64,000 nt of DNA. It comes from Fidelibacterota bacterium. Its GTDB lineage: Bacteria > Fidelibacterota > SORT01. Where the stretch lies: contig JACZYG010000014.1 in NCBI GenBank assembly GCA_022571215.1, positions 3,884 through 67,883 on the forward strand, written 5' to 3'. The notes under the pieces were generated by a model that made no database searches, was not told the DNA's origin, and saw only the letters and a program-made list of their open reading frames with translations. The position numbers were made by a program, and so were the translations under genes. The first letter of the stretch is position 1. Every line of letters begins with the position of its first letter. This document shows positions 1 through 64,000 of the stretch, one piece after another.

Positions 1-26
1 TTGAGGTTTAGGGTTTACTCGCTACC

Positions 27-177
27 GTCATTGCGAATCCGCCAGCTGGCGGATGTGGCAATCTCAGATCTTTATGCAGCAGGTAAAATCGTTATATACG
101 AAATCAACGTTCCGAGATTGCCCGCCTGACCAATGTCGGGCAGGCTTCGTCGTGTATACACCACTCCTCGCAAAGAC
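27..177. repeat. Palindromic repeat family A (GTCWTTGCGA..GCAATCTC..GAGATTGCTTCG..CTCGCAAWGAC)
   Basis: Nested inverted repeats; homologous copies at 1375-1477, 20745-20862 and a degenerate one at about 25585-25720. Confidence 0.85.
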
Positions 178-195
178 ACTGTTTAAATTATCAAT

Positions 196-220
196 GAGGA
201 CAGGATAAATCCTGACTCGC
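196..220. repeat. Bulged hairpin repeat family C (GCGGTCAGG-N6-CCTGACTCGC)
   Basis: Copies at 1496, 10844, 27889, 58001, 61820; variants at 10887, 20709, 61865. Confidence 0.8.
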
Positions 221-298
221 GGATAAGAACGATAAATGACTTGATATTCTCCCTCACGCGGGTTATCGTTCAGTGACACTTCCGAACGCTTAAAATCT

Positions 299-751
299 AT
301 GGGAGAGCTTTTGTTTCGCATTACACTCATAATTTCGGCTACTGTTCTTATTACCATCGGCTGCGGTTCCGGTGAAAAAAAGGAAGAGGCTGCTATCAAT
401 GTAGAGACCACAGAAACACAGATTGTCATTAGCGATTCTACGGCTTCGCCGGAAGTGGCGACGTTGAGTAAGGCTACACTAAAGCCCGAGCCGGTTCCGG
501 TCAGAAAAGGGAATTTTACCGTTCAGATAGGATCGTTCCGCAGTGAACCGAGAGCGCATGAGGCGATAATCAAGTATAAGAAGATGGGTTATGACGCTTA
601 TATCGAGGAGACCAAAGTAGGAAGGAGCGATCGTATTTGGTTCCGCGTGCGGATTGGACGATTTCAACGGAGTTCAGAGGCGAAACGGATAGCGGACGAA
701 CTCAATGCAAAGGGAAACGTCAAAGCGTGGGTGGATAAAGTCTCGAGATAA
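299..751 (+). CDS. SPOR domain lipoprotein
   Basis: Signal peptide ending in IGC; C-terminal FTVQIGSF...WFRVRIGRF SPOR motif. Confidence 0.85.
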   Translation: MGELLFRITLIISATVLITIGCGSGEKKEEAAINVETTETQIVISDSTASPEVATLSKATLKPEPVPVRKGNFTVQIGSFRSEPRAHEAIIKYKKMGYDAYIEETKVGRSDRIWFRVRIGRFQRSSEAKRIADELNAKGNVKAWVDKVSR

Positions 752-770
752 AATAAGAGCTCTTTTCTGC

Positions 771-799
771 TTGACATATCAAACGAATATTCGTATTAT
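771..799 (+). promoter_or_regulatory. sigma70 promoter of rpmB
   Basis: TTGACA 771-776, 17 bp spacer, TATTAT 794-799. Confidence 0.75.
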
Positions 800-832
800 T
801 TCCCGCATTCTGAAAATGGAGAAATGAGAAAG

Positions 833-1024
833 ATGTCAAGAGTTTGTGATATATGCGGTAAAGGTCCCCTATACGGGAACAAGGTGAGTCATGCTCACAA
901 TACGAGCAGAAGAAGATGGCTGCCGAATCTGCAACGGGTGAGGGCTAACCTCAACGGCACTGTTAAAAGGATCCGCGTTTGTACGTCCTGCCTGAAAGAC
1001 GGTAAGGTGGTCAAAGCGGCTTAG
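833..1024 (+). CDS. rpmB: 50S ribosomal protein L28
   Basis: [32 protein letters not shown]; start may be 824. Confidence 0.97.
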
Positions 1025-1050
1025 ATTTATTCTTAGAGAAATTGTTAAAG

Positions 1051-1078
1051 GGAGAGTATTCTTACTCTCCTTTATTTT
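1051..1078 (+). terminator. Intrinsic terminator after rpmB
   Basis: GGAGAGTA-TTCT-TACTCTCC stem followed by a T-rich tail. Confidence 0.75.
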
Positions 1079-1102
1079 GTTTTTCGTGATTGGATAACTC
1101 AT

Positions 1103-1522
1103 CACACACCCCGTCTTTTGTCCCGAACAATCGGGACAAAATCCACCCCTCTTGATAGAGGGGAACTTTTAGTCCTCTCCCCTTGAGGGGAGTACTCCGT
1201 AGGAGGGAGGGGTGTAATCGTTCGGTACAGTAAAATAATAAAAGATTTCAACCATCACACTCCCTCCCGATAAATCGGGATAAACTCACCCCTCTTTTTA
1301 GAGGGGAACTTTTTGCATCCAAGATGCGATACTCCAAAAGGATTGGCATTACAATCCCAAATCCGCACCTCTCCGTCTTTGCGAGACCTGATTTATCAGG
1401 TCAAAGCAATCTCAAATCTATCCAACACGGCAACTATGGGATTGCTTCGTCGTGACTAAGTCACTCCTCGCAAAGACACTGTCAAAATTATCAACGCGGT
1501 CAGGATCAATCCTGACTCGCAC
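1103..1522. repeat. Repeat island: family B (CCCCTC-loop-GAGGGG) hairpins plus family A and C copies
   Basis: CCCCTCTTGATAGAGGGG, CTCCCCTTGAGGGGAG and similar; homologous to 20432-21198 and 61944-62544. Confidence 0.85.
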
Positions 1523-1544
1523 ATCACGCAGGAGAACTTAATTA

Positions 1545-1582
1545 AAACAAAAAACCCGTCTTTCGACGGGTTCTTTGTTTTT
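1545..1582. terminator. Intrinsic terminator after ftsZ, probably bidirectional
   Basis: AACCCGTC-TTTC-GACGGGTT stem with an A-run on the left and a T-run on the right. Confidence 0.8.
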
Positions 1583-1609
1583 CTCTTTGGGGGTGACGAC
1601 CCTCTTTTT

Positions 1610-2782
1610 TTACAAACTGGCTATACTGCCCTGTTGTTTCCTCAGGAACGCCGGTACTTCTATGTCGTCTGTGGGTATCGCTATTTCCGGCGGTACCGAT
1701 ACAGGTTTTACCATTGTCGAACCGTCTTCCGTCTGACGCTGTACGGCAGGTTTCTCCAACTCTTCCGGATTCGCGCGGTAGAAAGCGTAATCTTTCTCTT
1801 CCGCTGCCGGCATGGAGAGAGGATTCTTATTGAAGCCTGTCGCTATCACAGTGACGCTTATCTCATCGCCCATTGAGGGATCAATTACCGCTCCGAAGAT
1901 GATATTCGCGTCTTCACCCGCTTCCTGGTAGATGATAGAGGACGCTTCTTCCACGTCACAAAGCGATAAGCTTTCGCCGCCCGTGATGTTGATGAGCACT
2001 CCGAGAGCGCCGCTGATGTCCGTATCCTCTAAGAGCGGGCTGTTTATCGCCTGCTGAGCGGCAATAACCGCTCTTTCCTCGCCTGAGGCGGTACCCGTAC
2101 CGAGCACTGCATCGCCCATATCCGCCATTACCGTCCGGACGTCGGCGAAATCGAGGTTGATGATACCGTGAAAGGTGATCAGGTCGGAAATTCCCTTAGT
2201 CGATTGATACAGCAATGTATCGGCGATCTGAAAAGCGTTCAGAACGGAGGTATCGCGGTCGACTATGGAGAGTAACCGCTGGTTAGGTATGACTATTATA
2301 GTATCCACATGGCTGCGGAACTCCTCTATGCCCGCTTCGGCTCTAAGGGTCCGTTTCGGAGCTTCGAAGATGAACGGCTTTGTAACTATCCCTACTGTCA
2401 ACGCTCCAAGGTCTTTAGCGATCTCGGCGACGATAGGAGCGGCGCCCGTTCCCGTTCCTCCGCCCATGCCCGCCGTCACGAATACCATATCGGTATCGGC
2501 GAGCACTTTGGCTACGGCGTCCCTGTCCTCTTCGATAGCCTTTTTGCCGATCTCGACGTTTGCTCCTGCGCCCAGACCTTTCGTGATACTTTGACCGATC
2601 TGTATCTTTGTCTTGGCGTCGTTATGATCGAGCGCCTGCGCATCTGTGTTAATCGCCACGAACTCCACTCCTTCCAATCCGGAACGGATCATGCGATTTA
2701 GGGCGTTACCACCCGCGCCGCCTACTCCAACTACCTTCATCTTGGCTCTTTGTTCGAGAACCTCAGTGAATTCAAATAGCAT
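1610..2782 (-). CDS. ftsZ: Cell division protein FtsZ
   Basis: GGGTGTG tubulin signature; C-terminal IEVPAFLRK. Confidence 0.99.
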
Positions 2783-2820
2783 AATTGCCTCCTACTTTGT
2801 GTTTATCCTTCATTTATTCT

Positions 2821-4077
2821 TTAAACAAAAAAATCTGTAACAGTGTGTATGATCTTCTCCATTACTCTCCTGAAAGTGGGTTTCTCATTCGGGAGGTAAG
2901 ATTCCGATGCTCCTTCCGGGCTGACCGCATAATTCAGCAGACCTATCACCGTGGCGAACTGCGGTTCCGAAACGAGATCGGTAAGTCCCTTGACGGGGGC
3001 GGGTTTACCTATCTTGACCGGCTGTTCGAAGATATCCTGAGCGAGCTCCACCAGACCGTTGAGTTTTGCTCCTCCGCCCGTCAGAACAACGCCGCCTGCG
3101 AGCATATCGTACCGGTCGCACTTCTTCATCTCCATCTTCGCCATTTTCAGTATCTCTTCAACTCTCGGCTCGATATATGAGGCGAGAAGCATGCGGGATA
3201 TTTCTCTCGGCGATCTACCGCCTATGCTTTTGAGCTTCAGATATTCGTCTTTGCTCACAAGCGATTGTTTAGCGCATCCGTATTCGCATTTTATCTCTTC
3301 CGCCTGCTCACGGGGAGTCCTGAGCATATAAGCGATATCGTTGGTGACGTTATCACTCCCGAGTCCCACGACGGCTGTGTGCCTTACCGCGCCGTTGAAG
3401 AAGAGGGCTACATCGGTCGTACCGCCTCCAAAATCTATGAGGGTCACGCCGAGTTCTTTCTCCTCCTCATCAAGAACGGCGTAACTGCTCGCTAACGGTT
3501 CGAGCACTAAATTATTCACGATGATGTCCGAGCGGTTAACGGCTTTGACGATATTTTTGCACGACGTTGCGGAACAGGTGACTATATGCACCTTCGATTC
3601 TAATTTCATCCCGGTTATGCCGATAGGCGATTTTATTCCGTACTGATCGTCAACGGCGTATTCCTGCGGGAGTACATGCAATATCTCTCTATCGAGTCCC
3701 GTGAGGACGGCCATCGCCGCTTCGGTAACCCGTTCTATATCATCTTCGGTTATCTCTCCGTGACGCAAGCCGCGTTTGGATTCCGATTTGGATACGGCTA
3801 TCACGGCATCGCTGTTCATACTTCGGATATGATTTCCGCCTATGCCGACGTAAGCTCCGTTTATGTTCACACCAGCCATCCGTTCGGCTTCTTCAACAGC
3901 ATTGGAAATGGAGGAAATAGTCTTTTCAAGGTTCACAACGACCCCGCGTTTGAGACCATGGGACGGGACGGTACCGACACCGAGTATGTTCAGCTCGCCC
4001 GAAAGTTCCTGCTCCGCGATGACAGCGCATATCTTTGTTGTTCCAATGTCTATACCCGTAACTATCGATTCTCTCAT
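2821..4077 (-). CDS. ftsA: Cell division protein FtsA
   Basis: IDIGTTK, DFGGGTTD, LTGGGA; position next to ftsZ. Confidence 0.98.
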   Translation of the reverse strand: MRESIVTGIDIGTTKICAVIAEQELSGELNILGVGTVPSHGLKRGVVVNLEKTISSISNAVEEAERMAGVNINGAYVGIGGNHIRSMNSDAVIAVSKSESKRGLRHGEITEDDIERVTEAAMAVLTGLDREILHVLPQEYAVDDQYGIKSPIGITGMKLESKVHIVTCSATSCKNIVKAVNRSDIIVNNLVLEPLASSYAVLDEEEKELGVTLIDFGGGTTDVALFFNGAVRHTAVVGLGSDNVTNDIAYMLRTPREQAEEIKCEYGCAKQSLVSKDEYLKLKSIGGRSPREISRMLLASYIEPRVEEILKMAKMEMKKCDRYDMLAGGVVLTGGGAKLNGLVELAQDIFEQPVKIGKPAPVKGLTDLVSEPQFATVIGLLNYAVSPEGASESYLPNEKPTFRRVMEKIIHTVTDFFV

Positions 4078-4094
4078 AATTTGCTACTCCTGTT

Positions 4095-4871
4095 TCAAGA
4101 GCGTTCTTTAACTATTACCTGATTATCAAAACGAAGATCCACGTAGTGGTATCGCGCCAGACCGCCTATCGGCTTCACAGTCGCCATAAGAGAGCGGATC
4201 CGGTCTAATTTATTTTCAAAACCTGATTTTCCGAGATAGATCCGTGTTCCTTTCCGGGCGCCTATCAGATTTACTTCCCCGTCGGGCGTGAGGTGAATCT
4301 CGGAGATGCTGTTGTAAAGGGGGATCGAGCCTTCACTAAGAATTTTTGCCACGTTCAGCGCCTTCTGAAAGAGCGGGTTATTTATTTTGCCGCCGTACGC
4401 CGGCAGGTTCAGATCTTCCATACCCGTTATTATGGGGAGATCGAAACTCTTATGCGAACGGGGGGGAAGCAGATGTCCATTCAGATCGGTACAATAAAGT
4501 TCATCGAGGGCGATGAACGCAAACGGTTTTCGTTCTATAACGACGATGGAGAACGTGTTCGGCAGTTCACGCGATATAACCGCCTTCCTGATGAAGGGAT
4601 TAGATTCCAACCGCGCCGCCGCGGTCTGCAGGTCGGCGGAGAGCATCTCATCTCCGAAACTGAAACCTGTCAGTATGAAAATATCATCCGCCGAGACTGT
4701 CTCGTTGCCCCGAATCTTGACGCTTTCGAGCGAAAAAACCTTAAACGCCTCGGCATAAGTCACTAACGCAACGGCAAGAAGGATCGTTGTCGTCACCATC
4801 ATTAAGATATATAGCGCCTGCTTGATGAACGGTAATATTGAGATGACAAATTCCTTCATTAGATAAACCAC
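4095..4871 (-). CDS. ftsQ: Cell division protein FtsQ/DivIB
   Basis: N-terminal TM segment, POTRA region, C-terminal YVDLRF; start uncertain (4859 also possible). Confidence 0.9.
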   Translation of the reverse strand: MVYLMKEFVISILPFIKQALYILMMVTTTILLAVALVTYAEAFKVFSLESVKIRGNETVSADDIFILTGFSFGDEMLSADLQTAAARLESNPFIRKAVISRELPNTFSIVVIERKPFAFIALDELYCTDLNGHLLPPRSHKSFDLPIITGMEDLNLPAYGGKINNPLFQKALNVAKILSEGSIPLYNSISEIHLTPDGEVNLIGARKGTRIYLGKSGFENKLDRIRSLMATVKPIGGLARYHYVDLRFDNQVIVKERS

Positions 4872-5791
4872 TCCTCAAATCCTACCAGCTGTAGTTCGAG
4901 CTCAAGTTCCACGCCGAATTTATCCTGAACCGTTTTCTGAGCAAGGGCGATAAGATGCATGACATCCTCCGCTTTTGCATTGCCGCTATTGAGTATGAAA
5001 TTCGCGTGTTTGTCGGAAATTATCGCTCCGCCTGCGCGTGTTCCCTTCAAACCGGCATCCTCAATGAGTTTGCCCGCTGAATCACCTTCAGCCGGATTCT
5101 TGAAGATGCTTCCCGTGGAGGGGAGGGTGACAGGTTGTTTAGTGTTGCGCTCTTTAACGATCTCCCGTGAATTTCCATACAGCTCGGACGCATCCTCTAC
5201 GAGCTCGAGCTCAAACTCCGATTCAAGAATGATGGCTCCCTCCGGAAGGTTGGATTCTCTATATTCGAACTGAAGTTCTATCGCGCGAAGTTCCACGAAT
5301 TCGCCGTCTTCAAGCAAGAGAGTGAGCGATTTCAGTTTCTGGGAGATTTCTGAGCCGAAAGCTCCCGCGTTCATGAAGAGCGCGCCTCCGAGAGAACCGG
5401 GAATACCCGCTAATTTCTCTACGCCCGCCAGGTTATGTTTTCTGCATGTGGCGACAAATTTCGCAAGACTGACACCCGACTCCGCCTTTACTATGTTGCC
5501 TTTGACCTCGATGGAGCTAAATCCTGTCTTGAGGTCGATTATCAATCCCCTATATCCCTTGTCATGCACAAGAATATTGCTTCCTCCGCCTAAATTGAAA
5601 TGCGGAAGCTGCTGCTCGCGCGCGAACTCCATGAGAGTTTTAACATCTTCTTTATCAACGGGAAGAGCGTAAATATATGCCGGTCCGCCTATATTATAGG
5701 TGGTATGCTCCGACATCGGCGTGTTAAATTTCAGCTCGCCTTTCACCGAATTTTCCAGATTGCGAAGATCCTGTTGGTTAACTAACTGCAT
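4859..5791 (-). CDS. murB: UDP-N-acetylmuramate dehydrogenase
   Basis: GGGSNIL, GIPGSLGGALFMNAGA, GSIFKNP, KHANF. Confidence 0.98.
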   Translation of the reverse strand: MQLVNQQDLRNLENSVKGELKFNTPMSEHTTYNIGGPAYIYALPVDKEDVKTLMEFAREQQLPHFNLGGGSNILVHDKGYRGLIIDLKTGFSSIEVKGNIVKAESGVSLAKFVATCRKHNLAGVEKLAGIPGSLGGALFMNAGAFGSEISQKLKSLTLLLEDGEFVELRAIELQFEYRESNLPEGAIILESEFELELVEDASELYGNSREIVKERNTKQPVTLPSTGSIFKNPAEGDSAGKLIEDAGLKGTRAGGAIISDKHANFILNSGNAKAEDVMHLIALAQKTVQDKFGVELELELQLVGFEEWFI

Positions 5792-7181
5792 CTTTTTCCG
5801 CTCTCTCTAATTTTTGTATGAACTCTTCCCCTATCTTATAAATATCCCCTGCTCCGATGGTGATTATCATGTCGCCTTCGGTCGCGAAATCGATCAAAAA
5901 ATCTGAAATCTTCTCCTTTTCAGGGAGATAATGAACCTCTTTATGTCCCGAACTTTTCACCGCGTCAGCAATCAGTTTACCCGTGACCCCTTCGATGGGA
6001 GCTTCACGGGCGGGGAATATATCGGTGATTATCACCACATCTGCATGATTGAACGAGCTGCCGAACTCGTCCTTGAAATCTCTCGTCCGTGAATAGAGGT
6101 GAGGCTGAAAGACCGCTATCACCCGTCTGTCCCACCCGGTCTGAGCGGCGGAGAGGGAGCTCTTCACCTCTGTCGGATGATGAGCGTAATCGTCCACTAT
6201 CATCATGCCGGCTATCCGTTTCTTTATCTCGAACCGCCGGCGTACGCCTTCGAATTCGCTCAACGCTTTCGCAATGGTGTCAAAGGGTATATCAAGTTCG
6301 AGCGCAAGGGCGATAACGCCGAGAGCGTTCTTAACGTTATGAACACCGGGCATACGAAGATGAATCTTGCCCAAGTCCGTACCTTCGTTAATGAGATTGA
6401 ATCTGCTTTCGCCTGATTCGTAGCTGATGTCAACAGCCCGCACCTCAGCGTTTTCGTCCAGACCGTAAGTGATAATTCGCTTCTTGATGTCAGGAAGGAT
6501 CGCCTTCAGGTGCGGTTCGTCTATACATGCGATAACCGCTCCGTAAAAGGGAACTCTCGAAGCAAAAATGAGGAATGTATCTTTGATGTCATCCAAGTCT
6601 TTGTATATGTCAAGATGTTCTATTTCAATATTCGTGATAATAGCGATAGTAGGGGAGAGGGTGAGAAACGAACGGTCAAATTCATCCGCTTCCGCTACTA
6701 TATAATCGCCGTCGCCGAGCCGCGCGTTGGTCGCTAAACTTCTAACGACTCCTCCCACAATAATCGTCGGGTCGAGTCCTGCTTCAGTCATGACCATGCC
6801 CGCTATAGAAGTTGTAGTGGTCTTTCCGTGAGTGCCCGCCACCGCCACAGCATACGGTTTAAGCCGTACGAGCTCAGCGAGCATCTCCGCCCTGCGAATC
6901 ACGGGAATCCCCTTCTCCTTTGCGGCTTCGATTTCGGGATTATCATCCGTCACCGCGGATGAATGAACCACCACATCGGCATCTCCGATGTTTTCGGCCG
7001 AATGACCTATATAGATTGTTCCGCCCATCTTTTGCAAATTCCGTGTAATATCCGTTTCGGTCATATCCGAACCCGACACGGCGTACCCCTGATTCAAAAG
7101 AAGCTCTGCAAGACCGCTCATACCGATACCGCCGACTCCGACGAAGTGCAGATGTTTGGTATGTCCTAATTTTACCATCAT
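5778..7181 (-). CDS. murC: UDP-N-acetylmuramate-L-alanine ligase
   Basis: GVGGIGMSG, GTHGKTTT, EADEFD, DDYAHHPTE. Confidence 0.98.
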   Translation of the reverse strand: MMVKLGHTKHLHFVGVGGIGMSGLAELLLNQGYAVSGSDMTETDITRNLQKMGGTIYIGHSAENIGDADVVVHSSAVTDDNPEIEAAKEKGIPVIRRAEMLAELVRLKPYAVAVAGTHGKTTTTSIAGMVMTEAGLDPTIIVGGVVRSLATNARLGDGDYIVAEADEFDRSFLTLSPTIAIITNIEIEHLDIYKDLDDIKDTFLIFASRVPFYGAVIACIDEPHLKAILPDIKKRIITYGLDENAEVRAVDISYESGESRFNLINEGTDLGKIHLRMPGVHNVKNALGVIALALELDIPFDTIAKALSEFEGVRRRFEIKKRIAGMMIVDDYAHHPTEVKSSLSAAQTGWDRRVIAVFQPHLYSRTRDFKDEFGSSFNHADVVIITDIFPAREAPIEGVTGKLIADAVKSSGHKEVHYLPEKEKISDFLIDFATEGDMIITIGAGDIYKIGEEFIQKLERAEKDAVS

Positions 7182-8304
7182 GCCTTTGCCATCTCTATCA
7201 TCTTGAAGAGCGAGTTGATTATTTTCAATGCGGCGTCTTCATGAGCTACCGCCTTGCCCGCCTCGGACATCTCTTTTAGTTTCAAATCGTCATTCAACAG
7301 CCCGAATACAGTTTTCTCTAATTTGCCCGAGGGTAAGTCCACCTGATTGACCACCACAGCGGCGCCCGCGTCTGCCATAAGCTTCGCGTTGTAATCCTGA
7401 TGCTTCTCCGCGGCGTGAGGGAGCGGGATAAGAATAGAAGGAAGCCCGACCGCTGCGAGTTCCGCAATGGTCAACGCTCCTGCCCTGCAAACGGCGATGT
7501 CCGCGGAGGAATACGCGCCCGCCATGTCCGAGAGGAAGGGCAATATCTTGACGTTATCCCGTTCGCCTACGGCTGTGATTATCTTCTGATAGTCGTTCGT
7601 TCCTGTCTGCCAGAGAAGTTGGAGTTCCGGGTGAGTGATGTATTTTTCTAAATTCTCCAATATGTGCATGTTTATCGGGCGGGAGCCTTGACTGCCTCCG
7701 AAAATAAGCAGAGTTCGTTTCCCCTCGGAGAGACCGTACGACTTTGAAGTGAGCGTTTTCGCTCTTCTGAGAAGTTCGCCTCTTATCGGATTTCCGCTAA
7801 TTTCCATTTTTATGCTTTTTTTTTTAGATGTTTCATACATTCTTCATAACTCAGCTCGACGCGGTCGACTCGTCCCGCCAATAATCGTGTAGTCAGACCC
7901 GGGTATGAATTCTGTTCGTGTATCAGAGTCGGAATACCTAACAAGGTCGCTGCATAAAGGGGGGGACCGGAGACGAAACCGCCTGTGCCTACTACGGCAT
8001 CGGGTTTCTGTTTCATAAGGTACCAGAATGACTGGAGCGTTGCTATTATCAACTTAAACGGAATAAAAAGATTTTTCAGCGCCGTTAAAAACAGGTTTTT
8101 CTCTCTGCTGATACCTGAGATCCAGATAGGGAAGAAATCGAAATCGCTGTCGGGAATGATCTTTCCCTCGATCCCCTTTTTGGTACCGATGAATTTGATA
8201 TCCGCCGACTTTTGCGCCAATTTAAGCCGCTCGGCGATGGCAAGCGCGGGGAAGAGATGTCCGCCTGTGCCGCCTCCCGCAAAAATGACCTTAAGATGTT
8301 TCAT
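7178..8304 (-). CDS. murG: MurG glycosyltransferase, split into two frames at an A10 run (7810-8304 N-half, 7178-7840 C-half)
   Basis: GGGTGGH and HEQN in the first frame; GNP, GGSQG and HQDYNA in the second; T10 at 7816-7825. Confidence 0.95.
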
Positions 8305-8305
8305 T

Positions 8306-9451
8306 TCAGTCAGAACTCCTTTTATATCTCTTTTTATTTTTCTTGGTTGAAGATGAAATATTAAGTATCACCCCGACCGAGCCGAGCGTAAAGAGGATGT
8401 TGGAACCTCCATAGCTGACCAGAGGGATCGGCAAGCCCGTAACGGGGAGCAATCCTGAGACGACAGCGGCATTGACCGCAGAATAAAGAAATATCGAGGA
8501 GGCAAGTCCGACAGCGAGGTAGAGTCCAAAGCTGTCTTTGGAGGATTTAGCCACTTTTAACGATCTGAAAAAGAACATCAGAAACATTGTTGAAATGATC
8601 AACACGCCCAAAAACCCCATCTCCTCGCCGATAATGGCAAGAATGAAATCGGTATGAGGAGTAGGAAGGAAAAGGTTCTTGCTTATGCTTCCGCCCAGTC
8701 CTATTCCGAGAAAACCGCCGCCTCCGAGGCTCATCAGCGATTGCTGCATCTGATAGCCCGCTCCCGATACGTCTCCGCCTTCGAAATATGATTTGATTCT
8801 CGCTATCTGATAGCTGGAACCGAAGAGAGAGAGGAGCATCAACAGGCTGCCGACGGAGCCTATGGCAAAGAGATGGCTCATTCGCGCGTTACCCACGAAG
8901 AGCATGATGAATACGACAGTAACCAATATAGCGGTCGTGCTGAAATCAGGTTGTTTCAGTATCAGCAAAGATGATATGCTGAGCACGATCACCATCGGAA
9001 GGAGTCCGTCAGAGAAGTAGACCATTTTATCTTTCTTCTTTTCAAGGAAGTACGCTATGTAGGTTATCAGCGAAAACTTCATAAACTCGGAGGTTTGTAT
9101 ACTAATGCCGCCGACGTAAATCCACCGGGCTGTGGCTCCCGTTCCCCAAAAACGATGATGAATCAAACCGGCGGTCAAAACTATTAACGCAATTATCAGG
9201 AGCGGCAAGGCGATTTTTTTATATAGCCTGTAATCTATATGCATCGTCAGAGCCATAAGCCCGAAACCGATGAGTATTCGCACAAAATGACCCTTCAGAT
9301 AGATAGCGCTGTCGCCCATCTCCCTGCCGATTGCCGAGCTTGCGCTGTAGAGCATCACCATGCCGGTACCCGCTATCAACACGATAATGAACAGGAGTTG
9401 CTTGTCGTAATTTCCCAAACTGAAAGGCATATTCGAGGCAATCCGGTTCAT
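8306..9451 (-). CDS. ftsW: Peptidoglycan glycosyltransferase FtsW
   Basis: Multi-TM SEDS protein; HTDFI, GEEMG, SYGGS. Confidence 0.95.
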   Translation of the reverse strand: MNRIASNMPFSLGNYDKQLLFIIVLIAGTGMVMLYSASSAIGREMGDSAIYLKGHFVRILIGFGLMALTMHIDYRLYKKIALPLLIIALIVLTAGLIHHRFWGTGATARWIYVGGISIQTSEFMKFSLITYIAYFLEKKKDKMVYFSDGLLPMVIVLSISSLLILKQPDFSTTAILVTVVFIMLFVGNARMSHLFAIGSVGSLLMLLSLFGSSYQIARIKSYFEGGDVSGAGYQMQQSLMSLGGGGFLGIGLGGSISKNLFLPTPHTDFILAIIGEEMGFLGVLIISTMFLMFFFRSLKVAKSSKDSFGLYLAVGLASSIFLYSAVNAAVVSGLLPVTGLPIPLVSYGGSNILFTLGSVGVILNISSSTKKNKKRYKRSSD

Positions 9452-10812
9452 TCATCCGCTCCGTAGGAATTGACCTCGTTTTTGAACACGTTGCCGCGTT
9501 CTTCGTAATTTTTGAACATATCAAAGCTTGCGCAGCCGGGCGAGAGGAGCACGACTTCGCCCGCCTCGGAGATCATGATCGCCGTTTCCACCGCCGCTTT
9601 CATACTTGTCGCAAAATGCACATCACTGATCGTCCAAAACGCCTTAGCGATCTTTTCGTCCGCTTCGCCGATAAGAATAAGTCTTTTTACTTTCTTTGCC
9701 GCGAGTTCCGTCAGAGAATTGAAATCACCGCCTTTATCTCTGCCTCCGGCGATAAGCACCAGGGGCTCATCAAACGAGTCAAGAGCGACCGCCAAAGAAT
9801 CCACGTTTGTAGATTTTGAGTCATTGACGTAACATACTTTGTCGAGCACACGAACCGTTTCGAGACGGTGTTCGACACCTTCAAAAGATAGAAGGGCGCT
9901 TCCAGACCTGATAGTGGAAGCGCCCCCTGTTGTGGTGAGAATCATGCAAGCCGCGGCGTTGGCTACGTTGTGCATTCCGCGGAGCTTGAGGTCTTTAATG
10001 TCTAAAATCTTCTCGTCTACGCTGTCAATTCTTAATCTGAGTTCAGAACCTTCCAACCAACATCCCTCTTCAAGTTCCTCTTTGACGGAAAACGACAATT
10101 TTCTGCTTTTGGACAGCGAGGCGATTCGAGTCGATTCTTTGTCATCGAAATTGTATACAAAGCAATCTTCGGAGGTCATATTTTCCACGATGCGTTCTTT
10201 CGCTCCGATGTAACTCGCAATATCGGTATGCCAATCGAGATGATCGGGTGTGACGTTCAGAACGGTTGCGAGGGAAGGATGAAAATCGCTTATCCATTTG
10301 AGTTGAAAACTGCTCAGTTCTAAAATATAATTCGTATCGGCGCTGTCGCCCTTGATGACCAGCGACGAGAAAGGAGTTCCGATATTCCCTCCGACACGCA
10401 CATCGTCAAAAGAGAGTTTCATCATCTCGCCTAACAGGGAAGTGCAGGTGGTTTTCCCGTTGGAGCCTGTGATGGCGGTTATCTTTCCAGTGGCAAACCA
10501 ACTTGCCGCTTCTAATTCGCTGTAAAGAGGCAGTTTAGAATCGATCACACTCTTGATCACGTCGGAAGTTTCGGGGATACCGGGGCTGGTGACAACGAAG
10601 TCGGCTTCCAGAGCCCTGTCGGTGTGACCATCGGTTTCATACGCGATGTTCATACCGCTCGCTTCTTTTATAGCGGTAGCGAGGTTTTCAGCTCTGCCGC
10701 TGTCGCTCATGAACAGCTCCGCGCCCGCTTCCGATAGGAGCCGGGCAGCCGCTATACCGCTGTTCGCCATTCCGAGCACCGTAATTTTTTTATTTGACAC
10801 TTCATGCTTCAT
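9448..10812 (-). CDS. murD: UDP-MurNAc-Ala-D-glutamate ligase
   Basis: TGSNGKTT, ELSSFQL, NDSKSTN, SPGCASFD. Confidence 0.98.
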   Translation of the reverse strand: MKHEVSNKKITVLGMANSGIAAARLLSEAGAELFMSDSGRAENLATAIKEASGMNIAYETDGHTDRALEADFVVTSPGIPETSDVIKSVIDSKLPLYSELEAASWFATGKITAITGSNGKTTCTSLLGEMMKLSFDDVRVGGNIGTPFSSLVIKGDSADTNYILELSSFQLKWISDFHPSLATVLNVTPDHLDWHTDIASYIGAKERIVENMTSEDCFVYNFDDKESTRIASLSKSRKLSFSVKEELEEGCWLEGSELRLRIDSVDEKILDIKDLKLRGMHNVANAAACMILTTTGGASTIRSGSALLSFEGVEHRLETVRVLDKVCYVNDSKSTNVDSLAVALDSFDEPLVLIAGGRDKGGDFNSLTELAAKKVKRLILIGEADEKIAKAFWTISDVHFATSMKAAVETAIMISEAGEVVLLSPGCASFDMFKNYEERGNVFKNEVNSYGADE

Positions 10813-10843
10813 CTTAATTTTTTAGCAAACTTTTTTGCGTACT

Positions 10844-10960
10844 GTGCGAGTCAGGATTCAGATTGACCGCAAGATTAAGAACTACAGCGTCAGGGTAAGC
10901 CCCGACTGCCACGTGGTTTTTCATCCCCTCCTTACTAAGGAGGGGACTAAGGGGTGGTTG
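10844..10960. repeat. Family C, C-variant and B hairpins between mraY and murD
   Basis: GTGCGAGTCAGG..TTGACCGC; GCGTCAGGG..CCCCGACTGCC; CCCCTCCTTACTAAGGAGGGG. Confidence 0.8.
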
Positions 10961-11011
10961 ATACACTGACCGCGATTCTAACCCATTATATTTATCATTC
11001 AGTCTCATCCG

Positions 11012-12115
11012 TTATCTCAATTTGAAAGTGCTTAAGCTGATTATTGCGGAGAGAATACCTATTATCCAGAACCGCACGACTATCTTTGACTCATCCATCC
11101 CTTTCAGTTCAAAGTGATGATGGATCGGCGCCATTTTAAAAAACTTTACACCCTCGCCGAATTTTCTTCTGGTATATTTGAAATACAGAACCTGAATGAT
11201 CACGGAGAGTGTTTCCATTAGAAAGACCGAGCCGACGAATACGAGCAGGATCTCCTTTTTAATCAAAATCGCCACAACACCAAGCGCTCCTCCGAGCGCC
11301 AACGCTCCCGTGTCACCCATGATAACCTGCGCGGGTTTACTGTTGAACCAGAGGAATCCGAGCGTCGCTCCGACCATTGCGGAGAGGTAGACGGTCATCT
11401 CACCCGAGCCGGGCAGATAATCAATGTAGAGATAGTTGGAGATTATCGAGTTCCCCGTGGCATAGGCCATGACCGTAAAAGCGAGAGCGGCGATACAAAC
11501 GAGTCCTGTCGCGAGTCCGTCAAGTCCGTCGGTCAGGTTGACGGCGTTCGAGAACCAGGTGACGGCGAAAACGACCATCGGGATATAGAAAACACCGTAA
11601 TCAATTTGATAATCCTTAAAGAAGGGGAGGTAGCTGCGGGTGCCGACGGACTCCCATTCGGGAGAGAAGTAGACTATTCCGCCGATTATCAGTCCGAGCG
11701 AAATCTGTCCGAAGAGTTTATATCTCGCTATAAGTCCTTTTTCGATCTTTTTAACAACCTTGAGGTAATCGTCAAGCCAGCCGACAAATCCCATCCATAA
11801 AGTCGCAAAGAGCGCAAGTTGGACGTAGTTGTTAAGCAGATTAGCCCAAAGCAGAGTCGGCAGAATGATGGCTGTAAGAATCAACAGCCCGCCCATCGTA
11901 GGCGTACCCTTTTTCGCATGATGAGATTCCGGTCCGTCAGACCTTATCTCTTCTCCGAGTCCATGTTTATGCAATAGCCTGATGACAAACGGTCCGACCA
12001 TAAAGCTGATCAGCAAGGCGCTGATTGCTGCGCCCGCGCTGCGGAAAGTGATATACTGAAAGACATTGAAACCTGAAACGTAGTCTCTTAAAGGATATAA
12101 AAGATGATACAGCAT
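11012..12115 (-). CDS. mraY: Phospho-N-acetylmuramoyl-pentapeptide transferase
   Basis: KKGTPTMGG, NAVNLTDGLDGLA, MGDTG, APIHHHFE. Confidence 0.99.
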   Translation of the reverse strand: MLYHLLYPLRDYVSGFNVFQYITFRSAGAAISALLISFMVGPFVIRLLHKHGLGEEIRSDGPESHHAKKGTPTMGGLLILTAIILPTLLWANLLNNYVQLALFATLWMGFVGWLDDYLKVVKKIEKGLIARYKLFGQISLGLIIGGIVYFSPEWESVGTRSYLPFFKDYQIDYGVFYIPMVVFAVTWFSNAVNLTDGLDGLATGLVCIAALAFTVMAYATGNSIISNYLYIDYLPGSGEMTVYLSAMVGATLGFLWFNSKPAQVIMGDTGALALGGALGVVAILIKKEILLVFVGSVFLMETLSVIIQVLYFKYTRRKFGEGVKFFKMAPIHHHFELKGMDESKIVVRFWIIGILSAIISLSTFKLR

Positions 12116-13485
12116 CAGTTCTTCTCACCGCCCATGAGAGCTATCACATCTTCCATTTGCATACCCCGTGAGCCTTTAACGAGTATCATATCACCGGGAT
12201 TTGAAAAATCCATGAGCCGCTCGGTCATCTCTTCTTTGCTCTCAAAGTGCGCCGCTTCCTTGCATCCCTCTTTTTCGGCCTCATCTACAGTAGCTTTGGA
12301 TTCCGTGCCGTAGGCGTAAACGGCATCGAAACCCGCAAACGAGATCTTTCGCCCTATCTCCCTGTGTTCTTCTTCGCTGTGGGATCCTAACTCGAGCATA
12401 TCTCCTAAAACGACTATCTTTTTGGAAGAGGAATTGAACGCGGAGAGCGAACTCAATGCCAGCCCGACAGAAGCGGGATTTGCATTGTAACTGTCGTCAA
12501 TGACTATTCTGCCCGCGACTTCTATCCGGTACATGCGTCCCTTTAATCCATGATAAGACTCTATCGCTTCGCAGATGTCGGGAAGCGGAACGGCGAACTT
12601 CAGACCGATAGCCGCTGCCGCAATGGCATTTTCCGCCATTTTTTTGCCCAATACATTTAAAGTGAACGGCTTGCAACCGTTGAATTCGATGACGGCGCGA
12701 GAATCATCCTCGATTCTCACTATCTTCCCGTTCATATCGGCATTTCCATGAAGACTATAAGTCAATTTTTTATCTAAATTCTCGGCTAACTCCTTTATGT
12801 ACCTGTCATCAATATTCACGATGGCAGTCCCACCGACCGCCATGCCCGTGAATAGTTCTCCCTTAGCTTTCGCAACCTGTTTCATGTTTCCGAAAAATTC
12901 CGTATGCGCCAACTCTACATTGGTGATAAGAGCAACGTCCGGCTCGGCGATGGAGCAGAGATAAGTCATTTCGCCCGGATGATTTATCCCCATTTCTATC
13001 ACCGCAAAATCCGTGGAGTCGTCCATCTCAAGCAGAGTGAGAGGGACTCCGATATGATTATTCAAATTCCCCTTGGTTTTGTGTATCTTCCCTATCTTCG
13101 AAAGAACGAGAGCGGTCATCTCCTTAACTGTCGTTTTGCCGTTAGAGCCTGTGATGCCTACTATCGGTTGATTTTTCAACTTTCGATGCAAATTGGCGTA
13201 TTGACCGAGAAAAATTTGCGTATCGACGGTGGTATATATACCAACTGATTCGTTAAGTTCCCGTTCATTCTCAGCGAACCATGTCCGTGAAACAACGACC
13301 CCTGATGCTCCGTTAGAAACGGCTGAGTCAAGAAAGTCGTGACCGTCGAATTTGTCACCCTTTATCGCTACGAACAGATTTCCCTCGTTTAGAGTCCTGG
13401 AATTTATCGATACGCCCGTCAGTTCTCTTCTCAACGGCTGAATTTCAGTCACGCCCTGTACCTCGCTAAGAGAAACAAAATTCAT
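12115..13485 (-). CDS. murF: UDP-MurNAc-tripeptide-D-Ala-D-Ala ligase
   Basis: TGSNGKTTVKE, NLNNHIG, DDSYNANP, LVKGSRG. Confidence 0.98.
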   Translation of the reverse strand: MNFVSLSEVQGVTEIQPLRRELTGVSINSRTLNEGNLFVAIKGDKFDGHDFLDSAVSNGASGVVVSRTWFAENERELNESVGIYTTVDTQIFLGQYANLHRKLKNQPIVGITGSNGKTTVKEMTALVLSKIGKIHKTKGNLNNHIGVPLTLLEMDDSTDFAVIEMGINHPGEMTYLCSIAEPDVALITNVELAHTEFFGNMKQVAKAKGELFTGMAVGGTAIVNIDDRYIKELAENLDKKLTYSLHGNADMNGKIVRIEDDSRAVIEFNGCKPFTLNVLGKKMAENAIAAAAIGLKFAVPLPDICEAIESYHGLKGRMYRIEVAGRIVIDDSYNANPASVGLALSSLSAFNSSSKKIVVLGDMLELGSHSEEEHREIGRKISFAGFDAVYAYGTESKATVDEAEKEGCKEAAHFESKEEMTERLMDFSNPGDMILVKGSRGMQMEDVIALMGGEKN

Positions 13486-13489
13486 ATCG

Positions 13490-14947
13490 TCATTTGCTCC
13501 CCATAATCTCTGCTATGGTCTCTTTGTCGCTAAACTTAGTCTTGACTCCCATCGTCTCCTGATAATCTTCATGACCTTTTCCGGCTATCAGAACAACATC
13601 GCCCGTCGTGGCGATTTTCAATGCCATCTTCAGAGCTGCCCGCCTATCAGGTATGGAGTCAAACGGCGTCTTCGGGTCTATTCCCTTTATTATCTCACTG
13701 ATAATGTCTTCCGGTTTCTCGTTACGCGGATTGTCTGAGGTTATGATGACGAACTCCGAAAGGGTGGAGGCGATCTCTCCCATGACGGCTCTTTTTTCCT
13801 TATCCCTGTCACCGCCGCATCCAAAAACCGTAACAAGTTTTCCCGTTCCGCTCAACAACTCGCGAGCGGCTGTTATAGCATTTCTCAGAGCGTCCGGCGT
13901 GTGCGCATAATCCACAAGTACGGTGAAGTCGGCATTTACCGTAATCTTTTCAAGCCTGCCCGGTATTTGAGGAAGCTCACCGAGATCGCCGTCCGGTTTT
14001 GCTCCTACCGCCTCTGCGGCAGCATAAGCCGCCATAAGGTTATAAACATTAAATTCACCGACCAGCGAGGAAGTGATCTCTATATCATTCTCAGGAGTGG
14101 CAAGATCGATCCTTAATCCGTCAGAAGAGTGGGAATAGGATGCAGCATGATAATCAGCAGAAGAATCTGACATCGAATAGGTTACTATCCCGGCAGGAGA
14201 GGAGGAAACTACCTTTTCCCACGCCGGGTCGTCTTTATTCACGACCGCCTTCGCGGACCGGCTCAAACCATTGAACAGCATCGCTTTTGATTCCCTGTAT
14301 GAATCGAAATCACCATGAAAATCAAGATGGTCGTGTGTCAGATTGGTGAAAAGAGCCACATCAAAAGCAAGCCCCGCAGCCCTCTTCATCTTAAGACTAT
14401 GCGAAGAGACTTCCATTACTGCATGAGTGGAGCCTGCTTTTAATGCGTCCCGCAAAAATTTATTTATCTCGGGCGCTTCCGGTGTGGTCAATTTGCTTTC
14501 GGTCATACCGCTGCCGAAATCATTTCCAACCGTTCCCATGATAGCGGTCATATGACCTGTTGATTGCAGAAGATATCGAAGTATAAATGCCACAGATGTC
14601 TTTCCGTTCGTTCCCGTAATTCCTAAAAGCTTTAAGTCATGCGAGGGATGACCGTAAAATGCGGAGGAGGCAAATGCGAGAGCCGAGCGGGAGTCCGAAG
14701 TTTTCAGCAGCGTAACAAATGATCCGTCAATCTCTTCTTCAGTTACCACCGCGCTGCAACCCTTATCGATAGCGTCATTAATAAACTCCGCGCCGTCGAA
14801 CTGTTGCCCTTTCAGAGCGAAGTATACGTCACCTTCCCGGACAGCGCGCGAATCATATGCTATCCCGCTGATAGGTTTGTCCTGCCCCGAAATAATCGAA
14901 TATTCCAATCCTTCCATGATCTCAAATAGTGTATGCGTTCCGCTCAT
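13490..14947 (-). CDS. murE: UDP-MurNAc-dipeptide-DAP ligase
   Basis: TGTNGKTS, DYAHTPDA, DNPR (DAP type), AGKGHE. Confidence 0.98.
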   Translation of the reverse strand: MSGTHTLFEIMEGLEYSIISGQDKPISGIAYDSRAVREGDVYFALKGQQFDGAEFINDAIDKGCSAVVTEEEIDGSFVTLLKTSDSRSALAFASSAFYGHPSHDLKLLGITGTNGKTSVAFILRYLLQSTGHMTAIMGTVGNDFGSGMTESKLTTPEAPEINKFLRDALKAGSTHAVMEVSSHSLKMKRAAGLAFDVALFTNLTHDHLDFHGDFDSYRESKAMLFNGLSRSAKAVVNKDDPAWEKVVSSSPAGIVTYSMSDSSADYHAASYSHSSDGLRIDLATPENDIEITSSLVGEFNVYNLMAAYAAAEAVGAKPDGDLGELPQIPGRLEKITVNADFTVLVDYAHTPDALRNAITAARELLSGTGKLVTVFGCGGDRDKEKRAVMGEIASTLSEFVIITSDNPRNEKPEDIISEIIKGIDPKTPFDSIPDRRAALKMALKIATTGDVVLIAGKGHEDYQETMGVKTKFSDKETIAEIMGSK

Positions 14948-16962
14948 TCTGATCCGGTTTCCATAGTCAACAGTACTTCGCTTCCGCTAACGACCCGTTC
15001 TCCGGCAGACGGTTTCTGTCTTTTTACAATACCGCCTCCCGAAAATTTCGGGTTTAAATTGCGTTCACCCAAAATCTTCAACGCGTATCTCAGGCTCATC
15101 CCCTTGACGTTCGGCATGATGTTGTCCGGAATCGCTTCATCTTGCGAAGTCTGTTTCGGTTCTATATACCGTACCGTTTGAAGGCTCAGGAGAGAGCTTT
15201 CGCGATTCACGTTTTTTCGGAGCGCCGAATTCGACCGCTCGATCTTGGTTGAAGTTCCTGAAACGAACAGTTGCGGGTTCGCATTCGCTATCCGTGTAAA
15301 TATCCTCTTCACAATCGGAGCGGCAACCTTTCCGCCGTAAGGATTGCGGGTTTTAGGATTATCAACAATTATAAGGCAGAGAAATTCAGGTTTATCTGCG
15401 GGGAAAAACGCCACGAATGAAGCATAGTACTCGTTTGAGTGCTTGCCGTCTTTTATCTTCTGAGAAGTACCGGATTTTCCCGCAACCCTGAACCCCCTCA
15501 TAAAAGCCTTCTTGCCGGTTCCCACTTTAACCACGCCTAAAAAAAGATCTCTTAGTCTGTCGGAGGTTTCGGGCGACATCACACGCCGGATAACCTTCAC
15601 ATCATCGGAAAATTCTACTGTACCGTCGCTCGATATTGCGGAACTGATGATTCGCGGTCTAAGAAGGTATCCTCCATTCGCCGCGGCTGCGTAAGCCATT
15701 GCGAGTTGAAGCGGAGTAACCGAGACCTCATATCCGATAGCGATCTCAGCCAGGGAGAGGGAAGACCATTTTTTCAATCCTCTTAGGACGCCATTCGATT
15801 CACCGTCCAAAGATATTCCGGTTTTATTGCCGAATCCGAACCCTCTTGCCGTTTTATATATATTCTCCCGCCCGGCGTTTTGGGCTATCTTTATGACTCC
15901 CACGTTACTTGAATTGTAGAATACTTGATTGAAGGTCAGCCAACCGTAAGGTCTATGGTCGGAAATTGTAACGTTTGAGACATCTATTTTCCCGTTTTCG
16001 CAAAATATCAGGTCCGATTCGCTGTAAAGATTGTTCTCAATGGCGGCCGTGGCCGTGACAAGCTTGAAAGTCGAGCCGGGTTCGTAAATATCGGTTATTG
16101 TTCTGTTCTTATAGTTAGCCACAGGATATTTCGTGTACTTATTCGGATTGAAACCGGGCGCGCTGCCCATTGCGAGCACGTCACCCGTAAGGGGCTGTAT
16201 GATAATACCGATAACATTCTCAGCCTTTTTACTCCGGTAAGCGGACTCTATCTCTTCCTGAAGGATTATTTGATATTCACGGTCTATCGTGAGGATCAGA
16301 TCCCCGCCCGGAATCGGCTCGACGGTGTGGGAGAGGAGACCGGAGAGGTCTCTGCCCTTGCCGTCCACCTTAAAACTCTTATGTCCGTCGGCGCCGCTGA
16401 GGAACTCATCATAGGTTTTTTCGAGTCCTTCGATTCCCCTGTTGTCAATATCAGTAAAGCCGATGATCTGCGCTGCGATTTCATCGTAGGGATAATAACG
16501 TTTGTTCTGCTTGATAGCTGAAATACCTTTAAAATCACGCTGAATTATCGCCAGACTCTTAGCCGGAGAGACCTTACGCTCCATCCATACGAAATTCTTA
16601 TCGGTTAACAGCTTCTCCAAATAATAGGATGAGGATTTACCGAACGTTTCACTAAACAGTTTTGCCATTAGCTCGGGATTCTCAATAACAGGAGGGTGCG
16701 CCCCCAAGTCATAATGTGGAAGATTCATCGTAAGTGGAGCGCCGTTCCTGTCTCTAATAATGCCGCGTTCCGCTTCAAGCGTTATTTCCTGATTATATAG
16801 GCTATTACGAGCCAATTGAACGTTTTCGTGATTAACAACTTGCAGCCAGAAAAGCTTGCTCATTATCAGGAGCCAGCCGGCTAAAACTATAACAGATAAA
16901 ACAGCAAGGCGTACATTCACTTTAGAACTGTTCACGCTTGATGTTCTGCTTTTCCGCTTCAC
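14944..16962 (-). CDS. ftsI: Penicillin-binding protein FtsI with C-terminal PASTA domain
   Basis: RGIIRDRNG, EPGSTFK, SSN, KSGT. Confidence 0.95.
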   Translation of the reverse strand: MKRKSRTSSVNSSKVNVRLAVLSVIVLAGWLLIMSKLFWLQVVNHENVQLARNSLYNQEITLEAERGIIRDRNGAPLTMNLPHYDLGAHPPVIENPELMAKLFSETFGKSSSYYLEKLLTDKNFVWMERKVSPAKSLAIIQRDFKGISAIKQNKRYYPYDEIAAQIIGFTDIDNRGIEGLEKTYDEFLSGADGHKSFKVDGKGRDLSGLLSHTVEPIPGGDLILTIDREYQIILQEEIESAYRSKKAENVIGIIIQPLTGDVLAMGSAPGFNPNKYTKYPVANYKNRTITDIYEPGSTFKLVTATAAIENNLYSESDLIFCENGKIDVSNVTISDHRPYGWLTFNQVFYNSSNVGVIKIAQNAGRENIYKTARGFGFGNKTGISLDGESNGVLRGLKKWSSLSLAEIAIGYEVSVTPLQLAMAYAAAANGGYLLRPRIISSAISSDGTVEFSDDVKVIRRVMSPETSDRLRDLFLGVVKVGTGKKAFMRGFRVAGKSGTSQKIKDGKHSNEYYASFVAFFPADKPEFLCLIIVDNPKTRNPYGGKVAAPIVKRIFTRIANANPQLFVSGTSTKIERSNSALRKNVNRESSLLSLQTVRYIEPKQTSQDEAIPDNIMPNVKGMSLRYALKILGERNLNPKFSGGGIVKRQKPSAGERVVSGSEVLLTMETGSE

Positions 16963-16996
16963 TCTATCTACCTATAACATAATGGTTTATGGATAT

Positions 16997-17335
16997 TCAT
17001 TTGACCTTCGCAGCGAGTCTTACAGGCTCCGGATCAGGGAAGACCATATTCAATTCATTCTTCGCCTTGTCAGTTATACGATCCGATCTGGACAGATGGG
17101 CTATCTCAGCGTCAAGCAAGTCTACAGCCGTGCGGTCTTTCGATAACTGCCTGTTCAGCGAGGAAATATCGTTCAAAGTGGAGGTGACCTCATTATTCAG
17201 CCAAACGTAGCCGATCATCATAGCGAATGAACCTATCGTAAGTAAAATGAATCCTAATGCCGAACCCTCGCCCTTCTTTTTAGAGCGTTTGGCTCGTTTT
17301 GGTCTTTTAATTCCTTTATTTAACGAATTAAACAT
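16997..17335 (-). CDS. ftsL: Cell division protein FtsL
   Basis: Single TM segment plus coiled coil, between rsmH and ftsI. Confidence 0.85.
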   Translation of the reverse strand: MFNSLNKGIKRPKRAKRSKKKGEGSALGFILLTIGSFAMMIGYVWLNNEVTSTLNDISSLNRQLSKDRTAVDLLDAEIAHLSRSDRITDKAKNELNMVFPDPEPVRLAAKVK

Positions 17336-17339
17336 TTTT

Positions 17340-18284
17340 TTATACCTTCTCCGCCGCTCTCAGCCGCGCGCTTCTCGAACGGGGATTGCTTCTAATTTCC
17401 GATTCTGTCGGTCTTATCACCTTTTTAGTGAGTAGATTCAACAGTTTCACCTGTTCTCTGTAACCTGTCGGCATTTCAGGAGCTTCTATACGAGATTTCG
17501 ACATATCCCGCAATTGATTCTTAACTATCCGGTCCTCAAGGGAGTGGTAGGAGAGAACAACTATCCTGCCGCCTTTATTCAGAAGTTCGACCGCTATGGT
17601 AAGACCCTTTTCGAGGCTTGATAGCTCTTCATTTACAGCTATACGCAGCGCCTGAAAAACTCGCGCGAGTGATTTCGTTTTCATACTGCCCATGATGACT
17701 CTCTTAACGATGGAGGAGAGGTCGGAAGTGGTTTCAACAGGCGATTTTTTCTGAAAATTAACGATTGCGGAGGCGATCTTTCTGCTGTGCCTCTCTTCAC
17801 CAAATTCGTAAATGAGATCCGCTAACTCCCTTTCGGGCAGCGATTTAATCAAATCAGTTGCGTTGATGCCTGAATCCTGATCCATTCTCATGTCGAGAGG
17901 ACCATCGGAGGAGAAGGAGAAGCCGCGTTCGGGGCTGTCTATTTGAGCGGAAGAGACGCCAAGGTCGAGCAGGACGCCGTCAACGCCCTTAACTCCCATC
18001 CGTTCGGCAATCTCGTTCATCATCGAGAAGTTACCTTTGCATAACTCGACTGTAGTTGTAGAGTTTTTGAATCGTTTTTTGCAGTGCTCAATTGCGGTAG
18101 CATCTCTGTCAATCCCTATGTAAAGGGCTTTATCGGTTAATTTATCAAGTAAAACTTTAGCGTGACCGCCACCTCCGATAGTTCCATCAATATAAACCCC
18201 ATCGGGGTCTCTGATTAAAATCCTCTTTACTTCTTCCGCCATAACCGGGGTGTGTCTTTCGTTTCCGCTGACATCAGACCCCAT
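17340..18284 (-). CDS. rsmH: 16S rRNA m4C methyltransferase
   Basis: HTPVM, DLGVSS, LDMRMD, NPRSRSARLR. Confidence 0.98.
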   Translation of the reverse strand: MGSDVSGNERHTPVMAEEVKRILIRDPDGVYIDGTIGGGGHAKVLLDKLTDKALYIGIDRDATAIEHCKKRFKNSTTTVELCKGNFSMMNEIAERMGVKGVDGVLLDLGVSSAQIDSPERGFSFSSDGPLDMRMDQDSGINATDLIKSLPERELADLIYEFGEERHSRKIASAIVNFQKKSPVETTSDLSSIVKRVIMGSMKTKSLARVFQALRIAVNEELSSLEKGLTIAVELLNKGGRIVVLSYHSLEDRIVKNQLRDMSKSRIEAPEMPTGYREQVKLLNLLTKKVIRPTESEIRSNPRSRSARLRAAEKV

Positions 18285-18295
18285 GACGGATTCAA

Positions 18296-18769
18296 CTATA
18301 AAACTATCTTTTCGGCGAGAGCCGCTAATTGCTCTTCGGTCAACTGTTCATCGTCCGAACTCTTCTTGTCCAGCTCTCCCGGATCCCAAATCTCTATTTG
18401 TTTCAACATTCCGATAATAACAGCCTCATTGCTCAGGCCTGCAACTTCTAAAAGGCTTTTAGGTATTGTGATCCTCCCCTGGCTGTCATACCTGCAAATG
18501 GTAGCGTACCGTGTCAAATCTCTAAGCCATTTCTGGTCTATCGGGTTCATGCGAAGGAGTTTTTTCGTCAGATTATCTTCGAATATGGACCAATCTTCAA
18601 ACGGCATGGCGACAAGGCATTTGTCCTTCGCGATACTCTTTGAAAGGACAAAAGTCCTGTTATTCGCAGGATGCAGTACTTTTCTGAAAGGGGCAGGCAC
18701 ATTGACCCTGCCTTTTTCGTCTATCGTGTACCGATATTCGCCTAAAAATGAATTTGGCTCTGGTGTCAT
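18296..18769 (-). CDS. mraZ: Division/cell wall cluster regulator MraZ
   Basis: Two DxxGR repeats and IEIW; ATG at 18769 preferred over the longer ORF. Confidence 0.95.
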   Translation of the reverse strand: MTPEPNSFLGEYRYTIDEKGRVNVPAPFRKVLHPANNRTFVLSKSIAKDKCLVAMPFEDWSIFEDNLTKKLLRMNPIDQKWLRDLTRYATICRYDSQGRITIPKSLLEVAGLSNEAVIIGMLKQIEIWDPGELDKKSSDDEQLTEEQLAALAEKIVL

Positions 18770-18810
18770 CACCTTGTCGCTTATTATTATAGTTAAAAAA
18801 TTGGGCTTTA

Positions 18811-18855
18811 ACCCACTATTACCCCATAACATACACTATTACCCATTGATGTCAA
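18811..18855 (-). promoter_or_regulatory. dcw promoter with MraZ-type repeats
   Basis: TTGACA (18855-18850), 16 bp, TATGTT; GGGTAATAGTG twice, 20 bp apart. Confidence 0.65.
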
Positions 18856-19146
18856 GGAAAATATTCAATTTATTCGAATCTACTTTAAGTTAAACCGCTC
18901 TGACCCTTATATGATAAAGGTTAGAGTAAATCATCTTTTTTTAGGTTTACTTGAATTGAAAGGGGGAATTACCCAATATTGCTACAGTAACCCGCCCGCA
19001 CCTAACGGAGTTGTTTAACTACATTCTGCGTGTGGAGAACTTTTATACATAGATATTGTATTGGTGGCGATTATATGGGGTGGAAGTGGGGGGTGCCAAT
19101 AACTCTTTACTTTTTATGTACGGTCAGGGCTTCGGAAGATTCTGCG

Positions 19147-20133
19147 TTAATTGTCAAGTGATAATCGTTCATAATCAGGATCGAAGAGTATTTGATTTTT
19201 CAATACTCCAATGACAATGTGAAGCAGTCTTCTCATACAAGCAGCCACCGCCACCATCTTAGGTTTTCCTTTAGATATTAGTTTCATGTAGAACCGACTG
19301 ATTATGGGATTATATCTGATGGCAGCTAATGTCGGCATAAATAGAGCGGCTCTCAACCTTCTGTTACCTGTCTTACACAGTCTGCTCTTTCCCTTGCGCA
19401 TACCGGATTGCCTTTCACTTGGCGCCAGACCGGCGTGGGCTACCTGCTTCTTTGGCTCAAGACTCCCGTTTATCTCGCTAAGTAAGATTCCGGCAGTGAG
19501 ATCTCCTATTCCCGGAATAGATGTCAACAGTTCTTTGTTCTTTTTAAGGTCCGGGTGGTTATCCAGATGCTCTCCTATTTGCTTTTTTACCTTTTCGATC
19601 TGCTTGTCGAATGATTTAATCATCTGCTTAACAGAGGACTTGATAACCGGAGTCTTCGCAGACTCAAGGTAGCTCATCTCATCGGCCCGTTTACGGATGA
19701 GATGATCCAGATGCCGGGTCAATGCCCTTAACTCGCGCACATCTTCGGCAAGAGCAGGCGTAGGAGAAGGTTTATGTGTTGCCATATATCGGGCGATCAT
19801 TCGGGCATCAACACTATCGTTCTTTGTTCTGATCAACTGAGACTGGATAAATCGTTTTACCTGGATAGGATTGAGCAGACTGATCTCAAAATCAGTGTGC
19901 ATCCTCATCCACTCTACCATCTCTGTTTCGTATCCGCCGGTGGATTCTATGCCCATATGGACAGCGTCTGCTTTGCAGCGAGACTTCTCTTTCAGCACCC
20001 AGCTCTTGATTTCATTCCACCCGCGTCTGTTGTTGCCGAGTTTCTTAGACGAACGTTTGATAGAACCATCGGACGATTCGATAGCGCTCGCGAAGTCATG
20101 CTTTGCCATGTCGATACCAAGATACAACTTCAT
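19147..20133 (-). CDS. IS110 family DEDD recombinase/transposase
   Basis: LGIDMAK, ESTG, KNDSVDA, SIPGIG, GLAPSERQSG, GNRRLRAAL. Confidence 0.96.
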   Translation of the reverse strand: MKLYLGIDMAKHDFASAIESSDGSIKRSSKKLGNNRRGWNEIKSWVLKEKSRCKADAVHMGIESTGGYETEMVEWMRMHTDFEISLLNPIQVKRFIQSQLIRTKNDSVDARMIARYMATHKPSPTPALAEDVRELRALTRHLDHLIRKRADEMSYLESAKTPVIKSSVKQMIKSFDKQIEKVKKQIGEHLDNHPDLKKNKELLTSIPGIGDLTAGILLSEINGSLEPKKQVAHAGLAPSERQSGMRKGKSRLCKTGNRRLRAALFMPTLAAIRYNPIISRFYMKLISKGKPKMVAVAACMRRLLHIVIGVLKNQILFDPDYERLSLDN

Positions 20134-20174
20134 CTTTTACCCCCATTCTTTAACGTCTCTCCTCAACGAACCAC

Positions 20175-20372
20175 CCAGTCCTTCCCGTTTCTTATCTTGC
20201 TCATGCAGGGTCAACAGCCCTTAGATTCTGCCCAGATTTAACCGGAAAGCGGGCGGGAGCCAATCTTCCGAACAGGTTCACAGACCTAGGAGTCCAAGCC
20301 GGCTTCAATCCGCCCGGAGATATACGTCTTATTGCTGTTATAAATAACATCATAATATACAAAAATTCTAAC
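20175..20372 (-). ncRNA. Predicted bridge RNA (ends approximate)
   Basis: 5' hairpin; target loop with guides at 20296-20288 and 20272-20265; donor loop with guides at 20231-20223 and 20200-20196; each guide pair separated by a short stem-loop. Confidence 0.8.
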
Positions 20373-20407
20373 AAACGATAACATACAAGGAGTTTAGGCA
20401 ATTAGTC

Positions 20408-21198
20408 CCCTAACCCGCACGAGTCCGATAATTCCCCTCTATCAAGAGGGGTAGCCGATCCTTTAGAAATCTTAAAGCAAAAGGCTGGGGTGTGTAATAG
20501 AGATATATGATAAAAATTTGACGCGTTTTGCAACTGACAACTTCTGACACACCCCGTCTTTTATCCCGAACAATCGAGATAAAATCCTCCGTAGGAGTTC
20601 CTTCGGAACACCCCTCTTGATAGAGGGGAATTACGCGCATCAGAGATGCGATGTGCGCGAGTCATCCCGAAGCTTCGGGATGACACACCGCATAACCACA
20701 TTATAAAGGCGTCAGGACAAGTCCTGACTGCCACTAAATACTTTGTCTTTGCGAGGAATCCGTCAGCTGACGGATGACGCGGCAATCTCATGCTGATAAA
20801 ATTAATCTGAGATTGCTTCGTCGTTTCCTCCGCATTCTTCGGAGATCACTCCTCGCAATGACTGCGAGGTGCGGTCAGGGCCAGCCCGACATTGCTCTGG
20901 TGGGCAATCTCAAAATTTAAATTAACAGATTAGCCTTTACACACCCCGTCTTAGATAATCCGCGATTATCTAATCCACCCCTCTTAATTAGAGGGGAACA
21001 TAAGGATTTTATTCTTTGATTTTAAACAACCCCTTTGTCCCCTCCTTAGGAAGGAGGGGATGAAAAGTTCCTCTCCCCTTGAGGGGAGTGTCCGGCTTAT
21101 GCCGGACGAGGGGTGTAATCGTACGATGATAATTATTCTGGAGAGAAGATCAGAATCACACCCTCCGTCACTCCATGACACCTCCCTCGAGGGAGGAG
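20408..21198. repeat. Dense island of family A, B and C palindromes
   Basis: More than ten hairpins homologous to those at 27-220, 1103-1522 and 61820-62544. Confidence 0.85.
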
Positions 21199-21237
21199 GA
21201 TCGAACACGCTCGAAATATCAGAAGCGGCACTGCCGC

Positions 21238-21660
21238 TCAGTCATCATCCTTGACATCACCCCGGAGGCGTTTGACCCTGCCTCTATTTTTCTTATTTTT
21301 CAGTCGTTTTTCTATCGAGGCGCGGGTCGGTTTGGTTTTACGGCGAGGTTTCGGCTTATGAAGCGCTTTAAGGATGAGAGCTTTAAGTCGTTTCAGCGCT
21401 TCCTCGCGGTTTTGCGATTGTGAACGGGAAGTTCTTGCGTCAAGAACGATAATTCCGTCTGAAGTGACCCTCTTGCCTGCTAATTTCAGCAATTTCGGTT
21501 TTATCTCTTCAGGAATGGAGGTGGAGTTCCGCAGGTCGAATCGAAGTTGAACCGCAGACGCTACCTTGTTGACGTTTTGTCCGCCCGGGCCGGATGAGCG
21601 CACGAAGTCGAAGTGGAGCTCGGAGGATCTGATAGTTATATTTGAGTTTATTTCGAGCAT
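21238..21660 (-). CDS. arfB: Alternative ribosome rescue factor ArfB (YaeJ)
   Basis: SSGPGGQNVNKV, RSQSQNR, basic C-terminal tail. Confidence 0.95.
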   Translation of the reverse strand: MLEINSNITIRSSELHFDFVRSSGPGGQNVNKVASAVQLRFDLRNSTSIPEEIKPKLLKLAGKRVTSDGIIVLDARTSRSQSQNREEALKRLKALILKALHKPKPRRKTKPTRASIEKRLKNKKNRGRVKRLRGDVKDDD

Positions 21661-21666
21661 AATAAA

Positions 21667-21788
21667 CCACCCCTGCCTCTTCGAGGCATCCCCTCCTTAA
21701 AAAGGAGGGGAACTATGCGCATCAGAGATGCGATGTGCGAGTCAGGCTTTCCCCGCCGATGGTGGCGTATGCCGCTCCCCGCAATGAC
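21667..21788. repeat. Family B hairpin, GCATC-AGA-GATGC hairpin, and partial C and A copies
   Basis: GCGCATCAGAGATGCGATGTGCG is shared with about 20635-20657. Confidence 0.7.
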
Positions 21789-21800
21789 AGCAATGCGGCA

Positions 21801-24680
21801 TCATTTTTCGAGTACTTCCCGTATCTTCATTCCGAGCGACGATGCCGTGAATGGTTTTTGCAGGAAGGAGAGACCTTCGTCTATCATTCCGTGTTTGGCG
21901 ATCACATCGTCCGAATAACCCGATATGAAAAGCACTTTCATATCCTTCCGCTTCTTCGCAAGTTGTTCGGAGAGTTCCCGCCCGTTCAGTCCGGGCAGTA
22001 TAAGGTCGGTTAGGAGAAGATGAATTTTATTATTGAATTTCTTGGAGATTTTCATCGCTTCCTCAGAATCTGCGGCATGTATTACCAAATATCCGAGGTC
22101 TTTGAGTATTTCAGTCAGCACCTCTCTGACCTCCGCATCGTCCTCTACGAGTAAAATGACCTCGTCTCCGCGATAATCTTTTTCAATAATACTCTCTTGT
22201 TTTATCTCTTCTACCAGCTTGTCGATTCTCGGCAGGTATATCCTGAAAGTAGTGCCTTTCCCGGGTTTGGTATGACAGGTGATCTCACCGGAGTGTTGTT
22301 TCACGATGCCGTAGACTACGGAAAGACCGAGTCCGGTTCCTACTCCTTTATCCTTCGTAGTGAAAAACGGTTCAAATATATGGTCTTTTATTTCGTTGGT
22401 CATGCCCAGACCGTTATCAATGACGGAAATAAGCACGTAATCACCTTCGGAAAGATCAAGTCCGGCATTAATATGGTCAGCGTTCACTGATACGTTTTCG
22501 GTCAATATGGTAACAGTCCCCTTACCGCCGAGCGCGTCCTTGGCGTTTATGACGAGATTCAAAAGTACCTGCTCAATCTGAATAGGATCCGCCTTAATGT
22601 TCCAAAGCTCCGTCGCCGGTTTTATCTTAACGGAAACATCTTCTCCTATGGAGCGTTGTAAGAGTTCACCTACTGAGAGGAGGGTTGTATTAATATTGAT
22701 GACATGAGGCTCAAGAACCTGTTTTCTTCCGAACGCCATCAGCCTTGACGTAAGTTGCGTGGCGCGCGTAGCGCTTTTGTTTATCGTGGTTAGCGCTCGT
22801 TTTACCGGGTCACCATCTTCGAGGCGCGAAAGGTGCATCTGAGAGAGCGCAAGGATTGGAGTCAGCGCATTGTTAAAATCGTGCGCTATCCCGCCGGCAA
22901 GGTTTCCTATAACCTCCATACGCTGAGCGTGACGGAGCTGCTCTTCGGCGTTCATCCGATCCGTCATATCCGAGCCGATGCTTGCCGCGCCGAATATTTT
23001 ACCGGACGAATCTCTAAGAGGAGTATTATTCCAGAAGAAAAGTAATCTGCCTCCGTTGCTGGTTATTATTTCGTGCTCATGGTGAGAAGAAATTGAACCG
23101 GTGGAAACATTATCCAAATACGTTTTTTTAATCTCATCTTTTATCTCTTCGGGAAGGAAGATGTCGAACCAGTTTTTGCCTAAAATGTCTTTCTTCTCAT
23201 GACCGGTTTTTTCGGACAGGTAATCGTTGCAAAAGAGAATATTACCTTCAAGATCAAGTAGAATGGCTATCATCCTCAGGTTTTCAAGCAGTTCACGGAA
23301 TCTCCGTTCGGTTTGGAGCAAGGCTTCCTCGGATTGCTTATGTTGAGTTATATCTCTGATAATTCCCTGATACCGCGAAACTTTTCCGTCTGCAGAAAGT
23401 CTTATAGTCGCAGAGAGCAGACAATCTATAGGTGTGCCGTCCTTCATTTTGAGTTTTAGTTCATAATCTCTGACATACCCGTGGGATTCTAATTCTTGTA
23501 TAAATGTAAGTCGGTGATCAGGATTGACGTAGGTGTCACTCGCGGTAATCTCCTTGATTTCTTCACGGGTGTAACCGAAGAGCTCAAGACCCGATTGGTT
23601 TATCTCTAAGAAGTGTCCATCGGCATCGGTAACATAGATAGTGTCCCGTGATTCTTCAAATATTGACCTGTATTTACGTTCGCTTTCAGCCAACTCGAAT
23701 TCAGCTTTCTTTCGCTGTGTTATATCCCTTGCGACAGCCTGAAAACCTTTTACAACGCCTTTATCAATAATAGGTTGAACGTTTTGACCAAGCCATATTT
23801 CCGTGCCGTCGCCTTTAATGGCGGGGAATTCGAAGTAGGTATTCGGAACTTTATCCCGAAACTGTTTTGTATAGAATTTTTCGGCGATTTTGCGATAATC
23901 CTTCCTGATGAGACTAAGATAATTTTTTCCTAACAGCTCCTCTTTGGAAAACTTCATGAGGACACAGGCATTGGGATTGAAGTAAGTCGAATTGCCCTTC
24001 CTATCGGTTTCGTATATCATATCGCTCGCGTTATCAATAATATGCCTGAATCGGGCTTCGCTCTCCTGAAGAGCCTTTTCCATTTTTTTTCTTTCTTTAA
24101 TATCTTTCCGAAGTTTATCCAGCGCCTGGTTCAGCTCTTCTGTGCGTTGTTTGACTTTTTCTTCAAGCGTCTTGTTGAGACTGATTATTTCCTGCTCTAT
24201 CTTTTTGCGTGAAGAAATATCCCTTGCGATACCGAGAACGAGTTTACGTCCACCGATCTTAACCGGGTGAGTACGCACCTCCAGATCGACCTTTGAGCCG
24301 TCTTTTCTCTTGAAAACAAAAACTGTAGGACCCGTAGATTTTCCCCGGGCATTATTGTATAAATGTTTTGCCGCAGTGATGATTCCACCCGGTGAGAGCA
24401 GCGTAAGCTTTAGGAAGCTCTTTCCGATGAGCTCTTCCCGTTTATAACCGGAAATTTTTTCAGCCATCAAATTCCCGTCGACAAAGAATCCCATGAGATC
24501 GAAAAGATAATATGCATCGGGAGCGTATTCAAAAATTACGTTGAGATCTTCAGCGCTTAAACCGTTTTTAAAATAGCTTGAATATAGGGAGTCCGGAGCT
24601 TCTGCGTCGGTTGCCGAATCCTTTGCTGACAGCTTTAATTCTTTTTCTGATGTTCCTTTTCTTTTTTTAGATTTTTTCAA
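21801..24680 (-). CDS. Multi-PAS hybrid sensor histidine kinase with receiver domain
   Basis: Four PAS-like repeats; AGGIAHDFNN H-box; FEPFFTTK and GTGLGL; LLVEDD..LTD..KP receiver. Confidence 0.95.
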   Translation of the reverse strand: MKKSKKRKGTSEKELKLSAKDSATDAEAPDSLYSSYFKNGLSAEDLNVIFEYAPDAYYLFDLMGFFVDGNLMAEKISGYKREELIGKSFLKLTLLSPGGIITAAKHLYNNARGKSTGPTVFVFKRKDGSKVDLEVRTHPVKIGGRKLVLGIARDISSRKKIEQEIISLNKTLEEKVKQRTEELNQALDKLRKDIKERKKMEKALQESEARFRHIIDNASDMIYETDRKGNSTYFNPNACVLMKFSKEELLGKNYLSLIRKDYRKIAEKFYTKQFRDKVPNTYFEFPAIKGDGTEIWLGQNVQPIIDKGVVKGFQAVARDITQRKKAEFELAESERKYRSIFEESRDTIYVTDADGHFLEINQSGLELFGYTREEIKEITASDTYVNPDHRLTFIQELESHGYVRDYELKLKMKDGTPIDCLLSATIRLSADGKVSRYQGIIRDITQHKQSEEALLQTERRFRELLENLRMIAILLDLEGNILFCNDYLSEKTGHEKKDILGKNWFDIFLPEEIKDEIKKTYLDNVSTGSISSHHEHEIITSNGGRLLFFWNNTPLRDSSGKIFGAASIGSDMTDRMNAEEQLRHAQRMEVIGNLAGGIAHDFNNALTPILALSQMHLSRLEDGDPVKRALTTINKSATRATQLTSRLMAFGRKQVLEPHVININTTLLSVGELLQRSIGEDVSVKIKPATELWNIKADPIQIEQVLLNLVINAKDALGGKGTVTILTENVSVNADHINAGLDLSEGDYVLISVIDNGLGMTNEIKDHIFEPFFTTKDKGVGTGLGLSVVYGIVKQHSGEITCHTKPGKGTTFRIYLPRIDKLVEEIKQESIIEKDYRGDEVILLVEDDAEVREVLTEILKDLGYLVIHAADSEEAMKISKKFNNKIHLLLTDLILPGLNGRELSEQLAKKRKDMKVLFISGYSDDVIAKHGMIDEGLSFLQKPFTASSLGMKIREVLEK

Positions 24681-25064
24681 TAAAGTTCTTTAATATCTGA
24701 TTTTGCGCCGCTCCTGTAATAAACTGAAATAAAAATTAATTATCAGATAATTTCGTCTAATAAATAATAAAAAATATATCGGTAAATATAAAGCTTTTCA
24801 TTCATTTTTGAAAGAGGAAATACGCTGATTTTACCCTCATCCGCTCAAATTTTTATATATAACAGCTATCATGTTGTTATTTATAACTATAGCATAGTCA
24901 ATCTGACCCCACACTCATCTCAATAAGAAGCAAAAAACGTCACTGAGTCAGCATCCTTAAGATATTGTAAATGTGAGATATATCAACAATAAATTGTTTG
25001 TTGATGGAGAACACACAACGTTCTTCTCGTTTGGTTAACTTGGTTGTGAGTGGAGAGAGATAGA

Positions 25065-25448
25065 ATGAGCGGTAAAAATAAAGCGGATATTAAGAAAGAA
25101 GCAGCTTCGAGGAAAGCTTTTATCGGACTTTGTATAGCAATGGCGGGATGCGATTCAAAGATGGATATTAAAGAAATCTCGAAGCTCAGAAAAGTCATGG
25201 ACAGGTACGGATTTTCCGAAGAAGAGGTTGTGAGCGAACTCAAGGATTTTTCCAAAATGAACATCGAAGAGGCGTTAATATACGGAAGACGATGTATGGC
25301 CGCGCTTCCAAGCCTTGACAAAGACCTAAGGAAGAGATTGATAATATCGCTGTCTGAAATAGCGTTGGCAGAGGACGATTTTCAGGATACCGAAATGAAA
25401 GTGATGAACACCGTTATGAACTGGATAGATTTTGGTGAGACCCGGTAG
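25065..25448 (+). CDS. TerB-like (tellurite-resistance fold) protein
   Basis: MAGCD..KEI and IALAED..TE helical repeats resemble the TerB family. Confidence 0.55.
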   Translation: MSGKNKADIKKEAASRKAFIGLCIAMAGCDSKMDIKEISKLRKVMDRYGFSEEEVVSELKDFSKMNIEEALIYGRRCMAALPSLDKDLRKRLIISLSEIALAEDDFQDTEMKVMNTVMNWIDFGETR

Positions 25449-25584
25449 AGGAAATCTCAGCGGCTTAGCCTCAACGCAAGCTCAACTCTTTTGATACGTT
25501 TTATTTAGTCGGGATTTTGCTCATCGCCCGTTCTGTGAGCGCTGTTATTGTAAGAGCGTTTCTGCCATGAGCGATGGGGAACAT

Positions 25585-25770
25585 AAGCAATCGCAGAAAC
25601 CCGAACCTGCTCCGTAGCGGACGATCTCGGAATAGTTTCTTCAGCGTGAGATTGCCACGTCATCCGTCAGCCCGACGAACTCCCCGCCAGCACCGCGACA
25701 TCGGTCAGGCAGGCAAAGACGTAGCCTCTCCCTTTTAGGGGGTATCCTCCATCTGGCGACGGGAGTTGAT
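25585..25770. repeat. Degenerate family A and B repeats with a mini-insertion
   Basis: GAGATTGCCACG..CAAAGAC; CCTCTCCCTTTTAGGGGG. Confidence 0.65.
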
Positions 25771-26005
25771 TGATTTTGAATTAGACCGTTAAAACTGTTT
25801 CTCGTAAGGCTATTAATAGAGAAGTATCATATTTGGACCATTTTAATGGTTTTTATATAGAATGTGGTCAGGACTAAGAAAGTCATGAAGGAGTCCATGA
25901 AGAATGCCCACGACGCATGACTGACCCGCAATTCAATAATTGAATATTCAGATAAGGCGAAATGAAGTCAGCATAAAATTTTTGGGGAGAGGGGGGAAGG
26001 TTTTT

Positions 26006-26296
26006 TCAAACAAGACTCAAACTCTTCACATCCTGTTTTACCAATTCCTTTGCCGGTTTGAACTCAGGGACATGAGCGATGGAGTTTTGAATAATCTCCC
26101 CGATAATAGGATTGATTTCCGCGTATTCCGGGATGATGGAGTTTTTAAAAGTCTCAAGCCCGTTAAGGGTGACACTTCCTTGGTCATTTAAGGCAATTTT
26201 TATGTTGGTTGCCAAGGACCTGAGTACTTTCGCCGTCTCTTCAACGGTAACACCGCAATTCCGGGCTATTGCCCTTATGAAGTTGGTTCCGTTCAT
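26006..26296 (-). CDS. Divergent HU/IHF-family DNA-binding protein
   Basis: VTLNGLETF, INPIIGE, VPEFKPAKEL; ATG at 26296 preferred over 26338. Confidence 0.8.
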   Translation of the reverse strand: MNGTNFIRAIARNCGVTVEETAKVLRSLATNIKIALNDQGSVTLNGLETFKNSIIPEYAEINPIIGEIIQNSIAHVPEFKPAKELVKQDVKSLSLV

Positions 26297-26351
26297 ATAA
26301 ACCTTCCCTTTTCCCCAAAAAAACGTAAACTGATTCATATCCGGATATAGG

Positions 26352-26366
26352 GCAATTGTTGTGCCA
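26352..26366 (-). promoter_or_regulatory. sigma54 (-24/-12) promoter
   Basis: TGGCAC-AACAA-TTGC with consensus spacing. Confidence 0.7.
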
Positions 26367-26613
26367 ATTTAATCGGTTGGCAGTTTTTGGCGTAAACGCT
26401 ACACTATTTATTTGTTAAACAGCAAAACCGGAAATTATCGGCAATATATTGCCAATTTTAACCAATAAACGGTAATATACTGCACATATTACATTTTAGG
26501 TTTTACAAGGTTAGAAAGAATATGCTCCGCATATTCGGTTGCGCCATGAATCTATAACCTCAGTATGCGGAGCATTGTGGTTGTTGGAAGTCTAATAAAT
26601 CAAACAGGGTGGA

Positions 26614-27108
26614 TCATTTTACTGGCCTATCAAGTGAGGGCATCATTACCGGCTGCCAGGAGACGATGCCGTCTTTATTGATTATCGCTGAAAATTCTAA
26701 CCCTGTATAATTGCCTCTTGCTATAAGCGTGAAATGATCTTCTGAAATATCCGTTACTTCAAAGGTGCCCCATTCATAAGTTGAATCAACAGCGAAATTC
26801 TTAAGATCAGACATGGTAATAATTTTTGGAGCATTCATGCCCCTTGATACCGGTGTACTCCAGTATAATTTTGCCGTTTCCGATATTTGCTGTACCCCCT
26901 GCATAAGTTGATTAAATTCCATCAAAAGGACTTTCCGCTCAATGTTAAAATCCGCGAGCAGATATTCATATTGAGCGAAAACTTTATTCTGAAATATTTC
27001 GTTCTCCACTTTTACTTCATGAATAACATACCAGCCGATGCTCGAAGTAATTAATATCCCGAAAATCGAAATTACCAATACTATTAAAGCCGATTTATTT
27101 TGATTCAT
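26614..27108 (-). CDS. Hypothetical membrane-anchored, possibly pilin-like protein
   Basis: N-terminal hydrophobic helix, then a helix and a beta-rich domain; GGAGG RBS. Confidence 0.6.
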   Translation of the reverse strand: MNQNKSALIVLVISIFGILITSSIGWYVIHEVKVENEIFQNKVFAQYEYLLADFNIERKVLLMEFNQLMQGVQQISETAKLYWSTPVSRGMNAPKIITMSDLKNFAVDSTYEWGTFEVTDISEDHFTLIARGNYTGLEFSAIINKDGIVSWQPVMMPSLDRPVK

Positions 27109-27600
27109 TGTAAGGAATCCTCCAGGTTTGAGTCGTTGGCGGCAGAGGGAGCTGCCGCCGTTAAATCTGACTCGTTAACTTCAGTCATTTATTTGCTTCC
27201 GCGCGCTGTAAATGAATCATTTTTCCTGCTGTTATTATTCATGTCCCTTCCCAAAGGAGCCATCAGTATTACAATCCGTACCCGAGTTTAACCTTTTTTA
27301 TAATGTTATAGTTCCCGCTTGTCTTATTTCTCAAAAATCTCATGCCCCAAAGATATGCATTAGGAAATTCTACGATATGACTTAGAGCACGTTATACACT
27401 ATATAGGCGTTATACACGGTGTTTTTGTGACCTGCATCATAAAAACAGGATTATTTATGTTATCCAGGTCACAATAGGTTTAATTCTATGATTCTACGCA
27501 AAATGTGGAAGCAAAAATCCGCTCCTGATTTATTGTTTATTTTCTATTTAGAATTTGGTAAAAAATTATGACGATAAGTTTACAAACTCTAAATTATTTC

Positions 27601-27628
27601 TTGACTATTTATGGAGGCATGGTAAATT
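27601..27628 (+). promoter_or_regulatory. sigma70 promoter of the tRNA cluster
   Basis: TTGACT, 16 bp, TG-n-TAAATT, GC-rich discriminator. Confidence 0.65.
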
Positions 27629-27644
27629 TACGCTGCCGTAAAAC

Positions 27645-27717
27645 GCCACCATAGCTCAGTTGGAAGAGCAGGGGTTTTGTAAACCTCAGGTCGCGGGTTC
27701 GATTCCTGCTGGTGGCT
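27645..27717 (+). tRNA. tRNA-Thr(TGT)
   Basis: Cloverleaf; GCCACCA/TGGTGGC acceptor stem; anticodon TGT; GTTCGA T-loop. Confidence 0.95.
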
Positions 27718-27728
27718 CACGCTTAAAA

Positions 27729-27811
<83 letters not shown>

Positions 27812-27826
27812 CTTTACTTAGTTATG

Positions 27827-27915
27827 GTGCGGGTTAGGGCTTTTTTTGAAAGCCCCTCGAAACCCTGACGAAGAGAGGAAGATGTTTTACGGTCAGGATA
27901 AATCCTGACTCGCAC
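27827..27915. repeat. Two family C hairpins between tRNA-Tyr and tRNA-Gly
   Basis: GTGCGGGTTAGGGC..CGAAACCCTGAC; ACGGTCAGGATAAATCCTGACTCGCAC. Confidence 0.75.
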
Positions 27916-27920
27916 ATTAA

Positions 27921-27991
27921 GCGAGAGTAGCTCAATGGTAGAGCCCCGGCCTTCCAAGCCGGATATGCGGGTTCGATTCCCGTCTCTCGCT
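27921..27991 (+). tRNA. tRNA-Gly(TCC)
   Basis: GCGAGAG/CTCTCGC acceptor stem; anticodon TCC. Confidence 0.95.
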
Positions 27992-28126
27992 CATAGTAGC
28001 TTAAATGACGATAGACGAAGATGATTCTTCCTACCCTACGAATAAGGATTATGGGGGACCGGCATGAGAAGTATTTTCATTGGAGTAATTATAAGTTTGC
28101 TCACCGGATATTACTCCAAGATTTAA

Positions 28127-28348
28127 TTAAGGAGTGAATTTAAAAATAAAAAACTTATCGGAAATTACATAGTTGATTTCTTTGCCCCTAAATTAAATTT
28201 GATTATCGAAATTGATTGTATTACGCATGGTTTTAAGATTGAAGAAGATAAAGTTATACAAGAATTTCTTGAATCATTATCATTGACTGTGTTAAGATTC
28301 AGCGATTCAGATGTGAGGAAAAATTTGAACGGTGTGATTCATCCTTAG
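28127..28348 (+). pseudogene. Decayed DUF559 nuclease gene
   Basis: Translates to ..EFKNKKLIGNYIVDFFAPKLNLIIEIDCITH..LRFSDSDVRKNLNGV*, closely similar to 62065-62421; no start codon. Confidence 0.85.
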
Positions 28349-28376
28349 GGATAAGATTTGTGTAAATCGAACAATT

Positions 28377-28418
28377 ACACCCTCCGTCACTTCGTGACAC
28401 CTCCCTTCAGGGAGGAGG
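28377..28418 (+). repeat. Family B right-end palindrome
   Basis: ACACCCTCCGTCACTTCGTGACACCTCCCTTCAGGGAGGAG, homologous to 21158-21198. Confidence 0.85.
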
Positions 28419-28516
28419 TGCGGGATCTTATCAATTTCTGTTTTAATCAATTTATACTCGTAATCCGGAAAGCAGATAAAAAAGACAAATTTATTTTTAA
28501 ATAGGTACTTTTTTTC

Positions 28517-28545
28517 TTGACAGATATATCTTTCTTTCATAACTT
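28517..28545 (+). promoter_or_regulatory. sigma70 promoter of tRNA-Thr-tuf
   Basis: TTGACA, 17 bp, TAACTT. Confidence 0.7.
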
Positions 28546-28619
28546 TTAAAGCTGTCTTGCTTGCGTAAATTTTACGCTTGAATTGAGGCGGCTGAGGATC
28601 GATTTTACGGGTATTTTAC

Positions 28620-28692
<73 letters not shown>

Positions 28693-28756
28693 CTGAGATA
28701 GAGCGTCCTTTTTTATAGTAGGACGGAAAAATTGAAAATGATTTAGGAGGAGATTG

Positions 28757-29947
<1,191 letters not shown>

Positions 29948-29950
29948 AGG

Positions 29951-30100
29951 ATGAGAGATAAGATTACTCTTGAATGCGTAGATTGCCACCAGAGGAATTA
30001 CGACACGACTAAAAATAAACGGCTGCATCCGGACAGGGTTGAACACAAAAAGTATTGCCGGTTTTGTCAGAAGCACACAACCCATAAAGAGACTAAATAA
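29951..30100 (+). CDS. rpmG: 50S ribosomal protein L33 (49 aa, zinc-ribbon type; not in the ORF track)
   Basis: [40 protein letters not shown]. Confidence 0.96.
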
Positions 30101-30115
30101 TTATTTTTAACATAA

Positions 30116-30189
30116 AGGCCTGTAGCTCCAATTGGTAGAGCGCCGGTCTCCAAAACCGGATGTTGGGGGTTCGAATCCCTCCAGGCCTG
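30116..30189 (+). tRNA. tRNA-Trp(CCA)
   Basis: AGGCCTG/CAGGCCT acceptor stem; anticodon CCA; precedes secE. Confidence 0.95.
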
Positions 30190-30216
30190 CATAGCGGGCA
30201 CGGGTATAGAAGGAAT

Positions 30217-30402
30217 ATGATAACAAAAATAAGATTGTTTTTCGAAAGCGTCGTCTTTGAATTAAAGAAGGTCTCATGGCCCAGTTGGGCGGAACTCAAA
30301 GGATCAACCATTGTTGTAATCGTGTTTTCTTTGATATTGGCTGTGTTTCTTTTCGGGATCGACCGCACACTCGGCGGCGTTGTAGGATTTTTACTTCAGT
30401 AA
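30217..30402 (+). CDS. secE: Preprotein translocase subunit SecE
   Basis: ELKKVSWP motif plus one TM segment. Confidence 0.95.
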   Translation: MITKIRLFFESVVFELKKVSWPSWAELKGSTIVVIVFSLILAVFLFGIDRTLGGVVGFLLQ

Positions 30403-30407
30403 AGGTT

Positions 30408-31286
30408 ATGAATAAATTAAATAAAAAAGATGATATGCCCGAAAGGGAGGCGATCGAAGAAGCGATAGACGGTTCCACGATGGAAGACGGCACTGAAGCG
30501 GTTGACAGCGTTGCTCAGCCATCAAAAGTCAAGGCTGAAGCGGAGGAAACCGGTGTAGAAACCGAGGGTGATTCTGTTGCGGAAGAGGTGGATGATGAGC
30601 TTGATGCCGAACCGGTCGAGAAATCCGAAACCGCTCCGGAAGAATCTAAGGAAGCGGATGCCTCCCAACAGACCGACCCGGAGGTAGACGCGACATCAGA
30701 GGAAGCGTCGGAAGACGATGCTGATTCTGACGGAGAGCATAAAATTGACATCAGCCGGGCAAAGTGGTATACCATCAGAACTTTCAGCGGTCAGGAGAAG
30801 AAGGTAAGAGACTCTTTGTTAGCGAACATTCACCGGGAAGGAATGGATGACAGTATCTTCGAGGTGCTGGTTCCTACGGAGAACGTTATCGAGATGCGTG
30901 ACGGAAAGAAACGTTCGCGCGTTAAGGTGTTTTTCCCCGGTTATATTCTTGTCCAGATGGATTTGAATATAGAGACACAATTCCTGATAGAGGAAACATA
31001 CGGCGTGTTGAATTTCATCGGACCGGGTAACAGGCCTCAGCAGCTCAAAGAGAAGGAATTGAGGCGGATATTAGGCGATTCGGAAGAGCGTAAGAAGAAG
31101 AATATAATGGCTGCTCCGTACGCTGTCGGTGATTCGATTAAAGTTGTTGACGGTCCCTTCAATGATTTCTCCGGATACGTGCAGGAGATAAACGAAGAGA
31201 AACAGAAGGTCAAAGTGATGGTGTCCATATTCGGCAGAGCGACACCGGTGGAGCTTGATTTTCTTCAAGTAGCATTAGAGAAGTAG
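30408..31286 (+). CDS. nusG: Transcription factor NusG with a long acidic N-terminal extension
   Basis: KWY..SGQEKKV, FFPGY, DGPF, IFGRATPVEL; start uncertain. Confidence 0.95.
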   Translation: MNKLNKKDDMPEREAIEEAIDGSTMEDGTEAVDSVAQPSKVKAEAEETGVETEGDSVAEEVDDELDAEPVEKSETAPEESKEADASQQTDPEVDATSEEASEDDADSDGEHKIDISRAKWYTIRTFSGQEKKVRDSLLANIHREGMDDSIFEVLVPTENVIEMRDGKKRSRVKVFFPGYILVQMDLNIETQFLIEETYGVLNFIGPGNRPQQLKEKELRRILGDSEERKKKNIMAAPYAVGDSIKVVDGPFNDFSGYVQEINEEKQKVKVMVSIFGRATPVELDFLQVALEK

Positions 31287-31292
31287 AGGATT

Positions 31293-31721
31293 ATGGCAAA
31301 AAAAGTAGAAGCAGTTATTACGTTACATATCAAAGCGGGGGAAGCCTCTCCCGCGCCGCCAGTTGGACCGGCGCTCGGTCAGCATGGCTTGAACATTATG
31401 GAGTTTTGCAAGGCGTATAATGCCAAGACGGATAAGATGCGCGGATATATTATTCCCGCTAAACTCACCGTCTATTCGGATCATACGTTTTCGTTTATCA
31501 CAAAGACGCCTTTAGCATCCGATCTGCTGCTGAAAGCGGCGAAGATAGAGAAGGGTTCGGGCGAACCTAATAAGGAAAAGGTTGCGGACATCAGCAATGC
31601 AGAGGTCAAAAAGATAGCCGAGATTAAGATGGTCGATCTGAACGCGAGCGATATTGAGGCGGCGATGAAGATTATCGCAGGTACGGCTCGCAGCATGGGG
31701 ATATTAGTAGAGGGTAAATAG
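31293..31721 (+). CDS. rplK: 50S ribosomal protein L11
   Basis: [13 protein letters not shown]. Confidence 0.98.
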
Positions 31722-32417
31722 ATGAAGCATTCGAAAAGATATAACGAAAGTTCCAAGCAGGTTGACAGATTAAGAGAGTATTCCCTGAACGATGCAGTGG
31801 ATTTATTAAAGGATTTTCCGGCAACGAAATTCGATCAAACGGTAGAAGTCGCCATTAGCCTGGGAATAGATCCCAAGCACGCGGATCAGCAGATAAGGGG
31901 CACGGTTTCTCTTCCTCACGGAATCGGGAAATCGATAAGAGTGCTCGCGATAGTCAAAGGCGAGAAGCAGAAGGAAGCGAAGGACGCGGGCGCCGACGAA
32001 GTAGGTTTTGAAGATATATTGGAAAAGATCGAAGGCGGATGGGCGGATATAGATGTCATAGTCGCCACGCCTGAGGTTATGGGTCAGCTCGGCAAATTAG
32101 GCAGGATTCTCGGTCCGAAGGGATTGATGCCGAATCCCAAGAGCGGCACGGTTACGAACGACATAGGCAAAGCGGTTAAGGAATTGAAAGCGGGCAGATT
32201 GGAGATCAGAACAGATAAGTTCGGAGCCGTCCACACCGCAGTCGGGAAGCTCTCGTTCGAGAAAGACCAGATAGCAGAGAATATCCGAAGCCTTGTCAGC
32301 ACTCTGATGCGGATGAAACCCGTAGCGTCAAAGGGCGTTTACTTTAAGAATATGACGATCTCGTCATCAATGGGTCCCGGGATTAAGGTGGAAAAGACAT
32401 CGGCGGGAGCAAAATAA
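31722..32417 (+). CDS. rplA: 50S ribosomal protein L1
   Basis: LGPKGLMPNPKSGTV. Confidence 0.98.
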   Translation: MKHSKRYNESSKQVDRLREYSLNDAVDLLKDFPATKFDQTVEVAISLGIDPKHADQQIRGTVSLPHGIGKSIRVLAIVKGEKQKEAKDAGADEVGFEDILEKIEGGWADIDVIVATPEVMGQLGKLGRILGPKGLMPNPKSGTVTNDIGKAVKELKAGRLEIRTDKFGAVHTAVGKLSFEKDQIAENIRSLVSTLMRMKPVASKGVYFKNMTISSSMGPGIKVEKTSAGAK

Positions 32418-32451
32418 GATTTGAACATTTTATTCAACGGAGAAATAATAA

Positions 32452-32970
32452 ATGCCTAATGCTCGGAAGTTAGAAATTGTAAAGGAGCTCAGTGAAAAGC
32501 TTTCCAAGGCGAAAGGGATCTATCTCGCGGATTTTGCCGGCTTGACGGTTCAGGAGGCGGTTGATTTCAGAAAGAAGCTTAAAGAGAACGGCATCGAGTA
32601 CCGTGTCGCTAAGAACACTCTGATAAAGCTTGCGGCGAAAGAGGCAAAAATCGAAGGACTTTCAGAGTATCTTGTAGGTCCAACGGGAATCGCCCTGAGT
32701 TATGATGATCCCGCGAGTCCAGCAAAGCTGATATACGATTTCGCGAAAGAAAACGAGAAGATGGATGTGAAGGCGTTCTGGATGGAAGGCGAACTGTTCG
32801 GAGCGGAGAAATTCGAGGAGGTCGCTAAATTGCCTCCGAGAAATGAGCTGCTAAGTCGTCTTATCGGCGATCTCCAGAGTCCGATGAGAACTCTTGCGGC
32901 CACTCTTCAAGCCTCTATGTCCAAATTGGTAGCGACGTTGAACGGACTGAAAGATTCGAAACAAGAATAA
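32452..32970 (+). CDS. rplJ: 50S ribosomal protein L10
   Basis: VAKNTL, GPT; operon position. Confidence 0.96.
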   Translation: MPNARKLEIVKELSEKLSKAKGIYLADFAGLTVQEAVDFRKKLKENGIEYRVAKNTLIKLAAKEAKIEGLSEYLVGPTGIALSYDDPASPAKLIYDFAKENEKMDVKAFWMEGELFGAEKFEEVAKLPPRNELLSRLIGDLQSPMRTLAATLQASMSKLVATLNGLKDSKQE

Positions 32971-33015
32971 TTAGATTTTAAATACAAACATGATAAGCAG
33001 GAGGATATACCAATA

Positions 33016-33396
33016 ATGGCAACCATCAAAAAAGATGATGTAATCTCTTACCTCGAGAAAGCGAACATGCTTGAGATCTCCGAGTTAATCGGAGATATAG
33101 AGGAAAAATTCGGAGTAACCGCAGCAGCGCCGGTAGCGGCAGCCGCGGTAGCAGGCGGAGAAGCGGGCGGAGCGGCTGAAGAAAAGACCGAGTTCGACGT
33201 TTTTCTTTCAGATATAGGTTCTCAGAAAATTCAGGTCATCAAGGCGGTCAGAGCTATGACCGATCTTGGATTGACGGAAGCGAAGGAGGTAGTTGACAAG
33301 GCTCCCGGAAATGTAATCGAGGGCGCCACGAAGGAAGACGCCGAGAAGGCAAAAGCAGCTTTAGAAGAGGCTGGCGCAACAGTAGAGCTGAAGTAA
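33016..33396 (+). CDS. rplL: 50S ribosomal protein L7/L12
   Basis: EEKFGV, Ala hinge, [15 protein letters not shown]. Confidence 0.98.
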
Positions 33397-33457
33397 ACAT
33401 CCGTTTCGCGCAAGAATATCTGAAGTCACAAGCGAACTATCGCAAGGAGGAACGCTC

Positions 33458-36400
33458 TTGAAAAGAGTAAAGGGTCAATTCTTGACTCGGCAGTCCTTTG
33501 CAAAGATTCCGGTTTCTGTTGATATGCCGAATCTTCTTGACATTCAGCTGCTATCGTACGAGGAATTTTTACAGCAGAATGTTAAACCCGAGAATAGGGA
33601 GAATAAAGGACTACAAGCCGTATTTGAGACAGTATTTCCAATTGAGGACAATCAAGGCAATTTTAAGATTGAATTTATAAATTATTTTGTAACCAGCCCT
33701 AAGTACACGGTTGAAGAGTGCCAGGACAGAGGAATGAGTTACAGCGCGCCGCTGAAAGCGAATCTTCGACTGACGGTTGCAAGCGAAGAAGATAAGAACG
33801 TGGTCGCCGAAGTTATCGAGCAGGAGGTCTTCTTCGGAAATGTTCCTTATATGACAGACAGGGGAACGTTCATCATCAATGGCGCCGAAAGAGTTATCGT
33901 CAGCCAGCTGCATCGTTCACCGGGAGTGTTCTTCGACCAGAGCATCCATCCGAACGGAACACGGTTGTTTTCAGCGAGGATCATACCTTTCCGCGGTTCG
34001 TGGGTGGATTTCACCACGGATATAAACGACGCGCTCTTCGCTTTGATAGACAGGCGAAAGAAATTTCCCGTAACGACTCTGTTGCGCGCGATCGGCTATT
34101 CGAGCAACGCCGATATTCTCGAGTTATTCGGTATGGCAAAAGAGCTCAAGGTAGGCTCTAAGAACATTGCCGATCATTACGAATCCGCAATTGCAGAAAA
34201 TATAATCAATAAGGAGACGGGGGAAATACTCGCGGAGGCGGGAACTCCTCTCAGCGAAGAGGTCGTTGCTATTCTGAAGAAAGAGAAGGTAAAAACCGTT
34301 ACCATCTTCGATCCTACAAACGAGAAAGACGCTGAGGTCATCGCCAACACACTCAAGAAGGATACATCCACCGACGAGGAATCGGCGCTTCGGCTTATCT
34401 ATAAACAACTGAGATCCGGGGAACCGCCGAATATCGAGACTGCCAGGAAATTCGTTGACAGGCTCTTCTTCAGTCCGGCGAAATACGATCTCGGAAGCGT
34501 CGGCAGGTACCGTATAAACAGAAGGTTTGATCTTAAAACGTCTGACGACGTAACGGTTCTCACCAGAGAAGATATTGTCGCGATAATTAAACATCTGATG
34601 GAAGTCAAGAAGGGCAACGAACCTACAGACGATATCGATCATTTAGGAAACAGGCGGATAAAGACCGTCGGAGAACAGCTGAGCAATCAGTTCAGCATTG
34701 CTTTTGCGCGTACCGCAAGGACAATTAAGGAAAGGATGAACGTAACGGACAGCGAAACGCTGACTCCTTCCGACCTTATAAACTCGCGGATAATCACATC
34801 GGTTGTGAATACGTTCTTTGGAACGAGTCAACTCTCGCAGTTTATGGATCAGACAAATCCGCTTTCGGAATTGACTCATAAGAGGCGTCTGAGCGCGCTC
34901 GGACCGGGTGGATTGACGAGAGAACGGGCAGGATTCGAAGTTAGAGATATTCATTATACTCACTACGGCAGGCTCTGTCCGATCGAGACTCCGGAAGGTC
35001 CGAATATCGGTCTGATCTCCTCGCTTTGCACATTCGCAAGGATAAATCAGTTAGGTTTCATCGAGACTCCGTATATGCAGGTCAGGCATAACGGCAGATC
35101 GCGAGTAACGAAGAAAGTCCAATTTCTTTCAGCCGACGACGAAGATAAAATGATGATAGCTCAGGCAAATGCTCCTTTAAGTGAAAAGGGAGAGTTTTTG
35201 GAGCCGACCACCCGTGTGAGATTGCGGGCGGACTATCCTCTTGTGGATGTTAAATCCGTAAAATATATGGATGTCGCACCCCAGCAGATTGTCAGCGCCG
35301 CCGCGGCGTTGATACCGTTCTTAGAGCATGACGATGCCAACCGCGCGCTCATGGGTTCAAATATGCAGCGACAAGGAGTTCCGTTGTTAAGACCGGGCAC
35401 TCCGATAGTAGGAACCGGAATGGAGCGGATAGTGGCGATAGATTCCAAGGCGGTCGTGCTTTCTGACGTTGCCGGAGTCGTTCAAAGCGTAACGGCGGAT
35501 AAAATAGTCGTACGCAGAGATATTTCCGAGTCTGAAGCGCTTCACCAGATAACCGATGAAGGGGTAAGGGAGTTCGATCTCATCAAATTCCTTCGGACGA
35601 ACCAGGACACATGCGTGAATCAGAAGCCATTGGTCAAGGTCGGTGACAAGATAAAGGTCGGTGATATTCTTGCCGACGGCGCCGCAACCGAAAAAGGCGA
35701 GCTGGCGCTCGGACAGAACGTCCTGGTCGCCTTCATGCCATGGAGAGGCTATAATTACGAAGACGCAATTGTCGTAAGCAAGCGGCTTGCGAGAGACGAT
35801 ATCTATACTTCCATACATATTGAAGAATACGAGATCCAGGTCAGAGACACCAAAAGAGGCGAGGAAGAGCTCACGAGGGAGATTCCTAACGTGAGCGAAG
35901 AAGCCACGATGGATTTAGACGATAGCGGTGTTATAAGGATGGGAGCTGAAGTCGAACCCGGAACTATTTTAGTGGGTAAGGTCACTCCCAAAGGCGAGAC
36001 CGATCCCACGCCGGAAGAAAAGCTCCTCAAAGCCATCTTCGGCGAGAAGGCGGGCGATGTGAAGGACGCATCGCTGAAAGCCTCACCGGGCGTTCATGGC
36101 GTAGTCGTAGACACCAAAGTATTCACGCGCCGGAGCAGAGATTTCAAACAGGAAGAGAAGAAGAAAGCGGCGAAGATAAGGCTTGAATTCAATAGACGTT
36201 TAAAATGGCTTCGCGAACTCCGTAACGTAAAATTGACTAAGATTTTAGAAGGCCAGAAAAGCATGAGTCTACGTGACGTTGAAACCGGCAAGAGCGTTCT
36301 GAAAGCCGGTCTCGAATATACCGCCGAGCGAATTGAAGCGGTAGATTTCGACAATGTCAGCAAGGACAACCCCTGGACCGACAATGAAAAAGCCAATGAA

Positions 36401-37234
36401 TCCGCCTTCAAATTGATGGGGAACTATGAAGCGAAAGTTGCCGGAATAGTTGAAGAAAGGGAGAGAGAGACATTCAAGCTCAAGGCGGGTGACGATCTTC
36501 CCCCCGGAATAATTCAATTGGTAAAAGTTTATATCGCCTCCAAGCGGAAGATATCCGTAGGTGATAAGATGGCAGGCCGCCACGGCAACAAGGGCGTAGT
36601 CGCGGAGATAGTTCCAATAGAGGATATGCCTCACCTTAAAGACGGCACGCCGATAGATATGATCCTTAATCCGTTGGGCGTTCCCTCGCGCATGAACTTA
36701 GGGCAGATATACGAAACTCTGCTCGGTTACGCAGGATATAAACTCGGAAAGTATTATGAGACTCCCGTGTTCGACGGCGCGCAAGCTTCCGAGGTACAGG
36801 ACGAGTTGAAGAAAGCGGGAATCGCTGAGGACGGCAAGACGGAGCTTTATGACGGAATCACGGGTGAGAAATTCGATCAGAGGGTGACGGTAGGAATGAT
36901 ATATATGCTGAAGCTCTCGCATCTTGTGGACGATAAAATGCATGCACGTTCAACCGGTCCCTATTCGCTTATCACTCAGCAACCGCTCGGCGGTAAGGCG
37001 CAGTTCGGCGGACAGCGATTCGGAGAAATGGAAGTATGGGCGCTTGAAGCTTACGGAGCGGCTCACACTTTACAGGAGATGTTGACCGTCAAATCCGATG
37101 ATGTCGAAGGCAGATCAAAGACTTACGAGGCTCTGGTCAAGGGTCAGAACCTGCCTGAGGCGGGCATCCCCGAATCGTTCAACGTGCTGTTACGGGAGCT
37201 GATGGCTTTGGGATTAGACATTGAACTCAGATAA
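33458..37234 (+). CDS. rpoB: RNA polymerase beta subunit
   Basis: [35 protein letters not shown]; TTG start. Confidence 0.99.
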
Positions 37235-37273
37235 ATATGATTATGACGCTGATTTACCCCTTAGGAGGATAGT

Positions 37274-40200
37274 TTGGCATATATAAAACCACGACAGGCG
37301 AAGTTCAAAGAAGAATTCACTGAAATAATAATTTCACTCGCTTCACCTGATGCAATACTTTCACGTTCTTACGGTGAGGTACTCAAGCCGGAGACGATCA
37401 ACTACCGTACTTATAAGCCGGAAAAGGACGGACTCTTTTGCGAGAAGATTTTCGGTCCGGTGAAGGATTGGGAGTGTCATTGCGGAAAATATAAGAGACC
37501 GCGTTATAAAGGAATAATTTGTGACCGGTGCGGAGTTGAGATAACCCGCAAGAAAGTCCGAAGAGAGCGGATGGGACATATCACTTTAGCGGTACCGATA
37601 GTCCACATCTGGTATCTCCGCTCGATACCGAGCAAGATCAGTTACGTTCTGGGGATGTCGGTCAAAGAGCTCGAGAAGATAGTCTATTATGAGAACTACG
37701 TTGTCGTAGCTATCGGCAGGACGACATTAGAAAAAAATCAGCTCCTTACCGAAGATGAATATAATGAGGTTCTTGAAAAATACGGTGAAGAGATAGAGGA
37801 AGGCGATGAACCGCTGATAGTCGAAACGGGCGGTGACGCTATCCGTAAAATGCTGTCAATTATAGAGGTACCGGTGCTTATGGCGGAGTTGCATGAAAAA
37901 GTCATGACCGAAACTTCCGTTCAACGGAAGACAGACGCGCTCAAACGGCTTCGCGTAGTAAAATCCTTCGCTGAAAAAGAAGGCAAGAAGTTGAATAAGC
38001 CCGAGTGGATGGTGATGAACATAATTCCTGTCATACCTCCGGAACTCAGGCCTCTCGTGCCTCTTGACGGCGGCAGGTTTGCCACGAGCGATCTGAACGA
38101 TCTGTATCGCCGTGTCATCATTCGCAACAATCGTCTGAAGCAGCTCATGGAGATACGCGCTCCTGAGGTCATTTTGAGAAACGAAAAACGGATGCTTCAG
38201 GAAGCGGTGGATTCACTTTTTGACAACTCACGCAGACGCACGGCAGTGAGAAGCGGCACCCGAAGACTGCTCAAGAGCCTTTCGGATATGCTCAAGGGCA
38301 AGCAGGGGAGGTTCCGCCAGAACCTGCTCGGAAAACGAGTTGATTATTCGGGACGTTCCGTAATTGTTGTCGGACCTGATCTGCAGCTGCATCAGTGCGG
38401 ACTGCCGAAAGAGATGGCGATAGAGCTCTTCAAGCCGTTCATCATCAACAAACTCATCGAACACGGTTATCAGAATACCGTCAAGGGCGCAAAAAGGATG
38501 GTCGAGAGGAAAGATCCTCAGATATGGGATGTATTGGAAGAGGTGATCGAAGATCATCCGATTCTTCTCAATCGCGCGCCTACGCTGCACAGGCTCGGTA
38601 TACAGGCGTTTCAACCTGTTCTTGTCGAGGGGAGGGCTATTCGAATTCATCCTTTAGTCACTACGGCGTTTAACGCCGACTTTGACGGTGACCAGATGGC
38701 AGTGCATATTCCGCTTTCTGTTGAAGCTCAGCTCGAAGCGCGCGTGTTGATGCTTTCGAGTCACAATATTCTCTCTCCCGCGCACGGTATGCCTATCGCG
38801 CTGCCTTCACAGGATATGGTATTGGGATGCTACTATTTGACGAAGACTCTTCCGGGCGCAAAGGGCGAGGGTATGGTGCTCAGCTCTCCGTCGGAAGCGG
38901 TAATCGCCTATGACCACAAAGAGATAGCGTTACATGCCATTATAAAGGTGCGGATGAACGGCGAACTCGTTGAGACGACCGTCGGCAGGGTTATCTTCAA
39001 CGCTATTGTTCCGAAAGAATTGGAGTATGTCAACAGGGTGGTCACCAAAAAGCATCTTGAAAAGGTGGTGGGTGAGGCATTCAGGCTGTCGGGCAACTAT
39101 GCGACAGTGAAATTCCTTGACGGATTAAAGAGACTCGGCTTCGAACATGCGACAATGGCCGGAATCTCGTTCGGTCTCGACGATGTGGTCATCCCGCCCG
39201 AGAAGGATAAATTGGTGGAAGACGCGCGTAAACAGGTTGATCAGATCATGGCGCAATATGATGCGGAGATCATTACAGACGGCGAACGGTATAATAAAGT
39301 AATTGATATCTGGACGTCCACGAGTTTGAAGATCGGGGACGCTATGATGACCCACCTCAAAGAAGCGGATCATGGATTTAATCCGGTCTACATGATGTCC
39401 GATTCGGGAGCGAGAGGAAACAAGGAGCAGATCCGGCAGTTAGCCGGTATGCGCGGTCTGATGGCGAAACCGCAGAAGAGTCTAACCGGCGGCACCGGTG
39501 AGATCATCGAAAATCCGATCACATCGAACTTCAAAGAAGGGCTTACGGTGCTCGAATACTTTATATCCACTCATGGAGCGAGAAAAGGACTTGCTGATAC
39601 GGCGTTGAAAACGGCCGATGCGGGTTATCTGACGCGGCGTTTGGTTGACGTCGCCCAGGACATGGTATTACTCGAGGAGGATTGCAAGACTATCCGAGGC
39701 ATTTCGGTCTCGGCGCTTAAAGAGGGTGAAGAGGTCAAAGAGCTTCTTAAAGACAGAGTTCTTGGAAGAGTTTCGCTTGATGACGTATACGATCCGATAA
39801 CGGAAGATTTTATCGTAGGCGCAGGCAAAGAGATAGACGAAGCGATTGCCGAGCAAATTGAGAAGAGTTCGGTAGAAACCATGTCAATACGTTCAGCGTT
39901 GACCTGCGAAGCCAAACGCGGTCTTTGCATTCGCTGCTATGGTCGAAATCTCACCACAGGAAAGATGGCGAACATCGGCGAGGCGGTAGGCATCATGGCT
40001 GCCCAGAGTATCGGTGAGCCGGGAACGCAGTTGACTCTTCGTACGTTCCACGTCGGCGGTATCGCAAGCGTCATCGCAGCCAGAACCGAGATGAACGCCA
40101 AGGTGGCTGGAATAATCAAATACGACAAGGCTCTCAAGGTTACAGAAAAGAGAAAAGAGGGAAGGATAGCCCTTACAAGAAACTCCAAGATCCATATTAT

Positions 40201-41530
40201 AAACAAAAACGGTCAAAATCTTGTGAACTATAATGTTCCTTATGGAGCTGGAGTCCTCAAGAAAGACGGCGATTTGATAGAAAAGGATGAAGTGATATTC
40301 AAATGGGATCCGGACATGGATGTCATTCTTGCTCCTGAAGACGGCAATGTCAAATTCCAAGAGATAATTGATGGACAGACGATGCGTGAGGAATCTGATG
40401 AAGCGGGTCGTAAGCAACGTTTTATCATTGAATCCAGAGACAAGAAATTGTCGCCGAAGATAGAGATAGTCAATAAAGGGAAGGAGTCTTCTTCCAGTTC
40501 AAGAATCCCCGTTCGTTCACAGCTCATGGTAGTTGATGGACAGATGGTGGCACAGGGTGATATTCTTATCAAGAAGCGTCGCGAAAGCAGGAAAGCCGGA
40601 GATATTACCGGTGGTCTTCCGAGAGTCGCGGAACTGTTCGAGGCGAGACAGCCTAAAGAACCGGCTGTTGTAACGGAAATTGACGGTGTCGTCAGCTACG
40701 GTAAATTGAAAAGAGGCGTACAGGAGATCTACATTAACGAGGGAAAAGAAGAGGACGAGAAGAAATATAATGTTCCTTACGGAAAGCATATTCTTGTCCA
40801 TCCCGGCGATATCGTTGTGGCAGGCGAGGCATTGTCCGAAGGCTCGATCGTGCCGCAGGATATTCTAAGCATTCTCGGACCCGGCAGGGTGCAGGAGTAT
40901 TTAGTTGACGAAATTCAAGCCGTTTACCGGTTCCAGGATGTGCGTATCAACGATAAGCATATCGAGGTCATAGTCCGGCAGATGATGCAGAAACTCGAAG
41001 TAAAAGACCCGGGCGATACCGATTATCTCGAAGGTGACCGCGTGAATAAGGTGGATTTCCTTAATGAGAACAATAAGATGGAAGGGATCGTGGTTATTAC
41101 CGATTCGGGCGACTCAAAAATAGCCGTCGGCGAGGTATTGGATAAAGAACGCTTTAAACAAACCAACGAGCGTTTGAAGAAGGTAAAGAAAGCTCCGATG
41201 AAATCCCGCCCAGCTAAACAGGCAACCTCTAAACCGCTGCTTCTCGGGATTACGAGAGCATCGCTTAATACGGACAGCTTTATCTCCGCCGCTTCATTCC
41301 AGGAGACGACAAGAGTGCTCACCGATGCGGCTGTCGCAAGTAAGGTAGATCCGCTGAGAGGGTTGAAAGAGAGCGTTATAATGGGACGGTTGATACCCGC
41401 CGGAACGGGTACCATAAACACGAAGGATATGGAACTGATTGTCGAAGATGATATTGAAACGGGCGTCAGCGAACAGATATCCGAATTGGAAGAAAGGGAA
41501 GCTGATGGAGTGGAAGAAAAAAGTCTGTAA
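37274..41530 (+). CDS. rpoC: RNA polymerase beta-prime subunit
   Basis: [21 protein letters not shown]; TTG start. Confidence 0.99.
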
Positions 41531-41545
41531 GTCGTCTAAAAAAGG

Positions 41546-41573
41546 TTGACAATAATGTTTATTCTATTACCTT
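41546..41573 (+). promoter_or_regulatory. Probable sigma70 promoter of rpsL
   Basis: TTGACA, 16 bp, TACCTT. Confidence 0.55.
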
Positions 41574-41610
41574 TAATCGGCTTTACAAGAAATGAATAAT
41601 AAAGGATGAT

Positions 41611-41985
41611 ATGCCGACAATAAGTCAATTGATTAGAAAAGGTCGTTCGACGAAGAAGAAGAAAACTTCGGCGCCGGCGCTTGCTGGTTCCCCTCAAAAA
41701 AGGGGCGTTTGCACGCGTGTTTACACCACCACTCCTAAGAAACCGAATTCAGCGCTCAGAAAAGTGGCGAGAGTTCGTCTGACCAACGGTTTTGAAGTGA
41801 CCGCCTACATACCGGGTGAAGGACACAACCTTCAAGAACACTCTATCGTGCTCATCGAAGGCGGAAGGGTCAAAGACCTCCCGGGAGTAAGGTATCATAT
41901 CATCCGCGGCACGCTCGACACGAGCGGAGTGAGCGACAGAAAAACCAGCCGGTCGCGATACGGCACAAAAAAGCCGAAGGCATAA
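41611..41985 (+). CDS. rpsL: 30S ribosomal protein S12
   Basis: [18 protein letters not shown]. Confidence 0.99.
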
Positions 41986-41988
41986 GAT

Positions 41989-42462
41989 ATGGCGAGACGA
42001 AGAAGACCGGAAAAACGCGTGATACTTCCCGATCCGAGATTTAACGATCTTGTGATCAGTAAGTTCATAAACAACCTGATGCTTAAAGGTAAAAAGAGCA
42101 TAGCCGAAAAAATCTTTTATGAATCTCTCGAAATCATAAAAGGCAAGCTCAAGACCGACACGCCGGAAGACGTATTCAAAAAGGCTCTCGAAAACGCCAC
42201 ACCGATGTTGGAAGTACGTTCACGCAGGATCGGAGGTTCGACCTATCAGGTGCCGATCGAGGTCAATCCGAAGAGAAAACAGGCATTGGCAATGAGATGG
42301 CTGATAGATTTCTCACGATCCGGCAGCGGCAAAAGCATGGCGATTAAACTCGCAAATGAATTGATCTCCGCCTCAAAGAACGAAGGCTCGACTATTGAGA
42401 AGAAGCGGAACACGCATAAGATGGCTGAGGCGAACAAGGCGTTTGCCCACTTTAGAATTTAA
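41989..42462 (+). CDS. rpsG: 30S ribosomal protein S7
   Basis: RRIGGSTYQVP, HKMAEANKAF. Confidence 0.98.
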   Translation: MARRRRPEKRVILPDPRFNDLVISKFINNLMLKGKKSIAEKIFYESLEIIKGKLKTDTPEDVFKKALENATPMLEVRSRRIGGSTYQVPIEVNPKRKQALAMRWLIDFSRSGSGKSMAIKLANELISASKNEGSTIEKKRNTHKMAEANKAFAHFRI

Positions 42463-42477
42463 GAGAATAAAGGAATA

Positions 42478-44559
42478 ATGAGCTCAAGGCAGGAATTAGA
42501 AAAGGTTCGTAATATCGGCATCATGGCGCACATAGATGCCGGAAAAACGACGACGACCGAAAGGATACTCTTTTACACAGGTAAACTTCATCGGATGGGA
42601 GAGGTGCATGACGGCGCCGCGACCATGGATTGGATGGAACAGGAGAAAGAAAGGGGTATCACCATTACAAGCGCAGCCACAACCTGTGAGTGGGAAGGTC
42701 ACAAGATAAATATTATCGATACGCCGGGTCATGTTGACTTCACCATGGAAGTCGAAAGGTCTCTCCGCGTTTTGGACGGAGCCGTAGCTCTTTTCTGCGC
42801 GGTAGGTGGAGTCGAACCGCAATCGGAAACGGTTTGGGGCCAGGCGGATAAATATAAGATACCGCGAATTGCCTTCGTCAATAAGATGGACAGGGTTGGA
42901 GCGGATTTCAAATATGTTGTGGATATGATGAAGGAGCGCTTAGGAGCGAACCCGCTTCCGCTTGTGCTGCCTATAGGCGCGGGCGAGATGTTCAACGGCA
43001 TAATCGATCTTCTTGAAATGCGAACGGTTATCTACAGCGAAAGCTCTCAGGGGATGACTTTCGATTACGGCGAAATCCCTAACGATATGCTGCCGGAAGC
43101 CGAAGAGGCGAGAAAGCACCTTATGGAGGAAACCGCCACATTCGATGACAACCTTTTAGAAGACTATTTAGAAGGCAACGAAATCTCGGTTGAAAGAGTG
43201 ATCGAGGCTCTTAGGAAAGCCACCATCGCGAATAAGGTCGTCCCCGTAATTTGCGGGTCCGCCTTCAAGAATCAAGGCGTTCAACGTCTGTTGGATGCGG
43301 TTAATCATTTTCTACCTTCTCCTCTTGACGTGCCTCCCGCGATGGGTCATCATCCGTATTCGGATGACGTGGTGGAGCGTGAGCCGAGCGATGACGAACC
43401 GTTCAGCGCGTTGGCTTTTAAGATAGTTACCGACCCGTATGTAGGACGTTTGACTTACGTGCGTGTTTATTCCGGCAAAATAGAAAAGGGCGATCATATT
43501 TATAATAACACCACCGGCAAGAAAGAACGTGTCAGCAGAATACTTCTGATGCACGCGAATAAGAGAGAGGATTTGAAATCCGCAAGCACAGGCGATATAT
43601 GCGCGATGGTCGGGCTGAACAAGACCAAAACCGGGGACACGATAAGCGAAAAAGATCATCCGATAATCCTTGAGTCAATGCATTTTCCCGAACCGGTTAT
43701 CTCGGTGGCAATAGAACCCGTCTCCAAAGCGGATCAAGATTCGCTCTCGACCGGATTGACAAAACTCTCGGAAGAGGACCCGACATTCAGGATAAAGACC
43801 AACGAGGAAACAGGACAAACCATAATCTCAGGAATGGGTGAACTTCACCTTGAGATACTCGTTGACAGACTCTTGAGAGAATTCAAGGTCGAAGCGAAAG
43901 TCGGTCGTCCGCAGGTGGCGTATAAAGAATCCATCACCAAGCAGGTTGAGGCGGAAGGCAAATTCGTGCGTCAGAGCGGTGGCAGAGGTCAGTACGGGCA
44001 CTGCAACATCATACTCGAGCCGAATGAACCGGGCAAAGAATTTGAATTTATAAATAAAATAGTCGGCGGAGCGATTCCGAAAGAATACATTTCGTCGGTT
44101 GCCAAGGGTATCGAAGAAGCGATGACGAATGGCGTGATTGCGGGATTCCCGCTTATTGATATAAAGGTAACGTTAGTTGACGGTTCCTACCATGATGTTG
44201 ATTCATCTGAAATAGCGTTCAAAGTAGCGGGTTCGATGGCATTGAAAGCCGGAGCCAAGAAAGCCGGTCCGATCCTCTTGGAACCTATTATGGCGGTTGA
44301 ATCGGTCACCCCCGATGAATACCTCGGCGATGTGGTCGGCGACATTACCGCCCGCAGAGGGAAGGTGCAAAGCATGACTCCGCGGAACAAGGTGCAGGTC
44401 ATTGCGGCGATGGTTCCGTTGGCGAAAATGTTCGGATATGCGACAGACCTTAGATCTATGACACAGGGGAGAGCGGTATTCAGTATGCAATTTTCCCATT
44501 ACGAGAAGATGCCGAAGCAGGTCGAGGGAAAGATTCTCGAAACAATAAGCGCGGTATAA
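42478..44559 (+). CDS. fusA: Elongation factor G
   Basis: [24 protein letters not shown]. Confidence 0.99.
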
Positions 44560-44592
44560 TCGGGTGACGGCAATAAATTTAGGAGGAGATTG

Positions 44593-45783
44593 ATGGCTAA
44601 GCAAAAGTTTGAGAGGACAAAGCCACATGTAAATATCGGCACTATCGGTCACGTTGATCACGGCAAAACCACCTTAACCTCGGCTATAACGATGTACTTG
44701 AGCAAAAAGGGACTTGCTGATCCTCGTTCGTTCGATTCTATAGATAACGCTCCCGAGGAGCGTGAACGCGGCATCACGATAGCGACGTCTCATGTCGAGT
44801 ATGAAACGGAAAACCGTCACTATGCCCATGTTGACTGTCCCGGTCATGCCGACTATATAAAGAATATGATCACCGGCGCGGCTCAGATGGACGGCGCTAT
44901 ATTGGTCGTGTCCGCCGCTGACGGTCCGATGCCCCAGACCCGCGAGCATGTGCTTCTCGCCCGTCAGGTTAACGTTCCCTCTATAGTTGTTTATCTGAAC
45001 AAGACTGATATGGTTGACGATCCCGAGCTGATAGAGTTGGTGGAACTCGAGCTTCGCGAACTCCTTTCCAAGTATGAGTTTCCCGGCGATGATATACCTA
45101 TTATTAAGGGGAGCGCTCTTGAGGCGCTCAACAACCCCGATGACGCCGAGAAGACGAAGAGCATCCAGGAGTTGTTGGATGCCGTTGACAATTACATCCC
45201 GATGCCCGAGCGAGATATAGACAAACCGTTTCTGATGCCTGTAGAGGATGTTTTCTCTATTACGGGTAGAGGCACGGTAGGCACAGGCAGGATAGAGCGT
45301 GGAGTAGTTACGGTAGGGGAGGAGATGGAGATGGTCGGTCTCAACGCCGAGGGGAAGACGACTATCACTGGAGTTGAGATGTTCCGCAAGCTTCTCGATC
45401 GCGGCGAGGCTGGCGATAACGTCGGTCTTTTGATGCGTGGAGTCGACAAGGACTATCTGAAGCGCGGCATGGTCATAGCCAAGCCGGGCAGCGTTACGCC
45501 TCATACGAAGTTCAAGGCGGAAGTATATATCCTTTCGAAGGACGAGGGTGGTCGTCATACTCCGTTCTTTAAAGGCTACAGACCTCAGTTTTATTTCAGG
45601 ACGACCGATGTGACCGGTCTGGTGAAGTTGCCCGAGGGCACCGAGATGGTGATGCCTGGTGACAACGTGAGTCTTCAAATTGAATTGATAATGCCTATAG
45701 CGATGGATAAGGAACTCCGGTTCGCCATCCGCGAAGGGGGACACACGGTTGGCGCGGGTGTCGTAACAGAGGTGATAGAGTAA
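44593..45783 (+). CDS. tuf: Elongation factor Tu, copy 2
   Basis: Protein identical to copy 1. Confidence 0.99.
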
Positions 45784-45825
45784 GTTAATGTATTCAAATA
45801 AATATAATTCAGGACAAGGTATATA

Positions 45826-46134
45826 ATGCCCGGACAAACTATAAGAATAAGACTCAAAGCGTACGACCACACTCTGGTCGATAAATCTACCGCATTGATA
45901 ATGAAAACGGCAAGGTCAACGGGAGCTGTGGTATCCGGTCCGATTCCGCTTCCTACACGCAGGACGATATATACCGTGTTACGCTCGCCTCACGTCAACA
46001 AGAAATCGAGGGAGCAATTTCAAACGAAGATTCATAAGCGGTTGCTTGATATATTGAATTCCACACCCAAGACGGTTGACGCGCTGATGAAGCTCGATTT
46101 GCCGTCAGGCGTTGACATCGAGATAAAGGTCTGA
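45826..46134 (+). CDS. rpsJ: 30S ribosomal protein S10
   Basis: [20 protein letters not shown]. Confidence 0.98.
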
Positions 46135-46136
46135 AC

Positions 46137-46775
46137 GTGGCTGGAATTCTCGGAAAGAAATTAGGAATGACGCGATACTTCACCGAGGAGGGACGAAGTT
46201 TTCCCGTCACTTTGGTGGAAGTTACCTCGTGCGTCGTAACCCAGATAAAGACTATCGACAGCGACGGTTATGATGCCGTTCAGGTCGGATACTTCCACAA
46301 GAAAGAATCAAAGATCAACAAACCTATTCTCGGAATATTCAAAAAAGCGAACGTCGAGGCGAAATTAGGATTGACAGAATTCAAAGGGCAGATGACGCTT
46401 ATGGACGGGGAAGAGGAGAAGCCGGTCGAAGTCGGTTCGAAGCTTACGATTGACCAGTTTCAGGCGGGTGAAAAAGTCCGCATCAGGAGCAAGTCTAAAG
46501 GAAAGGGATTTGCCGGAGTAGTAAAGAGACATCACTTCAAGGGCGGTCCGGCATCACACGGTCAGGGGGACAAATTGCGGTCGCGAGGCTCGGTAGGCGC
46601 AAGTTCCTATCCGTCAAGAGTCATCAAGGGAATGAAGATGGCAGGCAGAATGGGCGGTGAAAACACTACTCTCCGCGATGTTCAGATCCTCGAGATAGAC
46701 AGCGAGAAGAATCTGCTTGTCTTAAAGGGACCGATACCGGGAGCGATTAATTCTACTGTAAGAATTTGGAAATAG
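46137..46775 (+). CDS. rplC: 50S ribosomal protein L3
   Basis: GKKLGMT, SKGKGFAGVVKRH. Confidence 0.98.
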   Translation: MAGILGKKLGMTRYFTEEGRSFPVTLVEVTSCVVTQIKTIDSDGYDAVQVGYFHKKESKINKPILGIFKKANVEAKLGLTEFKGQMTLMDGEEEKPVEVGSKLTIDQFQAGEKVRIRSKSKGKGFAGVVKRHHFKGGPASHGQGDKLRSRGSVGASSYPSRVIKGMKMAGRMGGENTTLRDVQILEIDSEKNLLVLKGPIPGAINSTVRIWK

Positions 46776-46776
46776 A

Positions 46777-47436
46777 ATGAGAGTAAACGTATTTACAGCA
46801 GGCGGGGAAGAGAGCGGAAAGAAGATCAATCTCAATCCGTTGGTATTCGAGGTGGAGCCGAGCAAGGATGCTATCTTTTCTTCCGTAGTCGCCGAGATGT
46901 GGCATCTGAAGCAGGGTTCACGAGCCACGAAGAGCAAAGCGCAGGTGAAAGTGAGCGGAAAGAAACCGTGGCGTCAGAAAGGCACGGGCAGGGCAAGAGT
47001 AGGAACCTTAGGCTCTCCTATCTGGAAGGGCGGCGGTCATACATTTGCGATCAAACCGGGCGTGCGTTCTCATAAGGTAAACAAGAAAGTAAAGCAGCTA
47101 GCCCGAAAAAGCGCTTTTTCCGTTCATGTGAAAGCAGGCACTTTGAAAGTTGTGGAAGAACTGAAATTCGAGACCCATAAAACCAGCCAGATGCGAACGC
47201 TGCTGAAAAATCTTGGGATTGGCGGTGTCAACAGCCTGCTGATACTAAAGGAACTAAGCGAGAATATCCTGCTCTCGGCGAGGAACATTCCGAACATTAT
47301 GGTCGTCAGCGCAGGCAGCAGCTCAACGTTAGACCTCGTAAGCTCGAAGAAGGTAATTTTGGAGTCCGGAGCGGTCGAGATATTGAACAATCTGTTTGAT
47401 AAAGATAAAAAAGCCTCCAAAGGAGATTCCGAATGA
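46777..47436 (+). CDS. rplD: 50S ribosomal protein L4
   Basis: KPWRQKGTGRAR. Confidence 0.98.
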   Translation: MRVNVFTAGGEESGKKINLNPLVFEVEPSKDAIFSSVVAEMWHLKQGSRATKSKAQVKVSGKKPWRQKGTGRARVGTLGSPIWKGGGHTFAIKPGVRSHKVNKKVKQLARKSAFSVHVKAGTLKVVEELKFETHKTSQMRTLLKNLGIGGVNSLLILKELSENILLSARNIPNIMVVSAGSSSTLDLVSSKKVILESGAVEILNNLFDKDKKASKGDSE

Positions 47437-47747
47437 GCGGTTCACTATTGATGGTGCCTATAATCACCGAAAAGATGCATAATCTTCAGGAGTCCGATAA
47501 CAGTTACGCTTTCAAGGTGTTACCGAGCAGTAACAAACTTGAGATAAAAAAAGCGGTCGAAGAGAGGTTCGGCGTTCACGTGAAACAGGTACGGACGATG
47601 AATCTCAAAGGTAAAAGCCGGATCATGTCCGTCAAAAGCGGCGGTCGCGTCATACGCACGTCAGGTAAAAAGTCGAACTGGAAGAAGGCAATAGTTACGC
47701 TGCTGCCCGGAGAGTCGCTCGATATTTACGGAAACGAACCATCTTAA
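47433..47747 (+). CDS. rplW: 50S ribosomal protein L23
   Basis: PIITEK, NKLEIKKAVE, WKKAIVTL. Confidence 0.97.
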   Translation: MSGSLLMVPIITEKMHNLQESDNSYAFKVLPSSNKLEIKKAVEERFGVHVKQVRTMNLKGKSRIMSVKSGGRVIRTSGKKSNWKKAIVTLLPGESLDIYGNEPS

Positions 47748-47764
47748 TTCGAGATTTGGAATAG

Positions 47765-48589
47765 ATGCCGATTAAACAATATAAACCGACCACACCGGCG
47801 CAGAGGTATAAGACTACTTCGACCTTTGCCGAGATAACGAAAACGAAGCCTGAGAAGAGTCTTGTAACCCCCTTGAAGAAGACGGGCGGCAGGAACAATA
47901 ATGGGCGAATCACTTCCCGCAGGCGGGGCGGCGGTCATAAACGGAAGTACCGTATCATAGATTTTAGAAGAGATAAAACGGGGATTCCGGCGAAGGTAGC
48001 GTCTATCGAGTACGATCCGAACAGGTCCGCGAGGATCGCTCTGCTCTTTTACGCGGATGGAGAGAAACGATACATTCTTTATCCTGTCGGAATGAAGGTG
48101 GGCGACAGCGTGATGTCAGGTCCGGATGCTCCGTTGAAATCCGGTAATTCGCTTCCGTTGGCTGATATTCCTACAGGCACGATGGTGCATAACGTCGAGA
48201 TGACTTCCGGAAAAGGGGGACAGGCTGTACGAAGCGCGGGCACTTCCGCTCAGGTTATGGCAAAAGATGGCGGTTATGTCACGTTGAAGATGCCCTCAAG
48301 AGAGATTCGCATGGTTCGCAAGGAGTGTGTGGCAACGATAGGACAGGTCGGCAACAGAGACCATGAACTTATAGTTATCGGTAAGGCAGGACGCAGCCGC
48401 TGGTTAGGCAGAAGACCTAAGGTTCGCGGTGTCGTGATGAACCCGGTAGACCATCCGATGGGTGGAGGTGAAGGTAAATCTTCCGGAGGCAGACATCCCG
48501 TCTCGCCGTGGGGAAAACCTTCCAAGGGAGGTAAAACCCGCGGAAAGAAACTGTCGGATAAATTAATCATTAAGAGAAGGACAAAGTAA
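47765..48589 (+). CDS. rplB: 50S ribosomal protein L2
   Basis: [21 protein letters not shown]. Confidence 0.99.
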
Positions 48590-48592
48590 GGG

Positions 48593-48880
48593 ATGCCAAG
48601 GTCAGTCAAAAAAGGACCGTACGTGGACGAACGGCTTATGAAGAAAGTCCAGGAGTTGAACAAGACCCGCGGTAAGAAGGTGATACAAACATGGTCGCGT
48701 AGAACAACGATACCTCCGGATTTTGTGGGTCATACAATCGCGGTGCACAACGGAATCAAGTTCATCCCTGTTTATATTTCGGAAAATATGGTAGGACACA
48801 AGCTCGGCGAGTTCTCACCGACACGCACGTTCAGGGGTCACGCCGGCAGCAGCAAAGATTCATCATCAAAGGTACGTTAA
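48593..48880 (+). CDS. rpsS: 30S ribosomal protein S19
   Basis: [13 protein letters not shown]. Confidence 0.98.
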
Positions 48881-48883
48881 AAA

Positions 48884-49249
48884 TTGAACGCAAAAGCCAT
48901 TAAAAGATATTCAAGACAAGGACCCCGCAAGGTTCGCCTGTTAGCGGACCTGATCAGGGGCAAGAATGTTGAAACAGCTATAAATATTCTGCATTTTTCC
49001 AGAAAGAAGGCGGCGACGGAATTAGAGAAAACGGTACGCAGCGCAATTGCCAACCTCGTAAACTTAGAGGGCGGAGATGTGGATCCGGAAAAGCTGTTCG
49101 TCAAGGAGGTCTATATTGACGGGGGTCCGTCAATCAAGCGATTCCGTCCGAGAGCAATGGGCAGAGCGACTCCGATATTGAAGCGAACAGCTCATATGAC
49201 CGTAATAGTCGCTACCATGGACGAACGAAAGAAAAGAGTAAGGGCTTAA
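48884..49249 (+). CDS. rplV: 50S ribosomal protein L22
   Basis: [20 protein letters not shown]. Confidence 0.98.
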
Positions 49250-49253
49250 AAGT

Positions 49254-49904
49254 ATGGGACAAAAAGTACATCCGATAGGATACAGGCTCGGCTATATAAA
49301 GACCTGGGATTCTAACTGGTTCGACGAGAAAAACTTCGCCCAAAAACTGAACGAAGACATAATGCTGAGGCGTTACGTGAACAAGCGTCTCGACAAAGCG
49401 GCGGTTTCGAAAATCAAGATAGAGCGAACCAACAAGAGGATAACGATAACAATTCACACGGCGAGACCGGGCATAGTTATCGGAAGCAAGGGTTCGGAAG
49501 TCAACAAGCTCCGCGAGGAGCTCAGAAAGCTTACGGACAGGGAAGTGCAAATAAATGTCAGTGAGATCAAACGACCTGAACTCGACGCATTTCTCGTTGC
49601 GCAAAACATCGCGAAACAGTTGGAAGAAAAAGTCTCGTATAGAAGAGCGATAAAGAAATCCATCATGTCCACCATGAGAATGGGCGCAGAGGGAATTCGT
49701 ATTGGAGCGGGCGGAAGGCTCGGAGGCGCTGAGATGGGCAGGAGAGAACGGTTTCAGGAAGGCAGAGTTCCGCTGCATACCCTGCGCGCCGATATTGATT
49801 ATGCAAGCACAACGGCATTCACGACATACGGATGCGTAGGCGTCAAGGTTTGGATCTACAACGGTGAGGCGCAGCCGTTGAAATGGAGTGAGAAGAAAGA
49901 ATAA
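49254..49904 (+). CDS. rpsC: 30S ribosomal protein S3
   Basis: [21 protein letters not shown]. Confidence 0.98.
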
Positions 49905-50318
49905 ATGTTAGAACCGAGGAAGGTAAAACACAGGAAACATCATCGCGGTAAAAGAACAGGATTGGCATATCGCGGTTCAAAAGTATCCTTTGGAACCTAT
50001 GGTTTGAAAGCGCTCGAGGCGTGTTGGATAACCGGCAGGCAAATTGAAGCGGCGCGTGTCGCAATCACTCGAAAGGTCAAAAGACACGGAAAGCTCTGGA
50101 TACGGATATTCCCCGATAAACCCGTAACCCAAAAACCCGCCGAAACAAGAATGGGTAAGGGAAAGGGTTCACCGGAATACTTCGTGGCAGTAGTGAAACC
50201 GGGTCGGATTCTGTTCGAGATAGACGGCGTTGACCAGGAATTAGCCAATGAAGCGTTCAGACTCGGACAGCATAAATTACCGATAAAAACCAAAATTGTT
50301 AAGAGGGATGAAGCGTAG
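49905..50318 (+). CDS. rplP: 50S ribosomal protein L16
   Basis: QIEAAR, RMGKGKG. Confidence 0.98.
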
Positions 50319-50320
50319 AT

Positions 50321-50569
50321 ATGAAAAAAGAGGAATTAAGAGAACTCACGGAGGTAGAGGTAACGAACCGGCTCCGCGATTCTATCGAGGAGATGGAAAA
50401 CCTCAAGTTTCAACACTCGCTTCGGCAGCTGGAAAACCAGCAAAGAATTAAAATAGTGCGCAGAAACATTGCGCAGTTGAAAACGGTCATACACGAAGAT
50501 AAGCTGGGGCTTAGCGAGATGCCCGGCAAAGCGAATGAGAAAGATGATGTTAAGGAGGAGAAAGAGTGA
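50321..50569 (+). CDS. rpmC: 50S ribosomal protein L29 with a C-terminal tail
   Basis: [11 protein letters not shown]; operon position. Confidence 0.93.
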
Positions 50570-50826
50570 GCAGTGACGGCGGAAGAAGGAAGACGCTTAC
50601 GGGTGTTGTAATGAGCGATGTGAACGATAAAACCGTGGTCATAAAAGTTGAAAGGCGGTTCTCTCATCCGAAATACGGCAAGATGGTGCGGAAATCTAAA
50701 CGGTTCATGGCTCACGATAAGGATAATTCCTGCAGCGTCGGCGACACGGTCAGAATAACGGAATCAAGACCGATCAGCAAACTGAAGAGATGGCGCGTGT
50801 CGGAAATTATCGAGAAGGCTAAATAG
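50566..50826 (+). CDS. rpsQ: 30S ribosomal protein S17
   Basis: [15 protein letters not shown]. Confidence 0.97.
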
Positions 50827-50828
50827 GG

Positions 50829-51197
50829 ATGATCCAGACGCAAACAAAATTGATAGTGGCTGATAACACCGGCGCAAAAAGCATCATGTGTATAAAAGTT
50901 TTGGGGGGCACGAAAAAACGTTACGCTACTTTAGGCGATACCATTGTAATTACGGTCAAGAGCGCGATACCTAACGGCATGGTGAAAAAGGGGCAGGTTG
51001 TGAAGGCGATAATCGTACGTGTAAAGAAAGAACGGGCGAGAAAAGACGGCTCTTATATCAGATTTGATGAAAACGCCGCGGTGCTCGTCAACGATGCTCA
51101 GGAACCGATAGGCACCCGTATCTTCGGTCCGGTAGCGAGAGAACTTCGCGAGAAGAACCATATGAAGATAATTTCCATGGCTCCGGAGGTAGTGTAA
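50829..51197 (+). CDS. rplN: 50S ribosomal protein L14
   Basis: [19 protein letters not shown]. Confidence 0.98.
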
Positions 51198-51198
51198 G

Positions 51199-51504
51199 AT
51201 GGTAAAAGCAGGCGATCAGGTCCTTGTCATATCGGGGGCGAGCATTGCGAAAAAAGGGAAAGTGCTCAAGAGTTTCCCGAAGAAGAACAGGGTAATTGTT
51301 GAAGGGCTTAATCTTGTAAAAAGACATTCAAAACCGTCCCAGAAGCATCCACAGGGCGGCATAATGGAATTTTCCGCTCCAATTCACATATCGAACGTGA
51401 TGCTTATATGCAGTAAATGCAATACTCCGACGCGGGAAAAACATAAAACGCTGGATGACGGCAGTAAGGTGAGAGTTTGTTCTCACTGTGGAGAGATTAC
51501 TTAG
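51199..51504 (+). CDS. rplX: 50S ribosomal protein L24
   Basis: [16 protein letters not shown]. Confidence 0.96.
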
Positions 51505-51506
51505 AA

Positions 51507-52328
51507 GTGGCTGAAGATAAAGATAAAGTGACAAAGCCGAAGGCAAAAAAAGCCGCTAAAGAAGCGGCGAAACCGAAACCGGCGAAAGCAGCGACGGCAG
51601 ATAAAACTGTCAAGGCAGCAGCGAAGCCAGAGGCAAAGCCGGCTGTAAAGAAAGCGGCAAAAGCTGATAAAGCTGTTAAAACAGCGGCAAAGACAGCAGC
51701 AGAACCGACGGCAAAGAAGACGGTCAAGGCGACGAAGAAAGCCGCTAAGACACCGGGAGATTACGTGCCTCGCTTAAAGGTATTCTATAACGACAAAGTG
51801 ATACCCTATATGATCGGTAAATTCGATTACGCAAATCCTAATATGGTGCCGAAGATCAGTAAAATATCTATAAATTCCCGAGTATCGACCGCGAGGGACG
51901 AGGTCAAGGACCTTGAATCTATCACAGAGGACATAACTGTCATTGCCGGTCAGAAAGCGGTCGTGACGAGAGCGAAGAAAGCTATCGCGAATTTTAAAAT
52001 CAGGCAGGGAGACCCTGTCGGCGCTACGGTAACGATAAGAGGAAGAAGGATGTACGAGTTCCTCGACAGGATGATATCTATCGCCATACCCCGAGTGAGG
52101 GATTTTAACGGTCTGAGAGAGAAATCCTTTGACGGTTACGGCAATTTTTCCTTCGGCGTAAAAGAACAGATAATTTTTCCCGAGATCGACTACGATAAGG
52201 TTAATAAGATCAGAGGGATGGACATAACAATCGTAACCACAGCCAACACCGATGAGGAAGGCTACGAGCTGCTGAAATCGCTCGGAATGCCATTCAGGAT
52301 CATCGAATCGGCGGGACCGGGTAATTAA
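51507..52328 (+). CDS. rplE: 50S ribosomal protein L5 with a Lys/Ala-rich N-terminal extension
   Basis: [17 protein letters not shown]; GTG start 2 bp after the rplX stop. Confidence 0.96.
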
Positions 52329-52331
52329 GTA

Positions 52332-52517
52332 ATGGCAAAAAAATCATGGATAGCAAAGCAAAAAAAGACTCAAAAGTTTGCCGTACGGGAGTATAACCGC
52401 TGCCAAAGATGCGGTCGCGCTCGTTCGTATTACAGGAGATTCGGACTTTGCAGAATATGTTTCAGGGAATTAGCCCTCAAGGGTGAAATACCCGGTATCA
52501 CCAAGGCAAGTTGGTAA
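52332..52517 (+). CDS. rpsN: 30S ribosomal protein S14 (zinc-binding type Z)
   Basis: 61 aa; CQRC..CRIC; KASW. Confidence 0.97.
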
Positions 52518-52530
52518 GGGAGAGCATTAG

Positions 52531-52929
52531 ATGTCGCACACATATCCGTTAGCGGATTATCTGACGAGAATTAGAAACGCTCAAATGGCAGGAAAGAGAT
52601 GGGTGGACGTTCCGTCATCAAATTTAAAGAAGGCAGTCTCTCTGATACTTCGCCGTGAGGGATATATCAGGGACATCATTCATGTGGATGAAGGACCTCA
52701 GGGCAGATTAAGAATTTATCTGAAGTACGTAAACGAGGGGAAAGGTGTCATCGAAGGTATTGATTGCGTCTCAAAACCCGGAAGACGCGTTTATTGCAGC
52801 GCAAGCAAAATTCCGCGGGTGAGAAACGGACTTGGAATAGCGATAATCAGCACCTCTTCGGGTGTTGTTACCGGAATCGAGGCTAAGAAAAAAAATCAGG
52901 GCGGAGAAGTTCTCTGCCGGGTTTGGTAG
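52531..52929 (+). CDS. rpsH: 30S ribosomal protein S8
   Basis: LTRIRNA, SKPGRRVY. Confidence 0.97.
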   Translation: MSHTYPLADYLTRIRNAQMAGKRWVDVPSSNLKKAVSLILRREGYIRDIIHVDEGPQGRLRIYLKYVNEGKGVIEGIDCVSKPGRRVYCSASKIPRVRNGLGIAIISTSSGVVTGIEAKKKNQGGEVLCRVW

Positions 52930-52939
52930 AGGTAATTGA

Positions 52940-53524
52940 ATGTCGAAAATAGGTAAAGAGCCGATTCCGTTACCGGACGGTGTCGAACTGAAGATATCGG
53001 GGAGACTCCATACGGTAAAGGGTCCCAAGGGCGAACTGTCTCAGGAAGTGGATGAGCGGATCACCGTAACGGCAGCAGACGGAATCGTTACTCTTACAAG
53101 AGCGAACGATGAAAAGTCAGTCCGCTCTCTGCACGGGTTGTATAGAGCGTTATTAGCTAATATGGTCATCGGCGTAAGCGAAGGATATGAAAAGACTCTC
53201 TTATTGATAGGGATAGGATTCGCGGCCGAGATGAAAGGGAGAAAAATGCTTCTCCATCTCGGATTTTCTCATCCCGTTCTCTTCGAATTACCGGACGGGA
53301 TCGACTTCGAAATTAATAAACCCGATCCGCAGCAGAAGTCGGAATTTCGCAATATGCAATCTCAAATAGTTATCAAAGGAATTGACAAGCAGTTGGTCGG
53401 ACAAGTCACCGCGAACCTCAGAGCGCTTAAACGGCCGGAACCCTATAAGGGCAAAGGAATCAGATATATTAACGAATATGTAAGGAAGAAAGCGGGTAAG
53501 CAGGTTGCGACCGCCGCCGCTTAA
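52940..53524 (+). CDS. rplF: 50S ribosomal protein L6
   Basis: [16 protein letters not shown]. Confidence 0.98.
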
Positions 53525-53538
53525 AGTTAGAGGAAGAA

Positions 53539-53910
53539 TTGAAGGATAAAAATAAATTAAAAACCGCGCTAAGGCTGAAAAAAGCGAAAAGGATAAAGTC
53601 GCGCATGAGAGGTACCGCGGAGAAACCGCGTTTAGTCGTTTTCCGTTCTCTCAAGCATATATACGCGCAATTAGTTGATGATGTCTCGGGACGCACTCTT
53701 GTATCGTCTTCGACAACAGAAAAAGATGCCGGAGGAAAAAATCTGTCCGGCGGCAAAGTCGAGCTGAGTAAATCAGTCGGTAAGAAATTAGCGGAAGAAG
53801 CGAATAAGCAGAAGATCAGTAAAGCTGTTTTTGACAGAAACGGTTACTTGTATCACGGACGCGTAAAAGCCGTTGCCGAAGGCGCCCGTGAAAACGGTTT
53901 AAAAATTTAA
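53539..53910 (+). CDS. rplR: 50S ribosomal protein L18
   Basis: [20 protein letters not shown]. Confidence 0.97.
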
Positions 53911-53920
53911 GGATAAATAA

Positions 53921-54436
53921 TTGCGTCGAATCAGTGCATCAGAATTAGACCTTCTCGATGAGAAGGTTGTGAAGATCAATCGCGTGTCCAAAGTAGTCAA
54001 AGGCGGACAACGCTTCGGGTTCAACGCTCTTGTCGTCGTGGGAGACGGAAAAGGACATGTCGGAATAGGCCTCGGCAAGGCGGGTGAAGTTCTCACATCA
54101 GTGAACAAGGGAAAGGACGTCGCAAAAAAGAATATTGTGAAAATATCGCTTTTGAACGGAACTATCCCTCACAAAATAATAGGAACGTTCGGCGCGGCTA
54201 AAGTAGTGCTGAAACCGGCGTCAGCCGGAACAGGAATTATAGCCGGCGGCGCGGTGCGAGCCGTTATGGAACAGGTAGGTATCCATGATATTCTCGCTAA
54301 ATCGATAGGTTCGCCAAATCCGCATAACGTCGTAAAGGCAACGATGAACGGTCTGATGGGTCTGATGGATGCAACGGCGGCATCACGTAAGAGGGGAATC
54401 TCAATCAAACAGATGTTCGGGATGGATACAGAATGA
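53921..54436 (+). CDS. rpsE: 30S ribosomal protein S5
   Basis: [14 protein letters not shown]. Confidence 0.98.
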
Positions 54437-54633
54437 CGGCTAAGGAAAAAGAGAGCGGCAAACTGAAAATCACTCAGATCAAAAGCGGTATCGGTTATCA
54501 CCATACGGCGAAGAAGACCCTGATAGCGCTCGGGCTAAGGAAGATGCATCAGACAGTAGTGCAGCCGAATAACGCCGCGATTCGAGGGATGATATTCAAA
54601 ATCAATTATTTATTGAAGGTGGAAGAGGCGTAG
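54433..54633 (+). CDS. rpmD: 50S ribosomal protein L30
   Basis: [15 protein letters not shown]. Confidence 0.96.
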
Positions 54634-55071
54634 ATGGGTTTAGAGAATTTAAGACGACCCGGAGGACCGAGAAAAGCCCGAAAGAGAATCGGCAGGGGAC
54701 AAGGCTCGGGCACCGGCGGCACATCCGGAGCAGGACATAAAGGAGCGCGTTCACGCAGCGGGTTCAAACGGAAAAGGGGATTTGAAGGCGGACAGATGCC
54801 GTTGCAGCGTCGCGTGCCGAAGGTAGGATTCACCAACATATTCAGGGTCGAATATCAGGTGGTGAACGTTCGGGACTTAGGCAGAGCGAAGGACAAGGAG
54901 ATAACGCTCGAAACTTTGTTGGCGAGCGGACTCGTGAGAAACTTGAACAAACCGGTAAAAATATTAGGCACAGGCGACGTGACGGAAGCGTACGACGTTT
55001 CAGCAAACGCTTTCAGCAAAAGCGCCGTTGAAAAGATAGAGGCAGCCGGAGGCAGCACAACCACGTTATGA
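54634..55071 (+). CDS. rplO: 50S ribosomal protein L15
   Basis: GFEGGQMPLQRRVPK. Confidence 0.98.
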   Translation: MGLENLRRPGGPRKARKRIGRGQGSGTGGTSGAGHKGARSRSGFKRKRGFEGGQMPLQRRVPKVGFTNIFRVEYQVVNVRDLGRAKDKEITLETLLASGLVRNLNKPVKILGTGDVTEAYDVSANAFSKSAVEKIEAAGGSTTTL

Positions 55072-56408
55072 TAGATAAAATATTAGCGATAACAAAGATA
55101 CCGGAGCTTCGTAAAAGGATAATTTTTACGCTGCTCATTATCATCGCTTACCGGATAGGCGGGCACATTCCTATTCCGGGTATTGACAGTCAGGCGTTGG
55201 CGATAGCGGTACGTTCTCTCGCCAATACTCTGTTCGGACTCTACGATATGTTTGCGGGGGGCGCATTCGCGAAGGCTACCATCTTCGCTCTCGGTATCAT
55301 GCCCTATATCACGTCATCAATCATTATACAATTATTAGGCTCGGTAATACCTTACTTCCAAAAACTTCAGAAAGAAGGAGAAGAGGGAAGAAAGAAGATC
55401 ACCCAGCTGACGAGATACGGCACAGTGGCTATCGCAACGGTACAGTCTTACGGTATCGCCATCTATCTTATGGGGCTTCGCTCAAGCGCGGGGGGCGAGT
55501 CGCTGCCCGTTGTGCCGGGAGATCCAGGCGCGGGATTCATTATTACGTCTATGCTGACTCTCATCACGGGAACGGTAGTCATCATGTGGCTTGGCGAGCT
55601 CATCACGGAACGGGGAATAGGCAACGGTATCAGTCTTATCATCATGGTTGGAATCCTCGCTCGATTCCCGAACGTAGTTATCATCGAAGTTGATCTTGTT
55701 CGTGAAGAGGTGCGTGGAATATTCACGGAAGTCCTGCTCATTGGCTTGATGTTCATAATAGTCGCATTCGTTGTGCTGCTGACTCAGGGAACCCGGAAAA
55801 TACCCGTTCAATATGCGAAACGTGTCATAGGGCGGAAACAGTACGGCGGTCAAACTACGCATATTCCGTTAAAGGTAAATACCGCAGGCGTTATGCCCAT
55901 AATATTCGCTCAGTCAATAATGTTCGTTCCAAGCACCATAGCGACTATTTTTCCGAATACCGTATGGCTTCAGGATTATTTCCTCAGATATTTCTCTACC
56001 GATCATCCGTTCTATTGGTCGGTTTTCGGACTCATGATAGTGTTTTTCACCTATTTTTATACAGCAATAGCTTTCAATCCGATTGAAGTGGCGGACAATA
56101 TGAAAAAATCCGGCGGGTTCATCCCGGGTATCAGACCGGGTAAAAAAACGTCGGAATTCATTGACAACATTTTGACAAGAGTGACCCTCCCCGGCTCTTT
56201 TTTCTTAGCGTTCATAGCAATATTTCCGTATATACTGATGCAGATAACCGATGTGCAATACGATCTCGCTTCATTCTTCGGCGGAACAAGTCTGCTAATT
56301 ATCGTCGGTGTGGCGTTGGATACGCTCCAGCAAATCGAATCTCATCTCATCAGCAGGCACTATGACGGCTTCCTGAGAAGCGGCCGGATCAAAGGCAGGC
56401 GGAGGTAA
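55068..56408 (+). CDS. secY: Preprotein translocase subunit SecY
   Basis: FALGIMPYITSSII, GIGNGISL, IPGIRPG. Confidence 0.99.
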   Translation: MIDKILAITKIPELRKRIIFTLLIIIAYRIGGHIPIPGIDSQALAIAVRSLANTLFGLYDMFAGGAFAKATIFALGIMPYITSSIIIQLLGSVIPYFQKLQKEGEEGRKKITQLTRYGTVAIATVQSYGIAIYLMGLRSSAGGESLPVVPGDPGAGFIITSMLTLITGTVVIMWLGELITERGIGNGISLIIMVGILARFPNVVIIEVDLVREEVRGIFTEVLLIGLMFIIVAFVVLLTQGTRKIPVQYAKRVIGRKQYGGQTTHIPLKVNTAGVMPIIFAQSIMFVPSTIATIFPNTVWLQDYFLRYFSTDHPFYWSVFGLMIVFFTYFYTAIAFNPIEVADNMKKSGGFIPGIRPGKKTSEFIDNILTRVTLPGSFFLAFIAIFPYILMQITDVQYDLASFFGGTSLLIIVGVALDTLQQIESHLISRHYDGFLRSGRIKGRRR

Positions 56409-56415
56409 GAATTTC

Positions 56416-57189
56416 ATGGTTATCCTGAAGACAAAAGAAGAGATAGCGACCATCCGTGAAGCCGGTAAGATACTTTACGGCGCCATGCAGCTGGTGGAGG
56501 AAAAGATACAGCCGGGAATAACGACGGAAGAAATCGATCTGATTGTGGAAAATTATATAATTGAGCACGATGCGACCCCTTCGTTTAAAGGTTTTCAAGG
56601 ATTCCCGAGAAGCATTTGCACCTCTGTCGGTTCGCAGGTCGTTCACGGAATACCGGGCGACAGGGTTCTCAAAGCGGGGGAGATAGTAAGTATTGATATC
56701 GGCGTAAATAAAAACGGCTACCACTCCGATTCCGCGAAGACTTTTGTGCTCGGTGATGTAGACGATGAGGTTCGCCGCCTGGTTGATGTGACGGAGAAGG
56801 CTCTCTATCTCGGCATAGCGGAAGCCACAGTAGGAAACAATATCGGAGATATTTCACGCGCTATTCAAACACACGCCGAATCCAATGGATTCGCGGTAGT
56901 TAGACAATTAGTAGGGCATGGCCTCGGACGTTCTCTTCACGAAGATCCGAAGGTTCCGAACTTTGTTGAAAGAGATCCGGGGCCGGAGCTTGAAAAAGGA
57001 ATGGTGCTTGCGATAGAGCCGATGATCAACATGGAAGAAGTTGATGTGTTGACGGAACAAGACGGCTGGACGATAGTGACCAAAGACGGTAAACCGTCAG
57101 CGCATTTCGAACACACTATAGTAATACTGGAAACAGGTCCGAAGATACTGACGAACGGGACCTCTATCAATTGGGAGGACATAATTTAA
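56416..57189 (+). CDS. map: Methionine aminopeptidase type I
   Basis: VHGIP, GHGLG, AIEPM, SAHFEHT. Confidence 0.97.
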   Translation: MVILKTKEEIATIREAGKILYGAMQLVEEKIQPGITTEEIDLIVENYIIEHDATPSFKGFQGFPRSICTSVGSQVVHGIPGDRVLKAGEIVSIDIGVNKNGYHSDSAKTFVLGDVDDEVRRLVDVTEKALYLGIAEATVGNNIGDISRAIQTHAESNGFAVVRQLVGHGLGRSLHEDPKVPNFVERDPGPELEKGMVLAIEPMINMEEVDVLTEQDGWTIVTKDGKPSAHFEHTIVILETGPKILTNGTSINWEDII

Positions 57190-57408
57190 GTGGCGAAAGA
57201 ACCGGGCATAGAGGTTGAAGGCAAGATACTTGAAACGCTTCCGAACGCAACGTTCAAAGTGGAATTGGAGAACGGACATGAAGTTTTGGCTCACATATCG
57301 GGCAAGATGAGAATGCATTATATAAAAATACTACCGGGCGATAAGGTGACATTAGAATTATCACCCTATGACTTAACAAGAGGCAGGATAACTTATCGCC
57401 ATAAATAG
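57190..57408 (+). CDS. infA: Translation initiation factor IF-1
   Basis: [18 protein letters not shown]. Confidence 0.98.
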
Positions 57409-57420
57409 GCGGATGGAATT

Positions 57421-57534
57421 ATGAAAGTTAGAGCATCGGTTAAAAAGATCTGTGACAACTGTAAAGTGATCAAACGTAAAGGCGTTGTGCGGGTCATCTG
57501 CAGCAACCCAAAGCATAAGCAGCGTCAAGGATAA
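57421..57534 (+). CDS. rpmJ: 50S ribosomal protein L36 (not in the ORF track)
   Basis: [37 protein letters not shown]. Confidence 0.97.
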
Positions 57535-57538
57535 ACAA

Positions 57539-57562
57539 CCAGCCCGACATTAGTCTGGCAGG
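57539..57562. repeat. 24-bp mini-element just upstream of the rpsM RBS
   Basis: CCAGCCCGACATTAGTCTGGCAGG; homologous to 121-144 (reverse strand) and 20881-20904. Confidence 0.75.
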
Positions 57563-57573
57563 GAGGAAAAGAT

Positions 57574-57951
57574 TTGGCACGAATTGCCGGCGTAGACATA
57601 CCGCGTGAGAAGAAGATATGGATAGCGCTTACCTATCTGTTCGGGATCGGTAGGACGAGGTCGTATAAGATTTTAGAGATCGCAGGCGTTGATCCTGAGG
57701 TGAGAACAAACACTCTGGACGACGCTACGATTGCGAGGATCAGAGAGATAATCTCAGACAATTATGTCATTGAAGGCGCGCTGCGAACAGATAGGACGAT
57801 GAACATCAAACGGCTGATGGACATCGGCAGTTACAGAGGCTTACGCCACCGCAGAGGATTGCCTGTTCACGGACAGCGGACAAGCACCAATGCCCGTACG
57901 CGTAAAGGCAAAAAACGAGCTGTCGCCGGTAAGAAAAAGGTGATGAAATAA
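57574..57951 (+). CDS. rpsM: 30S ribosomal protein S13
   Basis: MARIAGVD, YRGLRH..GQRT. Confidence 0.98.
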
Positions 57952-58000
57952 TGCAGAGTGAATTAATATTTGAATCAGAAACGCCGTTTGAAAGAGAAGA

Positions 58001-58028
58001 TGCGGTCGGGGCAAGCCCCAACTCGCAC
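58001..58028. repeat. Family C hairpin in the rpsM-rpsK spacer
   Basis: TGCGGTCGGGGCAAGCCCCAACTCGCAC. Confidence 0.7.
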
Positions 58029-58096
58029 ATAGAGCTGTCAGGATTAAAAAAGAGTCTCTTTAGCACACCAAACCATCACAATTTTAGGAGGTAACA

Positions 58097-58489
58097 TTGG
58101 CTGCCCCGAAGAAAAGCCGAAAGAAAAAGAAAAGATCTAAGGTAGACGCCAACGGTATCGCGCACGTTAAGGCTACCTACAATAACACCATCGTTACATT
58201 GACCGATATATACGGAAATGTAATATCGTGGGCTTCAGCAGGACGCGCGGGATATAAGGGTTCACGAAAGAATACACCGTTTGCGGCTCAGCTTGCCGGC
58301 GAAATGGCGGCAAAAGAAGCAATGGAGCTCGGGCTAGTGAGGGTAGAGGTGAGAGTCAAGGGACCGGGAGGCGGACGAGAATCGGCGATCAGATCGCTGC
58401 AAGCAACCGGGCTTGAAATTATTGCCATCAAAGATGTAACTCCTATTCCACATAACGGTTGCCGTCCTCCTAAACGGCGAAGAGTATAG
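58097..58489 (+). CDS. rpsK: 30S ribosomal protein S11
   Basis: [18 protein letters not shown]. Confidence 0.98.
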
Positions 58490-58496
58490 GAGAAGA

Positions 58497-59126
58497 ATGG
58501 GTAGATACATAGGACCGGTTTGTAAGTTATGCCGCAGGGAAAAAGAAAAACTCTTCCTTAAAGGCTCGAAATGCACAACATCAAAATGTCCGTTGGAGAA
58601 ACGGGGCTATGTGCCCGGTCAACACGGGCAGAACAGGAGGAGCAGATTATCCGATTACGGCGTTCAGCTCCGTGAGAAACAGAAGATAAAAAGAATTTAC
58701 GGACTGTTCGAGAAGCAGTTCAGGAATTATTATAAAAAAGCCGACAGGATGAAGGGTATCACAGGCAACAATCTCATTCTTTTACTCGAAAGAAGGCTTG
58801 ATAACATAGTTTACAGGCTCGGATTTGCTCCATCACGCAAAGCGGCGAGACAACTCATTACTCACCGTCACTTCAACGTGAACGGAGGGGTAGTGAATAT
58901 CCCGTCATATATCACGAACGAAGGCGACCTCATTGAGGTTCGCGATAAAGCAAAGAAGATGGAGGTGATACATGCCTCCATGAGAAGGATAAAAGCGGAA
59001 AACGCCACTCCCTGGCTCGAATTGGATAAAGCCAACATGCTCGGAAAGGTAATCGAAATTCCCGAGAGAGAGCAGATACCGCTTGAAGCTAAAGAACATT
59101 TGGTAGTCGAACTTTACTCAAAGTAG
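58497..59126 (+). CDS. rpsD: 30S ribosomal protein S4
   Basis: CKLCRRE, LERRLDN, VELYSK. Confidence 0.98.
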   Translation: MGRYIGPVCKLCRREKEKLFLKGSKCTTSKCPLEKRGYVPGQHGQNRRSRLSDYGVQLREKQKIKRIYGLFEKQFRNYYKKADRMKGITGNNLILLLERRLDNIVYRLGFAPSRKAARQLITHRHFNVNGGVVNIPSYITNEGDLIEVRDKAKKMEVIHASMRRIKAENATPWLELDKANMLGKVIEIPEREQIPLEAKEHLVVELYSK

Positions 59127-59143
59127 CATAGGAAAATAAATTA

Positions 59144-60130
59144 ATGAATAAGATCAATGTAAGAATGCCCGAAGCCGTAGTAGTGGATGAATCCACATAT
59201 ACCGCAACAAGCGGAGAACTTTCATTAGGGCCGTTAGAGAAGGGATACGGACTTACGCTCGGTAATTCACTGAGAAGAGTCCTCCTGAACGCCATTCCGG
59301 GAGCAGCCATCACATCGTTTAAGATTGAGGGCGTAAACCATGAATTCACCACTATCGAAGGTGTCACGGAAGACGTATCGGAAATGATACTCAACATGAA
59401 AGAGGTCAAGGTCAAGATGATCGAAGGTACGGTAGATAAGGTCACCTTGGAACTGAAAGGACCGGGAAAATTCACCGCCGGCGACATACAGAAAGTATCC
59501 ACAAATTTAGAGGTGTTGAATCCTAAGCATCACATCGCAACGCTCAACGAAGATGCCGATTTTTCAATCGAGTTCAGGTTCGAGGTCGGAAGAGGATATT
59601 CTCCGGCTGATAAGAATAAGATTCCTGATACGCCGATAGGCACCATCTTCATAGATGCGATCTTTACTCCGGTGAAGTCCGTGAATTACGAGATCTCTCC
59701 CGCGAGAGTCGAAGGCGCGACAGACTTCGAAAAACTCACGCTCGATGTTGAAACAGACGGCAGCATCACTCCTGACGATGCGGTCAGTCAGGCGGCAAAG
59801 ATTTTAAGGGATCATCTGAATCTGTTCATCACCAACGAAGGCGAGAACAGATATGAAGAGCCGAGCGAAAAAGAAGAAGACCTCGCCCGTACCAAGAAAC
59901 AGCTCCAGCGCAGCATTGATGAGCTGGAACTCTCCGTACGTTCTCATAACTGTCTTAAAGCGGCGGAGATAAACACTTTAGGCGATCTGGTTTCAAAAAG
60001 TGAGGCGGAGATGCTGAAATTCAAGAATTTCGGAAGGAAATCACTCCTCGAACTTCAGCAAAAATTAGGCGAACTCGGACTCAACTTCGACATGGATGTG
60101 CAACATTACATCGGTGAAGAGAACTTTTAA
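59144..60130 (+). CDS. rpoA: RNA polymerase alpha subunit
   Basis: PLEKGYGLTLGNSLRR, LSVRSHNCL, NFGRKSL. Confidence 0.98.
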   Translation: MNKINVRMPEAVVVDESTYTATSGELSLGPLEKGYGLTLGNSLRRVLLNAIPGAAITSFKIEGVNHEFTTIEGVTEDVSEMILNMKEVKVKMIEGTVDKVTLELKGPGKFTAGDIQKVSTNLEVLNPKHHIATLNEDADFSIEFRFEVGRGYSPADKNKIPDTPIGTIFIDAIFTPVKSVNYEISPARVEGATDFEKLTLDVETDGSITPDDAVSQAAKILRDHLNLFITNEGENRYEEPSEKEEDLARTKKQLQRSIDELELSVRSHNCLKAAEINTLGDLVSKSEAEMLKFKNFGRKSLLELQQKLGELGLNFDMDVQHYIGEENF

Positions 60131-60132
60131 AG

Positions 60133-60564
60133 ATGAGACATAGGCTCAAAAAAAATAAGCTCAACAGAACGACAAGCCACAGAAAAGCGATGTTGAACAA
60201 TATGGTGGCTTCTCTCTTCGAGCATAAACAGATAAAGACCACCCACGCCAAGGCAAAAGAGGCGAGGAAACTCGCCGAACGTTTGATCACTTTCGCTAAA
60301 AAAGGCGATCTTGCCGCAAGGCGCCGTGTCCTCAGGTTCATTCCCAATAAAGCGCTGGTGCGTGAGCTGTTTGACGAAATCGCTCCGGTCTATACAGAAC
60401 GGAACGGCGGATACACGCGTGTACTGAAACTCGGCTATCGTCAGGGTGACAGCGCTGACATGTCACTGCTCGAACTGGTAGATATTAAAAAAACCGTTAT
60501 AGAGAAGAAAGAGAAGAAGGAAGGAATTGCGGATAAACTGAGAAAAGCGCGTTCAGGAGGTTAA
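60133..60564 (+). CDS. rplQ: 50S ribosomal protein L17
   Basis: MRH, RNGGYTR. Confidence 0.98.
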   Translation: MRHRLKKNKLNRTTSHRKAMLNNMVASLFEHKQIKTTHAKAKEARKLAERLITFAKKGDLAARRRVLRFIPNKALVRELFDEIAPVYTERNGGYTRVLKLGYRQGDSADMSLLELVDIKKTVIEKKEKKEGIADKLRKARSGG

Positions 60565-60592
60565 GCAGGAATTCAATACCTTTCCTAAACGC

Positions 60593-61780
60593 ATGGTCTA
60601 TATCCTATTAGGACATCTGAAAGGCAGCCTGAAACGGTTGCCTTTTCTTTTGCTTACGCTGTTCTTCAGCCACTTGAGCACGCTCGCCCAAAATACTGAA
60701 CGAGAACCGATAAAAGCTTTTTGGGTCATAAGAGACAGGCTCACTACAAAGAAGAGCGTCGAGGAAATCGTGGAGACGGCGAAAAATCATGGATTCAACC
60801 ATCTGTTCGCGCAGGTCAGAGGCAGGGGTGACGCATATTACAACAGCGAAATAGTGATGAGATCTCCTCTTATACAGGGCAGAAAATTTAATCCCCTCAA
60901 AGAACTGCTCACGCTGGCGCACAAGGAGAATATCAAGGTGCACGCCTGGGTGAACGTTTACCTGCTCTGGAGCTCGGAGAAGAAACCTAAATCCAAAAAC
61001 CATCTGCTCAATCAGCATCCGGAGTGGACAGCGCGAGCTTATGGCGATGTAGTAGACGCTAAAAAGACACACCGGCAATTCAAACTGCAAGGCACGGAAG
61101 GTGTTTACCTGTCGCCCGGACATCCGGAAGTTTCGAAATACCTCTTAGCGGTATTCAGAGAACTTATTGAAGAATACGACATTGACGGACTGCATCTCGA
61201 CTATGTACGATATCCGGGTCCTGAATACGGTTTCAACCAGGCGGCTATGAACAGTTTTAGAGAAGAGACGGGCGTTGACCCGGAGATTTTCATAGAAAAC
61301 GGCGAAGAAATCTCCAATATAGTCGGCAAGGAGAGCGTCGAAGCGTTCCAGCGTCAGTGGAAAAACTTCAAACTTCGAAGCATATCCAATCTCGTTATCA
61401 GCACAAGAAATCTGATAAAAGCATCGGGTAAGAAGCTGCTCCTCACGGCAGCCGTAAAACCTAATCCCGTCTCCGCGCGCGAACAGAACTATCAAAACTG
61501 GGTCAGATGGGTCATGGGAGGTACGCTCGACTATGCCGTGCCGATGAACTATAACGCCGATATCAGGGAATTCACTCAGAACTTGGAATCAATACTGACG
61601 CTCGTGCCACCGGGAAAATTGATCATGGGTATCGGCGCGTTCAACCAAAACCACTTCGACGTCGAAAGCAAGATCTACAAATCTAAATCAGAAGGGATCA
61701 GAGATTTCATCTTCTTCTCATATAACGAGCTGCACAATGAAGAAAAATATGTCAAGGCGATACGAAGGGCGTTGGAGTAA
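60593..61780 (+). CDS. Secreted glycosyl hydrolase-like 10 (DUF187-type) protein
   Basis: QVRGRGDAYY, VHAW, DGLHLDYVRYP, PMNY. Confidence 0.8.
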   Translation: MVYILLGHLKGSLKRLPFLLLTLFFSHLSTLAQNTEREPIKAFWVIRDRLTTKKSVEEIVETAKNHGFNHLFAQVRGRGDAYYNSEIVMRSPLIQGRKFNPLKELLTLAHKENIKVHAWVNVYLLWSSEKKPKSKNHLLNQHPEWTARAYGDVVDAKKTHRQFKLQGTEGVYLSPGHPEVSKYLLAVFRELIEEYDIDGLHLDYVRYPGPEYGFNQAAMNSFREETGVDPEIFIENGEEISNIVGKESVEAFQRQWKNFKLRSISNLVISTRNLIKASGKKLLLTAAVKPNPVSAREQNYQNWVRWVMGGTLDYAVPMNYNADIREFTQNLESILTLVPPGKLIMGIGAFNQNHFDVESKIYKSKSEGIRDFIFFSYNELHNEEKYVKAIRRALE

Positions 61781-61819
61781 GCAGCTCATAGCTGATAGTG
61801 AAAGTAATTTTATGATGAT

Positions 61820-61888
61820 GTGCGGCTCAGAGCAAACCCTGACCGCACAATATATTTGATTTAACGTCGGGGCAAACCCCAACTGCCA
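61820..61888. repeat. Two family C hairpins
   Basis: GTGCGG..CCCTGACCGCAC; CGTCGGGG..CCCCAACTGCC. Confidence 0.7.
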
Positions 61889-61923
61889 TGCAATTCTAAT
61901 TTTGGATTATATTTTATGATCAT
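61861..61923 (-). pseudogene. Truncated tandem copy of the DUF559 gene (5' end only)
   Basis: MIIKYNPKLEL with the same upstream sequence as the intact gene, offset by 498 bp. Confidence 0.8.
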
Positions 61924-61943
61924 AATATCGTTCCATTTGTGAT

Positions 61944-62052
61944 ATCACACCCCTCGTCCGGCAGCTGCCGGACACTCCCCTCAAGGGGAGAGGGTCCCAT
62001 ATCTCCTCCCTAGAGGGAGGTGTCATCCCGATTTATCGGGAGAGGGTGTCAT
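61944..62052. repeat. Family B doublet downstream of the DUF559 gene
   Basis: Four hairpins; direct repeat of 62442-62544. Confidence 0.9.
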
Positions 62053-62064
62053 CGTCGAGAATTA

Positions 62065-62421
62065 TCATTGATTCTTATCAATCCAATCTTTGATTGATAT
62101 GAGCACCGCATCCAAATTATGCTTCACATCCGAATCGCTAAATCTTAATAGTGTCAAAGATAAAGATTGAAGGAAATCTTGTCTAATATTATCACTGTCT
62201 ATTTTAAAGTCATGGGTAATTCCGTCAATTTCGATAATCAAATTCAACTTCGGAGCAAAGAAATCAACTATATAATTTCCGATAGGTTTTTGTCTCTTAA
62301 AAGCATATCCTATCAGTTTTTTATTTTTTAGTTCATTCCATAAATAAATCTCTGTTTTAGTTGAATTCTTCCTAAGTTTGCGGGCAATTAGTTTTAGTTT
62401 TGGATTATATTTGATAATCAT
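62065..62421 (-). CDS. DUF559 / Vsr-like endonuclease domain protein
   Basis: ARKLRKNSTKTE..LW, FKRQKPIGNYIVDF, IEIDG..H, LRF; AT-rich. Confidence 0.9.
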   Translation of the reverse strand: MIIKYNPKLKLIARKLRKNSTKTEIYLWNELKNKKLIGYAFKRQKPIGNYIVDFFAPKLNLIIEIDGITHDFKIDSDNIRQDFLQSLSLTLLRFSDSDVKHNLDAVLISIKDWIDKNQ

Positions 62422-62441
62422 AATATCGTTCCTTTTGTGAT

Positions 62442-62544
62442 ATCACACCCCTCGTCCACCAAATGGCGGACACTCCCCTCAAGGGGAGAGGATTCCCTGT
62501 CTCCTCCCTCGAGGGAGGTGTCACAGTGTGACGGAGGGTGTGAT
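62442..62544. repeat. Family B doublet upstream of the DUF559 gene
   Basis: ATCACACCC..GGGTGTGAT termini with four internal hairpins. Confidence 0.9.
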
Positions 62545-62985
62545 TGTTGTAATGCTTTATGTTTCATTTTAAATGAAAATATAATGACCAAACTATAATG
62601 ATTGAAAATATTGAGAAAAGCCATTCAATATAGGATTCATAAAGAGCAACCCGAAAACTAATTTCCTCATTTTTCTCCAATGACCGTTCTTATTTTAAAT
62701 TAGCAGCATAATTTATAAGATTATGGATTATAATTCCGGTAAATAAAAAACTAATTAAAAGATTAAACTCCGATGTCTTTTCATTCTTATCAATAAAATA
62801 AGGAGTAAATTGCAGGGAGTAATATGCAAATATTCCTATAAAAATTCTTCAACGGTTATTGACGTAAGATAGAATACCTGGATATATACGACCTTTCAAA
62901 ATTAACTTATTCATACTAAGCTCAAGTTTATCAGACAATTGCAGCCTCCAATCAGGTTTTGTTTATCATACCATACCATTGAAAA

Positions 62986-63588
62986 TCAACCATCAAAGCT
63001 TTCCCGTCCTTCGGTGAAGAGGATGACGCGGCGGAACTTCGTGCCGGGGGGGTCTTCGATATAGTTTGCCCAGCATTCCATCTCGCTGTTACGGCGGTGA
63101 ATCCGCTTACGTTGTTTGAGGCAGCGCTTGACGGTCTCGAACTCAAAATCCTGAAGCGGGATCTTTCCCTCACGGTTCATCAGCGGGGAGATTATGCGCA
63201 CCGTCATGTGGTAGTTATCAAAGATCGTCAGGACGGCATCCCGGTGTTTCAGGCATTGACGGGCTATGACCTCATATGAGCAGTGCGGAAATTCCTCTTT
63301 TAGAGCATCAAGCGGTTCGTATGCGAGTCCGCGGAGTTCGGCGGGGTCAAGGAGCAGGTCTGCCGCGAAGAGATTCGCTTCCTCCTCCTGCTGCCATGTC
63401 TGTTCCGATTCGTTGAGGTGGTTGTGAACATAATGACCGATCTCATGCGCGATAGTGAAATTTTGGCGTTCGGGACGGTCGTTCTTGTTTATGAGGATGA
63501 GTTTCAACCCGCTCCGGACGGAGACACAGCCGCGAAGGCGGTCGTCAAGGTCAACACTGAGAAGAGTGAAGCCGTACTCTTCGGCTAT
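62986..63588 (-). CDS. ImmA/IrrE-family zinc metallopeptidase (start uncertain: ATA 63588 or TTG 63507)
   Basis: RQNFTIAHEIGH and EEEANLFAADLL motifs. Confidence 0.85.
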   Translation of the reverse strand: MAEEYGFTLLSVDLDDRLRGCVSVRSGLKLILINKNDRPERQNFTIAHEIGHYVHNHLNESEQTWQQEEEANLFAADLLLDPAELRGLAYEPLDALKEEFPHCSYEVIARQCLKHRDAVLTIFDNYHMTVRIISPLMNREGKIPLQDFEFETVKRCLKQRKRIHRRNSEMECWANYIEDPPGTKFRRVILFTEGRESFDG

Positions 63589-64000
63589 TTTTTGCCCGAA
63601 GTCCGTTCTTCTTTAAGGTTTTCTCTGAACGCGTGGAGCATGTTACGCAGACTCCTTTCGGAAACCTTCTCCAGTTTGCTTCCCCTGCTGTAGAGACTCA
63701 GCAAAAATGCCTTGTCATCTTCGTCTATGTTTTCCGTTTTCATATTCTTTAAAATATATTCTTCAACAGAGAGGGGATTACGAGCGTATGACGGGTCATG
63801 TTGAATGTTATTATCGCTTAATTCGGTTGTCAGGTTGTCGGCGAATCCTTTTATGAGAAACTGATCGGGATTAATTGTCACACCAACCCATTTGCTTACA
63901 AGCAGGGCGATAGTCGAGAGGGTATTCGGTTTCATCGCCCTTCCGAGCACCCATTCGCTGACCGTTTGATTTGTTACGCCGATTTCCTTCGCAAAAACTT
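63585..64000 (-). CDS. XRE/Cro-C1 HTH regulator; 5' end lies beyond the window
   Basis: Frame is open to the edge: VFAKEIGVTNQTVSEWVLG helix-turn-helix. Confidence 0.75.
   Translation of the reverse strand, partial: VFAKEIGVTNQTVSEWVLGRAMKPNTLSTIALLVSKWVGVTINPDQFLIKGFADNLTTELSDNNIQHDPSYARNPLSVEEYILKNMKTENIDEDDKAFLLSLYSRGSKLEKVSERSLRNMLHAFRENLKEERTSGKK

Follow-up and report, generated by a model that had tools for sequence, protein, structure and literature searches.

The segment between positions 19137 and 20389 of the window (the whole 64-kb stretch of DNA analysed here), read on the minus strand, is very likely a complete insertion sequence of the IS110 group that works like IS621, and it is a real element that was probably mobile in the recent past. 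The class has been known since 2024, and the element is a clean further example of it that leaves the understanding of the mechanism unchanged. It is 1251 bp long when one copy of the CT core, present at each junction, is counted. As read from the sequence of the minus strand, the left junction consists of TAAACTC (20396-20390), the core CT (20389-20388) and TGTAT (20387-20383), and the right junction of GCAGAAT (19145-19139), CT (19138-19137) and TCCGAA (19136-19131). Reading this strand over positions 18900-20600 places a left non-coding end of 256 nt first and the recombinase frame (20133-19147) downstream of it. Every string quoted in the sequence-only reading, from which this analysis started, was found in its place on the minus strand.

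The recombinase gene (19147..20133, minus strand) codes for a protein of 328 aa and was defined by the open frame, its Pfam domains and the match to solved structures. The protein contains both Pfam domains of the family, DEDD_Tnp_IS110 (6.5e-25) and Transposase_20 (6.8e-21), and its residues 4-319 are matched by IS621 (chain 8wt6_A, E 1.2e-42) and by ISCro4 (PDB 9t56, E 1.2e-39), the latter being a related recombinase with a solved structure, whose likeness was established by a sequence search of the protein alone. Alignment with IS621, in which the catalytic residues are named according to Hiraizumi 2024, points to D8, E63, D106, D109 and S243 as their counterparts. In an alignment of 31 homologues with 52-98% identity E63, D106, D109 and S243 are invariant and D8 is at least 90% conserved. 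The homology search returned 618 relatives, the closest two showing 98% and 89% identity. Judged by these sequence comparisons, the predicted recombinase belongs to the DEDD/Ser enzymes of the IS110 family and is a relative of IS621. The genome carries three further IS110 genes, on contigs C28, C46 and C1; they belong to different elements, since none of them is matched by the covariance model of the RNA described below (R1).

The core of the putative bridge RNA, comprising a target-binding and a donor-binding stem-loop, is ca. 146 nt long and lies at 20174..20319 on the minus strand (R1, 140.6 bits, E 1.3e-30); apart from this match, at 20319-20174, the model finds nothing in the window or in the rest of the genome. 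The target-binding stem-loop (20251..20315, minus strand) is built of three helices, GGGCGG 20315-10/CCGCCC 20256-51, AGCC 20304-01/GGCT 20261-58 and AGGT 20287-84/ACCT 20277-74. The helix GGGCGG/CCGCCC, proposed earlier to close the target loop, is thus present, but the direct closure is made by AGCC/GGCT, with GGGCGG/CCGCCC as the next helix down. The donor-binding stem-loop (20181..20249, minus strand) comprises the basal helix CTTTCCG 20249-43/CGGGAAG 20187-81, a TT/AA segment, TCT 20236-34/AGA 20192-90 and the apical helix AGGG 20221-18/CCCT 20210-07.

Each stem-loop holds two candidate guides, all on the minus strand. The left target guide TGGACTCCT (20288..20296) pairs at all 7 non-core positions, 5 of them by Watson-Crick pairs; over its full length, set against the complement of TAAACTCCT, it forms 9/9 pairs, comprising 7 Watson-Crick pairs and 2 G-T wobbles, and so presents a natural case of G-T wobble use. 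The right target guide TTCGGAAG (20265..20272) is the exact complement of CT-TCCGAA (CTTCCGAA), with 8/8 positions paired, and is followed by the target-loop handshake pair AT (20264-20263), complementary to donor positions 6-7 (AT). In the donor loop, the left guide GCAGAATCT (20223..20231) agrees in 9/9 positions with the final 9 bases of the element (GCAGAAT-CT), while the right guide GCAAG (20200-20196) pairs with CT-TGT in 5/5 positions, one of them a wobble, with the handshake pair of the donor loop, AT (20195-20194), directly after it. Across the 64 kb of the window there are exactly two occurrences of GCAGAATCT, one at the right end and the other in the donor loop, with 0.84 matches expected over both strands. 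The 8-mer CTTCCGAA is not rare in itself (8 matches found vs 4.7 expected), and the weight of its match comes from its position in the appropriate loop and from the comparison with orthologues. In IS621, as described by Durrant 2024 (PMC11208160), the left target and donor guides pair with the bottom strand and therefore have the same sense as the top strand, which is itself the pairing partner of the right guides, and the core is part of all four. The orientation of all four guides in the present element obeys this strand rule.

The fold of this region was assessed comparatively, because a single sequence was uninformative: the minimum free energy structure of the non-coding end, the folding check suggested by the sequence-only reading, was no better than those of shuffled sequences (z 0.65). 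A search of the RNA region against Rfam 15 gave nothing better than E 0.7, with no bridge-RNA family matched. Among 400 other genomes of the phylum, 5 have an orthologue; one further locus came from a genome-contig scan carried out with a single protein, and 80 loci from a metagenome scan. Fifteen non-redundant RNAs, from loci with 53-93% protein identity, were aligned with MAFFT and the six helices were written onto the alignment. In this alignment 88.4% of the cells are paired, compared with 83.7% for shuffles (0/500 as high) and at most 66.6% when the partners are slid. Among the 15 sequences, the target stem-loop helices GGGCGG/CCGCCC, AGCC/GGCT and AGGT/ACCT are paired in 98.9%, 100% and 100% of the cells, with both-sided changes in 2, 3 and 1 pairs, respectively, and the apical donor helix AGGG/CCCT is paired in 100%, with a both-sided change in 1 pair. 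The basal donor helices, partly misaligned by MAFFT, are paired there in 71-73%; in the model-fitted alignment they reach 80% and 91%, and the TT/AA segment of 2 pairs reaches 55%.

The covariance model R1, built from the 15-RNA alignment, finds a match in 57 of the 86 sources, among them 51 of the 80 loci from metagenomes, with protein identities as low as 34-44%. In every case the match precedes the recombinase gene and shares its strand. In the model-fitted alignment, which leans to the structure by construction, 88.2% of the cells are paired vs 64.9% in shuffles, and 30/30 pairs show both-sided changes. On the evidence of the aligned sequences the predicted RNA fold is conserved and covarying. 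The proposal of a bispecific layout of the IS621 type with a CT core is supported both by the relatedness of the recombinase to IS621 and by an RNA layout that is conserved with compensatory changes. The strands of the target loop vary from locus to locus in the aligned RNAs with the stems kept, so that among orthologues it is the first loop that varies and the second that is conserved, a contrast between target and donor loops also described in Durrant 2024.

The pairing of guides with targets was compared across 18 loci, scored at the 7 non-core positions of each guide, with a left flank available in 16 loci and a right flank in 15. The mean score on the locus's own flank is 6.31/7 for the left guide (16 loci) and 6.20/7 for the right one (15 loci), compared with 4.33 and 3.97, respectively, on the flanks of other loci. 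In none of 20,000 permutations was the observed sum reached for either guide, a figure that overstates independence, given the relatedness of the loci and the guides that some of them have in common. An orthologue 64% identical to the recombinase (L007) resides in a different site, and its loops read its own flanks in 10/10 positions on the left and 8/8 on the right. Poorer fits occur as well: L013, which at 93% identity is the closest orthologue to retain a left flank, has a left guide fitting in 5/7 positions and has lost its right end, the right guide of L018 fits in 4/7 and the left guide of L012 in 5/7. L024 has the same guides as L012, but they score 7/7 on its own flank. The left donor guide is invariant in the 18 aligned orthologue loci, and the right end equals GCAGAATCT in all 16 that keep one. 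As far as sequence comparison reaches, the predicted target guides change with the target among orthologues, and the guide-target pairing proposed for the window's element recurs in its relatives with guide and target changing together.

The empty site was found in public data. Logan contigs from two DNA runs and two RNA-library runs were compared with the window over positions 18900-20600, and in one contig each in X3, X17 and X18 (3/4 runs) position 19135 is joined to 20387, with 1251 bases skipped. Three letters at the joint fit either side, and its minus strand is TAAACTC-CT-TCCGAA, exactly the target that had been reconstructed from the filled allele. No piece of the flanks in the empty-site contigs departs from the window at more than 2 letters. 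Presence and absence of the element in runs X3, X17 and X18 are thus scarless at the short core, without a long target duplication.

The contigs also contain traces of other insertions. Loose ends at 20393 (X3, X17, X18) lead into another left flank, ending CAGACTC-CT, which the guide fits in 7/7 positions with two wobbles, and loose ends at 19132 (X1, X3) into another right flank, CT-TCCGAGG, fitted in 6/7 positions. The DNA search of the genome gave one full copy and one fragment at a contig end. This second copy, at the end of contig C8, is 92% identical over the 74 matched bases and has the same left flank. Contig C48 overlaps the left flank in C8 over 279 bases at ca. 92% identity and continues through an uninterrupted site, representing a related empty allele. 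Other copies inserted at unrelated sequences would have spoken against the guide reading; at the remaining sites found the sequence is either identical or compatible with the guides.

The element is inserted in the tip of a ca. 55-nt hairpin repeat, which occurs in dispersed copies. The interrupted halves of this repeat copy lie at 20390..20420 (left half, minus strand; nhmmer repeat profile, E 5.3e-6) and 19117..19136 (right half, minus strand), and the flanks joined in silico fold into a hairpin like that of the intact copies. The profile, made of six copies, gives 12 matches in the genome at E <1e-3, two of which are the halves around the element, and copies are also present in genomes of the same genus and of the same family. 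In a DNA-level search for relatives 4 of 41 genomes gave a match, the window's own included; in two (G002 and G003) the match is the target repeat and in G033 a 70% relative. In the fold of the intact repeats an outer stem carries two small hairpins, the second of which holds the CT core in its loop; three of these repeats, compared with Rfam 15, gave nothing at E <=0.1. Most repeat copies miss the right guide at one position, while the window's copy is exact. The sequence TGGACTC-CT-TCCGGA on contig C1, matched by the left guide without wobbles, is unoccupied. A wobble-permissive 15-mer pattern of the target has 3 exact matches in the genome vs about 1 expected, none of them in the main repeat family. 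A repeat as the insertion site is usual for the family, and ISPpu10 and ISPpu9 of Pseudomonas putida are likewise IS110 elements inserting in repeated intergenic palindromes.

The ends of the element contain the two halves of a possible promoter. The right end has the -35 box TTGACA (19152..19157, minus strand), recognised by reading the sequence, and TTGNNN is found at this register in 14/16 orthologues with a right end; the left end has the -10-like box TATGTT (20380..20385, minus strand), which corresponds to TA[TCA]GTT in 17/17 orthologues with a left end. Joined ends would set TTGACA 17 nt upstream of TATGTT. IS621 is reported to rebuild a sigma-70 promoter across its joined ends (Durrant 2024, Hiraizumi 2024), and its RNA is described as weakly expressed from integrated copies (PMC13626964). 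By analogy with IS621, the excised element would close into a circle, bringing TTGACA from the right end and TATGTT from the left end together as a promoter, and this junction promoter would transcribe the bridge RNA. The complex of the RNA with the recombinase would then carry out recombination at the CT core, between the junction of the circle and the target, the first internal loop guiding it to the insertion site and the second to the element's own joined ends. The scan for internal promoters gave none in the left end and one strong site, at 19099-19070, outside the element. A joint of the right and left ends is absent from the contigs of the four runs, which is uninformative either way, as contigs drop rare forms. 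RNA-library contigs cover 20126-20393 and extend into a flank, and may be DNA. Depths of 407 and 760 over the left end vs 13-38 over the gene in the RNA libraries were considered as a sign of expression and rejected, being means over whole contigs that reach another flank.

IS1111-group elements, whose RNA is called seekRNA, have a recombinase of the same family and an RNA with two guide loops; this RNA lies downstream of the gene, and the elements have subterminal inverted repeats. The bridge RNA of the present element lies upstream of the gene and the closer parallel is IS621 of Escherichia coli (PDB 8wt6), with which the element has in common the two Pfam domains, the catalytic residues and the CT core, an RNA in the left end with the target loop preceding the donor loop, the strand rule for the four guides, a target-loop AU handshake that pairs with donor A6-T7, a -35 box in the right end and a -10 box in the left end, and a palindromic repeat as the target. 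The two also differ in several respects. The recombinase is a distant relative of that of IS621 (E 1.2e-42), and the host is an uncultured marine-sediment bacterium, the closest named relative of the locus being found in a Candidatus Neomarinimicrobiota genome. The right target guide forms 8 contiguous pairs, whereas that of IS621 is a 4-base guide in the description of Durrant 2024 (PMC11208160). Finally, the donor-loop handshake is AU in the present element and misfits the target.

This last difference concerns the donor-loop AT (20195-94), which pairs with target positions 6-7 (T, C) in 0/2 positions but would pair with donor A6-T7. In IS621, according to Hiraizumi 2024, base pairing with donor T7 at the donor-loop handshake position, as an A there provides, strongly reduces recombination, cognate pairing blocks strand exchange, and in IS621 itself only one of the two donor-loop handshake positions pairs. 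Within the clade of the present element A occupies the first donor-loop handshake position in 17/18 loci, and T is found at target position 7 in 13/16 loci, where A could also pair after the exchange; the window's element has C7 and would form no such pair. Since the first-position A is so common, the clade may follow a different handshake regime, for instance a built-in brake keeping insertion into the abundant hairpin repeats rare or a one-base shift of the register from that of IS621, although we regard this idea as tentative and rather unlikely to be correct. The same misfit permits a less favourable view of the element, in which the full bridge-RNA layout is retained but the element is now immobile or strongly attenuated, the handshake favouring the pre-exchange state and the insertion being old. 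An arrangement that blocks IS621, as reported in Hiraizumi 2024, and a single full copy assembled in the genome agree with it. Nevertheless, such attenuation seems unlikely, as the reading frame and the catalytic residues are intact, filled and empty alleles coexist with flanks differing by at most 2 letters per contig piece, there are at least two other insertion sites, and the presence of the first-position A in 17/18 orthologues indicates that it is probably tolerated in the clade. The element was earlier described as looking intact, and at the level of sequence, to which the claim is limited, this holds for the frame, the catalytic residues and the guides.

It could also be argued that the choice of site is made mainly by the recombinase sensing the shape of the hairpin repeat, RNA complementarity being secondary or coincidental. 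All sites found for the element lie in one hairpin repeat family or a look-alike of it, and in ISPpu10, according to a 2026 preprint, specificity is increased by a stem-loop located 5' of the target; a small GGC/GCC hairpin is found just 5' of the left target in intact repeats here, but it is degenerate in the window's own copy of the repeat. A shape-only model is very improbable, though, since the guides of orthologues inserted in unrelated targets match the targets concerned, contrary to its prediction, and the preprint describes the ISPpu10 stem-loop as an added layer rather than a replacement. Nor is it easily credible that the structured left end serves as a leader controlling the translation or stability of the recombinase and not as a guide RNA. 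Its location directly upstream of the gene would suit a leader, and older work, as cited in Durrant 2024, saw IS110 ends as regulators, yet across the loci the letters of the loops, besides the stems, track the flanking DNA, and wherever a locus has kept its right end, the left donor guide is identical to it; together these make a leader function extremely unlikely.

The guided reading of the element, in which the bridge RNA would direct an IS621-like recombinase to the tip of the repeat, adds a single well-defined case to a family already rich in predictions: thousands of bridge RNA orthologues were predicted in Durrant 2024, and the element may already be among them. What it offers is a compact natural bridge recombinase (328 aa, with an RNA of ca. 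146 nt) from a poorly studied marine-sediment lineage, for which four guides, the target, the empty site and orthologues with different targets have been defined from sequence alone. With all its parts so defined, it is a ready candidate for tool mining, and a different handshake regime in its clade, if true, would provide an extra design rule for bridge editors.

The bridge RNA of the IS110-group element (20319-20174, minus strand) differs from that of the element copies in contigs assembled from the public sequencing runs X1 and X3 at two positions, 20298 and 20215, and the copy in a further run, X18, differs from the window at the former only of these two. Both positions lie outside all guides, 20298 being two bases upstream of the left target guide (20296-20288) and 20215 falling in the loop of the apical donor hairpin. 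An unoccupied site, TGGACTC-CT-TCCGGA, is found on the minus strand of C1, a contig of the same genome assembly, at position 51079 (numbering of the reverse-complemented contig); it is matched perfectly by the left guide and, with one wobble, by the right guide. It is predicted to be a preferred target of the element. The same genome comprises three more IS110-family recombinase genes, located at C28:2939-3394, C46:253-720, and C1:1708-2142 (C28 and C46 being further contigs of the assembly), and the covariance model built from 15 aligned orthologue bridge RNAs gave a match at none of the three.

Among the orthologues, the bridge RNA of L014 (453-659; recombinase 76% identical) carries two additional internal hairpins: in the target stem-loop, one of them separates the two basal helices, and the donor loop holds the other, of ca. 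39 nt, in its 3' strand. Despite these, it scores 89 bits with the covariance model and its guides retain their fit to the flanks of the locus. In a subgroup of four other orthologue loci, L022, L025, L026, and L028, the left guide matches the flank at its seven target positions, and its two core positions are AG, AA, or GG instead of CT, so that in this subgroup the core seems to be left unpaired by the left guide.

A second dispersed palindrome, CCCCTCT-loop-AGAGGGG, is present in 17 copies in the genome (up to two mismatches allowed). Two of them, in inverted orientation, adjoin the element (20434-20451 and 20611-20628), and further copies in the window lie at 1146-1163 and 1289-1306. The public contigs break at the palindrome beside the element, with numerous loose ends and a high depth. 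Just downstream of the right end of the element there is a strong sigma-70-like site on the minus strand (19099-19070; TTGGCA, 18 nt, TATAAT; 11/12), followed after ca. 240 nt by a 178-aa frame (18832-18296) and then by a 314-aa frame; from their sequences, the two frames are putative mraZ and rsmH genes. The element is inserted immediately upstream of this probable promoter.

Follow-up and report, generated by a model that had tools for sequence, protein, structure and literature searches.

To our knowledge, no enzyme or origin has been assigned to the BoxC/PIT repeats, and no function is known for DUF559, a large and widespread protein family whose structure has been solved, or for YcjD and 3HRL. 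Vsr repairs T/G mismatches and its gene lies next to a methylase gene, and I-Bth0305I is located in an intron. VSR, DUF559 and DUF2726 share a fold clade, as set out in excerpts of Steczkiewicz 2012 (PMC3424549). BoxC/PIT repeats have been known since the 1990s; they fold into triplexes in vitro and are markers of genetically unstable sites. The excerpted text of Holder 2015 (PMC4666352) reports that mobility activity was not found in their vicinity. A nuclease of a different kind, SsnA, cuts the hairpin repeats flanking its own gene as single-stranded DNA, as described in part of Chenal et al. 2025 (PMC11893778). Here we describe a locus in which a DUF559 gene lies between two motifs of the BoxC/PIT type. 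Positions refer to the window, the whole stretch of 64,000 nucleotides that was analysed.

Anatomy of the tandem array

At 61894-62545, two units of a small cassette are arrayed in tandem. The cassette consists of an L element, a ribosome-binding site, a 118-aa DUF559 gene and an R element; one unit is intact and the other is reduced to L and nine codons. An earlier note on this DNA had read the order as R, L-gene-R, L-truncated gene, and the same order is found in the sequence, listed here as it runs along the gene strand:

62501-62545, minus strand: R1, upstream R element, family D (detector match C55:66386-66423, window 62503-62540)
62442-62490, minus strand: L1, L element, family C (detector match at window 62447-62488)
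62065-62421, minus strand: intact DUF559 (Vsr-like PD-(D/E)xK) gene, 118 aa, starting MIIKYNPKL
62003-62050, minus strand: R2, R element 3' of the stop codon, family D (detector match at window 62006-62047)
61944-61992, minus strand: L2, second L element, family C (detector match at window 61949-61990)
61894-61921, minus strand: second DUF559 gene stub, ATG plus 8 codons (MIMIKYNPKL-like), then a stop

The direct repeats with a 498-bp period that the earlier note described were recovered, with 61894-62025 and 62392-62523 being 89% identical at a spacing of 498, and their alignment grows to ~170 nt once gaps are allowed. In the relative G004 a full second gene is present where the stub sits here. 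The truncation had been placed at a family C hairpin, but the stub ends at 61894 and the GGGGCAAACCCC hairpin (~61869-61880) lies ~14 nt beyond it.

On the gene strand, R1 reads ACACCCTC, the hairpin GTCAC-ACT-GTGAC and then the palindrome CCTCCCTCGAGGGAGG. L1 is made up of CTCCCCT-TG-AGGGGAG, the hairpin GTCCGCCA-TT-TGGTGGAC and the third block GAGGGGTGT, and is separated from the ATG by ~23 nt that include the ribosome-binding-like word AAGGAA. The linker hairpin of R2 (TCCCGATAAATCGGGA) differs from that of R1. The linker hairpin of L2 is GTCCGGCAG-CTGCCGGAC, and the L2 unit, hairpin included, is found again at C33:20534 and C33:93095. L and R lie in opposite orientations. The L word matched four times in the window and never in 100 shuffles, and the R word matched five times and never in shuffles. 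A tblastn search for a third, decayed cassette in the AT-rich segment 62546-62990 found none (best E 0.39).

The DUF559 gene

That the gene is an intact DUF559 member, as first noted, was confirmed by the match of its 118-aa product to Pfam PF04480 (DUF559) with an E-value of 6.4e-31 and 106.9 bits (cut-off 20.6) over profile positions 3-106 of 109. Profile matches were limited to DUF559 and MTES_1575, with no GIY-YIG match in the same search, and PDB 3HRL matches residues 21-110 (E 1.1e-15). The predicted active-site residues of the nuclease are intact: in an alignment of 81 DUF559 sequences, the 118-aa protein included, D53 (99%), E64, D66 and H70 (100%) are conserved, and these we take to correspond to the Vsr catalytic residues. 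No methylase gene is adjacent to the DUF559 gene.

The L and R elements and the BoxC/PIT motif

L and R had been taken for an undescribed type of palindrome; judged by their sequence, they are instead inverted copies of the known BoxC/PIT-type motif, predicted to form an intrastrand triplex, with the variable hairpin as linker. The motif runs as a pyrimidine block, a loop, a complementary purine block, a linker that is often a variable hairpin, and a G/T block that mirrors the purine block. Because of this mirror relation, the G/T block would be able to lie on the hairpin as a third strand, where it would form G.G-C and T.A-T triplets. L (CTCCCCT-TG-AGGGGAG) and R (CCTCCCT-N(0-2)-AGGGAGG) both have the pyrimidine block, short loop and complementary purine block of BoxC/PIT class II, and their third blocks, GAGGGGT in L and GGAGGGT in R, mirror the purine block with G for G and T or A for A. 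The linker ahead of the third block in L and R is a hairpin of 12-22 nt, which exceeds the published loops of 1-6 nt, and the linkers of family A in the same genome (3-5 nt) fall within that range.

Genome-wide, a mirror third block was found on 99 of 300 palindrome sides, against a mean of 21.9 and a maximum of 33 in a control in which equal-length blocks were swapped. When the blocks were non-symmetric (n=292), 98 took the mirror form versus 16 the direct-repeat form. The purine/third blocks of the five families are AAGGAGGGG/GGGGTGGTT, AGAGGGG/GGGGTGT, AGGGGAG/GAGGGGT, AGGGAGG/GGAGGGT and AAGGGGG/GGGGGAT.

These structures could also act in RNA, with L as a 5' leader structure and R as a 3' stabiliser or terminator of the DUF559 mRNA, and with the gene-less copies acting likewise elsewhere. 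Any promoter upstream would have L between it and the ribosome-binding site, so that L must be transcribed, the linker hairpins of L and R retain pairing via compensatory changes, and the strands are well folded in a model of Watson-Crick pairs only (z-scores of -3.5 to -4.6). The spacer of a gene-less pair is also present at high depth in an RNA-library contig, where DNA carry-over is possible. However, no T-run follows R, and a scan of 61700-63000 returned zero terminator-like sites; a promoter scan of the same segment gave eight promoter-like sites against 4.7 +/- 2.0 in shuffles, and the scan as a whole is uninformative. Rfam at gathering thresholds matched five tRNAs in the whole window and nothing at the L and R elements, and the mirror third block is without a Watson-Crick role. 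Excerpts of Holder 2015 (PMC4666352) further state that purine-motif triplexes do not form in RNA and cite earlier work in which PIT elements were without promoter or terminator activity. Taken together, these points make a role in RNA highly improbable.

Filled and empty sites in related genomes

The gene and its two structured ends form a discrete unit, which some relatives have and others lack at syntenic sites. The earlier note had proposed a search for empty sites, and all three intact-gene sites proved to be empty in close relatives. At the 62065-62421 site, G005 is empty, G003 carries one gene and G004 carries two. The site on contig C67 is empty in G004 and in two genomes of the same genus, G001 and G002; relative to G001 and G002 it differs by a clean 530-nt indel, and no target-site duplication was found at this junction, the one filled/empty junction that aligned cleanly. 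The site on contig C27 is empty in G002 and G005 and filled in G003 and G004. The C27 genes are 65-80% identical, close to the identity of their neighbours, and look vertically inherited, and their pattern of presence and absence may reflect deletions rather than insertions. The tandem genes of G004 share 55% protein and 67% DNA identity, compared with 88% over 160 nt for the R-L junctions upstream of them; homogenisation of these junctions is suggested by their sequence.

Reads were checked in 4 of 23 listed runs, as short contigs that break inside repeats. These contigs held no empty allele and none that joined across the cassette, and no R-L circle junction in them could be distinguished from the gene-less pairs elsewhere. 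Contigs from RNA libraries did not cover the 62065-62421 gene; one 140-nt piece carries 20 differences and is therefore a relative's.

Motifs and DUF559 genes in the genome

Besides the array, the window contains the following copies:

28136-28342, plus strand: decayed DUF559 gene (PF04480 E 2.3e-14; C55:32019-32225)
28379-28415, plus strand: R element (family D) just 3' of the decayed gene
21073-21196, plus strand: gene-less pair of L (family C), 44-nt AT-rich spacer and R (family D)
1175-1305, plus strand: diverged gene-less pair of an L-like element, a spacer and an R-like element of another family

The decayed gene is located between tRNA genes and covers profile positions 34-102 only, its N-terminal third being missing. 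The same two ends had been claimed beside it; the decayed gene and its R are present as described, but no L was found upstream. The gene-less pairs placed at 1173 and 21070 in the earlier note correspond to those listed above, the first of which is the more diverged.

Across the 2.56-Mb genome the motif detector returned 111 matches in five families. All four DUF559 matches in the genome adjoin motifs and account for seven of the 111; most of the motifs are far from any DUF559 gene. The gene-less ends noted earlier amount to ~100 copies in the genome, and ~80 motifs are single. A motif lies within 100 nt of an end in 32 of 2178 ORFs and at both ends in three, two of which are DUF559 genes. The three intact DUF559 paralogues are 45-64% identical, so no recent copying of the gene within the genome is visible. 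Eight gene-less pairs are present, with a nearly fixed spacer of 41-46 nt ending GTGAT...ATCAC, and metagenome contigs hold many further pairs with 34-39 nt between the arms.

It is conceivable that such L-spacer-R pairs are the target of DUF559 acting as a free-standing homing endonuclease. The repeats would then be a landing site and not the product of the enzyme, and the gene would enter empty pairs by double-strand-break repair. The nearly fixed spacer of the pairs, their abundance in metagenome contigs and the clean indel without target duplication are consistent with homing, and the Vsr-like fold includes a known homing endonuclease (clade 58 with 3r3p, in excerpts of Steczkiewicz 2012, PMC3424549). 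However, gene-less pairs and intact genes occur in one genome, which homing could explain only if it were very inefficient, the paralogues are too diverged to be fresh copies, and homing leaves the single motifs and the five families unexplained. We consider homing distinctly unlikely.

Pairing of gene and motif within and beyond the phylum

We collected 80 related DUF559 loci (46-60% identity), which by their record titles come from Patescibacteria, Nanoarchaeia, Bacteroidota, Balneolaceae, Nitrospira, Thermotogota and Cloacimonadota. Of the 80, 44 have a motif upstream in + orientation, 61 have one downstream in - orientation, and 72 have either. The earlier note had called for a test of enrichment in DUF559 flanks, and this is clear: a motif lies within 100 nt at 109 of 156 DUF559 gene ends, compared with 14 of the 215 other ORF ends at these loci. 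The motifs sit a few to ~35 nt from the DUF559 start and stop codons, in a preferred orientation. The pairing of gene and repeat is tight, oriented and general across phyla, from archaea to Bacteroidota.

The polarity of the ends varies. In a second sample (n=30 loci), the polarity seen here was found in 13 and a flipped upstream motif in 14, and 5 had no strict motif within 100 nt; a universal rule that the third block always faces the gene was rejected on this sample. One clade has flipped end polarity, and the downstream motif of the first tandem gene in G004 is in direct orientation. The co-phylogeny also proposed for testing did not emerge, since nuclease clade and motif family showed no clear match on inspection of the 80 loci, a comparison confounded by host taxon. 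The nearest relatives of the 62065-62421 gene, which has C/D ends, carry family-B ends.

DUF559 is present in 75 of 201 genomes of the phylum, including 25 of the 30 genomes with a family-B motif versus 50 of the 171 without one (odds ratio 12, among kin that are not independent). The closed genome G029 has ten family-B motifs and two DUF559 genes, and seven of the motifs are no more than ~400 nt from these genes. DUF559 was not found in 5 of the 30 genomes with a family-B motif, two of which are 93% and 98% complete.

The persistence of motifs in these five genomes would be expected if the host's own processes, for instance slippage during replication or recombination at unstable non-B DNA, create or spread the motifs, which then gather in dispensable DNA, with DUF559 a small accessory gene in such DNA that has no enzymatic link to the repeats. 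The large share of motifs far from DUF559 genes fits this explanation, as does a single motif downstream of a tRNA that is present or absent among same-genus genomes with no gene involved. Excerpts of Holder 2015 (PMC4666352) also tie the motifs to genetic instability and report no mobility genes near the E. coli copies. Chance company of this kind is hard to reconcile with the excess of motifs at DUF559 ends over other ORF ends, their closeness to start and stop codons with a preferred orientation, the rarity of ORFs flanked on both sides other than DUF559, and the persistence of the pairing from archaea to Bacteroidota, and we regard it as unlikely.

A further explanation is that DUF559 has been domesticated, as a site- or structure-specific ssDNA endonuclease used by the host to cut incoming or replicating DNA at motifs, with the motif copies flanking the gene as relics or regulators. 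SsnA shares this architecture, and domestication has been proposed for it by its authors in excerpts of PMC11893778. Three genera seem to have kept the DUF559 gene of the C27 site by vertical descent, and E. coli retains ycjD with a decayed motif over its stop codon and an intact BoxC ~200 nt downstream. In contrast, the patchy distribution in the phylum, the empty sites in close relatives and frequent decay, seen in the stub and the truncated copy in the window and in stops inside 11 of the matches listed for DUF559 in phylum genomes, argue against host use, and we give domestication only a slim chance.

A proposed repeat-nuclease system

We favour, with confidence evenly balanced, a repeat-plus-nuclease selfish system with a build like that of REP-RAYT and NTS-SsnA, in which a PD-(D/E)xK nuclease would act on the repeats. 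The nuclease would recognise and nick the motif in its folded form, whether the DNA is single-stranded or supercoiled, and the nick would set off repair or recombination by which motifs are copied elsewhere. A gene between two motifs would occasionally be copied along, and the same nick-started process would homogenise motif copies within a genome. As in REP-RAYT and NTS-SsnA, the unit that carries the gene would be autonomous, and motifs standing alone or as L-45 nt-R pairs would be non-autonomous forms related to it.

A wider proposal, which we advance tentatively and with somewhat less than even confidence, is that DUF559 is a structure-specific hairpin/triplex nuclease that makes, spreads and homogenises BoxC/PIT repeats in most bacterial phyla and some archaea. 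A literature search found no paper tying DUF559 to BoxC/PIT repeats. Such a link would give an orphan repeat and an orphan enzyme each a testable role and bring a new enzyme chemistry to what is a small group of repeat-nuclease partnerships. If it is true, repeat-nuclease selfish systems would gain a third class, next to REP-RAYT and NTS-SsnA and based on PD-(D/E)xK chemistry, and E. coli, with ycjD and 23 BoxC copies, would offer a laboratory model ready for use. Judged by SsnA, a nuclease with specificity for an unusual DNA structure might also come of it.

Comparison with known systems

In excerpts of PMC3424549, Vsr, I-Bth0305I, 3HRL and YcjD belong to the fold clade shared by the DUF559 gene described here. 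SsnA, as presented in part of Chenal et al. 2025 (PMC11893778), is likewise a single-domain nuclease of ~100-150 aa whose gene has genome-dispersed hairpin repeats on both sides, in a pairing conserved over wide phylogenetic distance. It is, however, a GIY-YIG enzyme, of a different superfamily and with a different repeat, and cleavage of the repeats is shown there for SsnA; for the DUF559 nuclease, cleavage of L and R is a prediction.

The REP/REPIN-RAYT systems resemble this locus in having a small nuclease-type gene flanked by inverted short structured repeats, and a repeat scattered through the genome in tens to hundreds of copies, as singles and inverted pairs (excerpts of PMC11893778). 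The analogy with a REP system that uses a non-HUH enzyme, drawn in the earlier note, is apt. The gene matches DUF559 and not HUH: the REP-RAYT enzyme is an HUH Y1 protein, and the enzyme here is of the PD-(D/E)xK Vsr-like type. Further differences are the triplex-type third block of the repeat and the presence in genomes of several diverged copies of the gene, every one of which has a motif family of its own.

The closest match for the repeats is BoxC/PIT/TM(ECO), which in excerpts of PMC4666352 (and Hoyne and Maher 2000 as cited there) has the same three-block class II grammar as L and R and is similarly intergenic, dispersed and present in many phyla. The published search described there used loops of 1-6 nt, whereas L and R have a hairpin linker of 12-22 nt and variable sequence. 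The same excerpts associate no enzyme or mobility gene with BoxC/PIT; in the cassette described here, a DUF559 gene lies between two such motifs.

The DUF559 locus and its repeats

The genome under study (2.56 Mb, 42.7% G+C, 71 contigs) carries a ribosomal protein L17 with 93% identity to its counterpart in a Marinimicrobia single-cell genome. In the window, which spans positions 3884-67883 of contig C55, a small DUF559 gene lies between a glycosidase-like gene and an M78-peptidase/HTH pair:

60593-61780, + strand: GHL10-family glycosidase-like gene
61894-62025 and 62392-62523: direct repeat, 89% identity, period 498
62065-62421, - strand: DUF559 ORF, 118 aa
62986-63507 and 63585-63998, - strand: M78-peptidase/HTH pair

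The encoded protein matches Pfam DUF559 (E 6.4e-31) and the solved DUF559 structure 3HRL (E 1.1e-15), and the residues invariant in the family, D53, E64, D66 and H70, are intact. The direct repeats with a 498-bp period described in the earlier note were borne out, and the copies correspond over ~170 nt once gaps are allowed in the alignment. Along the gene strand, an R and an L precede the gene and a further R and L follow it, ahead of ATG plus eight codons of a second copy and a stop; L and R denote the structured motifs next to the gene on its upstream and downstream side, respectively. This agrees with the order first proposed (R, L-gene-R, L-truncated gene). Differences between the repeat copies fall mostly in two internal hairpins, where the sequence is altered and the pairing kept (GTCCGGCAG/CTGCCGGAC versus GTCCGCCA/TGGTGGAC in the first, TCCCGAT/ATCGGGA versus GTCAC/GTGAC in the second). 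A different hairpin repeat, GTGCGG...CAGGG/CCCTGACCGCAC, follows the GHL10-like gene at 61820-61850 and recurs at ~20869 and ~19118 of the window; in the relative G004 the GHL10-like gene is likewise followed by a related hairpin.

Three DNA runs, each of a different study, have contigs that contain pieces of the locus (61704-61976, 62013-62302, 62198-62493 and 62464-63020) with 0-2 differences. These contigs end within the motifs, and the motif bins reach 20-100 times the depth of the bins beside them, which means that the arms are shared by many loci or by many organisms of the samples. Many "go back" joints, in which 34-39 other letters separate an R arm and an L arm, are gene-less pairs with at least eight different spacers.

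Structure and class of the flanking motifs

Both L and R consist, in order, of a pyrimidine block, a 0-2 nt loop, a complementary purine block, a linker hairpin and a G/T block, the first three parts forming a hairpin. The G/T block is the purine block mirrored with T in place of A (AGGGGAG then GAGGGGT; AGGGAGG then GGAGGGT); Watson-Crick pairing is impossible for it, and it fits a purine-motif third strand (G.G-C, T.A-T). The consulted portion of Holder 2015 (PMC4666352) describes the "class II potential intrastrand triplex" motif, originally named BoxC in E. coli. Judged by their sequence, L and R are motifs of this class with an unusual hairpin linker. The "paired palindromes" of the earlier note are thus, given their mirror third blocks, members of a known, unexplained repeat class rather than a new kind.

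A strict motif detector (perfect stems ≥6 nt, loop ≤8, linker ≤50) returned 111 matches in the genome, in five families (L in family C, R in family D), with a matched third block per family. The mirror block was present on 99 of 300 palindrome sides; when a different block of equal length was swapped in, the count was 21.9 on average and 33 at most. The 292 non-symmetric blocks included 98 with the mirror form and 16 with the direct-repeat form. Motifs of different families can have the same linker hairpin. In this genome TCCCGATTTATCGGGA is found in families B and D, and TGTCCGGCAGCTGCCGGAC, a linker of family C here, belongs to family B in two other genomes of the phylum, G076 and G148. This recurrence suggests module exchange between elements.

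DUF559 genes and gene-less pairs within the genome

The genome holds four DUF559 matches, and its three intact proteins share 45-64% identity. The copy on contig C67 has family-B motifs on both sides, inverted as in the window, and that on contig C27 has family-A motifs upstream. The fourth, a decayed copy in the window beside which the same ends had been reported, retains R. Of 2178 crudely called ORFs, 32 lie within 100 nt of a motif on at least one side and three on both sides: two DUF559 genes and an RF-1-domain gene adjoining a motif cluster.

Eight gene-less L-spacer-R pairs are present, with spacers of 41-46 nt ending in GTGAT...ATCAC, and homing of the gene into such pairs is one rival account of the cassettes. 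One pair lies just 3' of an RF-1-domain gene:

21073-21196: gene-less pair
21238-21660, - strand: RF-1-domain gene

The spacer of this pair is present in an RNA-seq library contig at a mean word depth of 1362, far exceeding its neighbours. The pair may belong to a transcribed 3' UTR, though the signal could also stem from DNA carried over into the library. That the motifs are RNA structures is a further rival.

Pairing of motifs with DUF559 in other genomes

A first sample comprised 80 loci encoding relatives at 46-60% identity to the 118-aa protein, from taxa given in record titles as Patescibacteria, Nanoarchaeia, Bacteroidota, Balneolaceae, Nitrospira, Jettenia, Thermotogota, Cloacimonadota and others. 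An upstream motif in L orientation lay within 100 nt in 44 of the 80, a downstream motif in R orientation was present in 61, and at least one of the two in 72; six had no strict motif within 100 nt. The enrichment of palindromes that the earlier note proposed to look for at DUF559 flanks was evident, with a motif within 100 nt of 109/156 DUF559 gene ends versus 14/215 other ORF ends of the same loci.

In a second sample, 30 of the best-scoring PF04480 matches among 201 genomes of the phylum (9/30 from one genus), 25 had a strict motif within 100 nt. Polarity was as in the window in only 13 and the upstream motif was flipped in 14; in one clade, both ends were reversed yet still inverted relative to each other when the sequences were read. 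Reading also revealed imperfect motifs, undetected by the strict detector, in three of the five loci without a strict match. DUF559 was found in 25/30 phylum genomes with the family-B pattern versus 50/171 without it (odds ratio 12.1, its significance overstated as the genomes are kin), and the backwards control pattern had zero matches in phylum genomes. In the closed genome G029, the two DUF559 genes have 7 of the 10 family-B motifs within ~400 nt, and in G027 all six are on the contig of its single DUF559 gene. DUF559 domains also occur within open frames of 1000-1500 aa (G154:C375, G076:C105, G010:C16, G049:C48, G061:C87, G114:C16 and G156:C3). These may represent fusions of helicase type, or else insertions that keep the frame; the G156 domain is adjoined by a family-B motif.

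In E. coli K-12, the stop codon of ycjD is overlapped by a decayed R-type motif, a partial duplicate of the ycjD 3' end lies ~100-200 nt past the stop, and beyond this duplicate, ~200 nt downstream, is an intact BoxC. This setting, though of one gene only, is suggestive of the same pairing. The 3'-end duplicate (locus L101) mirrors the 5' stub in the window.

Filled and empty sites in related genomes

Presence/absence polymorphism, another check set by the earlier note, was found at all three sites compared (window, C67 and C27). At the window site, with synteny followed through L17, GHL10, cassette and M78, the flanking genes of G005 are separated by 150 nt that contain no DUF559 gene and no motif. 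A single DUF559 gene with motifs is present in G003 (69% identity) and a tandem pair of full genes in G004 (80% and 56% identity to the window gene); G002 has other genes downstream. Set against the tandem genes of G004, the window stub represents a lost second unit. The two G004 genes share 55% identity in protein and 67% in DNA, and the R-L junctions upstream of both share 88% over 160 nt, with differences mostly in the first 25 nt; the repeats have therefore been homogenised independently of the genes.

At the C67 site, alignment with G001 and G002, of the same genus, revealed a clean 530-nt indel that contains L, gene and R, without target duplication; in both relatives the stop of a PBP4-like gene is joined directly to a tRNA promoter region. 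G004 is empty there and G003 has L only. That the gene is a passenger is a rival reading of such a cassette. Downstream of the tRNA, G001 and G002 have a single family-B motif whose loop contains a long hairpin (loci L134 and L137). It is absent at the same position on C67, so close relatives differ in gene-less motifs as well, through gain or loss. The C27 site is empty in G002 and G005 and filled in G003 and G004, with genes 65% and 80% identical, which looks like vertical descent with losses; a domesticated host nuclease is the remaining rival. Where relatives have DUF559 cassettes, intergenic loci of G005 (L085) and G004 (L136) are filled by a long inverted repeat that belongs to another family, TGTCATTGCGAG...CTCGCAATGACA with core GAGATTGC.

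Proposed mechanism and comparison with known systems

Beside the observed motif anatomy, matched third blocks, DUF559 pairing, indels and junction homogenisation, we propose that the DUF559 nuclease, its invariant residues intact, would recognise the folded motif and nick it. Repair or recombination started by the nick would spread and homogenise the motifs, with the gene occasionally carried along. The observation in the earlier note is confirmed and its interpretation supported in part.

The repeat class itself is already known; its partnership with DUF559 appears undescribed. No such link was found by literature searches on DUF559, ycjD, PF04480, intrastrand triplex and BoxC, nor in the consulted main-text portions of PMC4666352, PMC11893778, PMC3424549 and PMC1189080. 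Holder 2015 (PMC4666352) reports having found no transposase or integrase remnants close to the motifs, and "endonuclease" has 0 occurrences in its main text. Steczkiewicz 2012 (PMC3424549) places DUF559 alongside Vsr and a homing endonuclease, with the remark "No HGT observed". The closest published precedent is NTS-ssnA-NTS, in which a small GIY-YIG nuclease cuts gene-flanking hairpin repeats as single-stranded DNA and which its authors liken to REP-RAYT (PMC11893778).
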